A stretch of DNA of 47,924 nt, from positions 1 to 47,924 of the forward strand of contig CAWVXU010000010.1 of the NCBI GenBank assembly GCA_963934255.1, written 5' to 3'. Made by a program: the position numbers and the translations under genes. This document shows, piece after piece, positions 1-47,924 of this stretch; position 1 is the stretch's first letter; each line of letters begins with the position of its first letter. This stretch comes from an uncultured Fibrobacterales bacterium. Lineage in GTDB: Bacteria > Fibrobacterota > Fibrobacteria > Fibrobacterales > CAWVXU01. Under the pieces are notes generated by a model, which had not been told where the DNA came from, did not search any database, and saw nothing but the letters and a program-made list of their open reading frames with translations.

Positions 1-13
1 CTGGGCCTTGGTT

Positions 14-829
14 TTAGCATCGGCAGGCGCCACTTTTTTTTTCTGCTACATTTTTTTTGGTAGGTTCCTTAGTTTTTGACTTTTTAATTTTTGGCTTTTT
101 AGTTTCAGTTTTTGCAGCTTTCTTCGCTAGTGTCTTCTTCGTAGGTTCTACCTTTTTAGCGGCAGCTTTCTTAGCTGGTGTCTTCTTCGTAGGCTCTACC
201 TTTTTAGCGGCAGCTTTCTTCGCTGGTGTCTTCTTCGTAGGCTCTACCTTTTTAGCGGCAGCTTTCTTCGCTGGTGTCTTCTTCGTAGGCTCTACCTTTT
301 TGACAGCAACTTTCTTCGCTGATGTCTTCTTTTCAACGGCCTTTGTAGTGGTTGCTTTTTTAACAGCCACTTTTTTAACAGCCACTTTTTTAGTTGCATT
401 TTTAGTTATTGGTTTTTTACTCACCGGTTTTTGATTCTCCTTGACCGATTGAGTTGCTGACTTTTTAACTACTGGTTTGGCCTCAATAGATTTCGCAGTT
501 TTAGCTGTTACTTTTTTAGCAGCTACTTTTGCCGGCACTGCTTTTTTCTTAGAAACAACTTTAATTTTAGACTCCGCTTTTGATGATTTAGCCTTTACCG
601 AAACTTTTTTCTTGGCAGCTGCAGTTTTTGACTTTGTTGTTACTTCTTTAGGGCTCGCTTTTTTAGGGCTCGCTTTTTTAGTAATAATTTTCGCAGTAGC
701 TTTTGGAACTACTGCTTTTTTGGTCGTAGCTTTTGGGGTCTTTGTTGCAGAAGCTTTAGTAGACGATTTCTGTGTGGCCTTTGCACCTACAGTAGATTTC
801 TTAGCTGTAGTTTTCTTTTTTGTTGCCAT
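14..829 (-). CDS. Lys/Ala/Thr-rich histone H1/Hc2-like basic protein; true C-terminus may continue past the left edge via a frameshift at an A9 run
   Basis: Highly basic low-complexity sequence (KKVA, KKTPAKKAAA repeats); AAGGG SD-like sequence upstream, 2 nt after the cyclophilin stop. Confidence 0.75.
   Translation of the reverse strand: MATKKKTTAKKSTVGAKATQKSSTKASATKTPKATTKKAVVPKATAKIITKKASPKKASPKEVTTKSKTAAAKKKVSVKAKSSKAESKIKVVSKKKAVPAKVAAKKVTAKTAKSIEAKPVVKKSATQSVKENQKPVSKKPITKNATKKVAVKKVAVKKATTTKAVEKKTSAKKVAVKKVEPTKKTPAKKAAAKKVEPTKKTPAKKAAAKKVEPTKKTPAKKAAAKKVEPTKKTLAKKAAKTETKKPKIKKSKTKEPTKKNVAEKKSGACRC
114..331. repeat. 48-bp coding tandem repeat, about 4.5 copies (encodes KKVEPTKKTPAKKAAA)
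   Basis: Unit gcagctttcttcgct(a/g)gtgtcttcttcgtagg(t/c)tctacctttttagcg recurs at 114, 162, 210, 258, partial at 306. Confidence 0.92.
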
Positions 830-831
830 GA

Positions 832-1392
832 TTAACGCCCCTTAGCTTCTGTTGATTTATTTATTTCAATAATTTTCACCGTGATCATTGGATCACCCTT
901 CTCAAGTCTATAAATCACATCCAACCCATCTACAACACGACCAAAGACAGTATGCTTACCATCAAGATGTTTTTGTGGATACTGAACAATGAAAAATTGG
1001 CTTCCTCCGGAATTTAAATCACCTGTATTTGCCATGGAAATTACTCCAATTTCATGACTCAGTTCATTTTTTTCAAATGGTATTTTATAACCTGGTCCAC
1101 CAGTTCCATTACCCTTAGGGTCACCAGTTTGAACCATAAATTGCTGGATTATTCTATGAAAAATAATTCCGTCATAAAATTTTGACTTAGCCAGTGACTC
1201 AAAATTTGCCACTGTATTGGGTGCTTCGTGATGATTTAATAATATCTTCATCACACCTTCATGAGTAGTTATCTCAGCATAAATTGTGTCTATTTGAGAG
1301 AAATTACGTGAAAACTTCTTTAAACCAGCCCCATATATATAAGAGGTAGAAAGCGTGTTTAATAACAGCAGAAATACAATAAAATGAGACAT
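832..1392 (-). CDS. Cyclophilin-type peptidyl-prolyl cis-trans isomerase with signal peptide
   Basis: APNTVANF, FYDGIIFHRII, QTGDP.G.GTGGPG, SMAN, GSQFFI, HLDGKHTVFG motifs; hydrophobic N-terminus. Confidence 0.95.
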   Translation of the reverse strand: MSHFIVFLLLLNTLSTSYIYGAGLKKFSRNFSQIDTIYAEITTHEGVMKILLNHHEAPNTVANFESLAKSKFYDGIIFHRIIQQFMVQTGDPKGNGTGGPGYKIPFEKNELSHEIGVISMANTGDLNSGGSQFFIVQYPQKHLDGKHTVFGRVVDGLDVIYRLEKGDPMITVKIIEINKSTEAKGR

Positions 1393-1504
1393 TATCCACT
1401 TTAATCAGTTAGTTTTTTTGAAATATAATTTTTTTAGCGTCATTTTGAGGCAATTGATTAAATTTGAAGCTCTTTGATTCCCCTTTTCAGGAAATGCACT
1501 AATT

Positions 1505-3301
1505 ATGAAGCAATCTCACATTAGAAATTTCTGTATTATCGCCCACATTGATCATGGAAAGTCTACTCTTGCAGATAGACTACTTGAGAATACTGCTACC
1601 CTGACTAATAAAGAGATGAAAGCTCAAGTCCTTGATGATATGGAACTCGAGCGCGAACGAGGGATTACGATTAAATCTCATGCAATTCGTATGCCCTATG
1701 AGCAAGATGGCGAATTTTATGACCTAAACATGATTGATACTCCGGGGCATGTAGACTTTACTTATGAAGTCTCTCGCTCTCTTGCTGCTTGTGAAGGTGC
1801 ATTATTAATCGTTGATGCTTCTCAAGGGATTGAAGCTCAAACTATGTCAAACCTCTATCTGGCTATGGATGCAGAACTCACCATTATTCCAGTTATTAAT
1901 AAAATTGACTTACCTGGAGCAGAACCTGACAGAGTCGCTCTACAAGTCGGAGAACTTTTAGGTTATGAACCTGATGACATTCCAAGGATTTCAGCCAAAA
2001 ATGGTACAAACATTGACCAAGTGCTCAGAAAAATCGTGGCTGAAGTTCCAGCTCCTGATGGTGATCCAGATAAACAATTACAAGCTTTAATATTTGATTC
2101 AGTTTATGACTCCTATAGAGGTGTCATTCTTTATATTCGTTTGATGCAAGGTACTTTACCAGCCAAAGGTGAAGTCAAGATGATACAAACTGATGCAAAT
2201 TATCAAATTACAGAAATTGGGACGTTCTCACTTTCTCGTGAGCCAAGGGATCAACTCCTCCCTGGTCAGGTAGGCTATCTGCAAGGTAGTGTTAAGGTGA
2301 TTTCTGATATTAAAATCGGCGACACCATAACTATGGCTGCCAATCCATCGACAGAAGTACTTCCTGGATACAAGGAAATCACGCCGATGATTTTCTCGGG
2401 AATATATCCCGTTGATGCAGAAGATTACAAACTTTTACGAGATGCTTTAGAAAAACTCACTTTGAACGATCCGGCATTAATTTGGGAACCTGAAACTTCA
2501 GAAGCGCTTGGATTTGGTTTTAGATGTGGATTCTTAGGCCTTCTTCATATGGAAATTATCCAAGAGCGCTTAGACCGTGAATTTAACGCCAATATTATCA
2601 CCACAATGCCCGCTGTGGAGTACCATGTTTATCTAAAAGACGAGACCATGGTCAAGGTTGAAAATCCTTCTCGCCTTCCAGATGTTGGCTCATATGATCG
2701 CATTGAAGAGCCTTATATTAAAGCTCAGATATTTACGCCAAAGGAATATGTCGGATCTATCATGAAGCTTTCGGAAGAGAAGCGCGGAAATTTCATCAAC
2801 ATGGATTATTTCGATGAACAAAAAGTCACGCTTCATTATGAATTTCCAATGGGTGAAGTGATGTTTGATTTTTATGATCGACTCAAATCAATATCTCAAG
2901 GATACGCAGGCTTCGACTACGACCTGATTGAATACCGCAAATCAGACCTTGTTCGTCTTGACATGCTTCTCAATGGCGAGCCCGTAGATGCATTTTCTGT
3001 TATCCTTCACAAAGATAAAGCCTTTTATCATGGACAGGCCATCGCTGTGAAGCTTAAAGATTTAATTCCACGTCAACAGTTTGATGTAGCAGTGCAGGCC
3101 GCTATTGGAACACGAGTTATCGCACGTACCACAATTAAAGCCCTTCGCAAAAATGTTACCGCTAAATGTTATGGTGGTGATATCTCTCGAAAAAGAAAAC
3201 TTTTAGAAAAACAAAAAGACGGTAAGAAACGAATGAAAGCAATTGGGTCCGTTGAAGTTCCTCAAGAAGCTTTCCTTGCGGTTCTCAAAGTTTCAGAATA
3301 A
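1505..3301 (+). CDS. lepA: Translation elongation factor 4 (LepA)
   Basis: [55 protein letters not shown]. Confidence 0.99.
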
Positions 3302-3305
3302 AGCT

Positions 3306-4037
3306 ATGGCGAGTCAGCTCCCAAAGTGGCGTCCACTAAAAAGGTTAGTTCGTAATCAAAGCCAATATTATTTAAAGCCTTGGCTTATTCTGACTGTATT
3401 ACTCATAGCTTTGAGTTATTTTATACTACCAAACTACTTCAACTCTTGGGCCATAAAACTTAACGATGGCACTAGCAGATATAGCTTACACTCTCAGGTA
3501 ATTTTACCAAACTTCAAATATTTCATTGTCGATTCACCAACTGAATTTACTATTCGTAAATTTACAGGTACAACGACCCTTTTGCTTGATTCAGCAAATT
3601 CGCTTGAGATTGGGAATGAAAATCAAAACATTCAGGTGGTCCATAATAAGTTGGTAGACTCAATATTTGACCAAAGACTTATGTTCTATCGAACAATTAT
3701 TCGAAAGCACCCAAAGACTCTTGTTTCCTGGAGTCTTCTTCTCAACAATAAAAGAATTTCCATAAAACAACTTCCTAGTCGTATTGGTCGAACTATTGAA
3801 ACCTTAACGCCTATTCAAATGTTGCTGCCTAGTCGCGTAAAGCAACTAGAAAAGCAGTTTGCTAAAGAATTTGAAGGACAAAAACTTAAGATTATCCCGC
3901 AAATTTCAGATTTTCCACAAACAATCATCAATCAATCAGGATTTCTAGGGAAGTCTCTTAGAAATTTAGTTGTGGATTTCTATCTTGTTGAGGAAATAAA
4001 ATCAACAGAACTTGTGGGATTTCACCTCAGCTTATAA
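3306..4037 (+). CDS. Membrane-anchored hypothetical protein, possibly a degenerate signal peptidase I (S26)-like protein
   Basis: ATG 4 nt after the lepA stop (the lepB position); single N-terminal TM; faint echoes of S26 boxes but no SGSM/KR motifs. Confidence 0.5.
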   Translation: MASQLPKWRPLKRLVRNQSQYYLKPWLILTVLLIALSYFILPNYFNSWAIKLNDGTSRYSLHSQVILPNFKYFIVDSPTEFTIRKFTGTTTLLLDSANSLEIGNENQNIQVVHNKLVDSIFDQRLMFYRTIIRKHPKTLVSWSLLLNNKRISIKQLPSRIGRTIETLTPIQMLLPSRVKQLEKQFAKEFEGQKLKIIPQISDFPQTIINQSGFLGKSLRNLVVDFYLVEEIKSTELVGFHLSL

Positions 4038-4051
4038 ACCCAGGACATAAC

Positions 4052-4324
4052 ATGGAAATTTCAGATTGGCGCATCAAAATTGACCTTATTGAAACTCAAC
4101 TTATTCAGCTATTGAATGAGCGTGCAGAATATGCCATTGAAATAGGATTATTAAAGCGAAAAAAAGGACTTGTCGTTTACGATGAAACTCGTGAAGTTGA
4201 GATACTCAAACGAGTTGCAAAAAAAAGTACCGGCCCCTTAGATGATGATGCAATTCAAGACGTCTTCAAATCTATTATTCAGGTGACTCGCGATTTAGAA
4301 GATACCCACCATAGGAATGCTTAA
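4052..4324 (+). CDS. Chorismate mutase (AroQ type, monofunctional)
   Basis: R.KID.IE.QLIQLLNERA...IG.LK, YD.TRE.EI pattern; upstream of tyrA; AGGA SD. Confidence 0.92.
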   Translation: MEISDWRIKIDLIETQLIQLLNERAEYAIEIGLLKRKKGLVVYDETREVEILKRVAKKSTGPLDDDAIQDVFKSIIQVTRDLEDTHHRNA

Positions 4325-4327
4325 ATA

Positions 4328-5455
4328 ATGACACAGGAATCTCAAAAAAAGCCTGTCATTGCTATTGTAGGACTAGGACTTTTAGGTGCCTCAATTTGTG
4401 AGACACTCAGGACACGCCTATTTCCCGTTCATATTATTGGAATTTCATCCCCTAACTCAACAAAAACCGCCTTAGAACAGGGACTTATTGATGAATCTCT
4501 CACTTATGATGAGATTAGTTTAATTAAACTACGCGTTGATTTAGTTTTCTTATGTACACCTATTAAGCATATTTTTTCTATGGTTGAAAAGCTTTCTGAG
4601 TCTAAGACTCCTTGGAAAGAAGGAGCTATCGTAACTGACGTTGGGTCCACCAAATCAGAAATTTGTCAATTTGCTTGGGATAAATTAGGGGAACAAGTCT
4701 TTATTGGTGGACACCCCATGGCAGGCTCCGAAAAAAACGGCATTGATGCTCGAGATGCAACACTCTTTGAATCTGCACTTTGGTTATTAACTCCTTCACC
4801 CAAGCAAGCTTTCGTTCTAGCTGAATCTCTCTTGTTTCAAGTAATTAATACTTTGGGCTCAACTATTCACCTATGTGATATTGATTCTCACGATGAGTGG
4901 TTAGCGGCAGTATCACATTTGCCTCAGCTTTTATCTACCCAACTGAGCGTATCAACTTTTAAACACTTTCCTCAGGCTATTTCTGTTGCCGGACCAGGCT
5001 ACAGAGATATGAGTCGCCTAGCTCTTTCATCTTATCCTATGTGGCAGAGTATATTAGAAACTAACGCCGACAAAATTCATTACGCACTTAACAAATATAT
5101 AGATGAATTAGAATCTCTCCAAACATATCTAAAAACTAAAAACTGGAATCAAGTTGAATCTTCATTTGAAACTGCTTATCATGGTCGTCAAAATTTAAAC
5201 ATCCCTCAAGAAGGATGGTCAAATAGTTTAATTGATGTTATAGTCACCGTAAAAGATCAAACTGGAATGATCTCAAAAATAGTTGTCCCGCTTTCCGATG
5301 CAAAGTTGGATATTCGAGACATTCAACTGCTCAAAATACGAGAAGGTATGGGTGGAACATTAAGATTGAGCTTCTCTTCGATTCAGCAAGCTAAACAAGC
5401 AGTTAAGCTTCTAGAAACCTTGAGCATTCAGGCTAAATTAAGAAGTGAATTATAG
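4328..5455 (+). CDS. tyrA: Prephenate/arogenate dehydrogenase with C-terminal ACT domain
   Basis: IVGLGLLGAS Rossmann motif, TDVGSTK, GGHPMAGSE, SHLPQ, GPGYRDMSRLA; ACT domain V.D.TG.I. Confidence 0.93.
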   Translation: MTQESQKKPVIAIVGLGLLGASICETLRTRLFPVHIIGISSPNSTKTALEQGLIDESLTYDEISLIKLRVDLVFLCTPIKHIFSMVEKLSESKTPWKEGAIVTDVGSTKSEICQFAWDKLGEQVFIGGHPMAGSEKNGIDARDATLFESALWLLTPSPKQAFVLAESLLFQVINTLGSTIHLCDIDSHDEWLAAVSHLPQLLSTQLSVSTFKHFPQAISVAGPGYRDMSRLALSSYPMWQSILETNADKIHYALNKYIDELESLQTYLKTKNWNQVESSFETAYHGRQNLNIPQEGWSNSLIDVIVTVKDQTGMISKIVVPLSDAKLDIRDIQLLKIREGMGGTLRLSFSSIQQAKQAVKLLETLSIQAKLRSEL

Positions 5456-6831
5456 TGGAAATTTTAGAATTGGAACTCAGTCGACCTGGCCCTCTTAATG
5501 GGGAATTAATACTTCCGCCTGATGAAGAATACTTTTATTATTGCTTATTCATGGCATCATTATCAACCGGAAGTACTGAACTTTTACATTTCCAAACAAC
5601 ACCTCAAATTGATTTGTTGGTTGAATGGTTTCACACTCTAAAAATCACAACTCTAATTGAACCTGAAACCTTAGTAATCATTGGTCAAGGCGCTCAATTT
5701 CGCCCCGATTATCAAGATGTCAGTTTTGAACTTTCTAGGCACACGAGAGTCAATGTTTTGTTTGTTGAATTTTTACGATCTTCTGATTGGCCGCTAGTCC
5801 AACTCAAAGGAACCTCTCTTCATTTAGGACAGCTAAGTGATGAACTTTCAAATTTACAAGGCTATATTCTTGATTCCAAAGAAGGCACTCTAGATATACA
5901 ATTTGAGCAATCAAAAGAATTAAAAAGTGAATACAAATTCAAACAAAGTTCATCAATAGCAAGAGATATTATTTTTCTTCGTTGCCTTTTAGATGAACAT
6001 TCTTGCTTGGTTCAAGAGCCATTTGCAATAAATGATTCATTTATTCAAGTGATGAATTTTTTTGGAATAAAAACAAACATAGACCGGCAAGGTAATCAAG
6101 AATTGAGTGAGTTAGAAAAAAGACTTTCTAGGCTTCGAGGGATTAAGACTGAAAAAAAATCAATCTGCTCAATTGATGGTTTTAAACAAATCAACGCAAA
6201 ACAAATTCGACTCCCAGCTGACCCTGACATTGCAAGTGCCCTCACCGTTCTCGGTTGTTTGATTCCCAAATCATATTTTATTTTGAAGAATGTTTCGGTT
6301 AATCCAAGTCGCTCAGGAATTTTTACTTCATTGAAAAGACTAGGGTTTAAAGTAGATTCGTTAAGGCGGAAAGAGCGTCAAGGTGATGCCATCGCTGATA
6401 TTGAAGTTCAATTTACTCGCAATAGGCTTGCTCGTAAAATTGGTGGTGAGAGTATGCTCAGCAGCACTAGGCAATACCCAATCCTCGCTATTGCAGCATG
6501 CTTTGCTGACGGTGAGTCAATTTTAAGAGATATTCCGCTGGTACATGAGAATCAAATCATGCGTCTACATCATTTGGCTACAAATCTCAAACACACTGGA
6601 GCCGAAATTGGTGAATTTGATGAAGGCATTGTTATTCGAGGCCGTGAAGAATGTGACTCAAATACTTATCAGGCACAAGGCGATGAAATACTCGCACTAG
6701 CACTTTATGTACTTTCAAGAACCACGCATGGGAAATCTCATTTTATGAGCATAGATTTAATCGATAAATATTTCCCTTCATTCATACCATATATTGAACT
6801 GCTTGAAACAACTCAAGCGTCAGAAGACTAG
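5455..6831 (+). CDS. EPSP synthase (AroA)-fold protein with degenerate active site
   Basis: Overall AroA layout (GPLNGELILPPD, LPADP, NVSVNPSRSG, P.LAIAACFADGES.L, GAEIGE..EG..IRG, FPSF) after tyrA with TAGTG overlap; canonical catalytic motifs replaced. Confidence 0.8.
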   Translation: MEILELELSRPGPLNGELILPPDEEYFYYCLFMASLSTGSTELLHFQTTPQIDLLVEWFHTLKITTLIEPETLVIIGQGAQFRPDYQDVSFELSRHTRVNVLFVEFLRSSDWPLVQLKGTSLHLGQLSDELSNLQGYILDSKEGTLDIQFEQSKELKSEYKFKQSSSIARDIIFLRCLLDEHSCLVQEPFAINDSFIQVMNFFGIKTNIDRQGNQELSELEKRLSRLRGIKTEKKSICSIDGFKQINAKQIRLPADPDIASALTVLGCLIPKSYFILKNVSVNPSRSGIFTSLKRLGFKVDSLRRKERQGDAIADIEVQFTRNRLARKIGGESMLSSTRQYPILAIAACFADGESILRDIPLVHENQIMRLHHLATNLKHTGAEIGEFDEGIVIRGREECDSNTYQAQGDEILALALYVLSRTTHGKSHFMSIDLIDKYFPSFIPYIELLETTQASED

Positions 6832-6839
6832 GAGCTTAT

Positions 6840-7727
6840 ATGAAAACGATTTCTGTCCTAACTTATGACAATAATCCAAAGACCTTACAGGTCCTCAGCG
6901 AAATCCAAAAGTGGTCAGTTTCTCACGATGAATTAGAAATTCTAGTACCGAAAAGACTTAGCACTTGGATGGAATTTACAAATGTTACATTTGTAAATGA
7001 TGTCAAACTCAAAGATTGTAATGTACTCATCTCAATCGGTGGGGATGGCACCTTTTTGTCAGCTGCTCGACTAGTCGCACGTATTGAAACTCCTATATTA
7101 GGAGTTCATACTGGTAGTACAGGGTTTTTAACTGACTTTAGTCCCACAAGTTTCCAAGGTGCATTAGACTCAATTATCCAAGGGGACTTTGAACTCAAAT
7201 CTAGGTTAATGTTAGACGTTGGACTTATCGAAGACAATTCAGCAATTGCAAAAGATTACATCATTAATGAACTTCAAATCAAGCCACTTGAACATACCTC
7301 TATGATTGAGTTAGAAGTTAAGATAAACGGATATGTTCTTACAAAATATTGGGCCGACAGTTTATTGATTTCTACTCCCACCGGATCAACAGCTTATAAT
7401 TTAGCTGCGGGTGGACCTATTATTTACCCAACTGCTGAAGCAGTTATACTCAATCCTGTTAATCCACCAAGCTTAACAGTAAGACCGATAGTTGTTCCAG
7501 CCGATGCAACAATATTGATTAAAAATACACAAGGAACTGCGTTTAAAGTCATACTAGATGGTAGAGAAGAACGAATTATCCAAGCCAATCAGTCCTTGAA
7601 AATTCGTCGTTCAAAATTTAACACACAAATTATTCGCTCACCAGAGTATGGTTTTATCGAGGCACTAAAACACAAATTAGGGTGGAGCGGTGACCGCTTT
7701 GTTGCCCCTGGAGATAACAATGCTTAA
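6840..7727 (+). CDS. nadK: NAD(+) kinase
   Basis: GGDGTFL, GFLT, INE, STPTGSTAYNLAAGGP; precedes recN. Confidence 0.96.
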   Translation: MKTISVLTYDNNPKTLQVLSEIQKWSVSHDELEILVPKRLSTWMEFTNVTFVNDVKLKDCNVLISIGGDGTFLSAARLVARIETPILGVHTGSTGFLTDFSPTSFQGALDSIIQGDFELKSRLMLDVGLIEDNSAIAKDYIINELQIKPLEHTSMIELEVKINGYVLTKYWADSLLISTPTGSTAYNLAAGGPIIYPTAEAVILNPVNPPSLTVRPIVVPADATILIKNTQGTAFKVILDGREERIIQANQSLKIRRSKFNTQIIRSPEYGFIEALKHKLGWSGDRFVAPGDNNA

Positions 7728-9420
7728 AACCTTACAAATAGATAATCTCATTTTAATTGAGTCAAGTACCGTTTCATTTGGGCCTGGATTTAATGTTATC
7801 ACAGGTGAAACAGGTGCAGGTAAATCTTTATTTTTAAGTGCACTTAAATTACTTAGTGGGCAAAAGGCCCCATCGAGTTGCATAAGAAAAGGTGCTGACA
7901 AAGCTCGTGTTGAGGCATGTTTTCAAGTTAATTTTAATGAGATACCCAACCTCAAAGAGGTTTTCTTGAATCTAGAGCTTGATTTAGAAGATGAGATTGT
8001 CATTCAAAGAGAAATATTGTCTAGTGGCAAATCACGTGCTCGCGTAAATGGCACTATGATCAACAATAAAGACCTACAACAAATTGGACCTATCTTACTT
8101 CAAATGCATGGTCAGTCTGAACAAATTTTACTTCGAGATACATCTAAACATGGAAAGCTTTTAGATGGACTTTCAGATATTGAAGATGAGCTTGCTTTGT
8201 ATAAAAAAGAGTGGCAATCATACCGGGCTATCCAAAAGAAAATACTTGAACTTGAAGAACAAAAAAATCAATCTGAGACACAACAAGACTTCTTTAGGTT
8301 TCAATTTGATGAACTTAAAAAAGCCGAACTTAAAGAGGGCGAAGATGACACCTTAGAATCCGAACTTACATCTCTCGAAAGTGTTGGCGAACTCAACGAC
8401 CTCAAAAACCAAAGTCTTGGTTTTTTAAGTGAAAGCAACGATTCTATTTTGAGTCAACTCCAGTCTTTTATTAAAATTAGTGAAAATTACAGCCAACAAA
8501 GTCATATCAAAAGTGCCCTAGAGAGTGCTACAGAAGCTCAATCACATGTTGAAGATGCACTCCACTCTATTCGTTCAATGGACATACCTACCGATGTAAG
8601 CCCTTATGAAATTGACAAAAAGAATTCTCGCCTAGCAACATTACAGCGACTCAAAAGAAAATACAATACTGATCTACTCGGGCTAATTGAGTTTTATTCA
8701 GAACGCGAATCCCAACTTAAAAATCTTGACCAATTTGACACCTTACTCACGGACCTTCAGTTTGATGAATCACAATCTTTACAAAAGATATGGACAATTG
8801 CAGAGAAACTACATTCCAAAAGAGTGGATGCAGCTCGCGATTTAGATACTAAAGTGACTCACGCCCTAGGTCATTTAGGTATGGATTCGGCTGAATATAA
8901 AACTCAAATAACTTTGGGGTCAATATATAGGCCCAAAACACTAAACTCTCGCGGTGCTGATGAAATTGAATTTTTAGTCAAGACAAATGCTGGTGGTGAA
9001 TTTCAAAGCCTTAAAAAAGGCATATCAGGGGGGGAGCTCTCTCGTGTGATGCTCGCCCTAAAATCAAGTTTAGCAGACCAAGATAAAACCCCAATACTCC
9101 TTTTTGATGAGGTTGACAGTGGCATATCAGGAGAAGTCGGTCACTCAATCGGTGAATGTATGAAGCAACTCGGAGGGTTTCACCAAATTCTCTGTATTAC
9201 CCACCTTCATCAAGTAGCAGTCCAGGCTCAGCATCAATTAATAGTAGCCAAAAGCCAAAATACCGAAGGAACGCTCACTCAAATTGAAAATCTCACTGAA
9301 GAAACAAGAATACAAGAAATTGCTCGTATGTTGGGCGGCAGTCAAGACCCTAATTGGCTAGAACAAGCAAAAAGGTTACTGAGTTCTTCCACCAATGACA
9401 AAGCAGTTTTCTATAATTAG
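7720..9420 (+). CDS. recN: DNA repair protein RecN
   Basis: TGETGAGKS Walker A, HGQ Q-loop, SGGELSR signature, FDEVDSG, ITHL; start moved to ATG 7720 (GGAG SD). Confidence 0.97.
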   Translation: MLKTLQIDNLILIESSTVSFGPGFNVITGETGAGKSLFLSALKLLSGQKAPSSCIRKGADKARVEACFQVNFNEIPNLKEVFLNLELDLEDEIVIQREILSSGKSRARVNGTMINNKDLQQIGPILLQMHGQSEQILLRDTSKHGKLLDGLSDIEDELALYKKEWQSYRAIQKKILELEEQKNQSETQQDFFRFQFDELKKAELKEGEDDTLESELTSLESVGELNDLKNQSLGFLSESNDSILSQLQSFIKISENYSQQSHIKSALESATEAQSHVEDALHSIRSMDIPTDVSPYEIDKKNSRLATLQRLKRKYNTDLLGLIEFYSERESQLKNLDQFDTLLTDLQFDESQSLQKIWTIAEKLHSKRVDAARDLDTKVTHALGHLGMDSAEYKTQITLGSIYRPKTLNSRGADEIEFLVKTNAGGEFQSLKKGISGGELSRVMLALKSSLADQDKTPILLFDEVDSGISGEVGHSIGECMKQLGGFHQILCITHLHQVAVQAQHQLIVAKSQNTEGTLTQIENLTEETRIQEIARMLGGSQDPNWLEQAKRLLSSSTNDKAVFYN

Positions 9421-9423
9421 GTT

Positions 9424-10590
9424 ATGGAAAAACTGACACACAATACAAATCGCCTTTGGTTAGGTAGAATCCTGAGAGTACTTAGGGTTCTCTTACTTCT
9501 ACCTGTAATCTATTTTATTCTCAATGAACAACCCTGGTCCTCATTTAGCTTACTCATGGGTGTTGCATTTTTAACCTATATAATAGGGTTTCAAGTCAAA
9601 CCGTATGAAATTGAAAAACCATATTATACCCTTTGGACCCGGTTTTTTGAAATGGGGTTTAGTGCCTTAATTTCAACTACTTTACTCTATAAGCAGTGGT
9701 GGAGTATTGATGATGCAGTTCTACCAAAATTCATTTTTAGTGCAACTCTGATTCTTATAGCTAGAATGATAATATATCCATTTTTTGCCATATCACTTAT
9801 TAGGGCTCAAAAAGAGTTACGCTATAGCTCATTTTGGGCCAGATCTGCTCGAGTAGTCATTCTATTATCCTTAGCTCTTTCAACACTGAATTTTGAATAT
9901 TACGTTGACATTAGTCTTGGGATTTTAATCCTCTATTTACTTGCAACTGCCATTGCATTTGTCTACAGATACTACAGAGATCCAGACCATCGCAAACCCC
10001 TCAGTATTGCTTCCCAAATAACAACCTCTCGAATTGTTTTAACGCCTGTTTTTATCCTTGTCTTTTTTTATGACAACGATTTACTTTACCACAATAATCA
10101 TCCCATTTTCAAATGGCTAGCATTGATTATGGTTGTCTCATTTATGGCAACCGATTGGCTTGACGGTTATCTTGCAAGAAAAATGGGCGATGTATCTACA
10201 CTCGGTAAATTCCTTGACCCCTTTTCTGATAAAATTTCAAATATGACAATCTTTTTGTGCTTTATGTCATCAGGGTACGCAAATATTTGGATGGTCGCAT
10301 TAATTTACTTCAGAGAAGCTTCAGTAGAGACTCTTAGGACTCTTGGTGCAACTAAAAATGTCACTATTGCTGCTCGTCCAAGTGGCAAATATAAGACAGC
10401 CATACAAGGTGGTGGCATTCTCATAATTTTAACTGGTGCTCTTGATAGTGTTCAACGACTCATTCCTGGTTTTGATCAAATATGGGAATATTTGCCGCAA
10501 ACTTGTATGACAATTATCACTGTCGTGACACTACTATCAGGTATTGACTATTTCATTTCCAACCGCAATGTTTTGAAACACTACTTATAA
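9424..10590 (+). CDS. pgsA: PgsA-like CDP-alcohol phosphatidyltransferase with an extra N-terminal membrane domain
   Basis: C-half has TDWLDGYLARKMGDVSTLGKFLDPFSDK (DxxDGxxAR...GxxxDxxxD) and GKYKT; about twice normal PgsA length. Confidence 0.85.
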   Translation: MEKLTHNTNRLWLGRILRVLRVLLLLPVIYFILNEQPWSSFSLLMGVAFLTYIIGFQVKPYEIEKPYYTLWTRFFEMGFSALISTTLLYKQWWSIDDAVLPKFIFSATLILIARMIIYPFFAISLIRAQKELRYSSFWARSARVVILLSLALSTLNFEYYVDISLGILILYLLATAIAFVYRYYRDPDHRKPLSIASQITTSRIVLTPVFILVFFYDNDLLYHNNHPIFKWLALIMVVSFMATDWLDGYLARKMGDVSTLGKFLDPFSDKISNMTIFLCFMSSGYANIWMVALIYFREASVETLRTLGATKNVTIAARPSGKYKTAIQGGGILIILTGALDSVQRLIPGFDQIWEYLPQTCMTIITVVTLLSGIDYFISNRNVLKHYL

Positions 10591-10595
10591 GGGGC

Positions 10596-11285
10596 TCAAG
10601 AGTCAAATGACTCACTAAAACTTTTAAATGAGAACCAAGTACGACTAGAGTCTACTTGGTTTTTTATTTGCTCATAACCAAAGCCCCAACAAGCTAGATG
10701 AAAATCCACGTGCACATGAGTTGTGTTGTTGACTTCTTCACAAGCCATCAAATCGGTCAGGGTATCACCTAAATAAACGATATGTTTGAAATTTTGTTCT
10801 CGGCACATATTAAAAATATTTTGAGCCTTAGATAGTCCTGTGGCTCCATGTGATTTAAAGTCAACTAATTTAAATCTATCGGCTTTATTAAGAAATATTT
10901 CAATGTAGCCGGCTTGACAGTTTGATATAATCCCCAATAGATGCTTTTGTGATAGTAGGGCTAAGCCACTATTTATCCCTGAGTATAGTTCACCACCCTC
11001 AACATCTAAAATTTCTGATTCGAATTCTTCTAGATATATACCTAGTTTTTTTCTCGTATCGTAATCATATTCAGGGAATAACTGAAGAAATATATTATCA
11101 AAAGATTTCCCCATTATTGACTGTATTTCTGCATGAGTAATTACACCGCGCCCACAAGAATGTGATTTTCTCCAGCTATCAAGTCCAAGGTTCCATGCTT
11201 TAAGAACAGCGTCGCATGAATCCCAAAGAGTGCCATCTAAATCAAATACGATAGGGATAGTTTTATAGTCTAAAGACGAACTCAT
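10596..11285 (-). CDS. HAD-superfamily hydrolase (phosphatase, Gph-like)
   Basis: FDLDGTLWDS motif I, SNC motif II, K motif III, GDTLTD motif IV; ATGA overlap with upstream gene. Confidence 0.92.
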   Translation of the reverse strand: MSSSLDYKTIPIVFDLDGTLWDSCDAVLKAWNLGLDSWRKSHSCGRGVITHAEIQSIMGKSFDNIFLQLFPEYDYDTRKKLGIYLEEFESEILDVEGGELYSGINSGLALLSQKHLLGIISNCQAGYIEIFLNKADRFKLVDFKSHGATGLSKAQNIFNMCREQNFKHIVYLGDTLTDLMACEEVNNTTHVHVDFHLACWGFGYEQIKNQVDSSRTWFSFKSFSESFDS

Positions 11286-11947
11286 TTGCGCTTTATTACT
11301 GTGGATGCAACTTTATCTTCCAACCCAAAGAGCGTATTATAGAGGTCTAAAAAGTCACCTACCCAGAGTGGGTCAGCTGAACTTAAAATTTTAAATGCTT
11401 CACCAAAATTATAGCGGTTATTGTAGGGTCCAATTCCTTCTATTTGAATATCACTTTGGACAATTGATTTTAAGGCTTCCATATCGCCAATAGCACCAAA
11501 GGATTGATGAATTCTATCAATCACCCAAATACGTAGTTCATTGAGTTCTTCTAACCTCAATTCATCCTGATTTAATTTTTCAGATAATAGTTTGAAGTTA
11601 TAATTTATCTCATCAAATTCAAACCTCGGAATTAAATGTCTAAAATCTTGTAGTCTATCTCGAAGTAATTTGAGTTGACCCCCAAACCACTCGTGGCTCC
11701 AAACATTTGTAAATGGCTCATATGGGCCAATATCAACATTCTCATGATTGGTTTTTTTATGCGTTTCTAACCATTTAACAACTCGAACAAGAATTCGTTC
11801 ACCTAAGCTATCCTGACCGACATCATAAAAATCAAAAGATTTACTCAGCAAAGATTCAACATAAGAAAACTTCCAATATGGAATTTCATTTGTTATTTGA
11901 AAGTCTCGCAGTTTTGATTGCCACTGAAGCTTTTGTGCATATTCCAA
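11282..11947 (-). CDS. DUF2894-like protein (Zorya type III ZorG-like)
   Basis: C-terminal IGPYNNRYNFGEAFKILSSADPLWVGDFLDLYNTLFGLE resembles the DUF2894 GPLNS...SP.Y...F..Y...L..L pattern; directly after the MotB/OmpA gene. Confidence 0.65.
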   Translation of the reverse strand: MEYAQKLQWQSKLRDFQITNEIPYWKFSYVESLLSKSFDFYDVGQDSLGERILVRVVKWLETHKKTNHENVDIGPYEPFTNVWSHEWFGGQLKLLRDRLQDFRHLIPRFEFDEINYNFKLLSEKLNQDELRLEELNELRIWVIDRIHQSFGAIGDMEALKSIVQSDIQIEGIGPYNNRYNFGEAFKILSSADPLWVGDFLDLYNTLFGLEDKVASTVIKRK

Positions 11948-11949
11948 CT

Positions 11950-12639
11950 TTATTGACCTGAAGTAAATGCAAATTTATTGCGTTCAAAAGGAACTCTACG
12001 GATTTCAACTCTGCGATTAATTGCACGATTTTTTTTAGAATCATTAGGAACTTTTGGCTGAAATTCTCCAAACCCCGCAGCAAAAACACGATTTGGTTCA
12101 AAGCCTTTAGCTATCAAACTTTTAACAACATTAGTTGCGCGTTCTGAAGATAATTCCCAGTTTGAGTATGTTTTACTATCCATGGGTACATCATCAGTAA
12201 ATCCGCAAGCCATCACGAGGAAAGTACTATCACCTTGTGCGGCTACTTTTAATGCCTGAGCCACCAACTGCATCACATTTTGACCTGATTGGGTTATTAC
12301 AGCACTGCCATTTGGAAATAACAAGGATTCCTGAATATCGATGCCTGCATCAGTAATTGCAATAAGACCCTCTTCTATCGGTGCCTTCAATTGAGCACCC
12401 ATCATGTTTTGATAATTTTTAATTTTTCTGTCAGCTGTCTCTTTAGCTTCTTTCAAAACTTGGTACTCTTGTTCTTTTCGAGTAAAAGCTTCATTCTTTT
12501 TGATGTACTCTTCTTTAAAGCTTTCCTTGATCGTCCATAAGGCGATAAAGGCAAGTAATATCATTGTCATAACACCAAAGCTAAAGTCAGTAAATACTAG
12601 CCACGGTGCACTTTCTTTAGGGCTTTTATACCACGACAT
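11950..12639 (-). CDS. zorB: MotB/OmpA-family membrane protein (ZorB-like)
   Basis: N-terminal TM with W.VFTD (conserved ion-binding Asp); OmpA domain GFTDDVP, NWELSSERA, AGFGEFQP, NRRVEI. Confidence 0.75.
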   Translation of the reverse strand: MSWYKSPKESAPWLVFTDFSFGVMTMILLAFIALWTIKESFKEEYIKKNEAFTRKEQEYQVLKEAKETADRKIKNYQNMMGAQLKAPIEEGLIAITDAGIDIQESLLFPNGSAVITQSGQNVMQLVAQALKVAAQGDSTFLVMACGFTDDVPMDSKTYSNWELSSERATNVVKSLIAKGFEPNRVFAAGFGEFQPKVPNDSKKNRAINRRVEIRRVPFERNKFAFTSGQ

Positions 12640-12642
12640 TGT

Positions 12643-14322
12643 CTAATTCCCTTGAGATGAAGATGAAGACGATGATTGCGAGAGCACTTGCAATAAAATT
12701 TCCTGAGTGCGGATTGAGTTTTCAACAAGTGACTCAGATGCTTTCTCATGAAAAACTTCAAGCGTTGTTTCTAGCTTTTTATAGAAATCCATTTGGTCAG
12801 AATCTTCATCACCTTCTCGGCTCAAATTCTCAACTAGTAACTCAACACCTTTGTTAAACATCTCAATTGTTGATTGCATCTCAACTTGATTGACTTTCAT
12901 GTACTCAGAAGACTGAGCCACACCATCAGTAATTTGACTTAAACCATTCATCATAGTTCCAAGTTTTTCTTGAACATCTGAACTTAAAGCTGTTGTAGAT
13001 TCCAAACCCATCTTGGCTGTGTCTGCAAGTAATTGAAAATCTTCTGATATTTTCTCCAAACCCTCTTGGTTTAGCTTGGTAATCCCAGCTGACAAATTTT
13101 CACTGAAGCTCTGTAGAGAGTTCATCCATTCTTCACCACGAGACTTAAAGTTTCCTAAGAAACTTTGATGTTTAGATTCAAGTGATTCTAAATTTGCTGT
13201 CATTTTCTGTAATCGTTCAGCATCACTTGATTGAGAATTCTCAAGTTGAGATTGAATTCCAACTGATAAATCTTCAAGTAACTTATTTTGTATTTCCTGA
13301 GCAACATTTAGATGAGCTCCAAGACCAGACATTTGGTTTTCAAGCTTCTCAAAGTATTGTGATTGCTTACTTTGAATATCACCAAAGAAAGATTCTCGAG
13401 CACTAACTACTTGATCAAACTCTTGCTTAAGACCTAAAGAAAACTGATTGAGTAATGCTTCATGGTTTTCAGAAAAACGTTTTGAGCTTAGCTCGATAGA
13501 ATGCTCAATACTTTGAGAAAAAGTTCTCTGGTTTAATTCAGAAGAGCTTAATAACTTTTCGTGTGCATCACCTAAAATGTGTTTCAAAGGCTCATGCAAC
13601 GAATCTTCTACAAGCTGAGGAAAAGAGTTTAATGTTTGAGTGAGTTTATTTAAACTATCTGTAATAGGATTATCACTACCTTGATCTAGAGATGGAAGTA
13701 ATTCAAACTGAGTGTATTCTTCTAAGTCTGCATAAAATTCTAAATAACTTTTTTCTAGAGTCTCTTCATTTTTACGCAGGAAAAACGAAGCTGCTAAACC
13801 ACAAAGAGTCGTTCCAAAAATACCCTGCATATTTGAGAAAATTTGAGGAATAATAGCTTCAATATTTTTGGCAGCATCACCCGATATCACACCAGCCTGG
13901 CCTACGACTTCAGCAAGGCCAATAAATGTCCCCAGCAACCCAAGGAGAACAACAGCATAAGAACCATTTCCTACCTGCTTGGAAGCTTGCCTAGCTCCGA
14001 GTATTTCTCGAAAGACACTCGGTGAAACCATTTTGTTATTTTCAGCTAACTTCAGTACTTGAGATTTGCGTTTGGCAACTTCAGACTTCTCGTTGACTGA
14101 TTCACCAGAATTAGCCAATGATAAAGCTACAATTTCATTATTTAATTCATTTACTCCACCTAAAATTCTTTTCTGATGAAAAGAATAGATACCAGCGATG
14201 ATGACCCATATCACCCATGCATAAAGTGGAAATTGATCACGAAAAAATACTGCACTTGCAATAAGAACTCCGAAGCCCATTAAGGACGCAATATTTAGAG
14301 ATGTCTTTGATTTTTGATTCAT
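12643..14322 (-). CDS. zorA: MotA/ExbB-like membrane protein with long helical cytoplasmic tail (ZorA/DUF802-like)
   Basis: Four hydrophobic segments incl. LLGLLGTFIGL and FGTTLCGLAAS, then about 370 aa S/E/Q/L-rich helical tail; start ATG 14322 with AAGGA SD (track start 14340). Confidence 0.75.
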   Translation of the reverse strand: MNQKSKTSLNIASLMGFGVLIASAVFFRDQFPLYAWVIWVIIAGIYSFHQKRILGGVNELNNEIVALSLANSGESVNEKSEVAKRKSQVLKLAENNKMVSPSVFREILGARQASKQVGNGSYAVVLLGLLGTFIGLAEVVGQAGVISGDAAKNIEAIIPQIFSNMQGIFGTTLCGLAASFFLRKNEETLEKSYLEFYADLEEYTQFELLPSLDQGSDNPITDSLNKLTQTLNSFPQLVEDSLHEPLKHILGDAHEKLLSSSELNQRTFSQSIEHSIELSSKRFSENHEALLNQFSLGLKQEFDQVVSARESFFGDIQSKQSQYFEKLENQMSGLGAHLNVAQEIQNKLLEDLSVGIQSQLENSQSSDAERLQKMTANLESLESKHQSFLGNFKSRGEEWMNSLQSFSENLSAGITKLNQEGLEKISEDFQLLADTAKMGLESTTALSSDVQEKLGTMMNGLSQITDGVAQSSEYMKVNQVEMQSTIEMFNKGVELLVENLSREGDEDSDQMDFYKKLETTLEVFHEKASESLVENSIRTQEILLQVLSQSSSSSSSQGN

Positions 14323-14349
14323 CAATATTTCCTTATTCAATAGAATCGT

Positions 14350-15255
14350 TTAGATTATTTGGTCAAAAAGTTCAATTTGCCCACGAGACCATCCGCGAGT
14401 AAATAAAGTCCATTTTTTACGATACCATTCAATTATCTCTAGGCAAATGCCTAAACAAAAATCCACAAAATCTTCCATGTACGCTCTGAAACCTGAGTTC
14501 CAAATACCTAGGTTATTCCATGAACCACCCAGATTTCGGTAAGCCGCTTGTGGAGAACGATAATGGTGCGAACCAGCCCTCTTAATACCATCTCGAAAAC
14601 GTTTTTCCGCTAATAGCTTGATAGAATCTCTGATTTTACGAAATTCCTGTCCTTCCATATCACGGAGACCAAGCTCCAGAGTTGGGAGTAACCTTGAAAT
14701 AGGGCGCATAGAAACTTCAGATTCACCTCTAATCCTCATTTCTTCATACCACTCCTTACAAATCTTATTTTGAATTTTTAAACAACGACTAGAAGTCGTT
14801 ACAATGAGTTTTTCAGCATCGCCTACCATCAGGTGCATATCATGCAAATAAAAATCTTTTAAATCTTTAGCCTTCGTGCCGACATTAACTTTAAAACCCT
14901 GAGGTTCTTCTAAAAGCCAGCTTCCATTCTCAAGACGTTCGACAAATTCATCAACTTCATAGCGCTGAGCCCACTTCTGGCGAAACTCTAGAAATTGAGT
15001 TTCAACATCGTTTGAAAGTTTTCGAAAATGACCAGAGGACTTTTGATTTAAATCTGATGACTCAGAGACCGTTTCCCTAGGGTGGCTAGGATCTAACTTG
15101 ATTTGATCAAGGTTTTCTTTTAGTAAAATTGTATAGTTTGGATCAAATTCAAGTCCAATTTTTTCAAGCATTTGCAGTCGATGATGTGATGCTTTTAACT
15201 CCACCACACTCCTACCTGTAAATTTTCTAAACGCTCTTCTAAAGGACTCTTGCAA
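14350..15255 (-). CDS. Helical hypothetical protein, DUF3348-like (Zorya type III ZorF-like)
   Basis: First gene of the operon, TTG start with GGAG SD; LAEKRF and W.SGFR.YM.DF segments loosely echo the DUF3348 C-terminus; the call is largely positional. Confidence 0.5.
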   Translation of the reverse strand: MQESFRRAFRKFTGRSVVELKASHHRLQMLEKIGLEFDPNYTILLKENLDQIKLDPSHPRETVSESSDLNQKSSGHFRKLSNDVETQFLEFRQKWAQRYEVDEFVERLENGSWLLEEPQGFKVNVGTKAKDLKDFYLHDMHLMVGDAEKLIVTTSSRCLKIQNKICKEWYEEMRIRGESEVSMRPISRLLPTLELGLRDMEGQEFRKIRDSIKLLAEKRFRDGIKRAGSHHYRSPQAAYRNLGGSWNNLGIWNSGFRAYMEDFVDFCLGICLEIIEWYRKKWTLFTRGWSRGQIELFDQII

Positions 15256-15375
15256 GTTTACTCCAATAATTATTTGTACCGTTGGTGAAAATATAGCAAA
15301 GCACCTTTTGATTTGGTTTAGTGAAGATCAGAAACTATATTAAGGTTATATAAATCTCTACACCGAATTAAAGTT

Positions 15376-16230
15376 ATGACATTTGCTAAAAACAAAAACC
15401 GAATTTTAAAGACTCTGACTCAACGCTTACTCGAAGAAAAAAGTATGAGCGAAATAGCTAAAGCACTTTATGATGAGTTGCGCGAATTGCTGAATATCCA
15501 CCGACTAGGCATTGCTGTGGTTTCTGATGACCGTAAAAGTATTAATTCCCGACTCAATCTTTCTACAACGAAATTGAAGCTGTTCAAGGGATATAAAGTT
15601 CCCTTAGAATCAAGTTCACTAAAATCTGTCATTAATTCAGGTAGATCGCGAATTATCCCTGACCTTACTGCATATCTCAAAGCCAAACCCACCTCCGTAT
15701 CCACTAGGCTTATTATATCTGAAGGCATGAAATCAAGCGTGACTATGCCCCTTATTTCAAACAAGAAACCTATAGGGGTTTTGTTTTTATCTAGCCAGGA
15801 TTTATCCGCGTTTCAAGAAGCTCATATTGATTTTATTGAAGACTTCCTGCCCATTATCGCATTGAGCCTTGAGCGTGGTCTTTTGCAAGAAAAACTAGAA
15901 GAAACTAGCCGAGCATTAAATCTTGCTATTACCGAAAAAGAAGGGCTTTCAGACGCTCTACTTAAATATGGTAAGAAAACCGAAGAGTCATTGGACAAGG
16001 CTGCTGACCCAGCTGAAGAAAGTTTGTTGCAAACCTATCCTTCGCCCTTAAGGTTTGAGCAACCCATGTCTTGGCAAGCATGGGAGCGTGAAATAATTCA
16101 TTACACTTTAACTATTTCAAAAGGGAAAATATATGGCAAAAATGGTGCTGCCGACATCCTTGACCTTGCCCCTACAACTTTGCAATCAAAAATGAAACGA
16201 CTCGGTGTGAGAAAAAATTCTGATGCCTAA
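15376..16230 (+). CDS. GAF domain + Fis-type HTH regulator lacking the sigma54 AAA+ domain
   Basis: GAF (EGMKSSVTMPLI..K.IGVL.L.S...AF), coiled coil, then FhlA-like HTH (GKIYGKNGAADILDLAPTTLQSKMKRLG); no Walker A or GAFTGA. Confidence 0.85.
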   Translation: MTFAKNKNRILKTLTQRLLEEKSMSEIAKALYDELRELLNIHRLGIAVVSDDRKSINSRLNLSTTKLKLFKGYKVPLESSSLKSVINSGRSRIIPDLTAYLKAKPTSVSTRLIISEGMKSSVTMPLISNKKPIGVLFLSSQDLSAFQEAHIDFIEDFLPIIALSLERGLLQEKLEETSRALNLAITEKEGLSDALLKYGKKTEESLDKAADPAEESLLQTYPSPLRFEQPMSWQAWEREIIHYTLTISKGKIYGKNGAADILDLAPTTLQSKMKRLGVRKNSDA

Positions 16231-16352
16231 TCATAAACTATATATAGGTATTTGATAAATCCAACCTTTCTTGAGCTAATTTATCAAGGTATTCTAGCCC
16301 TAAAGTTGTATATTTAATGATTATAATCCACTTTTATCGCAAGGATATGCAA

Positions 16353-16580
16353 ATGGCTATTACTAGAGTTTGGCTTGACGAGTCTGAAAACGAATGCACA
16401 ATGTGTGGTGCTTGTGAAGCAATCGCACCTGATGTTTTTGAAGTCCCTGAAAAAATGATTGTTGTTGAAGGCGCCGACTTCAGCCTAGACGAAGAGATTG
16501 AAGAGGCGGCAGAAGGTTGTCCTGTTGCAACTATCGCATTCGAATTTGACAATTCTGGAGAACGGGCAAATAACTATTAA
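16353..16580 (+). CDS. Single-cluster [4Fe-4S] ferredoxin
   Basis: CTMCGAC...APDVF...AAEGCPV; AAGGA SD supports ATG 16353. Confidence 0.93.
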   Translation: MAITRVWLDESENECTMCGACEAIAPDVFEVPEKMIVVEGADFSLDEEIEEAAEGCPVATIAFEFDNSGERANNY

Positions 16581-16640
16581 CACATGGTGATTGATAGTGA
16601 ACATGCGTAAGTATCAGAATTAAGATTTCAGAAGATATTT

Positions 16641-16675
16641 AAAAAGGGAGCCGTTTAGTTACGGTTCCCTTTTTT
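16641..16675. terminator. Bidirectional intrinsic terminator
   Basis: aaaaagggagccgt-ttagtt-acggttcccttttt hairpin between convergent genes. Confidence 0.9.
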
Positions 16676-16714
16676 ATTTAAAATTAATTTGAACTAATCT
16701 AAGCTCTCTGGACT

Positions 16715-17110
16715 TCAAGGAATCAATTTGAGTTGCGTCAAAACGCGGACCAAATGGTCTTTTTTTACTGGCTTAATAATATATCCCTCACAACCATCAT
16801 TAAATGATTCAATAATATCCATACGGTCATCAAGAGCAGTAGTCATTACAATCTTCACTCTATTGGATTCTGCAACATCATACTCTAGCTCTAATTGACG
16901 TAAACTTTGCAAAACAGCCCTTCCATCCATTCCAGGCATGACAATATCTAATGTCACAAGGTCAAAGTTTTCACCAGACTCCAAACCAATTTTAAAAACC
17001 TTAACAGCCTCATAACCAGTAGAAGCAGTCTGGCAGTTACCAAATTCATCCATGTAACTTTTTAACAACTTACGAACAACTAAGTTGTCATCAACAATTA
17101 AAATATTCAT
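16715..17110 (-). CDS. Single-domain (CheY-like) response regulator
   Basis: ILIVDD, LDIVMPGMDG, MTTA, YIIKP. Confidence 0.95.
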   Translation of the reverse strand: MNILIVDDNLVVRKLLKSYMDEFGNCQTASTGYEAVKVFKIGLESGENFDLVTLDIVMPGMDGRAVLQSLRQLELEYDVAESNRVKIVMTTALDDRMDIIESFNDGCEGYIIKPVKKDHLVRVLTQLKLIP

Positions 17111-17111
17111 A

Positions 17112-17507
17112 CTATTTAATCAATCCAAGGCGACTAATAGCCTCCATTAATTTGATTTGTTCAATTGGCTTCACAATGTATGACTCACAACCTGACTTAA
17201 AGGCCTGAAAGACGTTTTTCTTGTCATCCATAGCAGTAATCATAATCACTTTGACACCACTAATATGGTCTACTGCATTATCAAGCTCCCACTCCCTGAT
17301 AGCGCTTAGTGTCTCATGACCATCAAGACCAGGCATCATTATGTCTAAACAAATAAGATCGAAAGGCTCTTCAGCTTTGGCAGCTTCAACAAATAAGGAC
17401 AAAGCCTCTTCTCCGGAAGCAGCTGGAGAACAAACCCCTACACCTGAAAGTAAACTATTTAGCAATTTACGACTGACAAAATTGTCATCGACAAGTAAGA
17501 TTTTCAT
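17112..17507 (-). CDS. Single-domain (CheY-like) response regulator
   Basis: ILLVDD, LDIMMPGLDG, MITA, YIVKP. Confidence 0.95.
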   Translation of the reverse strand: MKILLVDDNFVSRKLLNSLLSGVGVCSPAASGEEALSLFVEAAKAEEPFDLICLDIMMPGLDGHETLSAIREWELDNAVDHISGVKVIMITAMDDKKNVFQAFKSGCESYIVKPIEQIKLMEAISRLGLIK

Positions 17508-17606
17508 TTAATATCCCTTCAGATAGAGAAATTATAACTCTAGTTCTTAGGTGAAATCAAGCTTTATTTTGCTATTATTTTTCACTCAGATCAAGCGGGT
17601 GATTAA

Positions 17607-19004
17607 ATGAGACTTTATATTGAAGATTTTGAAAATCTACAGGGGCAACTTTATCTCTTACTAGATTCCAGAAATCAAAGTGATTTGAACAAATGGATAA
17701 GCTCTCTTCAACCAGCTGATATTGCACTTCTCATTGAAGAAACGCCATCAAGCGACATCAAGTATAAAATTTTCAACTCAATTGATGATCATTCAGCTCA
17801 GCTTGAAGTGCTCTCATTTTTAGAAGGTGTCGCTGCTAGGCAGATAGCACAGCTCATTAAACCTGAAAAACTTGTTAGAATGATTGATCAGATGGCTCCA
17901 GATGAAGCTGTCGACTTTTTAGATGAGCTTTCTGATGAGGTTTCTCAAAAAGTCCTTTCTACTTTACCACTTGATTCAGCAAGTGAGCTTAGAGAGCTTG
18001 GTCGATATGAAGAAGGCACTGCCGGCTCCCTCATTACAACCGACTTTATTCATTGTATTGAAACAACCACTATTGGTGAGATTTTAATTGATCTTAGAGC
18101 AAATGCTGCTGAAATGGAGACTCTTGATACAGGCTTTATTTTAACTAGCTCCCAAAAAATCATGGGCATATTTTCACTTAAAGAAATTTTTAGTGGCAAT
18201 GAAAAAGACCCTATAAGTAAGTACATGCAAAAAGAGTATCTCCATGCAGAAGTGACTGATGATGTTTCAGAAATTTTACAAATATTTTCTCGACATTCTC
18301 TTAGTGTATTGCCAGTAGTCGATCACACGGGTGTTATGAAAGGTATTATTACAGCCGATGATATGATTGGTGTGGCTCAAGAGCAATCTGATGAAGATTT
18401 CTACCACATGGTCGGTACCACCGGAAACCCAACTGAGCGCAACATATTATCTCGAGTTCGACATCGTATGCCATGGCTTGCTAGTACCCTTTTGGGGGGT
18501 ATGTGCGCAGGTTGGATATTAAAGATATTTGCAGTGACATTAACTCAATACCCCATTTTAATGACCGGCCTTCCTTTCGTGATAGCGATGGCAGGCAATG
18601 TTGGCGTTCAAAGTGCTACTATTATTGTTCGTGAATTTGTCGCTCAAGACAGTACTACTGCTCATCTTAAAAAACAGATCTATTCTGAAATTAGTACAGC
18701 AATTGCTAATGCACTAGTGTTTAGTACCATAACCTTCGTGCTTATATTAGGATTGGCTTATACCCAAGGTTGGCCCATGCTCCCCGTAGCTTTATCTATA
18801 TCAATTGGGCTCTTTGTTGCTATGTGCTTTGCTGGCTTCATTGGCAGTACAGCCCCATTAGTATTTAAACGACTTGATATTGACCCCGCTATATCTTCAG
18901 GTCCTATTATCACAGTCACTACCGACATTGTCGGCTTAGCTATTTATCTTGGGTTTGCATCCTGGGTACTCAACTCGGCTGGAATTGAAACTTTGAGTTT
19001 ATAA
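17607..19004 (+). CDS. mgtE: Magnesium transporter MgtE
   Basis: MgtE N-domain, CBS pair (LPVVD..G...GIIT.DD), R.PWL, AGNVGVQS, DPAISSGPIITVTTDIVG. Confidence 0.96.
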   Translation: MRLYIEDFENLQGQLYLLLDSRNQSDLNKWISSLQPADIALLIEETPSSDIKYKIFNSIDDHSAQLEVLSFLEGVAARQIAQLIKPEKLVRMIDQMAPDEAVDFLDELSDEVSQKVLSTLPLDSASELRELGRYEEGTAGSLITTDFIHCIETTTIGEILIDLRANAAEMETLDTGFILTSSQKIMGIFSLKEIFSGNEKDPISKYMQKEYLHAEVTDDVSEILQIFSRHSLSVLPVVDHTGVMKGIITADDMIGVAQEQSDEDFYHMVGTTGNPTERNILSRVRHRMPWLASTLLGGMCAGWILKIFAVTLTQYPILMTGLPFVIAMAGNVGVQSATIIVREFVAQDSTTAHLKKQIYSEISTAIANALVFSTITFVLILGLAYTQGWPMLPVALSISIGLFVAMCFAGFIGSTAPLVFKRLDIDPAISSGPIITVTTDIVGLAIYLGFASWVLNSAGIETLSL

Positions 19005-19006
19005 TC

Positions 19007-21001
19007 ATGAGCCAAGTTCAACTTACACCTGAAATACTGGACGAACTTAAAACTCGTGCTGATCTAGTTGGTATTATAGGGAAATACATCCCCTTAAAAC
19101 CCGTCGGTGCTAAATTCATGGGTATTTGCCCCTTTCATCAAGATTCAAAGCCGAGTTTGAATGTAACTCCGAGTTTAGGGATATACAAATGCTTTGCTTG
19201 TGGGCATGGTGGCGATGTCATAAAATTTGTTCAAGAATATGAAAAAATTAGCTTCATTGAAGCCGTTATATCAGTTGCCAATCAATCAAATTTTTTCTTG
19301 CCACAAAAAGAAGAAACATCAGCGCAAAAAGAACATCGAAAAGCTATTACTGAACTTTCAGATATTAATAAAATGGCTCAGGAATATTTCCACCACTTAC
19401 TTCTACAAAATGAATCCGGCTTAGAATATTTTTCTAAGCGTGGTCTTACGCATGACACTATACGAACGTTTAAACTGGGTTGGGCCAAGGAATCTTGGGA
19501 TGCATTAATTAAACATGGCATGAGTAAAGGAGTATCTAAACCATCATTATTAAATGCAGGATTAATAGTTGAGGATAAAGCCAAGGGTAAAACTTGGGAT
19601 AAATTTAGGGGCCGAATCATGTTCCCTATTCACAACCCTTCCAACAAAACTATTGCCTTTGGTGGTCGCTCTTTAGATCCAAATAATAACGCTAAATACA
19701 TGAACTCACCTGAGACAAATCTTTATAAAAAAAGTGAAGTTCTCTATGGTTTAAATTTGAATCAAGATTCTATAAGAAAAAGTCAACAAGCAATATTCGT
19801 TGAAGGATATATGGATCTCATTCAGCTTTTTCAAGCTGGGATTCAAAACGTCGTTTGTGTAAGTGGGACCGCCTTAACACCACAACATTCACAAGTATTA
19901 AAACGCTACACGACAAATGCAGTCTTAGTTTTTGATGGTGATGTTGCAGGCCTAAATGCTGGTCATCGTTCAATTCCACACCTTTTAACGGCTGGGTTTC
20001 GTGTCAGTTTAGTAACTCTACCCGATGGTGAAGACCCTGATTCTTTCGTTAAAACAAAAGGCAAAACAGCCTTTCTCCAACAAGTTGAAGACTCTTCCAA
20101 CATTATTGAATTCACCCTCCAACGTCTAAATATTACAAAAGCTAGTTCACCAGAGGATCGTGCATCTGCAATCTCAGTAATACAAGAGTATCTGCAGCTC
20201 ATAGCTGAGCCCATACTTAGAGCAGAGTATTATCGTTTGGCTAGTCAGACACTTCAGATTGATGAAAAGCTTTTAAGAAAAGGCCCCTCAAAACCCGCTA
20301 AAAGCTTTTACCATTCAAAGCCAGTAAAACAAAATCATAACGAACCAATGATTGAGCCTTATTTTGAACCGATGAATGAGCCTTTTCAAAATGAACAAGA
20401 CTATTCAAATGAGTCAGACCAAAGCATTCCAAACTATGAGGCAAACAGTACTCAAATGAGGAATATTGGGGTTCCGCAACACCCTTATACTGCTAGTATT
20501 ACTCACCTGAATAAAAACGAACTTCACCTAGTGAAGCTCATTATTACTCATAAAAATATTATTGAATTTGCCGCTCAATTTTTAGATCTAAATGTTTTAA
20601 CTTCTGACTTACTAGTAGAGCTTATTGACTTGGCTTTTATAGCATTTGAAAAAGATGGCTCACTCAAGTTAAAGAAGTTTTTCCTTACTTTAAGTCCTCC
20701 ACTTCAGAATATTATCGAACACCTTAAAGTCGATGAGTATTTAAAAGACTATGATTATTCTTATGACTACTTTCAGGTCTTGTTAACTTTAGAATCACAA
20801 AAAATATCCGCCTCCTATCAGTCCAAAGTATTGAAAAACCCCAAAACGTCAGAAGATATACTTGAACTTCAGACTCTAATGATACTCAGACAAAAAATGG
20901 CTGCGCTGTTAAAAGTGGCTCAAGGTGAAGATGAAGATATTGAAGTAATTTTCACTGGCTATAGTGACCTCATCAATCAAAACAAAAATGACCCTCAATA
21001 A
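19007..21001 (+). CDS. dnaG: DNA primase
   Basis: CPFH...KCFACG zinc finger, FRGRIMFPI, FGGR, KYMNSPET, EGYMD, DGD.AG, DPD. Confidence 0.98.
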   Translation: MSQVQLTPEILDELKTRADLVGIIGKYIPLKPVGAKFMGICPFHQDSKPSLNVTPSLGIYKCFACGHGGDVIKFVQEYEKISFIEAVISVANQSNFFLPQKEETSAQKEHRKAITELSDINKMAQEYFHHLLLQNESGLEYFSKRGLTHDTIRTFKLGWAKESWDALIKHGMSKGVSKPSLLNAGLIVEDKAKGKTWDKFRGRIMFPIHNPSNKTIAFGGRSLDPNNNAKYMNSPETNLYKKSEVLYGLNLNQDSIRKSQQAIFVEGYMDLIQLFQAGIQNVVCVSGTALTPQHSQVLKRYTTNAVLVFDGDVAGLNAGHRSIPHLLTAGFRVSLVTLPDGEDPDSFVKTKGKTAFLQQVEDSSNIIEFTLQRLNITKASSPEDRASAISVIQEYLQLIAEPILRAEYYRLASQTLQIDEKLLRKGPSKPAKSFYHSKPVKQNHNEPMIEPYFEPMNEPFQNEQDYSNESDQSIPNYEANSTQMRNIGVPQHPYTASITHLNKNELHLVKLIITHKNIIEFAAQFLDLNVLTSDLLVELIDLAFIAFEKDGSLKLKKFFLTLSPPLQNIIEHLKVDEYLKDYDYSYDYFQVLLTLESQKISASYQSKVLKNPKTSEDILELQTLMILRQKMAALLKVAQGEDEDIEVIFTGYSDLINQNKNDPQ

Positions 21002-21019
21002 TCAATATTGAGAGTCATT
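20980..21019 (-). terminator. Intrinsic terminator, probably of the minus-strand lipoprotein gene, overlapping the dnaG stop
   Basis: 14-bp stem 20987-21000/21006-21019; its one mismatch is a G-U pair on the minus strand, followed by U-rich sequence. Confidence 0.65.
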
Positions 21020-21046
21020 CAACTATCCCTTAAAAATAGAGTAGTA

Positions 21047-21448
21047 TTATTGCTTGGGTGGATTACCGCCATAGCGGTCACCTTGAATATCAGTTACAAT
21101 TTTATGCATTTGATTCAGGATTAATTGCTCTGCATCAAAAACAACACTAGTGATTATTTCACCTTCATTAGTGACATATTCCCAATTCTTATTTTCATTG
21201 AATTCACGATCTGGTGGTCCCCAAAGTAAAAACACCATTTCTTGAGTCATGCCTTCTACAACATAACCTTCCATGAATGTTTTTTTGATGGAAGAGGATA
21301 GACCATACCCTTCTTGCTTAACCTGATATTCCCGTTCGTATACAGGAACACCTCGCTCAATTAAGACTGGGCTTGAATGTTTTGAACATCCGATAACAGA
21401 AGCTAAAAGCGCTACCGAGACTATAATTTTTTTAAAAGAAAGTTTCAT
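21047..21448 (-). CDS. Lipoprotein with SmpA/BamE-like motif
   Basis: Lipobox-like VIGC; GMTQEMV...WGPPD...WEY pattern. Confidence 0.7.
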   Translation of the reverse strand: MKLSFKKIIVSVALLASVIGCSKHSSPVLIERGVPVYEREYQVKQEGYGLSSSIKKTFMEGYVVEGMTQEMVFLLWGPPDREFNENKNWEYVTNEGEIITSVVFDAEQLILNQMHKIVTDIQGDRYGGNPPKQ

Positions 21449-21537
21449 TTCTCAAATTCCCAAAAAATAGATTTTCAAGTTGTTTTAAACTTATCTAATT
21501 ATTTATGAAGGTGTCACAATTTTCTACATTCTTTGCA

Positions 21538-22479
21538 ATGAAGTTACTTTATATCTATATATTTATCTGCTTAAGCTCAATTTGGGCTTATACTGATCTG
21601 GATTTTGTTCGAAATCACAATTTCGGTACGAATCTCAGCCAAGAATTCCAAGTGCAAAGCCCTAACCAATTAGGTCAAGGTATTATTAAGGCACGTTACC
21701 AGTTAGCCCTGGACTGGATCGAACCTGTTTTCGAACCAAACAGTGTCTTACTCTCGAGTTCTTCAACCTATCTGAGGTCTAAGTCATCAATTGAGACAAC
21801 TCCCTATTACGCTCAAATCAAAACAGGTCTAGGAGTTCAACCTATTCCTTTAATTGAGCTATCTATTCATTACTCCAATTTACTGTTTTATGGTTCTTCG
21901 GTAAGCTTGCCACTTGATAATAAATATTGGGATGAATCAACGATAAGAGCTCATGATTTTATGAATTCTGGCTATGATGTGATACAAACCCTTCACATTG
22001 TATATAGACTGCATTATGACAACCAACACTTTAAATCCGTAATTTCAATAGACCACCAGTTGATTGATATCAAAATTAAAGATCGTACCTATTTATACGA
22101 TTACTCAAGAGAAATCCCTATATACCCTCGTGATGATTTGTTTGAACTATCGAGCTCGGTTGCTTGGATACAATCTCCTCTACTCAATATATTCCTACAA
22201 AACAAATTTCTTCTCACCAAATTTGAGGGTGATTTTTCCAAACTCTTTAATCCCGGGCAAACTGATGGCAAACCAATATTGTATCGTAATGACACCCAAT
22301 TAGGCTTCAGCTACTGCAACAGCAAACACATAAAGAAAAAGAACCTCTCTATCTATTGGTTGGGATATAGCGAACAATCAGGAGGGCCTGCCTTGAATTT
22401 TATCCAAAAGTTGAATATTGGGTTTTCGTATCAGAGCCAAATCAACTTTAAAGAATTTAGGCTTCAAGATTTAAAATGA
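21538..22479 (+). CDS. Exported hypothetical protein, possibly outer-membrane beta-rich
   Basis: Signal peptide MKLLYIYIFICLSSIWA; alternating-residue beta-like segments; start 21538 preferred over 21505. Confidence 0.6.
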   Translation: MKLLYIYIFICLSSIWAYTDLDFVRNHNFGTNLSQEFQVQSPNQLGQGIIKARYQLALDWIEPVFEPNSVLLSSSSTYLRSKSSIETTPYYAQIKTGLGVQPIPLIELSIHYSNLLFYGSSVSLPLDNKYWDESTIRAHDFMNSGYDVIQTLHIVYRLHYDNQHFKSVISIDHQLIDIKIKDRTYLYDYSREIPIYPRDDLFELSSSVAWIQSPLLNIFLQNKFLLTKFEGDFSKLFNPGQTDGKPILYRNDTQLGFSYCNSKHIKKKNLSIYWLGYSEQSGGPALNFIQKLNIGFSYQSQINFKEFRLQDLK

Positions 22480-22518
22480 TTTGCCATAAGGACATTCTTT
22501 GCCTTACTCTTATTAAAG

Positions 22519-23226
22519 CTACTTTTCAATAATAATCGTTATTTCTTTTCGATTTACTCGTAAGGCTGTCATCGTTAAACGTCCCCAATTATATTCATCT
22601 TCAACATCGATATAATTAGGAATTTGAACTTTTTTCTTATTAATAAAATACTCTGAGTAAGCTTTTATATGCCATTTTTTCCAACTCTTATTTCTCCAAT
22701 CATATAATTGATATCCGTGTTTATTAAGTAGGGGTTTCACATTGGAATAGGTAATCAACGAATCTTTTAAGAATAAAGAATCTTGCGTCTGAGATCGTGG
22801 ACAAAAAAAAGATCTAGAGCGTAAAATTTTGAAGTCTTCAATCATGAGCGGAGACTCCATAACTCTTTCTCTCAAATGGTGAAGCGCTAGTTGCCTAGGG
22901 ACATGATAATCACCTAGTTCAACATACTGTTCATTATCTTTAAAAACATAAATTTCTTTTTTATCCGACTTAATTACTTGAGCCACCAACAAATGTGGCG
23001 TTTGACGAACATGTATATCCATCTCTTGCGGTAAACCTTCTCGATTCACATACTCAAATTGCCAACTTAATTGACTAGAGCTAATATTACACAATACTGG
23101 ATTAAACTTATCTTCAACTGAAGTTATTTCCTGTGAAAATGCTATGGTAGATAAACTCAAAAAGAGGACCATAAAAAGTTGACTAATATTTTTTGAGCTC
23201 AAAGTAAAATCAAAAGATAATGGCAT
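22519..23226 (-). CDS. Exported hypothetical protein (weak resemblance to LolA-like sorting proteins)
   Basis: Signal-like segment ending IAFS; the track start at 23304 falls inside a terminator hairpin, so ATG 23226 is preferred. Confidence 0.55.
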   Translation of the reverse strand: MPLSFDFTLSSKNISQLFMVLFLSLSTIAFSQEITSVEDKFNPVLCNISSSQLSWQFEYVNREGLPQEMDIHVRQTPHLLVAQVIKSDKKEIYVFKDNEQYVELGDYHVPRQLALHHLRERVMESPLMIEDFKILRSRSFFCPRSQTQDSLFLKDSLITYSNVKPLLNKHGYQLYDWRNKSWKKWHIKAYSEYFINKKKVQIPNYIDVEDEYNWGRLTMTALRVNRKEITIIIEK

Positions 23227-23266
23227 GAAAAGACCTTCAATACTTGCGTTTGACTTTATTTTAGAT

Positions 23267-23318
23267 AAAAATAAAGAACCCTGTTTCTCAATATAACCAT
23301 CCATCAGAGAAACAGGGT
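23267..23318 (-). terminator. Intrinsic terminator
   Basis: Perfect 12-bp inverted repeat accctgtttctc (23278-23289)/gagaaacagggt (23307-23318) followed on the minus strand by TCTTTATTTTT. Confidence 0.8.
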
Positions 23319-23417
23319 AGAATTACAGCGGCATCGTCAAAAGCCCCTGCAAATTTATTTCTAACCCGACTTATAGGACCAGATTAAGTCCTGTCATCTA
23401 GGCCATCAATTGCACAT
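23267..23417 (-). ncRNA. Candidate ~150-nt structured sRNA or leader RNA, family unassigned
   Basis: Bounded by a sigma70-like promoter and a terminator; nested stems; no convincing ORF. Confidence 0.4.
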
Positions 23418-23423
23418 TTAATT

Positions 23424-23452
23424 AAACTACAACCCCCAGCCTTGAAAGTCAA
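23424..23452 (-). promoter_or_regulatory. Sigma70-like promoter TTGACT-N17-TAGTTT
   Basis: -35 at 23452-23447, -10 at 23429-23424, exact 17-nt spacer. Confidence 0.55.
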
Positions 23453-23519
23453 ATACCGACTTTCAAAACTTTAAGCTTTTATTGAAACAAGCTTGACGAT
23501 TATAATGGACTTATTGGAT

Positions 23520-24608
23520 CTATGATTCAGCCGCAGCAACATCAGCAAGTTCAATCATATCATCCTCATCCATTGCCACATTTTCCTTTTTCATCGCTTC
23601 ACGAACTCGAACTTCAATTTCTTTACAAAGCTCTGTATTTTCTTTAAGGAACTGACGAGCATTTTCACGGCCTTGGCCAATTCGTTCTGACCCATAAGAG
23701 AACCAAGATCCTGATTTTTGAACAATCTCTAGCTCAACACCCAAGTCAATTAATGACCCTTCATGAGAGATACCTTCACCATACAGAATATCAAACTCAC
23801 ATTGAGTAAATGGCGCCGCCACTTTATTCTTAACCACTTTAACACGAGTTCGATTACCCTTGACTTCTTCTCCATCTTTTAAAGCAGCAATTCGACGAAT
23901 ATCTAAACGCTGTGATGCGTAGAATTTCAAGGCATTACCACCGGTAGTAGTCTCTGGGTTACCAAACATGACACCAATTTTCATACGAAGCTGATTAATG
24001 AATATCAAACATGTATTTGATTTGTTAATGATACCTGTTAGTTTACGAAGAGCTTGAGACATCAAACGTGCTTGTAAACCAACATGAGAATCACCCATCT
24101 CACCATTAATTTCAGCTTGTGGAACAAGCGCAGCTACTGAGTCAACAACAATCAGGTCAATTGCACCGGAACGAACTAATGTCTCAACAATATCAAGCGC
24201 TTGTTCACCCGACTCTGGCTGAGCGACCAATAAATTTTCAATATTAATACCCAAATTGCGTGCATAAACTGCGTCAAAAGCATGCTCAGCATCAATAAAT
24301 GCAGCAACTCCACCGGCTTTTTGTGCTTCTGCAATAGCATGAAGTGTCAGAGTCGTCTTACCTGACGACTCAGGGCCGTATATTTCAACGATACGCCCCT
24401 GAGGAAACCCACCCACTCCAAGTGCTAGATCCAACTGTATACAGCCAGTTGGGATGACAGGAACAGTTGTGTTCGGTTTATTTCCCAAAGTCATAATAGC
24501 ACCTTTACCGTGTGCTTTTTCGATTTGAGCCATTGCAGATTCTACTGCTTTTAATTTTTCACCACTCGCAAGTTGTGTAGACGATGTTTTGGTAGGTTTT
24601 TTAGCCAT
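23520..24608 (-). CDS. recA: Recombinase RecA
   Basis: [64 protein letters not shown]. Confidence 0.99.
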
Positions 24609-24651
24609 GATGGATGCCTTTTCTATTATTTGTTTAAAAGTTATTAACTAC

Positions 24652-24665
24652 TGCACATCTGTTCA
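24652..24665. promoter_or_regulatory. Putative LexA (SOS) box upstream of recA
   Basis: TGCAC-ATCT-GTTCA, one mismatch to the Fibrobacter-type TGCNC-N4-GTGCA motif, 43 nt upstream of the recA start. Confidence 0.6.
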
Positions 24666-24735
24666 AGTGTTTTTTTGTTCACTATAAAAATAGTGCTCAA
24701 GTTAGTGCTCAAAACCGATGTTTCAATTTAAAATC

Positions 24736-26004
24736 TTATCTGATCAGCATTCGTCTAAGAAAATCCAAAGCATACCATGCACTTCGCTCTCTTACTTCTT
24801 CACGCTGTCCTATGAGACGCTTAGTCTCTGTATAAAGCTTTCCTTTTATATATAGACCAAAACAAATGGTCCCCACAGGCTTGTGATCTGTGCCACCACT
24901 AGGTCCTGCGATACCGCTAATGCTCACGGCAATATCCGTTTTAAGTAGTTGCGCTACACCAAGGGCCATTTCAGCGACTGTTTCTTCAGAAACTGCGCCA
25001 TACTCTTCAAGTACATAGGGCTTGACCCCGAGTTGATTCATCTTGACTTCATTAGAGTAGGACTGAATCCCACCTTCATACCATTGACTACTGCCAGCTG
25101 TTTGAGTTAACACAAACCCCAATAGTCCTGATGTGCAAGACTCAGCTGTTGAAATTTTCAAATGGTGTTCAATGAGATAACTCTCAATATATTGAAGTAA
25201 AGGAGCTTTACCCACAATCACCTCTGGATAAACATCAGATATAAGTGCTTGAAGGTTTGTATTCACTAGATCGACAAGTTGCACTGATTTATCTCTAGCC
25301 GCAGGTGTATTTTCTGACCACATAGAAAGTCTCACCAATAACCCCGAACGGGATGGTAAGCTGGCAAAAATAACTCCATAAGGTATTTCATAATCTTTAA
25401 AAACTTCTGTTTGACGACTTTCACCTAGACCAAAAGAATAGAACTCTCTTTGAATAAGCACCAATGGTTGATCTGCTAAAAGCTTATCAATAATTTGATT
25501 TTTCACCATTTTCAAGCATTCGTAGGGAACACCTGGTACACAGCAAATGAGCAGGTTTTGATTGTCCATATCTGGTATTGAATGATTTAAATAAAAGCCC
25601 ATTGCTGTACCATGTGGATTGGGCAATAACTTAGCTGCTTGAGGGAAATACGCTTGGATGATATTTACTTCTCGCATTGAAGTAAAACGATCACCAAATA
25701 TTGTTTGTAGATGAGCCTCTGCTTCAGGAAACAATACAAGCTCACTGTCACTCCATTGAGCTACTATTTCACGAGTCATATCATCGGGTGTGGGACCGAG
25801 TCCGCCTGTGATAACTACTAAATCAGTGCTAGCTGATAGGTGATTGAGTGATTGAATGAGAGAATCCGCATCATCAGCGAGCACTCTCACTTCTGTAATT
25901 TCAACACCTATTTGATTAAAATCAAGGGCCATTTGAGTTGCATTTGTATTGACTGTTCTCCCGTTAAGGAGTTCGTTACCGATATTAAGTATTGTTGCTT
26001 TCAT
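24736..26004 (-). CDS. cinA: CinA-family protein (MoCF-like domain + NMN deamidase PncC)
   Basis: IGNELLNG...TN, TGGLGPTPDDMT, PGVP.E, AESCTSG, YGAVSEE, GIAGP.GG; upstream of recA. Confidence 0.95.
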   Translation of the reverse strand: MKATILNIGNELLNGRTVNTNATQMALDFNQIGVEITEVRVLADDADSLIQSLNHLSASTDLVVITGGLGPTPDDMTREIVAQWSDSELVLFPEAEAHLQTIFGDRFTSMREVNIIQAYFPQAAKLLPNPHGTAMGFYLNHSIPDMDNQNLLICCVPGVPYECLKMVKNQIIDKLLADQPLVLIQREFYSFGLGESRQTEVFKDYEIPYGVIFASLPSRSGLLVRLSMWSENTPAARDKSVQLVDLVNTNLQALISDVYPEVIVGKAPLLQYIESYLIEHHLKISTAESCTSGLLGFVLTQTAGSSQWYEGGIQSYSNEVKMNQLGVKPYVLEEYGAVSEETVAEMALGVAQLLKTDIAVSISGIAGPSGGTDHKPVGTICFGLYIKGKLYTETKRLIGQREEVRERSAWYALDFLRRMLIR

Positions 26005-26027
26005 GTTATAAAAGATAGCTCACTCTA

Positions 26028-26046
26028 TGTGACAAAAATTGTCACA
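26028..26046. promoter_or_regulatory. Palindromic operator candidate in the divergent cinA/DUF5683 intergenic region
   Basis: TGTGACAA-AAA-TTGTCACA perfect 8-bp inverted repeat. Confidence 0.4.
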
Positions 26047-26112
26047 ATGATGATTTTTTCATTCAATAATATGAAAAAAGGTTTATTTAGCTCAAATTTC
26101 TATTTTCACGCT

Positions 26113-27054
26113 ATGCGCAGTTACCAATTAATCGCCATTTTGCTCATAAGCTTTGTTGTGAAGGGATTTTCCCAATCAGGTATTCCTGCGATTGATACTT
26201 TGCCAATGCATGCTTGGGATATTTCAACGCCTCACAAATCAAAACCAATGGCTTTGGGGCTTGCAGTACTGACTCCTGGTGGCGGCCATTATTATACAGA
26301 GCACTATGTTCGTGCCGGCTTTATAACTGGCATCCAGTCGTATCTCTTATTTGAAATATTTTCAAACTATGATTTACGAATTGAGCAGAGATCCACTAAT
26401 TCTAAATACTTTGTTTCTGAAGCCACTCGATATGCGGACTCCTTAGCTCTGCACTTTACGGATGCATCAAGCTTGGTATATGCAGACCAAGTTCGGGAGA
26501 ATTTAGAAAGTGCAAGAATTGAAAATGATTTTATAGCCGAAGCTTACGGCCTACGCAGGTCTCAAATCGCTTGGATGTCTGGTATGCATCTCTATTCTGT
26601 TTTGGATGTTTATGGAATCCTATATCACAAAGGTGGGCGAATTTATGAGGAGAAGTCAGCACTTAGTGCGCTTTGGCGGGCAGCTCTGATACCAGGTTGG
26701 GGCCAAATCTATAATCGAGAATATGGTAAAGCAGGGCTTCTGTGGATGTCAATGATCGGCTCTTATGCTAGTTTCCATGCAAGACAAGAGACCGTTGAAT
26801 ATTACTTAGAAAGACTCAGGACTGCTCGTGCAGAAAATGACACTTTTTCTCTAGCGGCAATGGAAGAAAAAGTTGTCTTTTTTAGAAAAAAACGAAATCA
26901 ATATATCTGGGGACCGTTTCTATTTTACATCTACTCATTAGCTGATGCTTCAGTGGATGCATTATTAAGTGACTTCGATAGTCCGGTAAATATGACGCTT
27001 GTTCCGATGCCAATGGACCCTGGTTTGAGTCTAGAATTTGCATGGAATTTTTAA
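26113..27054 (+). CDS. Exported/membrane protein with two DUF5683-like repeats
   Basis: Signal peptide from ATG 26113; KSKPMALGLAVLTPGGGHYY and KSALSALWRAALIPGWGQIYNREYGK; C-terminal aromatic (FAWNF). The track start at 25852 overlaps cinA and is rejected. Confidence 0.75.
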   Translation: MRSYQLIAILLISFVVKGFSQSGIPAIDTLPMHAWDISTPHKSKPMALGLAVLTPGGGHYYTEHYVRAGFITGIQSYLLFEIFSNYDLRIEQRSTNSKYFVSEATRYADSLALHFTDASSLVYADQVRENLESARIENDFIAEAYGLRRSQIAWMSGMHLYSVLDVYGILYHKGGRIYEEKSALSALWRAALIPGWGQIYNREYGKAGLLWMSMIGSYASFHARQETVEYYLERLRTARAENDTFSLAAMEEKVVFFRKKRNQYIWGPFLFYIYSLADASVDALLSDFDSPVNMTLVPMPMDPGLSLEFAWNF

Positions 27055-27075
27055 AATCAGACTTGATTATCTGAC

Positions 27076-28089
27076 TTATTTATCAGAATTAGCTCCGCGA
27101 AAATGAACCCATTGTACTTTTGGGTCAACACTGTCTTTTTGATAATGAATAAAATAATAGCCGGCGATGTTAGGGCCTAATTTTTCACAAGCCTCAAAAT
27201 CATGACAATACATCACACCTTGTTCCAAATTGGGTCGACTCGCATAAAAGAATAAAATCATTCCGATGCCCTCGATTTGTACCCGCTCTATTTTTTCAAG
27301 CTTCATCCAAGCATACAAACCAGTATCTTTCCACTTTAAGAAACGATCAGGCTTAATGATAGAGTCATTAAACAGAAAGGCTGAGTATTGATTCTTAGCT
27401 AAAAGAGCTTGTACCATTTCAAGATAGGAATACCGTCTAGACTCTATATATTGATGCAAATCCGAGACTGCTCCATCACCTCGGCGCACTACTTGATATA
27501 AGGCGTGTCCTGGCAACTCACTATCACTAAACACCATTTGTGATGTCAACTTATCGGTGGGGTCAAAACTACTTTTAAACTGAAGCCAAGGCGTATAAGG
27601 TGTTTCTTGTATCAAATCTGTCCAAAGCCACTGATCTCCAATTTTTTCAAATAACCAATAGGCCGATAACTTACCATCAGAATTTCCAAGCTCAACTCGA
27701 TAAGCTTCTTTTCTTGAATCAGAATAATACAACTTCTTAGTAAAATCAATTCCAGAAACTTGGTTTCTTATGGCACCAATACTCATTTGACCTTTTAATA
27801 GCTCTAGACGGACGCCAATCTTGGAATGGAACTCAGGAAATACTGCTTTTTCGGTATATTGTTCAATGATCCAGGCTGCTGAATTTGTGTCGACGATTTT
27901 TGTCTTTTCTATTTCTTCAGAAGAGGCGGTCAGCACCTGAGCAGCTTTTTCATTGATAGCTTGAGTACTCAATAATTTCGTCGGTATTAAAGTACTTGAT
28001 GATTTCGATGAACAAGCACTTAAAATTATGAATATGATTGCTAGAACCACAATTGATTTTGTTTTTTTTAAGCTGATGTTACATTTCAT
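27076..28089 (-). CDS. Hypothetical lipoprotein
   Basis: Basic N-terminus, hydrophobic core, LSAC lipobox. Confidence 0.7.
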   Translation of the reverse strand: MKCNISLKKTKSIVVLAIIFIILSACSSKSSSTLIPTKLLSTQAINEKAAQVLTASSEEIEKTKIVDTNSAAWIIEQYTEKAVFPEFHSKIGVRLELLKGQMSIGAIRNQVSGIDFTKKLYYSDSRKEAYRVELGNSDGKLSAYWLFEKIGDQWLWTDLIQETPYTPWLQFKSSFDPTDKLTSQMVFSDSELPGHALYQVVRRGDGAVSDLHQYIESRRYSYLEMVQALLAKNQYSAFLFNDSIIKPDRFLKWKDTGLYAWMKLEKIERVQIEGIGMILFFYASRPNLEQGVMYCHDFEACEKLGPNIAGYYFIHYQKDSVDPKVQWVHFRGANSDK

Positions 28090-28191
28090 GATATATTACC
28101 TGGTTTGAAGTCTATAGTCTTGTCAAAACTTATCCTCAATATCTCACCATCTCAACAATCTTTTAGTTAAAGGAAATTACAGTGATTGAAT

Positions 28192-30102
28192 CTAAATCCT
28201 GAGCCCTTTTAACTTGGCCCAGACCACAAGTATCACTACAACAAAAGTTTGCATTCCACAATAGAATAAAAGCCAAAATGCAGCACCTTCGGTAAATCCA
28301 TACGAGTGTAACCCGACTCCCAAAAGATTAATACCAAACCAAGCAAGCATCACTACGATAATACCAAGCGCAGTTAAAGCAGCTGTTCCTATTCTGTGAA
28401 CCATTCCGGCCATCTTAGAATGATAGATGATAGCGCACCATAGAACAATTAAAAGAGCTCCATTTTCTTTGGGGTCCCAACCCCAAAAACGCCCCCAACT
28501 TTGATCAGCCCAAATTCCACCTAAAATCGTTCCTATGAATGAGAAAATCAGCCCAAAAGCTAATATCCCCATCATAGATTTGTATGAGTCTTCTCTCCTT
28601 CTTTTCACTAGCGGATCTTTAATATTAGAAGTCAAAGATTGGAACAAATAAAGGTGAGCCACAATGCCTGCGGCAACCACTCCTGCATAACCTAGAGTTA
28701 TTGTCACCACATGAGTTGAAAGCCAAAAATTTGAATCAAGAACAGCGACAAGAACCTTCATGGTATCACCTTCGGCAGCATACTTATTTGAAAGTAAAAG
28801 CATACAAAGTCCACCGAAAGCCGCCACTAAATTACCAATCTCAATATTTCTTAAATGACGAACAGCTAGGCCTAAGAGAACACAGGCCCAAGATGTAAAT
28901 AGAAAGGTCTCGTAAAGATTAGTCACTGGTGGGCGCATCTGAATATACATACGAGTCAAAAGACCTAAAGTCTGAAAAATCATTGTAGCCCAAAGAAGTG
29001 AACCACTCAAGGACCCTAAAGGTCCACGCCAAGCAATCAATGATATGAGAGAAAGTAAAAGTGCCAAACCAAAGATGATTTGGGAAATATAAAAGGGGTC
29101 CCATTTTAAGTAATTAAACTCGGCATTCAAGCCTTCTTGGCGATAGTGTTTTGAATTTCGGTTTTCAAGTGATTGAGAAAATTTCCCAATTTCCTCATCA
29201 AACAAGTCACGTTGACCATTCATCCAAAATTCTTTGGCCGTTTTAAGTGTAATAAAGTCTTCATGTACTTTCATTTGCCCCATCAGTTGAGACGATAAAA
29301 TAGTCCATGAAGAGAGCCAAAAATCTTGCTTATGTGAACTAAAATGATAAAGATAAAAAGGGCGCTCTTGATAATGATTAGACCAATTCATTAACTCTTT
29401 CGAAAGATTAAACGCAGCTTGATCGACTTCAGTAAATGTGCTATCAGATTTTGTTTGTAGAGAGATTAACCTTGGCCCAAGAAGTGCTGCTTTTTGGTAA
29501 ACATCAAAAAATGAAAACGGAGCATCTTCTTCTTTTAGTTGAAGTTCAGCCATCAACTCAGGTGCCGAAATATTAAAAGCAGGATCTTTTTCAAAAAACA
29601 TCAAAGATTCTTTGATCATTTTGTAGGTCGAATAATTTGCCCAAATTCTGACAAATTCACTCTCTTCTCGAGATCTACTTTTAGCTTCGATTTTACTTGC
29701 ATCTTCACCCAGTGTTTGCATTTTAAATTCAACGAGTTTTAATTGAGCATATGTATGAAATCGAGTTACTTTTCCATCAATACCTAGCTCAACTGCAACC
29801 GCTGGATCATTTATTTGGAAAATAGGATAATCATCACGGCTTTTTGAATCAAATAAAACGCCAGCCATCCATTCACGAGCAGTTACCTTTTGATTCTCAA
29901 ACTTAACGGTTGATTTACCACTAAATTGACGAAGCCAAGATTGGGACCATGCTTCAAAAGGCTTAACGCGGCCATCATGATGCACTGCAAGTTTGGCTAG
30001 ATTATTTAAGCCTCCTTTAATAGGTCTTGAAATGAGACCTGCGAGTATAAGAAGGCAAAGTACAATCCAAATCCATTTTTTATTTAATAGATGATTATTC
30101 AT
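28192..30102 (-). CDS. ccsA: Cytochrome c biogenesis protein CcsA/ResC with large periplasmic N-domain
   Basis: PPVTNLYE, LDSNFWLSTHV, GGIWADQSWGRFWGWDPKE (WWD domain), GLHSY. Confidence 0.95.
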   Translation of the reverse strand: MNNHLLNKKWIWIVLCLLILAGLISRPIKGGLNNLAKLAVHHDGRVKPFEAWSQSWLRQFSGKSTVKFENQKVTAREWMAGVLFDSKSRDDYPIFQINDPAVAVELGIDGKVTRFHTYAQLKLVEFKMQTLGEDASKIEAKSRSREESEFVRIWANYSTYKMIKESLMFFEKDPAFNISAPELMAELQLKEEDAPFSFFDVYQKAALLGPRLISLQTKSDSTFTEVDQAAFNLSKELMNWSNHYQERPFYLYHFSSHKQDFWLSSWTILSSQLMGQMKVHEDFITLKTAKEFWMNGQRDLFDEEIGKFSQSLENRNSKHYRQEGLNAEFNYLKWDPFYISQIIFGLALLLSLISLIAWRGPLGSLSGSLLWATMIFQTLGLLTRMYIQMRPPVTNLYETFLFTSWACVLLGLAVRHLRNIEIGNLVAAFGGLCMLLLSNKYAAEGDTMKVLVAVLDSNFWLSTHVVTITLGYAGVVAAGIVAHLYLFQSLTSNIKDPLVKRRREDSYKSMMGILAFGLIFSFIGTILGGIWADQSWGRFWGWDPKENGALLIVLWCAIIYHSKMAGMVHRIGTAALTALGIIVVMLAWFGINLLGVGLHSYGFTEGAAFWLLFYCGMQTFVVVILVVWAKLKGLRI

Positions 30103-31295
30103 TTTGAATTTCCTCTTCTTCTTGCAGACAGACCTCGAATATGTCGAAATAAGGTCATTAAGAAGTGTAGCATCAAGCCAAAGCCTGTGACTAAACTAGA
30201 GATATAAGGGATTAAACGACCAGGGTTCTCTACAACAGCAAGGGTAGAGCTTTCACCGCCCATTTTATCTTGTCCGAATGATGCTTGGAAAAAAGTAAGG
30301 TCAGCTGTTCTAAAAGGATTATTCATATAAACTAAAGCTTCTTTATCACGAACGCCTTCTTGAGTCAATTTGATTTTAGATTCATAAGCTGAAGCAATCG
30401 TGGTGTTAGTATGCGTTGACTTAACAAAATCAAGTAACTCAACTCTAAATTGAAGAGGAAAACGTTTGCGTCTGAGTTGGAAAAACCATTCACCTTGTTC
30501 AAGTGGAATTTTTGTCCCTACAGGCTCTAAACCATAAAGCATTAGTCTTGTCACTTCTTTAGAATCTACTTCAACTCCAAATGCAATGCCTGGCGTATTC
30601 AGTACAGGATCAGAATTAGGCTCTTGAGCTTGGAGATAAGCTACTCCAGCTTGATTCACATAGCCTTCATCCTTGACACCTTCTTGCATAGCGTAGGCTA
30701 AAGCATTTTGATGGACGAAGTGCATCTTAATGTGAATGCCTTGTTCAGGCCATGCCACACTTTTACCAACACTCAAGTCTTTGAGGTCTCTTGCGTAGAC
30801 ATTGAGTGAACTATCTTCATTAACCTGGTAAACAGAAAGTTCCCAGTCATGATAAGCTACTGCAAAATTAGCACTTTCACCTTCTTTGAGACTGAGTTGA
30901 GATTCTTCGGCCCAGTAATAAGTGATTCCACCACCAATAAGTAAAATCAAGATTCCCGAGTGCATAATCAGGATACCTAATTTACGCAAACTCCAATCAA
31001 AACGAAATAGAGACACCATCATCAAATTAATAGTTAAAACCCAACAGACTAATTGAGCCCCAGGAAATGGAATCCAAAAAGATTCAAGACCAGGAGGACG
31101 GAATTTAAAGAACCAACTATAGAAATATAAAACTTGCGCCTCATATAGCCCGGCTTCAGTTTGATATAAGGTTCCAAAAAACGTCAAAAATGACAAAAAA
31201 ATCAATGACCAAGTAGTGAGCTTGAGAGAACACCAAAACTTCATTACCGGCTGACGTGCAATTTTAGTCCTAAGACTAAGTTCTTTTGAGCTCAA
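30099..31295 (-). CDS. resB: Cytochrome c biogenesis protein ResB/CcsB
   Basis: SLKLT...GTLYQ, conserved TM His (MHSG), YMNNPFR...FFQAS; ATGA overlap with ccsA. Confidence 0.88.
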   Translation of the reverse strand: MSSKELSLRTKIARQPVMKFWCSLKLTTWSLIFLSFLTFFGTLYQTEAGLYEAQVLYFYSWFFKFRPPGLESFWIPFPGAQLVCWVLTINLMMVSLFRFDWSLRKLGILIMHSGILILLIGGGITYYWAEESQLSLKEGESANFAVAYHDWELSVYQVNEDSSLNVYARDLKDLSVGKSVAWPEQGIHIKMHFVHQNALAYAMQEGVKDEGYVNQAGVAYLQAQEPNSDPVLNTPGIAFGVEVDSKEVTRLMLYGLEPVGTKIPLEQGEWFFQLRRKRFPLQFRVELLDFVKSTHTNTTIASAYESKIKLTQEGVRDKEALVYMNNPFRTADLTFFQASFGQDKMGGESSTLAVVENPGRLIPYISSLVTGFGLMLHFLMTLFRHIRGLSARRRGNSK

Positions 31296-31297
31296 AG

Positions 31298-31921
31298 TTA
31301 CTCCTTACCCCTTTTTGAGGGAGTGAGTGGTTTCATTGATTTAATTAGTTGAATCAAGCTTGATTCTTGTTTGTCTATCAAACTGGATTGACCCTGAATT
31401 TTGACAAATACAGTTTGATTACCGACAGGTAAAATTGCAGCCAAAATAGTTTCTTTGGCTGCTTTATCAAAACTTCGAAAATCAAAAAGCTCCGCTTTCC
31501 AATCACCACTAGTCTCTAGTACTTTTGCAGTTGATCTAAAAACAGATAAATCTTGTTGTGTAGGGTTTAATCCAAGTTGTTTAGCCCAACGCATGAGGTT
31601 TTGTTCAAGACCACCACCTAGTCCCCCCAAAAGAACGAAAGTACATTCCAGTGAATCACCTAAATCAAAAGTCCGAGCTCGCATGCCTTTGTTTTGAGTA
31701 GGGTCAAGTTCTTTCCAATTATTGGGAGTGAGATATTCAAAAGGTAATTGAACTAATTGACCAGATGAACTCCCCGGCTTCATAGCACCCATCAAAGAGC
31801 TAGCCTGAGGTGTTTTAGCAGCAATTTTTCTTTCAACGTAATGGGTTGGTTCTGAATCTTGACAACCTAATAAAACCACAAAAGAAATAAGACTCAATAC
31901 TGTTAAAAACTTGGATTTCAC
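31298..31921 (-). CDS. Hypothetical lipoprotein co-transcribed with resB-ccsA
   Basis: GTG start at 31921 gives signal peptide with LLGC lipobox; GG...N..RW..QLG and FVK..G motifs. Confidence 0.65.
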   Translation of the reverse strand: MKSKFLTVLSLISFVVLLGCQDSEPTHYVERKIAAKTPQASSLMGAMKPGSSSGQLVQLPFEYLTPNNWKELDPTQNKGMRARTFDLGDSLECTFVLLGGLGGGLEQNLMRWAKQLGLNPTQQDLSVFRSTAKVLETSGDWKAELFDFRSFDKAAKETILAAILPVGNQTVFVKIQGQSSLIDKQESSLIQLIKSMKPLTPSKRGKE

Positions 31922-32041
31922 TCTATGGGCACGATGTAAGATATTTACTCGATGCAAACAAAAACCGCCCTCAAGAGCAACCTGACATGGAGCCGGAATA
32001 ACTTGAGGAACCTTGATATGAGTCTTTTCATGCATGATCAA

Positions 32042-32983
32042 TTATTCTGATTCCGTAATGAGCATTTCAGCTTCCATAGCAGCCATACAGCCAGAACCCG
32101 CTGATGTGATTGCTTGACGATAACGGTGATCTTGAACATCACCACAAGCAAACACGCCTTCAACAGAAGTCATTGGCGTACCTGGCTCAGTATCAATATA
32201 ACCTTGTTCATCAAGAGCCACTTGCCCTTTTAAAAATGCAGTATTTGGATTGTGTCCGATAGCATAGAACATACCACCACAGCTAAGTTCTGATTTTTCA
32301 CCGGATTTAATGTTTTCGATAATCACTGAAGTAAGGACTTGCTCACCTTGAGCTTTAATCACTTGAGAATCCCAAAGAACTTCAATTTTATCATGTTTTA
32401 AAACACGTTCTTGCATTGCTTTTGAAGCTCTGAACTCATCACGTCTATGCACCACAAAGACTTTAGAACCAAATTTGGTCAAGTACATAGCCTCTTCCAT
32501 AGCAGTATCACCACCGCCGACGACGACTAATACTTTGTTTCTAAAAGTAGGAAGACCACCATCACAAACTGCACAAGCAGACATACCGCGCTGCCAAAAT
32601 TGTTCTTCACCTTCAATATTGAGGCGTTTGGCAATAGCACCTGTCGCGATGATTAAAGTCTCAGCTTCAACTTCTCTACCACTTTCAGAAGTAATCTTAA
32701 AAGGACGTTTCGAAAGATCGACTTGAGTGATTGTTTCAGTCTCAATAGTCGTTCCAGAATGAATACTTTGCTCACGCATTTGATCCATTAATTCTGGTCC
32801 AGATATACCCGTTGGGAACCCTGGGTAATTTTCAACTTCAGTAGTGGTAGTTAATTGACCACCAGCTGCAACACCACCAGCCATGAAACCTTCAAACATG
32901 AGAGGTTTAAGTAGAGCGCGACCAGCATAGATAGCTGCAGTGTGCCCCGCAGGTCCAGATCCAATAATGACAACTTTTTCCAT
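32042..32983 (-). CDS. trxB: Thioredoxin reductase
   Basis: IIGSGPAG, GGQLTTTTEVENYPGF, CAVCDG, GGGDTAMEEA, YRQAITSAGSG. Confidence 0.98.
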   Translation of the reverse strand: MEKVVIIGSGPAGHTAAIYAGRALLKPLMFEGFMAGGVAAGGQLTTTTEVENYPGFPTGISGPELMDQMREQSIHSGTTIETETITQVDLSKRPFKITSESGREVEAETLIIATGAIAKRLNIEGEEQFWQRGMSACAVCDGGLPTFRNKVLVVVGGGDTAMEEAMYLTKFGSKVFVVHRRDEFRASKAMQERVLKHDKIEVLWDSQVIKAQGEQVLTSVIIENIKSGEKSELSCGGMFYAIGHNPNTAFLKGQVALDEQGYIDTEPGTPMTSVEGVFACGDVQDHRYRQAITSAGSGCMAAMEAEMLITESE

Positions 32984-33068
32984 GACGTTCCCCTTTAATA
33001 AGTTTTTGTTTAAAATTCTTTATTTAGACCTTAATTTAGAAATTTGACGCCTCAAAAGTTACTCTTTT

Positions 33069-33791
33069 CTAGAGATTTTCCTGAATGAATTGAATCAACC
33101 TAGGTTCGGGGTTTTGATAGGGAAAATGATGAGAAGGCCCAAACTTTGTTTTATAAGCCAAACTCATGGCTTTATCATTCCAAAGCCCCATGTATACGGC
33201 TTGACGGTTATCTGATTTGGCCCACTCAACTTCAATAAGAATGGAGTAGGTACCGAGACTTCGGTGGGATTCACTCGGGTCTGAGTAAAAATACACACTG
33301 CTTTGTGCCTCATGTCCCACATCCACAATTGATATTCCAATTAATTTCCCCTGAGAATCACGTATTTGAATTTCTTTTGTCCACTCGCTCCCACCCATAA
33401 AAGCATGCCGATAGGATGATTCAGTGTAGACCTCAAGTGGCCAACCCTTTTTAAGGGCGCGTTCTTTCTGAAATGAATTAATCAAATCGAGATGTTCTTT
33501 ATCAAATTCCAGAGGACTATATTCACAAGAGAGGTCAGCGTTTTTGTTAAAAACACGTTTTTGAGATTTGGATGGAACAAACTCATCAGCAATAATGACT
33601 AGCGCCTCACAACGTGCACAATCACGGCAATAAGGTCGAAAAAATAATCCACCAAAATGACGCCAACCTTGACTCAAAAGAACATCTAATTGATTTTTAT
33701 CGACAATATCTGAATGAAAGAAGAGGTTTCTGCTCAATTCTTTTTCCAAATAGGGACAAGGGTGATCTTTTTCCAAGTATAACGACGCCAT
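33069..33791 (-). CDS. bpt: Ate/Bpt-family aminoacyl-tRNA--protein transferase
   Basis: HPCPYL, GWRHFG..FRPYC..C..C, PSKSQKR, SSVYFY.DP, SLGTYSIL, Y.G.W, YK. Confidence 0.88.
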   Translation of the reverse strand: MASLYLEKDHPCPYLEKELSRNLFFHSDIVDKNQLDVLLSQGWRHFGGLFFRPYCRDCARCEALVIIADEFVPSKSQKRVFNKNADLSCEYSPLEFDKEHLDLINSFQKERALKKGWPLEVYTESSYRHAFMGGSEWTKEIQIRDSQGKLIGISIVDVGHEAQSSVYFYSDPSESHRSLGTYSILIEVEWAKSDNRQAVYMGLWNDKAMSLAYKTKFGPSHHFPYQNPEPRLIQFIQENL

Positions 33792-33832
33792 TTCCCCAAA
33801 TTAAATAAATTTAAGCGACTAGGAGGTTTACG

Positions 33833-34855
33833 TTGAAAGAAACTATTCAAATACAAGGCGTCACATTGCACCTTAGCCAAAAATTAGACGACAACAGTCA
33901 GTGGATTGGCCAAGCCGACCCTATGAGACAATTACAAGCATGTTGGTCCAAAATTTCAGACGAAGACCTGCCACTCAGCCCTCGAATAATTGGCCCTCCA
34001 GGCTTAGGTAAAACCACACTTGCTACAAGTGCCGCCCAAACCCTCGGTTCAGAAATTTATCTCATGCAATGTACTGCTGACACTCGGCCTGAAGACCTTT
34101 TGATTACACCCGTGCTTGATGCTGGTGGCAGAATTGCTTATCATGCTAGCCCACTATTGAGTGCTGTTATTCGTGGAGGAGTTGCTATTCTTGATGAAGG
34201 TAATCGCATGTCTGAGAAGTCATGGGCATCACTTGCTGGCCTGCTCGATCACAGACGTACAGTCGAGTCAGTCGTTGCTGGAATCAGCCTCAAGGCACAC
34301 CCTGAGTTTCGTTGTGTTATTACAATGAACGATGACTCATCAACTTTTGAAATCCCCGATTATATCATGTCTAGGATACAACCAGCAATTCAAATACCCT
34401 GGCCGACCCGGATAGAAGAACAACAGATTTTAAAGTATAATTTACCCCATGTGAGAGAAGATATTTTAAACCTCGTTATTAACTTTTTACAAAAAGCTCA
34501 CAATCTTGATTTACCTTATTCAATAAGAGATGGAATCAACTTGGCAAGGTATACATCTAAGCTAAACATTCACCTTGAAAATGAAGATCTAGAGGTTTTT
34601 AAGCAAGCATTAAAGCAAATTCTTGGAGAAGAATCTCTTGATTTAGAATCTTTAGCTAAACATCGTCAAGCTGTTCAAACCAAGCTCCCTTCAATGGATT
34701 TAAGTGATTTCTTTTTTGGCGAAGATGATGCAGAAACTCGAAATAAATTTGAATCTGAAGATGATCAAGACGATGATTATGATGAGGGCTATAATGAGTT
34801 TGATGGACCTGAATTACCCAAACCACCCATACCTCCTCAAGCTCCAAGGTTTTAA
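33833..34855 (+). CDS. MoxR-family AAA+ ATPase with acidic/Pro-rich tail
   Basis: GPPGLGKT Walker A, ILDEGNR Walker B, HPEFRCVITMN, SIRD; AGGAGG SD with TTG start. Confidence 0.9.
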   Translation: MKETIQIQGVTLHLSQKLDDNSQWIGQADPMRQLQACWSKISDEDLPLSPRIIGPPGLGKTTLATSAAQTLGSEIYLMQCTADTRPEDLLITPVLDAGGRIAYHASPLLSAVIRGGVAILDEGNRMSEKSWASLAGLLDHRRTVESVVAGISLKAHPEFRCVITMNDDSSTFEIPDYIMSRIQPAIQIPWPTRIEEQQILKYNLPHVREDILNLVINFLQKAHNLDLPYSIRDGINLARYTSKLNIHLENEDLEVFKQALKQILGEESLDLESLAKHRQAVQTKLPSMDLSDFFFGEDDAETRNKFESEDDQDDDYDEGYNEFDGPELPKPPIPPQAPRF

Positions 34856-34869
34856 AAAAGTTTTATAAA

Positions 34870-36723
34870 ATGAATCACCAAAGTCTCCCACTTTATTCCA
34901 ATATTCGTGCCTTCCCGTCGGTTCGTGGCAATGCAGCATGGTCTAAAGCGTTAAGAGAAATATTACTCAAAGAAGATTTTGATTCATACGCTTTAGAGCT
35001 CCCTGAAGGTAGTCAAAGCCTCATACAAATGGGCGTTGAAAAGCTACCCGAACTCAGCTTAGTGTTATTTCAAGAACAAGACGAATTAGCATACATCCCC
35101 ATAGATCCTTGTGACTCGATTATTGAAGTGATAAGACAAGTAGCTTATGATAAAATTGAATTTATTCTACCAGAATTTATTCCACACTTTGAAGAGAGCC
35201 CTTGGCTACCAGACTCAAACGTAATTAAGAGTATTTCAACTCATGAATACCAGGCCCTGTGTACTCCTGTTTTTAGAAAAATAGATGATTATAGTATCAG
35301 TCCCGAGTTAGCCAAAGAGGCTTTATACCAATTTGACCGCCTGAGAGCTATTAGTCAAAAACACGACAATGTACTTTGGGTAGGATATCCACGAACATAT
35401 GATCTTTTACTCAGGTGTTTTGAAAATGTCAGTTTTATCCAAACACTTGAAAAATTAGCCAAACAAAATCAGACACCTCAGTACTCACCCAAATTAACTT
35501 GGCACTTGATCAACTCTGACCAGAGCTATTTTGCCCTAGGTGAACTTCCATTTTATTCAGGAATCATTGAGAAAAACCGACTTGATCCTTTTGCCGAAAT
35601 CCCTGATTTACCAGAACTCATCAAAGAGCTATGGATACAAACTCGTTGGCAATTTTTAGAAGGAGAATCCGAACATCGTAAGGTGCCTACCGCCAAAATT
35701 CAACGTGCCTTGCAATACCTCAGAAACCTCGCTTGGGTAGATGGCCAACTATCACCCGGACTCATGGATATCGTTGAGGCCGCCAAAGGTGTTTTCGGAG
35801 ATACTTTTGCAGCCAAAGTCCTTGAAGCGGCCAAATACTACCCTTTCTTTGACCCAATGAGTGAAGACTCTAAAATTGAACTCAGACCCAATGGTCTTAT
35901 ACATCCTATCTACAAAGAAGATAAAAAGGCCAGAAATATTTTTAGAGACACGACTCTTCAATGGCGTCAAATTGAACTCAGACCTGAACCCCCCAAAGAA
36001 AAAAAGAAAAACTGGCGTTATTCTTGGGACCCATCACAAATGTGCTCTCACCTTCCTGAGGACCACAAGATTGAACAATTCAATCAAGCAGTCAGAAGCG
36101 CAGCGATGAGAACTCTCAATGAAGAGCTCACCAAGTCTGAACCTTTCTCAAGCTCGATGAAAGATGGATTGGACATCAGAGCAACCTTAAGAAACTGGCA
36201 CTCAGGAGATATTTACGTCAAGGAAATCCCTCCCAAACAAGGCGAACTTGATACCGTAGTCATCCTTTTTGATCAACACAATGATGACAAATACCCTCAT
36301 CGGACCGTTTGGTTCGCAGAACACAATGAAGAATCAACACTCACCTTTTATTCTACAGACCCCTTTAAAGACATGATTGGCCCTGGTATCGCTCAAGCCA
36401 AATACGGAGGACTCAGTCTTTTATTCCCACCCAAATGGACACCGGACCCTTTTCAGGACCCAAACATCACGAGTCAATGCACAAATCTTGCAGAAGTCCT
36501 TGTGGTAAATGCATTAAGACATTCTGCCGAGAAAAACATCTGTGTTTTAAGCGCCAAACCACCTACTCTAGCAATGAAAAAATGGGCTCAAAAATTTGAA
36601 AAAAGAATTATCCACCTTCCCCTGAGTCGCTTCAGTTTAGAGACTCTTGAAAGACTTCAAAAATTCCATATTCTCAATGGTAAAGAAATCAGGTCCTATG
36701 CAAGGCGTTTTATTGGTGAATAA
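34870..36723 (+). CDS. Conserved hypothetical MoxR partner protein
   Basis: 617-aa ORF 14 nt after MoxR; ALELP, PIDPCD, DGLDIRATLRNW, AEH.EESTL, GPGI...YGG motifs. Confidence 0.75.
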   Translation: MNHQSLPLYSNIRAFPSVRGNAAWSKALREILLKEDFDSYALELPEGSQSLIQMGVEKLPELSLVLFQEQDELAYIPIDPCDSIIEVIRQVAYDKIEFILPEFIPHFEESPWLPDSNVIKSISTHEYQALCTPVFRKIDDYSISPELAKEALYQFDRLRAISQKHDNVLWVGYPRTYDLLLRCFENVSFIQTLEKLAKQNQTPQYSPKLTWHLINSDQSYFALGELPFYSGIIEKNRLDPFAEIPDLPELIKELWIQTRWQFLEGESEHRKVPTAKIQRALQYLRNLAWVDGQLSPGLMDIVEAAKGVFGDTFAAKVLEAAKYYPFFDPMSEDSKIELRPNGLIHPIYKEDKKARNIFRDTTLQWRQIELRPEPPKEKKKNWRYSWDPSQMCSHLPEDHKIEQFNQAVRSAAMRTLNEELTKSEPFSSSMKDGLDIRATLRNWHSGDIYVKEIPPKQGELDTVVILFDQHNDDKYPHRTVWFAEHNEESTLTFYSTDPFKDMIGPGIAQAKYGGLSLLFPPKWTPDPFQDPNITSQCTNLAEVLVVNALRHSAEKNICVLSAKPPTLAMKKWAQKFEKRIIHLPLSRFSLETLERLQKFHILNGKEIRSYARRFIGE

Positions 36724-36800
36724 GCCCGCTAGACCTTTAAATTTTCAGATTTTTTAGCATTTTTAGAGGAAAATTCCCCCTTTTTAAACCAAGGAATTCA

Positions 36801-39521
36801 ATGAGCGCTATTCTAGATCTCAGTGGTAACTGGCAAATGATTTTCGACACCAGCAACGATGGCATAGACCAACGCTGGTACGCCAACCCTCCCGAAGACA
36901 CTCAAACTGTCAGCATCCCTCACACATGGGAAGAAGACTTCGGCAAATACCCTGGCTCAATTGCCTTTTATTTTAAAGAATTTTATCTTGATGATACAGT
37001 CAATGCTAAGCGTGCTCTGATTCGTCTAAAACGAAGCTTCTTTCACACCCAGGTTTGGATTAACGGCAAGCATGTTGCAGATGAAATGGGTGGACATCAC
37101 TCATTTGATGTCAATGTTTCTAAAGCAGTTAAACCAGGTGAAGTCAATCACATTTGTCTTCGAGTTGCCTCTGAAGCCGCAAGCCGCATCAACTCAACTC
37201 ATGTAACTGAACTTCCTGTCGGGTTGCCATTTTACGCAAAGTCATTTGGTGGTCTTTGGGGTGACGTTCAATTCATCAGTGGTGGCAAAGCATCTATACT
37301 TTCTTGTAACGTGATTCCAGATCAAGATTCTCCTAAGTTTACAGTTGAACTTTCAATGTGTAACCCAAGAAATTTTAATGCAAAATTTATGTTCATTCTG
37401 ACCGGTCCCGAAGGTGGTCAAACGACTTTCGAAAAAGAAGTCAAGCTTGAAAAAGAAGATGCATCTTACAACCTCAGCTTTTCAACCAAAGAAATTAAAC
37501 TTTGGTCCCCTGAAGACCCAAATCTATACAAGTTAGAAGCTTATTTAGATAAGTCTTATGGCGTAACTAAAACATTTGGTTTCCGTAAATTTGATATTTT
37601 GCGTTCAGAGTATTATCTCAATGATAAAACGTTCCGTCTTCAAGGTATTGTTTACAATTTAAGTCATCCACAGACCGGTAGCTTTGAACACAACCCTAAG
37701 GTTATCCGCAAAGATCTTGAACATTTAAAAGCCGCGGGCTTTAATGTTCTTCGTTCAGGTGGTGCTCCGCTTGACGACGCTGCTCTTGACATTTGTGATG
37801 AAATTGGGCTCATGGTCTTCCAAGAGATGCCAATGCACAATATGAAATCCTCTAAAGACGGCCTTGAGCTAGCAAAGAAGATTGTTGAATCTATTATCAA
37901 AAACCAAAAAACTCACCCATCAATTGTTGCATGGGTTTTAGGTTCAGAAAATGGAACATTGATGTTGGAAAATGGAACCAAGCTGTTGAAATATACCGAT
38001 GAATTCGATTCAACACGTCCAGTACTTTCAAACATGAACTCTATCTACATTGATAATGAAGGAACCTTCAAATCAGACACTGGTAAAGTCATGGGTGTGA
38101 CTAATGACAAAATTATGCCGTTCAATTCACATCGTATCAACCCATCAATGAATTTATCTAGCGAACTTTCAAATTTCTTTGCCAATTATTTCATGGAAGG
38201 TTCAACTTCTGCTGAAGTTGACGACGTAACTTTAGGTGGACCTGAATTCGCAAAAGGCTATGACTCTCTTAACACTCAGAATACAAGTGGTAGAGTCCTT
38301 GTCAATGTCAGTTGTCACTCAATGATTCCTGACTTTAAAGAAATCCTTAAAGGTTATGGCAAGCACAAGTCTGAATCAAATGGTAAAAAACTCAACCAAA
38401 TGAATAAAGACTTTCATGGTTTTTTAGAGAACGAGCTTCCACAACACATATGGTCCTCAACTGAAGAGTTTACTGAAGCTGCAAATCAAGTTGCACTTAA
38501 AGCAACATTTGACAAAGTGAATGCATTCTTATCAAGTACACATGTCAATGGATACTTCCTTGATTGTTGGGCAGACGCCAATGTTCTTTTCAATGGTATA
38601 GTTGATGAGTTCCGCAACTCTAAAGGCGCCGAATCTCTCATCAATTTAATGAACAAACCAACTAGAATCTTAATCAGTGGCCTAGATCGCGCACCTGAAG
38701 TAGGGACAAACCTTCAATTCAACACACGCATACTTAACGGTGGCCGCATTGGTGAATTCACTATTGACGCAAAGATTCTTGATGCAAGTGGAAAAGCTGC
38801 TTCTAAAGCAAAGATTTCAGACAATGCCAAAGGCAGTGTTCATCCGGTTGAAGACTTTTCAATTAATGCTCCTAAAAAAGAAGGATTCTATACTCTAGAA
38901 TTCAAGCTAATGAAGGGCAAAGAAAACATTTACACTCATAGTGAACGTATCTATGCATGTGAAGCAATCAAAGCTGAAGATCTAGAAAAGAAATTTATCA
39001 ATCTTGATCGTCACCTCGATGACATAGCCGGGGCTAAAATTTTACTTAGCTCACACCTAGATCATTGGGATGAAGGTGTGTTTGCTGATTTAAGCACTGC
39101 AGTTCAAAAGGGTGCTACAGTCATTTTATCACATCTCAAACCTCATGATTTAGAAATGTTACAAGCGCATAATCTACTTCCTAAGAAATTGAAAGTTGAA
39201 AATGCAACCGGCGCCAAAACATCATGTTTCCACTATTACCTACCTACTGACTACTTTAAACAATTTAAAGACCAGTATTTAGCGGATTCTGTATTTGCCG
39301 ATGTAGCTCCTGATTATAGTTTCTCAGGCCACGACTTAGAAAACATCGTAGCAGGGTCTGTTGGATTCCAAGAAAATGGTGAGCTTCAAGTACTCGAAGA
39401 TATTGCAGAATTCAAAATAGGCAAAGGTAAAGTTGTTATTCACCAATATCATCTTGGTAAATACCGTAGTAATGCACTTGCTAGGGTTCTACTCCAGAAC
39501 ACTTTAAACCAAGTAAAATAA
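36801..39521 (+). CDS. Glycoside hydrolase family 2-like protein, cytoplasmic, catalytic motifs altered
   Basis: DLSGNW, VWING, LWSPEDPNLY, FGFR, GFNVLR, CDEIGLMVFQE, HPSIVAWVLGSE, D.TRPV; no signal peptide. Confidence 0.88.
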   Translation: MSAILDLSGNWQMIFDTSNDGIDQRWYANPPEDTQTVSIPHTWEEDFGKYPGSIAFYFKEFYLDDTVNAKRALIRLKRSFFHTQVWINGKHVADEMGGHHSFDVNVSKAVKPGEVNHICLRVASEAASRINSTHVTELPVGLPFYAKSFGGLWGDVQFISGGKASILSCNVIPDQDSPKFTVELSMCNPRNFNAKFMFILTGPEGGQTTFEKEVKLEKEDASYNLSFSTKEIKLWSPEDPNLYKLEAYLDKSYGVTKTFGFRKFDILRSEYYLNDKTFRLQGIVYNLSHPQTGSFEHNPKVIRKDLEHLKAAGFNVLRSGGAPLDDAALDICDEIGLMVFQEMPMHNMKSSKDGLELAKKIVESIIKNQKTHPSIVAWVLGSENGTLMLENGTKLLKYTDEFDSTRPVLSNMNSIYIDNEGTFKSDTGKVMGVTNDKIMPFNSHRINPSMNLSSELSNFFANYFMEGSTSAEVDDVTLGGPEFAKGYDSLNTQNTSGRVLVNVSCHSMIPDFKEILKGYGKHKSESNGKKLNQMNKDFHGFLENELPQHIWSSTEEFTEAANQVALKATFDKVNAFLSSTHVNGYFLDCWADANVLFNGIVDEFRNSKGAESLINLMNKPTRILISGLDRAPEVGTNLQFNTRILNGGRIGEFTIDAKILDASGKAASKAKISDNAKGSVHPVEDFSINAPKKEGFYTLEFKLMKGKENIYTHSERIYACEAIKAEDLEKKFINLDRHLDDIAGAKILLSSHLDHWDEGVFADLSTAVQKGATVILSHLKPHDLEMLQAHNLLPKKLKVENATGAKTSCFHYYLPTDYFKQFKDQYLADSVFADVAPDYSFSGHDLENIVAGSVGFQENGELQVLEDIAEFKIGKGKVVIHQYHLGKYRSNALARVLLQNTLNQVK

Positions 39522-39575
39522 TTACAGTAACTGAAAACATCAGTCTCAAATACTTTTACTTCTGCGAATAAAACT

Positions 39576-39608
39576 AAAGCTACCTCAAATCTTGGGGTAG
39601 CTTTTTTT
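39576..39608 (+). terminator. Intrinsic terminator after GH2 (possibly bidirectional)
   Basis: aaagctacctcaa-atc-ttggggtagcttt hairpin followed by T-run. Confidence 0.85.
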
Positions 39609-39659
39609 AGTATTCACATTAGCACCTATGATTTGATGAGTTTGTAAATAACATCAAAT

Positions 39660-40118
39660 TTAATACACTTTATTCTCCTTAGAATCTAGCATTATGGTCA
39701 CAGGTCCATCATTTAATAAATCAATTTTCATATCTGCACCAAAAACACCCGTCTTGACACTAACACTAGTTTGAGATTGCAATCTCTCAACAAAAGATAA
39801 GTAGTGTTTATTAGCCTCAAGTGGAGCCATAGCATCACCAAAAGAGGGTCTAGTACCCTTTTTACAATCGGCCATTAAAGTAAATTGACTGACTACAAGT
39901 AGCTCACCCTCAACGTCTGAAATACTTAGATTCATCTTATCATGAGCATCTGAGAAAAGTCGTAATCCGATTAATTTTTTAATGAGCCACTCTTGATCTT
40001 GAGATGAGTCTTCTTTTGCAATTCCTAAAAAGCACAATAAGCCGTGCTCAATAGATGAGACAATTACATTATTAACACTAACATTTGCTTTAGAAACTCT
40101 TTGAATTAAAAGTTTCAC
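39660..40118 (-). CDS. dtd: D-aminoacyl-tRNA deacylase
   Basis: QRV..A.V, SQFTL, G.RPSF, G.FGADM, NDGPVT. Confidence 0.97.
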   Translation of the reverse strand: MKLLIQRVSKANVSVNNVIVSSIEHGLLCFLGIAKEDSSQDQEWLIKKLIGLRLFSDAHDKMNLSISDVEGELLVVSQFTLMADCKKGTRPSFGDAMAPLEANKHYLSFVERLQSQTSVSVKTGVFGADMKIDLLNDGPVTIMLDSKENKVY

Positions 40119-41119
40119 TATTTTTTATTAATCTTTGAGGCCTTGGGGGTACCTGATTTTTTGTTGGTATCCATGCTCTTTAGCGAGTCTTTTTTATCCA
40201 CAGGTGTTTTACTATGTGGCTTGAGGGTTTTCAAACTATCCCGGTGTTTCATTTGAGAATCAATGATTGGAACATTTGAATTTGAACCGATATCCAGAAT
40301 TGAACCCCTCTTTGGTTCCAATGAATCAACAACAGTCACGCTTTGATTATTCAACTGAGTGAAATCTTTTGTAGCTATTGAGTCTTTCAATTCTGTAAGT
40401 ATTTTATCTGAGCTTATTTGGTTTATTTTCCTGTATGTCACGCTTCTTCCTTGATGCCATGAAACCTCATTATATGGCTTGACTTCAGCAAAAGACTCCA
40501 TCCACGAATTTATCGTTTTTATCCATTCAAGAACAAAGATGGCTTGCGAATGTCGATGAAGCATCCAATTATCTGGGTTATATTCTGGGTCTTCAATTTG
40601 GCTAAAAATAAATACTGGATTATTTTGAGACACTTGATTCAGTATTCTTTTGGCTCGAGATGAATGGTACGACGAGGTAATTACTACAACTGTATCAATC
40701 TTTTTTTGTCTAAAAAAAGGAATTACTTCTAAAGCTTCTTCTAAAGTAGATTCTCCATTTTGGAAAACTTGAAAAAGGCGCTTCTCAGGAATCCCCTCTT
40801 TAATAGCATGCTCCACATAGAGCCCTGAACGGTAAAGGCCGGGAATAACGAGTCCACCTGAGAAAACCAAGGAGTCAATCTTATGTTTTTTTAATAAATG
40901 AATAGCTGCTTCAGATCGATACATACCATGGTGTTGGCCTTCTAGTACAAGTCCCCAGGTATGATGTTTAAAACTATCTGATGACACTAGCATAAAGCCT
41001 GTCCCCCATAATAATAGAGGCGTAAGAATTATAAAGGGGGCAATAAACCAAAGCACTATTTTAAAAATAATCTTTGATGTTTTTCTTTTGGCCTTACGGC
41101 TATGGATATATCGATTCAT
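40118..41119 (-). CDS. YdcF/ElyC (DUF218) family protein with low-complexity C-terminal tail
   Basis: N-terminal TM, FSGG, STLEEA, ITSSYHSSRA. Confidence 0.8.
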   Translation of the reverse strand: MNRYIHSRKAKRKTSKIIFKIVLWFIAPFIILTPLLLWGTGFMLVSSDSFKHHTWGLVLEGQHHGMYRSEAAIHLLKKHKIDSLVFSGGLVIPGLYRSGLYVEHAIKEGIPEKRLFQVFQNGESTLEEALEVIPFFRQKKIDTVVVITSSYHSSRAKRILNQVSQNNPVFIFSQIEDPEYNPDNWMLHRHSQAIFVLEWIKTINSWMESFAEVKPYNEVSWHQGRSVTYRKINQISSDKILTELKDSIATKDFTQLNNQSVTVVDSLEPKRGSILDIGSNSNVPIIDSQMKHRDSLKTLKPHSKTPVDKKDSLKSMDTNKKSGTPKASKINKK

Positions 41120-41141
41120 ACAAAGAAAGTTAGTAACTTAT

Positions 41142-42848
41142 CTAAAGGTATTTAATCATACTAAAAGTTTTAACACCATTATCATAGAAGGTTTCATCCA
41201 TATAGGTTTTAATCAGTAAAATACCATAGCCCGTCTCTGACGAGTTTGCGGGACGCTCAAGCTCATCAATATTAAAACCTGAGCCCTTGTCCGTGATAGA
41301 TACTCGAACCTCATTTTCTAAGAATTGGTATGCGATAATAACCGATTTAGTAAAGTCTTCTTGGTGACCATGAATAATGGCATTAATTACTGCTTCTTTT
41401 ATTGATTCTGCAATGCCGTCCCCAATACCATTTCCATACTTTGACCGCAGAATAGGCGCAAATTTAATCAAAAGCTCAGTCATTTCATCGTAGTTCTTTA
41501 ATTTGGTGCGTTGAATTGAATCAGCACTTTCGAACCGTAATAAATATTTAAGTCTTTCTATGCGAGGCTTTTTGTTTATTTCAAGAATTAAGAAGGTTTG
41601 GTCATCTTGAACAGTCCAATCTTTTTTCACCTTTTTAAAAAGTTCACTTTGAATAAGACCATAAATTTCATCAATATTTCTGTGACCATATTTCTCAATA
41701 GTTTCACGAATTTGTTTATACCCTAAATGATCACCTGATTTAGATTCCATCTCATAACAGCCATCAGTAAAGAAAAACAATCGATCACCCGGCTTCAAAT
41801 AAACCCGACTTTTTTCATAACGGCCATCATCAAAAGCCCCTAAGAATAATCCTTTAGAATCCAAAGACTCCATCCCCCCATCAACTTGAAGAACGATAGG
41901 GTGTGGATGAGAAGCTCTCGTATAAGTAAAACTATTGTCAAACAAATCTAATACACCATAAAAGGCTGTCAAATAATAGCCAGAAGAAATCACCTGGTTT
42001 AAATCACTATTCATCATTTCAAAGAGTAAATCTGGATGCGGTGTTTGCTTACTATGGACTGTTAGTGACATCTTTGCAAGAGCCCCTACAAAGGCAGCAG
42101 CTAAGCCATGTCCTGACACATCACCAATAAAGAATCCAAATTTTTGATTTCCAAGTGGGATGATATCGTAGAGATCTCCGCCCACATTGGAGTATGGTTT
42201 ATAAAAGCTCCAGAAGTTAAATGCTTGAAAACTAGGAAGGCTCAAAGGTAAAAGCCCTTGTTGAATATCACGGGCCATGTTAAATTCATGGTCTTTTTCT
42301 TCTAAATTTTCTTCTAATTTGGTGCGGATAGACTCTAACTGATTGTTAGAATCAAATAGTTCTTGGGTTCGGTTTTCCAGCTGATTTTTTTGGCGCTGCA
42401 ACACTTCTTGTATTCGATATAGACGAGTAACATTATGTCTTATTTCAAGTTCAGTTTGTGAGCCTTGGTAGTCAAGCATCTTATATTTCTCAACATCATA
42501 AATTAGCTGTCCTAAAGAACCCTCTGCTTTATACCGTTGAATTGTGTGATCATCAGCAACTTTAAGCTCATCTAGAACAGCAATCATGGGACCTTCGGCA
42601 TTTGCTCCTCGAGTAATATCTTCGGGTTTTTTACCAATAATATCATTAAATTCACGATCAAAAGAATCAGCATATGCTTGGTTAGCTCTTAAGATTTTAC
42701 CTTGAGGGTTCAATAATACGATGGGCTCTAAAGAATCTAGAATTGATTGAAGTTCATCTCGAATATCCCGGGCTTGTTTTTTGGAACGATTAAATAAGGC
42801 TATCAACACAATTGCACAAATAATGAGTAGTATATCCATTGGGTTCAT
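41142..42848 (-). CDS. PAS + SpoIIE/PP2C phosphatase + RsbW-like HATPase fusion
   Basis: PAS (N.AY...F), ARDIQQGLLP, VGGDLYD, GDVSGHG, FTDG, DDQT; C-terminal EAVINAIIHG, DKGSGF, GYGI. Confidence 0.92.
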   Translation of the reverse strand: MNPMDILLIICAIVLIALFNRSKKQARDIRDELQSILDSLEPIVLLNPQGKILRANQAYADSFDREFNDIIGKKPEDITRGANAEGPMIAVLDELKVADDHTIQRYKAEGSLGQLIYDVEKYKMLDYQGSQTELEIRHNVTRLYRIQEVLQRQKNQLENRTQELFDSNNQLESIRTKLEENLEEKDHEFNMARDIQQGLLPLSLPSFQAFNFWSFYKPYSNVGGDLYDIIPLGNQKFGFFIGDVSGHGLAAAFVGALAKMSLTVHSKQTPHPDLLFEMMNSDLNQVISSGYYLTAFYGVLDLFDNSFTYTRASHPHPIVLQVDGGMESLDSKGLFLGAFDDGRYEKSRVYLKPGDRLFFFTDGCYEMESKSGDHLGYKQIRETIEKYGHRNIDEIYGLIQSELFKKVKKDWTVQDDQTFLILEINKKPRIERLKYLLRFESADSIQRTKLKNYDEMTELLIKFAPILRSKYGNGIGDGIAESIKEAVINAIIHGHQEDFTKSVIIAYQFLENEVRVSITDKGSGFNIDELERPANSSETGYGILLIKTYMDETFYDNGVKTFSMIKYL

Positions 42849-43336
42849 AGTTCACATTTCCTTTCCATCATAAGTGCGTGACTACCATCCGGGTAATAAT
42901 TTTTACGAAGTCCAATTTCAATAAAGTCAAACTGATGATATAATACTATTGCAGCAATATTTGAACTTGATACCTCAAGAAATACGTTCGAAATTGAATT
43001 TAATCTTAAATGAGATAGCCAATAACTTAATACAAAGCGACCATAGCCTTTTCTTTGAACAACCGGACTGACTAATATTAGATATAGCTCAGCTTCATCA
43101 TTTTGTATTCTACCACAAATTGAGGCAATAATTCTAGCCTTTTCCTCGAAGATCCAAATTTCTGCACTTTTTTCAGAGATCTCAGATTGCCACTGTAATT
43201 CATTCCACGGATGAGACCGACTCAGGCCATCCAACTCGAACAATGCTAGACTATCCTGAAACTCGGCCCTTCTAATTGAAACATTGCCTATTTTTGAATC
43301 CATCTGATTTATTGATCCATCATCAGCATAGTTCAT
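42845..43336 (-). CDS. rimI: RimI-like GNAT N-acetyltransferase
   Basis: HPW, V.P..QRKGYG, FLEVSSSN..AI.LY, RKNYY; follows tsaB. Confidence 0.85.
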   Translation of the reverse strand: MNYADDGSINQMDSKIGNVSIRRAEFQDSLALFELDGLSRSHPWNELQWQSEISEKSAEIWIFEEKARIIASICGRIQNDEAELYLILVSPVVQRKGYGRFVLSYWLSHLRLNSISNVFLEVSSSNIAAIVLYHQFDFIEIGLRKNYYPDGSHALMMERKCEL

Positions 43337-43340
43337 CTCA

Positions 43341-43982
43341 TTACTTTGCTTTTAATTTTTGTTGTAGAACCACTTCAGCAGAAGGCGCCTGTATATAATT
43401 AGGCTTTACACCAGATTGAGCTGAACTTAAATAATTTGCACCAAACAACCTTGAAGGGTTCCATGGGTGTTTCATCCAGTGTGTATTTTCCCAACTCAAA
43501 ACTTTGGCAGTATCAGACGAGGGAGTGAATTCTGTTTGTAATTTATCGTCTAGGATGTAACAATCAACATCTGGAATATCATCTACGGACCCCATCCATT
43601 CACGAACCAATTTACCTTGATCATAATGACCTAAATACCACAAGCCTGGGCGCGCAAACTGGCTTACTAATTTTGAACAGTCATCTGCTGCTATCAGACT
43701 TAACATCTCTAACGTTGAGCAACTATAGAGTGATCTTGAGACAGCACATAATCCCTGAGCAAAAGCAATACCGGTTCTAAGTCCGGTAAAAGACCCCGGA
43801 CCCTGACCGACTAAAACTTCACTAATATCAGAAAGGCTTATGTTTTGAGACTTTAAAATTTCCGGAACCCACGCACCTAATTGTTCACCGCGGCCTTTTT
43901 GAAGACTTTCGGTATAGATCACTTCTTTATCCCAAAGTGCAATATGTAGATCACCAGTTGAAGTATCAATAATCAATTTCAT
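43341..43982 (-). CDS. tsaB: tRNA t6A biosynthesis protein TsaB
   Basis: IDTST, GPGSFTGLRTGIAFAQGL, P.Y. Confidence 0.93.
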   Translation of the reverse strand: MKLIIDTSTGDLHIALWDKEVIYTESLQKGRGEQLGAWVPEILKSQNISLSDISEVLVGQGPGSFTGLRTGIAFAQGLCAVSRSLYSCSTLEMLSLIAADDCSKLVSQFARPGLWYLGHYDQGKLVREWMGSVDDIPDVDCYILDDKLQTEFTPSSDTAKVLSWENTHWMKHPWNPSRLFGANYLSSAQSGVKPNYIQAPSAEVVLQQKLKAK

Positions 43983-43990
43983 TATAGTAT

Positions 43991-45016
43991 TTACTTTCTT
44001 TGAAGGCCGAGGTCAATAATCTCGTCAAGTAGTCTTGAGTAATCCCAACCAATGCACTGAGCCTGTTGTGGTAGTAGGGAGCTTGGAGTAAAGCCAGGTA
44101 AGGTATTAGTTTCAAGTGCAAAATGAATTCCATGGAGATCAGTGATGAAATCCGTGCGAGAATAACCACCTAATCCCAATATTTCATGAGCCTGCCGACT
44201 ATAGTTTTGAATTTCCTTAGTCCATTGCTCTGTAAATGGCGCTGGAGTCAACTCTTCACTATTACCTTGATACTTTGCTTCAAAGTCAAAAAAAGCATCC
44301 TTGTTTAAGGGACGGATCTCTGTAGGAGGCACAGCATCAGCGTTCTCAATAAAGCCACATGAAGACTCTCTACCGACGATACACTTTTCCACTAAAATTT
44401 TAGGGATTTTTATGCAAATATCTTCAAGGAAAACAATAGCATCTTCATGGTTTGCTGCTTTGGTAATATGATAAGAGCTTCCACCTGCAGGATCTTTAAG
44501 AATCATAGGGTATTCAAATAATTGTTCAACTTTTTTAAGCCCGGCAGCCCAATCACTAGAGTGAATAACTGACCAAGGTGCTGTAGGGATTTTATGAATC
44601 TGATAGATTTCCTTGGTCTTAACTTTATCCATAGCAAGAGCAGAACCCAAGAACCCAGAACCGGTATATGCGATTTTCATTAATTCTAAGTAGGCTTGAA
44701 TTTTACCATCTTCACCAAATCCACCATGTAACCCTAATAAAGCAATACGAGAAGAAGCTTCTCCAGGTAAATCATATTTACCTGGAAGTTCTTGATTGAT
44801 GACATCAGCATTTTTAAGGAAAGAAGAAAGTTCAAACTTTTTTCTATTCTCAAGATTTAAGCCCTGAGACTGCCAATTCCATAAACCATCTTTATCAATA
44901 AATATTGGGTAAACTTCAGCATACTTTTCTGAAAGTTTTTTGATCATGCCCGACCCTGAAACGATACTTACATCGTGTTCAAGACTAGGGCCACCCATTA
45001 AAACTAAAACATCCAT
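43991..45016 (-). CDS. ddl: D-alanine--D-alanine ligase
   Basis: GGPSLEHDVS, LHGGFGEDG.IQ, SALAMDK, FDFEAKY, SRTDF, ETNTLPGFT..SLLP. Confidence 0.96.
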   Translation of the reverse strand: MDVLVLMGGPSLEHDVSIVSGSGMIKKLSEKYAEVYPIFIDKDGLWNWQSQGLNLENRKKFELSSFLKNADVINQELPGKYDLPGEASSRIALLGLHGGFGEDGKIQAYLELMKIAYTGSGFLGSALAMDKVKTKEIYQIHKIPTAPWSVIHSSDWAAGLKKVEQLFEYPMILKDPAGGSSYHITKAANHEDAIVFLEDICIKIPKILVEKCIVGRESSCGFIENADAVPPTEIRPLNKDAFFDFEAKYQGNSEELTPAPFTEQWTKEIQNYSRQAHEILGLGGYSRTDFITDLHGIHFALETNTLPGFTPSSLLPQQAQCIGWDYSRLLDEIIDLGLQRK

Positions 45017-45030
45017 TTTAAACCTTTGGT

Positions 45031-46410
45031 TTATAAACGTTCAAATAACCAAGTCTTCACTTGATCAATTGGGATACGGACTTGTTCCATGGAATCACGT
45101 TCACGAATCGTCACAGCATTATCTTCTAATGTATCAAAATCAATAGTCACACAATACGGTGTTCCAATTTCATCTTGGCGACGATATCTTTTTCCTATAG
45201 CTTGTGTTTCATCATACTCAACAGACCAATGTTTCAAAAGGTCTTCATAAATAGCATTGGCAGGCCCCTTTAACTCATCTTTTTTAGACAAAGGTAAAAC
45301 TGCAACTTTAATTGGAGCTATAGATGGGTGAAAGTGCAATACAGTTCTAACTTCACCATTGTCAAGGGTTTCAATTTCATAGGCATCGGCTAGACAAGTT
45401 AACACAAGACGATCCACACCTAGAGCAGGCTCAACAACATATGGAAGGTATTTTTCATTGGCAACTTTATCATGGTAACGAAGATCTTTTTTAGAGTGGG
45501 TCATGTGCTGATTTAGATCATAATCTGTGCGACTAGCAATACCCCAAAGCTCGCCCCAACCAAATGGCATCTCATACTCAATATCAGTTGTAGCGTCAGA
45601 GTAGAAAGAAAGTTCTTTCGATTCATGATCCCTAAAGCGTAGTTTGTCAGGGTTAAGACCTAACTCGTAGAGCCAATCCATACAGAATTGTTTCCAAAAA
45701 TCAAACCATTCTTTTTGGCTACCAGGTTTACAGAAATATTCCATCTCCATTTGTTCGAATTCACGAGTACGGAAAATAAAGTTACCCGGTGTAATTTCAT
45801 TACGAAATGACTTGCCAATTTGGCCAATTCCAAATGGGACTTTTTGACGACAATTTTCTGAAATCGTTTTGAAGTTCAAGAAGATTCCTTGGGCAGTCTC
45901 AGGGCGAAGATAAACTTCAGAACCTGAGTCTTCAGTGACACCAATTTTGGTTTTAAACATTAAATTAAAAGCACGTGGTTCGGTGTAATCAAGAGCGCCA
46001 CATTTTGGACATTTAATATCAAGCTCAATGATTTTGGCAGCGATACCAGCAAAATCCATGGCCGCAACTTCAGCTTCGTCTAATTTTTCTTCAAGAAGAT
46101 GATCTCCACGAAAACGCTCATTACATTTTTTACAATCCATCAATGGATCTGAAAAAGAAGCTGTATGACCTGATGCTTCCCATACTTTTGGATTTAAAAG
46201 AATGGATGAGTCTAAACCCACAACATCTCTACGACTAGTAACAAACTTTTTCCACCAAAGATCTTTGATGTTTTTTTTGAGTTCAACACCATATGGAGCG
46301 TAATCCCAAGTGTTAGCAAGTCCATCATAAATCTCAGAACCAGGGAATATAAACCCACGGCGTTTACATAATGATACGATATCTTTTAATGCGTCTTGAA
46401 TCTTAGCCAT
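45031..46410 (-). CDS. glyQS: Glycine--tRNA ligase (homodimeric type)
   Basis: [56 protein letters not shown]. Confidence 0.98.
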
Positions 46411-46440
46411 TTTAATCTCTCTTTAAAAATTTCGGAATCT

Positions 46441-46644
46441 CTAAATCTCTAGAACTGAACCCATAGGTGAGCTTTCATCATGAAAGTCTTCCCAAAAACA
46501 AGCATATCCTTCGGCGTCTTGTGAATAGTCAACTACAAAGCTCTCAAAATAGGTTTTGATGGCATCACTTGAAGAGGAAGCCTCAACGATAGATTGACCA
46601 ACACCCTTGAGTTCTGAATTAAATGCAATGACAAATCTAGACAT
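46441..46644 (-). CDS. Small acidic hypothetical protein
   Basis: 67 aa, AAGGA SD, co-oriented directly upstream of glyQS. Confidence 0.65.
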   Translation of the reverse strand: MSRFVIAFNSELKGVGQSIVEASSSSDAIKTYFESFVVDYSQDAEGYACFWEDFHDESSPMGSVLEI

Positions 46645-46723
46645 AGTTTTCCTTTGGTGAGAAAGATAGAAAAAAGGGACAATAACAGATATTGAGTTTT
46701 AAATTCTATGTATCTTTAATCTT

Positions 46724-46900
46724 ATGGATAAAACAACAAAAGAGCAATGGTTTCAAGACATAGAAGCCAAACAGCATCAACTTGAACTTGACCCGATTAA
46801 TGCACCCTTGCTAAATCAAAGCGATTTGCATAAACTACTCCTTAAATCTTGGATTAAAACCAAAAGTCAACAAGAGATTAATTATGGATTCAAAGCTTAA
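46724..46900 (+). CDS. Small hypothetical protein (58 aa, MDKTTKEQWF...YGFKA), not in the ORF track
   Basis: Open from ATG 46724 to TAA 46898-46900; overlaps the next gene by 17 nt; -10-like TATCTT 7 nt upstream. Confidence 0.5.
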   Translation: MDKTTKEQWFQDIEAKQHQLELDPINAPLLNQSDLHKLLLKSWIKTKSQQEINYGFKA

Positions 46901-47924
46901 AGTCATTGTCCAAATGCCCAACAACCCCGGTGATGTCATCATGGCAATGCAGGCTATTCAAAGCTCTTGGCTCCCAAACATAGAAGCTGATGAAATTGAA
47001 ATTCATTATATTGTTGACGAAGAATGTGCTTCACTTGTTGAGGGCTCATCGCTTTTCTCGAGGATTTTTATCCAACCAAGGTCTTTTATAGCCAATACAT
47101 GGAGTCAATCAAGCTTAAATGACTCAGCGATACCAATTTGTGAGAACATCTTATCCAATTTTATTCAAGAGATTCAAACAACTCAATATGACCTCGCCGT
47201 TAATTTATACCAAGGTAAGTCAGGTCCTATTATTCAAGCGCTCCTCAAATCGGACCTTAAACGCGGACCTAGATTTTCCGAAGAGTCAAATGTGCTAGTA
47301 GAAGACGACTGGTCAGCATATTTGCACTCTATTCCAGCCAATCGTCAAGCTAACACATTTCACACTGTTGATTTATACAGAAGAATTCTAAGACCCGCAT
47401 TATTTGAGCAAACTCAACTACCACCTCAAGGCCCCTCTCTCTTAAAATTACCCCCCTATCCTTCCTTTGAATGGAACAACGAGTTTATTGCTATTCAAAT
47501 GGGGAGTGCTTGGCCTGGTAAAAAATGGAATGAAAATACTTGGGCTAAATTAGTGGGCTTCCTACTAGCTGATTTCACTTTTGATATCATATTGATAGGT
47601 GCACCTCAAGAGAAGTTAGAAAGCCAAGCCCTCGCTAATATTAATCCGCGTATACATAACTTATGTGGATCTACCAGTTTAATTGGAGTCGCCGGAATTT
47701 TAGAGAAAGCACAATTATTAATCTGTCCAGACACTTTTGCCATGCACTTGGCTGCTGCAATTCAATGCCCTATATTTGCTTTATTTGGACCAAGTAACCC
47801 TGTGGAGACCGGGCCTTGGGCAGAAAATTGCTTCGTAGCCAACTCATTAAAAGCTAAAGAAGAAAATTTTGATTTCTTAGGCCTTGAAACCATGAAAAAG
47901 ATTTATCCCGTTGAAGTCTTTCCT
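46884..47924 (+). CDS. Glycosyltransferase family 9 (LPS heptosyltransferase-like), truncated by window end
   Basis: MDSKLKVIVQMPNNPGDVIMA; GSAWPGKKW; DTFAMHLAAA.....ALFGPSNP..TGPW in the same frame. Confidence 0.9.
   Translation, partial: MDSKLKVIVQMPNNPGDVIMAMQAIQSSWLPNIEADEIEIHYIVDEECASLVEGSSLFSRIFIQPRSFIANTWSQSSLNDSAIPICENILSNFIQEIQTTQYDLAVNLYQGKSGPIIQALLKSDLKRGPRFSEESNVLVEDDWSAYLHSIPANRQANTFHTVDLYRRILRPALFEQTQLPPQGPSLLKLPPYPSFEWNNEFIAIQMGSAWPGKKWNENTWAKLVGFLLADFTFDIILIGAPQEKLESQALANINPRIHNLCGSTSLIGVAGILEKAQLLICPDTFAMHLAAAIQCPIFALFGPSNPVETGPWAENCFVANSLKAKEENFDFLGLETMKKIYPVEVFP

Follow-up and report, generated by a model that had tools for sequence, protein, structure and literature searches.

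Does an operon with the gene order of a Zorya type III anti-phage system, lying among housekeeping genes of an uncultured Fibrobacterales bacterium, serve phage defence or an everyday function in the cell envelope, and is its ion motor the part that does the work? The operon (Table 1) was found in a 47,924-nt stretch of DNA (contig CAWVXU010000010.1 of assembly GCA_963934255.1), the whole of which was analysed and is called the window here. Zorya type III is composed of zorF (DUF3348), zorA3 (DUF802), zorB3, and zorG (DUF2894) (Payne et al., 2021, PMC8565338), an order also defined in the methods of PMC11946911. It is the least understood Zorya type and is not known to have an effector activity; the study that discovered it put forward ZorF and ZorG as regulators of ZorAB (PMC8565338).

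Table 1. Operon genes and the adjoining hydrolase gene, in window coordinates.
Feature	Coordinates	Strand	Size	Basis
ORF1, ZorF-like (probable remote DUF3348), soluble, four long helices	14350..15255	-	301 aa	predicted ORF4 partner
ORF2, ZorA-like	12643..14340	-	565 aa	PADLOC ZorA3, profile searches, alignment
ORF3, ZorB3-like	11950..12639	-	229 aa	PADLOC ZorB3, Pfam OmpA, hhalign
ORF4, ZorG-like (probable remote DUF2894), helical	11282..11947	-	221 aa	weak DUF2894 matches, hhalign
HAD-family hydrolase	10596..11285	-		Pfam HAD_2, 4.7e-17

The four genes are tightly packed, as an earlier interpretation made from the DNA letters only (the sequence-only reading) had noted, with intergenic gaps of 9, 3, and 2 nt in a zorF-A-B-G type of order. 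A fifth gene in the span, encoding a HAD-family hydrolase, has a 4-nt overlap with the ORF4 stop. It is present in 3 of 31 genomes, the source genome included, and in family f2 ORF4 directly adjoins pgsA, with no HAD gene between; the hydrolase is a local passenger outside the system, probably co-transcribed with the operon here. Promoter and terminator matches at the operon were no more than chance level. At a Fibrobacter intestinalis-like locus, contigs from RNA libraries span the operon (DNA carry-over in the libraries is possible).

The flanks (pgsA-recN-nadK-aroA and response regulator-dnaG-recA) are common to the source genome and family f2. Between families the neighbours vary, with no division genes seen among them; families f3 and f4 have two exported genes upstream of the operon, and loci in f7, which lack the motor (see below), adjoin genes for a Ser/Thr kinase, a KaiC-like ATPase, and holA. 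The expectation that neither mobility nor other defence genes lie nearby held up: a Pfam scan of the 40 window ORFs detected no mobility genes, and PADLOC matches in 18 window ORFs besides ORF2 and ORF3 were to housekeeping homologues (RecN, DnaG) or weak. The GC content of the operon, 36.7%, is below that of the window (37.9%) and of the genome (38.6%). No match to the ZorC/ZorD or ZorE nuclease-helicase partners was found in ORF1, ORF4, or their neighbours by Pfam or PADLOC.

The proposed affinity with Zorya type III is clearest in the two motor genes. A PADLOC search, one of the checks suggested earlier, gave ZorB3 as the best Zorya match to ORF3 (6.4e-33, 112 bits, vs. 48 bits for ZorB1) and ZorA3 as the best model for ORF2 (1.6e-6); the f6 orthologue of ORF3 matches ZorB3 at 1.7e-50. 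In hhalign comparisons, ORF3 aligned to canonical ZorB3 at P 100 and residues 29-221 of ORF2, its membrane part, to canonical ZorA3 at P 96.8% (E 2e-10), while the solved ZorA structures 8qyd and 8vvn ranked first for the ORF2 profile (1.6e-12 and 3.4e-11), partly via the coiled coil.

ORF2 has two N-terminal membrane helices, two channel helices of MotA/TolQ type (about residues 126-190), which read LGLLGTFIGL and GIFGTTLCGL in the alignment, and a long helical tail whose tip (about 478-551) is conserved. It had been described as a MotA-like protein with four transmembrane segments and a tail of about 370 aa. The motifs and the tail (about 350-370 aa) stand; the four segments rest on alignment, since a hydropathy scan called 2 in the source copy and 4 in orthologues such as L135. 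Tail length ranges from about 200 to 600 aa in the class, while the tip stays conserved, and is about 500-800 aa in seven canonical type III copies; similarity to the canonical tip is not significant (hhalign local score 19.0, shuffled maximum 20.4). ORF3 was rightly described as a MotB/OmpA protein with a membrane Asp: it has one membrane helix carrying Asp18 (invariant in 17 of 17 alignment rows), a coiled neck, and an OmpA-type peptidoglycan-binding domain (Pfam, 8e-16). Across motor-bearing loci, the ZorB W-x3-TD motif is kept in 100 of 101 and the ZorA channel motifs in 96 of 96. The ZorA5B2 complexes of Zorya I and II (8qyd, 8vvn; PMC11946911, PMC11890865) likewise have MotA-like channel helices, an Asp-bearing ZorB helix, a peptidoglycan-binding domain, and a cytoplasmic tail as likely recruiting arm, but the operon differs from these systems in its lack of ZorC, D, or E, in its low ZorB1 score, and in having lost the motor in several lineages, a part essential in types I and II.

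The flanking genes are more distant relatives. ORF1 has no Pfam, PADLOC, or NCBIfam match, and ORF4 of the source genome none above cut-off; 32 ORF1 orthologues have no Pfam or PADLOC match, DUF3348 included, while 3 of 43 ORF4 orthologues match the PADLOC DUF2894 model (best 7e-5) and one matches Pfam DUF2894 (1e-3). Searches of the whole genome with PF11445 and PF11828 found nothing, the PF11828 control also being without a match anywhere. The profile comparisons proposed earlier placed both proteins above 20 block-shuffled controls each, at low probability. ORF1 scored 32.1 against a deep DUF3348 profile (hhalign local, 200 columns, E 8.6e-4, P 24%; controls, mean 16.0, maximum 22.7); global mode failed to link them, as did a first comparison using 7 canonical sequences (P 0.2-1.1). 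ORF4 scored 28.7 locally against DUF2894 (shuffled maximum 17.7), with a global alignment over 196 columns (P 48.5, E 2.8e-5) and a range of P from 22 to 49%. ORF1 is thus likely a remote homologue of DUF3348, and ORF4 likely one of DUF2894. Their N-terminal halves, earlier called unrecognisable, are not wholly so: the weak alignments extend over them too.

Together with the gene order, which matches annotated Ralstonia, Caballeronia, and Aquabacterium loci, and the absence of a nuclease or helicase, these similarities support assignment of the operon to a remote branch of the Zorya III family. It departs from canonical type III in that ORF1 and ORF4 fall below all curated cut-offs, and in being a class-wide core set, with three-gene forms that lack the motor and what appears to be an F-G fusion (below). 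The host is non-proteobacterial, as anticipated, the closest zorB relatives being from Fibrobacterales and Fibrobacter. Word-limited homologue searches returned 83 proteins for the ORF1 profile and 3 for that of ORF4, with all named ones from Fibrobacterota and no bridge to other phyla; no ORF1 relatives were found in viral contigs.

The predicted ORF1 model (pLDDT 81, pTM 0.80) has the stalks of dynamin and Mx proteins as its best structural matches (Z 9.3, rmsd 4.6, 179 residues, below the Z of about 13 that the tool requires for helical bundles); the top four (4x0r, 5a3f, 6j72, 4aur) have Z 8.6-9.3. Foldseek gave nothing at E<=0.001, and Atlas scores were <0.9, with matches unnamed or below the bar. 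The model aligns to the stalk bundle, but no sequence-profile link to dynamin was found, nor any P-loop family match indicating a GTPase domain in ORF1 or 32 orthologues, and the resemblance may reflect only a common helical arrangement. For ORF4, fold searches found only generic three-helix bundles.

ORF1 and ORF4 are predicted to bind each other as a heterodimer. In three runs the modelled complex reached a score of 0.85, against 0.00 for the best control of 3, with at least 80% of contacts in agreement between runs and a partner pLDDT of 71; the mark used for this score is reached by 116 of 157 solved pairs and 2 of 215 mismatched pairs. The ORF4 side of the interface comprises residues 174-217, and its C-terminal segment GPYN...DP.W..DF..LY is the predicted ORF1-binding element, with GPYN...DP.W placed on W277, K281, R287, and G288 of ORF1. 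This motif, picked out in the sequence-only reading, is real: all 43 aligned rows have Y175, N176, D192, and W195. Interface columns are better conserved than the rest in ORF4 (0.52 vs. 0.36, p 2.5e-5), with no significant excess in ORF1 (p 0.16).

In one closed 1.6-Mb genome (G241), the sole remnant of the operon is an ORF1 carrying an ORF4-like C-terminal extension (17.1 bits; best shuffle, 9.4); a search of this whole genome with the ORF4 profile gave no match. The two genes thus appear, from this similarity, to be fused in a reduced genome. The fusion signal is weak, and the protein, which keeps 19 of 36 conserved ORF1 residues, may be decaying. Interface (4 of 8 kept) and non-interface residues (15 of 28) are lost alike, so the remnant maps no tail-binding site.

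The operon is chromosomally fixed, vertically inherited, and under purifying selection in Fibrobacteria, a class of cellulose degraders, and is no island. Of 208 genomes of the class, 203 carry ORF1 and 199 carry ORF4; of 88 others of the phylum, none has ORF1 and one gives a weak ORF4 match; all 61 nearest genomes carry ORF1, ORF2, and ORF4, and the operon is nearly always single copy. In a 23-genome ORF1+ORF4 tree, 9 of 10 strongly supported splits recur in a LepA+RecA tree, with no strong conflict and a distance correlation of 0.85. Median dN/dS is 0.115 for ORF1, 0.19 for ZorA, 0.065 for ZorB, and 0.18 for ORF4, vs. 0.10 for neighbouring genes (one value of 1.05, caused by wrong calling of a long frame in a GC-rich pair, was retained in the median); motor-less pairs give 0.10-0.29. 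The description "highly diverged" expresses simply depth of descent: identity to another family of the order is 27-49% for the operon proteins and 26-55% for the neighbours aroA, nadK, recN, and dnaG. This distribution suits a domesticated system, offered as a second option in the sequence-only reading, more than it does a mobile cassette.

Members of the class can do without the motor itself. Of 143 genomes in the four-gene lineages, 137 have a zorB orthologue, as against none of the 65 in f5, f7, f8, g11, and g12, where ORF1 is kept in 64 and ORF4 in 62. At all 21 zorB-less loci inspected, the ZorA channel helices are gone too, while the anchor helices stay and a membrane-anchored tail is kept beside the partner genes. 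Among 119 loci with tail and ORF4, 94 are complete, 20 retain ORF1 and lack both the channel helices and zorB, and 5 are cut by contig ends: zorB and the channel helices are lost together, with no uncoupled loss in this set. About one third of the class has the operon without any motor; the 65 genomes fall into four lineages, and the motor may have been shed up to four times. Literature searches found no description of motor-less type III forms or an F-G fusion (supplements may list Fibrobacterota hosts) and nothing relevant on Zorya in Fibrobacter.

Homology, gene order, class-wide presence, vertical descent, purifying selection, and the coupled loss are the established part of a reading that we prefer tentatively, at somewhat short of an even chance: the core of this fixed Zorya III-family operon would be the ORF1-ORF4 pair, held at the inner membrane by the ZorA tail tip against envelope damage, with the motor as its likely trigger, lost in several lineages. 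That tail and partners are kept where the motor is dropped suggests the pair, not the motor, as the working core. By analogy with type I Zorya (PMC11946911), a 5:2 ZorA-ZorB complex would anchor to peptidoglycan on envelope disturbance, protons would pass over Asp18, and the tail tip would recruit soluble partners, here the predicted heterodimer, tethering it to the membrane. In what is the weakest step, the pair might act as a scaffold, stabilising or remodelling membrane under stress, in everyday use, with phage protection as a side effect; the lack of a recognisable catalytic motif in the pair and the long four-helix bundle of ORF1, with its stalk-like best matches, point this way. Membrane surveillance and phage resistance are combined in one protein in the bacterial dynamin-like DynA (PMC8844932). 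A bolder version, in which the ancient "Zorya III" core was, in place of an anti-phage rotary motor, a membrane-tethered ZorF-ZorG scaffold guarding the inner membrane, with a GTPase-less, dynamin-stalk-like ZorF, kept by Fibrobacteria as a core system, seems unlikely.

A dedicated anti-phage Zorya III fixed in the class, its motor sensing injection, its tail recruiting an ORF1-ORF4 effector, and its motor-less forms being simplified tethered defences, is possible but doubtful. The four genes map in order onto zorF-A-B-G, and defence is on record for the family: a canonical Stenotrophomonas type III system reduced plaquing in E. coli and protected it from one or more of five phages (PMC8565338), and zorF3 and zorG3 transcripts are reported to rise with phage in S. 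maltophilia (10.64898/2026.01.02.697320). Fixation is also compatible with defence, as canonical type III recurs in Ralstonia megaplasmids (135 records, a count and not a fraction). However, near-universal, single-copy, vertical inheritance, with purifying selection like that on housekeeping neighbours and no defence or mobility context, is less easily accommodated, and type I defence is described as requiring rotation and every gene (PMC11946911), yet here the motor is repeatedly lost. We consider it quite improbable that the operon is a housekeeping landmark, with an anchored coiled coil setting the distance of ORF1-ORF4 from the membrane for division, polarity, or chromosome anchoring, and the wall anchor merely pinning it. 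Variable tail length with a conserved tip, the survival of the anchor helices, the remnant in a 1.6-Mb genome, and the f7 gene neighbours would suit such a spacer, but its absence elsewhere in the phylum (88 genomes) and the varying neighbours without division genes would not, and the near-invariant ZorB Asp and intact ZorA channel motifs, wherever there is a motor, point to ion flow beyond anchoring.

Flagellar MotAB and the ExbBD and TolQR complexes are 5:2 motors with channel helix motifs and an essential Asp. Both features are present in ORF2 and ORF3, ORF3 scores as well against flagellar MotD and MotB models (111 and 106 bits, under the cut-offs) as against ZorB3, and the exported genes of f3 and f4 might suggest a transport role. 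That the operon provides a stator for flagellar, gliding, or transport work of Ton/Tol type is nevertheless scarcely credible. A MotA/MotB-type pair separate from the operon lies on contig C3, the genome has eight further MotA/ExbB-family genes, and ORF2 is not among its nine PF01618 matches; the operon has a long, Zorya-like cytoplasmic tail and cytoplasmic DUF3348/DUF2894-like partners, and a third of the class keeps it without the motor. The motor-less operons of f5, f7, f8, g11, and g12 largely refute such a role. An F. succinogenes envelope proteome lists OmpA/MotB proteins (PMC4619616).

For our preferred reading of a membrane-tethered pair, the natural deletions reverse the regulator picture: partners and tail tip stay, and the motor goes. 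Four-gene, three-gene, and one-fused-gene forms make a series of natural constructs that could show what the motor adds and whether rotation is required, and the contact of GPYN...DP.W with W277/K281/R287/G288 names a specific interface for mutation. Should the operon serve day-to-day care of the envelope, tallies that count type III as a phage defence would have to be re-read. The operon is a class-wide marker system, overlooked by current defence-system models, of bacteria that degrade fibre in the gut and the environment; a metagenome scan found 80 close loci.

The motor of this operon, i.e., the channel helices of ZorA together with ZorB, is optional in the class Fibrobacteria. Families f1, f2, f4, f6, and most of f3 together make up 143 genomes, 137 of them with a zorB orthologue (E ≤ 1e-55; one fragment at a contig end was accepted at 2.5e-36). 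No orthologue occurs in the 65 genomes of families f5, f7, and f8 and genera g11 and g12, among them the closed genomes G274, G281, and G241; their best zorB scores, 4.7e-31 or weaker, lie in the range reached by generic MotB/OmpA proteins from outside Fibrobacteria. In the 21 of these 65 genomes whose loci were read (tail gene and ORF4 both legible), there is no zorB between the two genes and there are no ZorA channel helices, and the stop-to-stop distance from tail gene to ORF4 is 514–986 nt, vs. 1276–1377 nt with the motor. Both zorB and the channel helices are present in 94 complete loci, some of them one genome fetched twice. The shortened ZorA retains the conserved end of its cytoplasmic tail (the tail tip) and one or two N-terminal membrane helices, which in f7 align with the full ZorA of the sister family f6 in 2 of 5 cases tested (E 8e-5 and 7e-3). 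The motor-less genes remain under purifying selection.

On a two-marker tree, the loss in g11 and g12 is nested within the four-gene Fibrobacterales (support 92–97), with further losses in f5, f7, and f8; f7, placed by RecA alone, is sister to the four-gene f6. The motor was lost independently at least twice, and likely four times. The operon is a real and apparently new form of the Zorya III kind; the literature passages searched held no account of such a system in Fibrobacteria or of motor-less type III forms. The g11 motor-less tail is only ~230–240 aa long, its middle consisting of proline-rich repeats of the PPPQKIEFPK type.

The type III affinity proposed in the sequence-only reading is borne out by gene order and by the features of ZorA and ZorB. 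ORF3 scores 6e-33 against the PADLOC type III ZorB model and 2e-13 against ZorB1, matches canonical ZorB3 at an hhalign P of 100, and has an invariant Asp18; judged by sequence, it is a type III ZorB. The membrane part of ORF2 aligns to canonical ZorA3 (hhalign P 96.8), and solved ZorA chains rank first in a PDB search with its profile. The assignment of the flanking genes to DUF3348 and DUF2894 is tentative: as single sequences, ORF1 and ORF4 matched no family searched, although their profile scores exceed those of shuffled controls. The ORF4 orthologue profile has a local score of 28.7 against DUF2894 (best of 20 block shuffles, 17.7) and in global mode covers 196 columns with P 48.5, against a DUF2894 profile of 7 sequences only; the ORF1 profile scores 32.1 over 200 columns against DUF3348 (P 24; about 120 sequences), with shuffles averaging 16.0 and reaching 22.7. 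Crossed pairs, each profile against the other's DUF, score 18.6 and 20.6. Because of the profile-profile matches and the gene order, ORF1 and ORF4 are likely, though not proven, homologues of ZorF and ZorG. The naming (ZorF for DUF3348) follows PMC8565338; the PADLOC-DB labels (PDLC00652-658) are swapped relative to it, with DUF2894 as ZorF3 and DUF3348 as ZorG3. Among control genomes, Pfam DUF2894 is above cut-off in Corynebacterium glutamicum, possibly an orphan ZorG-like gene outside the diderm proteobacteria, and DUF3348 in none.

ORF1, ORF2, and ORF4 are present in all 61 nearest genomes. Across the phylum (296 genomes, with one unpublished genome, G253, counted once), ORF1 is found in 203 of the 208 genomes of the class (four of the five misses being <90% complete) and in 0 of 88 elsewhere; ORF4 in 199 of 208, with one weak match outside; and ZorA, at 1e-5, in 191 of 208, with 13 weak matches outside. 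Ten f8 genomes were missed by the ZorA profile, and both of two inspected carry a diverged tail gene. An ORF1+ORF4 tree of 23 genomes shares 9 of 10 strong splits with a LepA+RecA tree (13 of 20 overall; Spearman 0.85), with no strong conflict, and selection on the operon is purifying, near that on neighbouring genes (11 genome pairs).

In the closed, 1.6 Mb genome G241, a single 419-aa gene comprises full-length ORF1 plus 139 residues. This extension scores 17.1 bits against the ORF4 profile (955 reported shuffles, none >9.4) and includes LP..E, YN, and D.IW elements; the protein is strongly diverged, and the extension falls below detection in a whole-genome ORF4 profile search. Neither a tail nor a zorB orthologue was found in G241.

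ORF1 and ORF4 are predicted to act as a unit. Their complex model scores 0.85 in three runs (best of three controls, 0.00), which share at least 80% of contacts, with a partner pLDDT of 71; of the solved pairs, 116 of 157 reach the mark for this score, as do 2 of 215 mismatched ones, figures that are only rough for the alignments used here. The modelled interface places the ORF4 GPYN...DP.W motif (174–217) against ORF1 residues 20–49, 189–218, and 270–294. No similar complex was found among solved structures.

In type I Zorya, according to PMC11946911, a 5:2 complex anchors to peptidoglycan upon envelope disturbance, with proton-driven rotation, and partner recruitment requires Asp26 and the tail tip. 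By analogy, envelope damage would be detected by the four-gene form, whose tail tip would recruit the ORF1-ORF4 pair. As both tip and pair outlast the motor, the pair would likely be the output and the motor the trigger. A general envelope-damage scaffold is the reading we tentatively prefer, at somewhat under even chances. Dedicated phage defence seems less likely. The system resembles Zorya III in gene order, ZorA, and ZorB; a phage-defence role here is putative. No nuclease or NTPase motif is recognisable among the conserved positions. It is improbable that the operon is a positional landmark, and a motility or transport stator is very improbable indeed.

The ORF1 model (pTM 0.80) has as its top structural matches the stalks of dynamin, Mx, and Drp1, then IniA, LeoA, and SynDLP, though below the bar set for helical bundles; Atlas features likewise point towards a dynamin-type stalk (score <0.9), and the likeness is a lead only. 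For B. subtilis DynA, phage resistance and membrane surveillance can be a single function, according to PMC8844932.

Coordinates of the operon, its neighbours, and related loci (L, loci in other genomes)
Feature	Location	Remark
ORF1, ZorF-like	14350-15255 (-)	301 aa
ORF2, ZorA-like	12643-14340 (-)	565 aa
ORF3, ZorB3-like	11950-12639 (-)	229 aa
ORF4, ZorG-like	11282-11947 (-)	221 aa
HAD hydrolase	10596-11285	fifth gene within the noted span
pgsA	9424-10590	
GAF + Fis-type HTH regulator	15376-16230	divergent, 120 nt upstream of ORF1
MoxR-like AAA ATPase, then 617-aa gene	33833-36723	
Lys/Ala-rich repeat protein	14-829	
Motor-less tail genes	L143:6270-7043, L144:6757-7473	genus g11
ORF1 + ORF4-like gene	L207:7211-8467	G241, between trpS and a His-biosynthesis gene
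Beta-helix/likely lipoprotein genes	L037:7283-8814, L022:10977-12457	upstream of operon, families f3 and f4
Kinase-TPR / holA-KaiC-like flanks	L136:482-2242 and 5856-9603; L135, L137, L139, L140	

The four genes are as the sequence-only reading had described them, with intergenic gaps of 9, 3, and 2 nt. The HAD hydrolase gene occurs in only 3 of 31 genomes (the window's genome counted), and pgsA directly adjoins ORF4 in family f2, so that the hydrolase is a passenger. The housekeeping surroundings were likewise found (lepA, aro genes, nadK, recN, pgsA, mgtE, dnaG, and recA, among 40 ORFs scanned), and the GC content of the operon is unremarkable. The regulator upstream of ORF1 lacks an AAA domain and is not beside the operon in the loci of 20 relatives. 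PgsA has an additional N-terminal membrane region of ~190 aa, as in family f2. The 617-aa gene following the MoxR-like ATPase has no family match in Pfam or PADLOC, and the Lys/Ala-rich repeat protein is histone H1-like (Pfam HC2, below cut-off). In families f3 and f4, the operon is preceded by two genes, one for a beta-helix protein and one for an uncharacterised, likely lipoprotein (14–15 of 20 loci), which do not adjoin it in the window; in f5, f6, and f7, it is often flanked by a Ser/Thr kinase-TPR gene on one side and, on the other, by a holA-KaiC-like ATPase pair in convergent orientation. Besides a pair on contig C3, the window's genome carries a further MotA/ExbB + OmpA gene pair (G000:C16:7881-8999).
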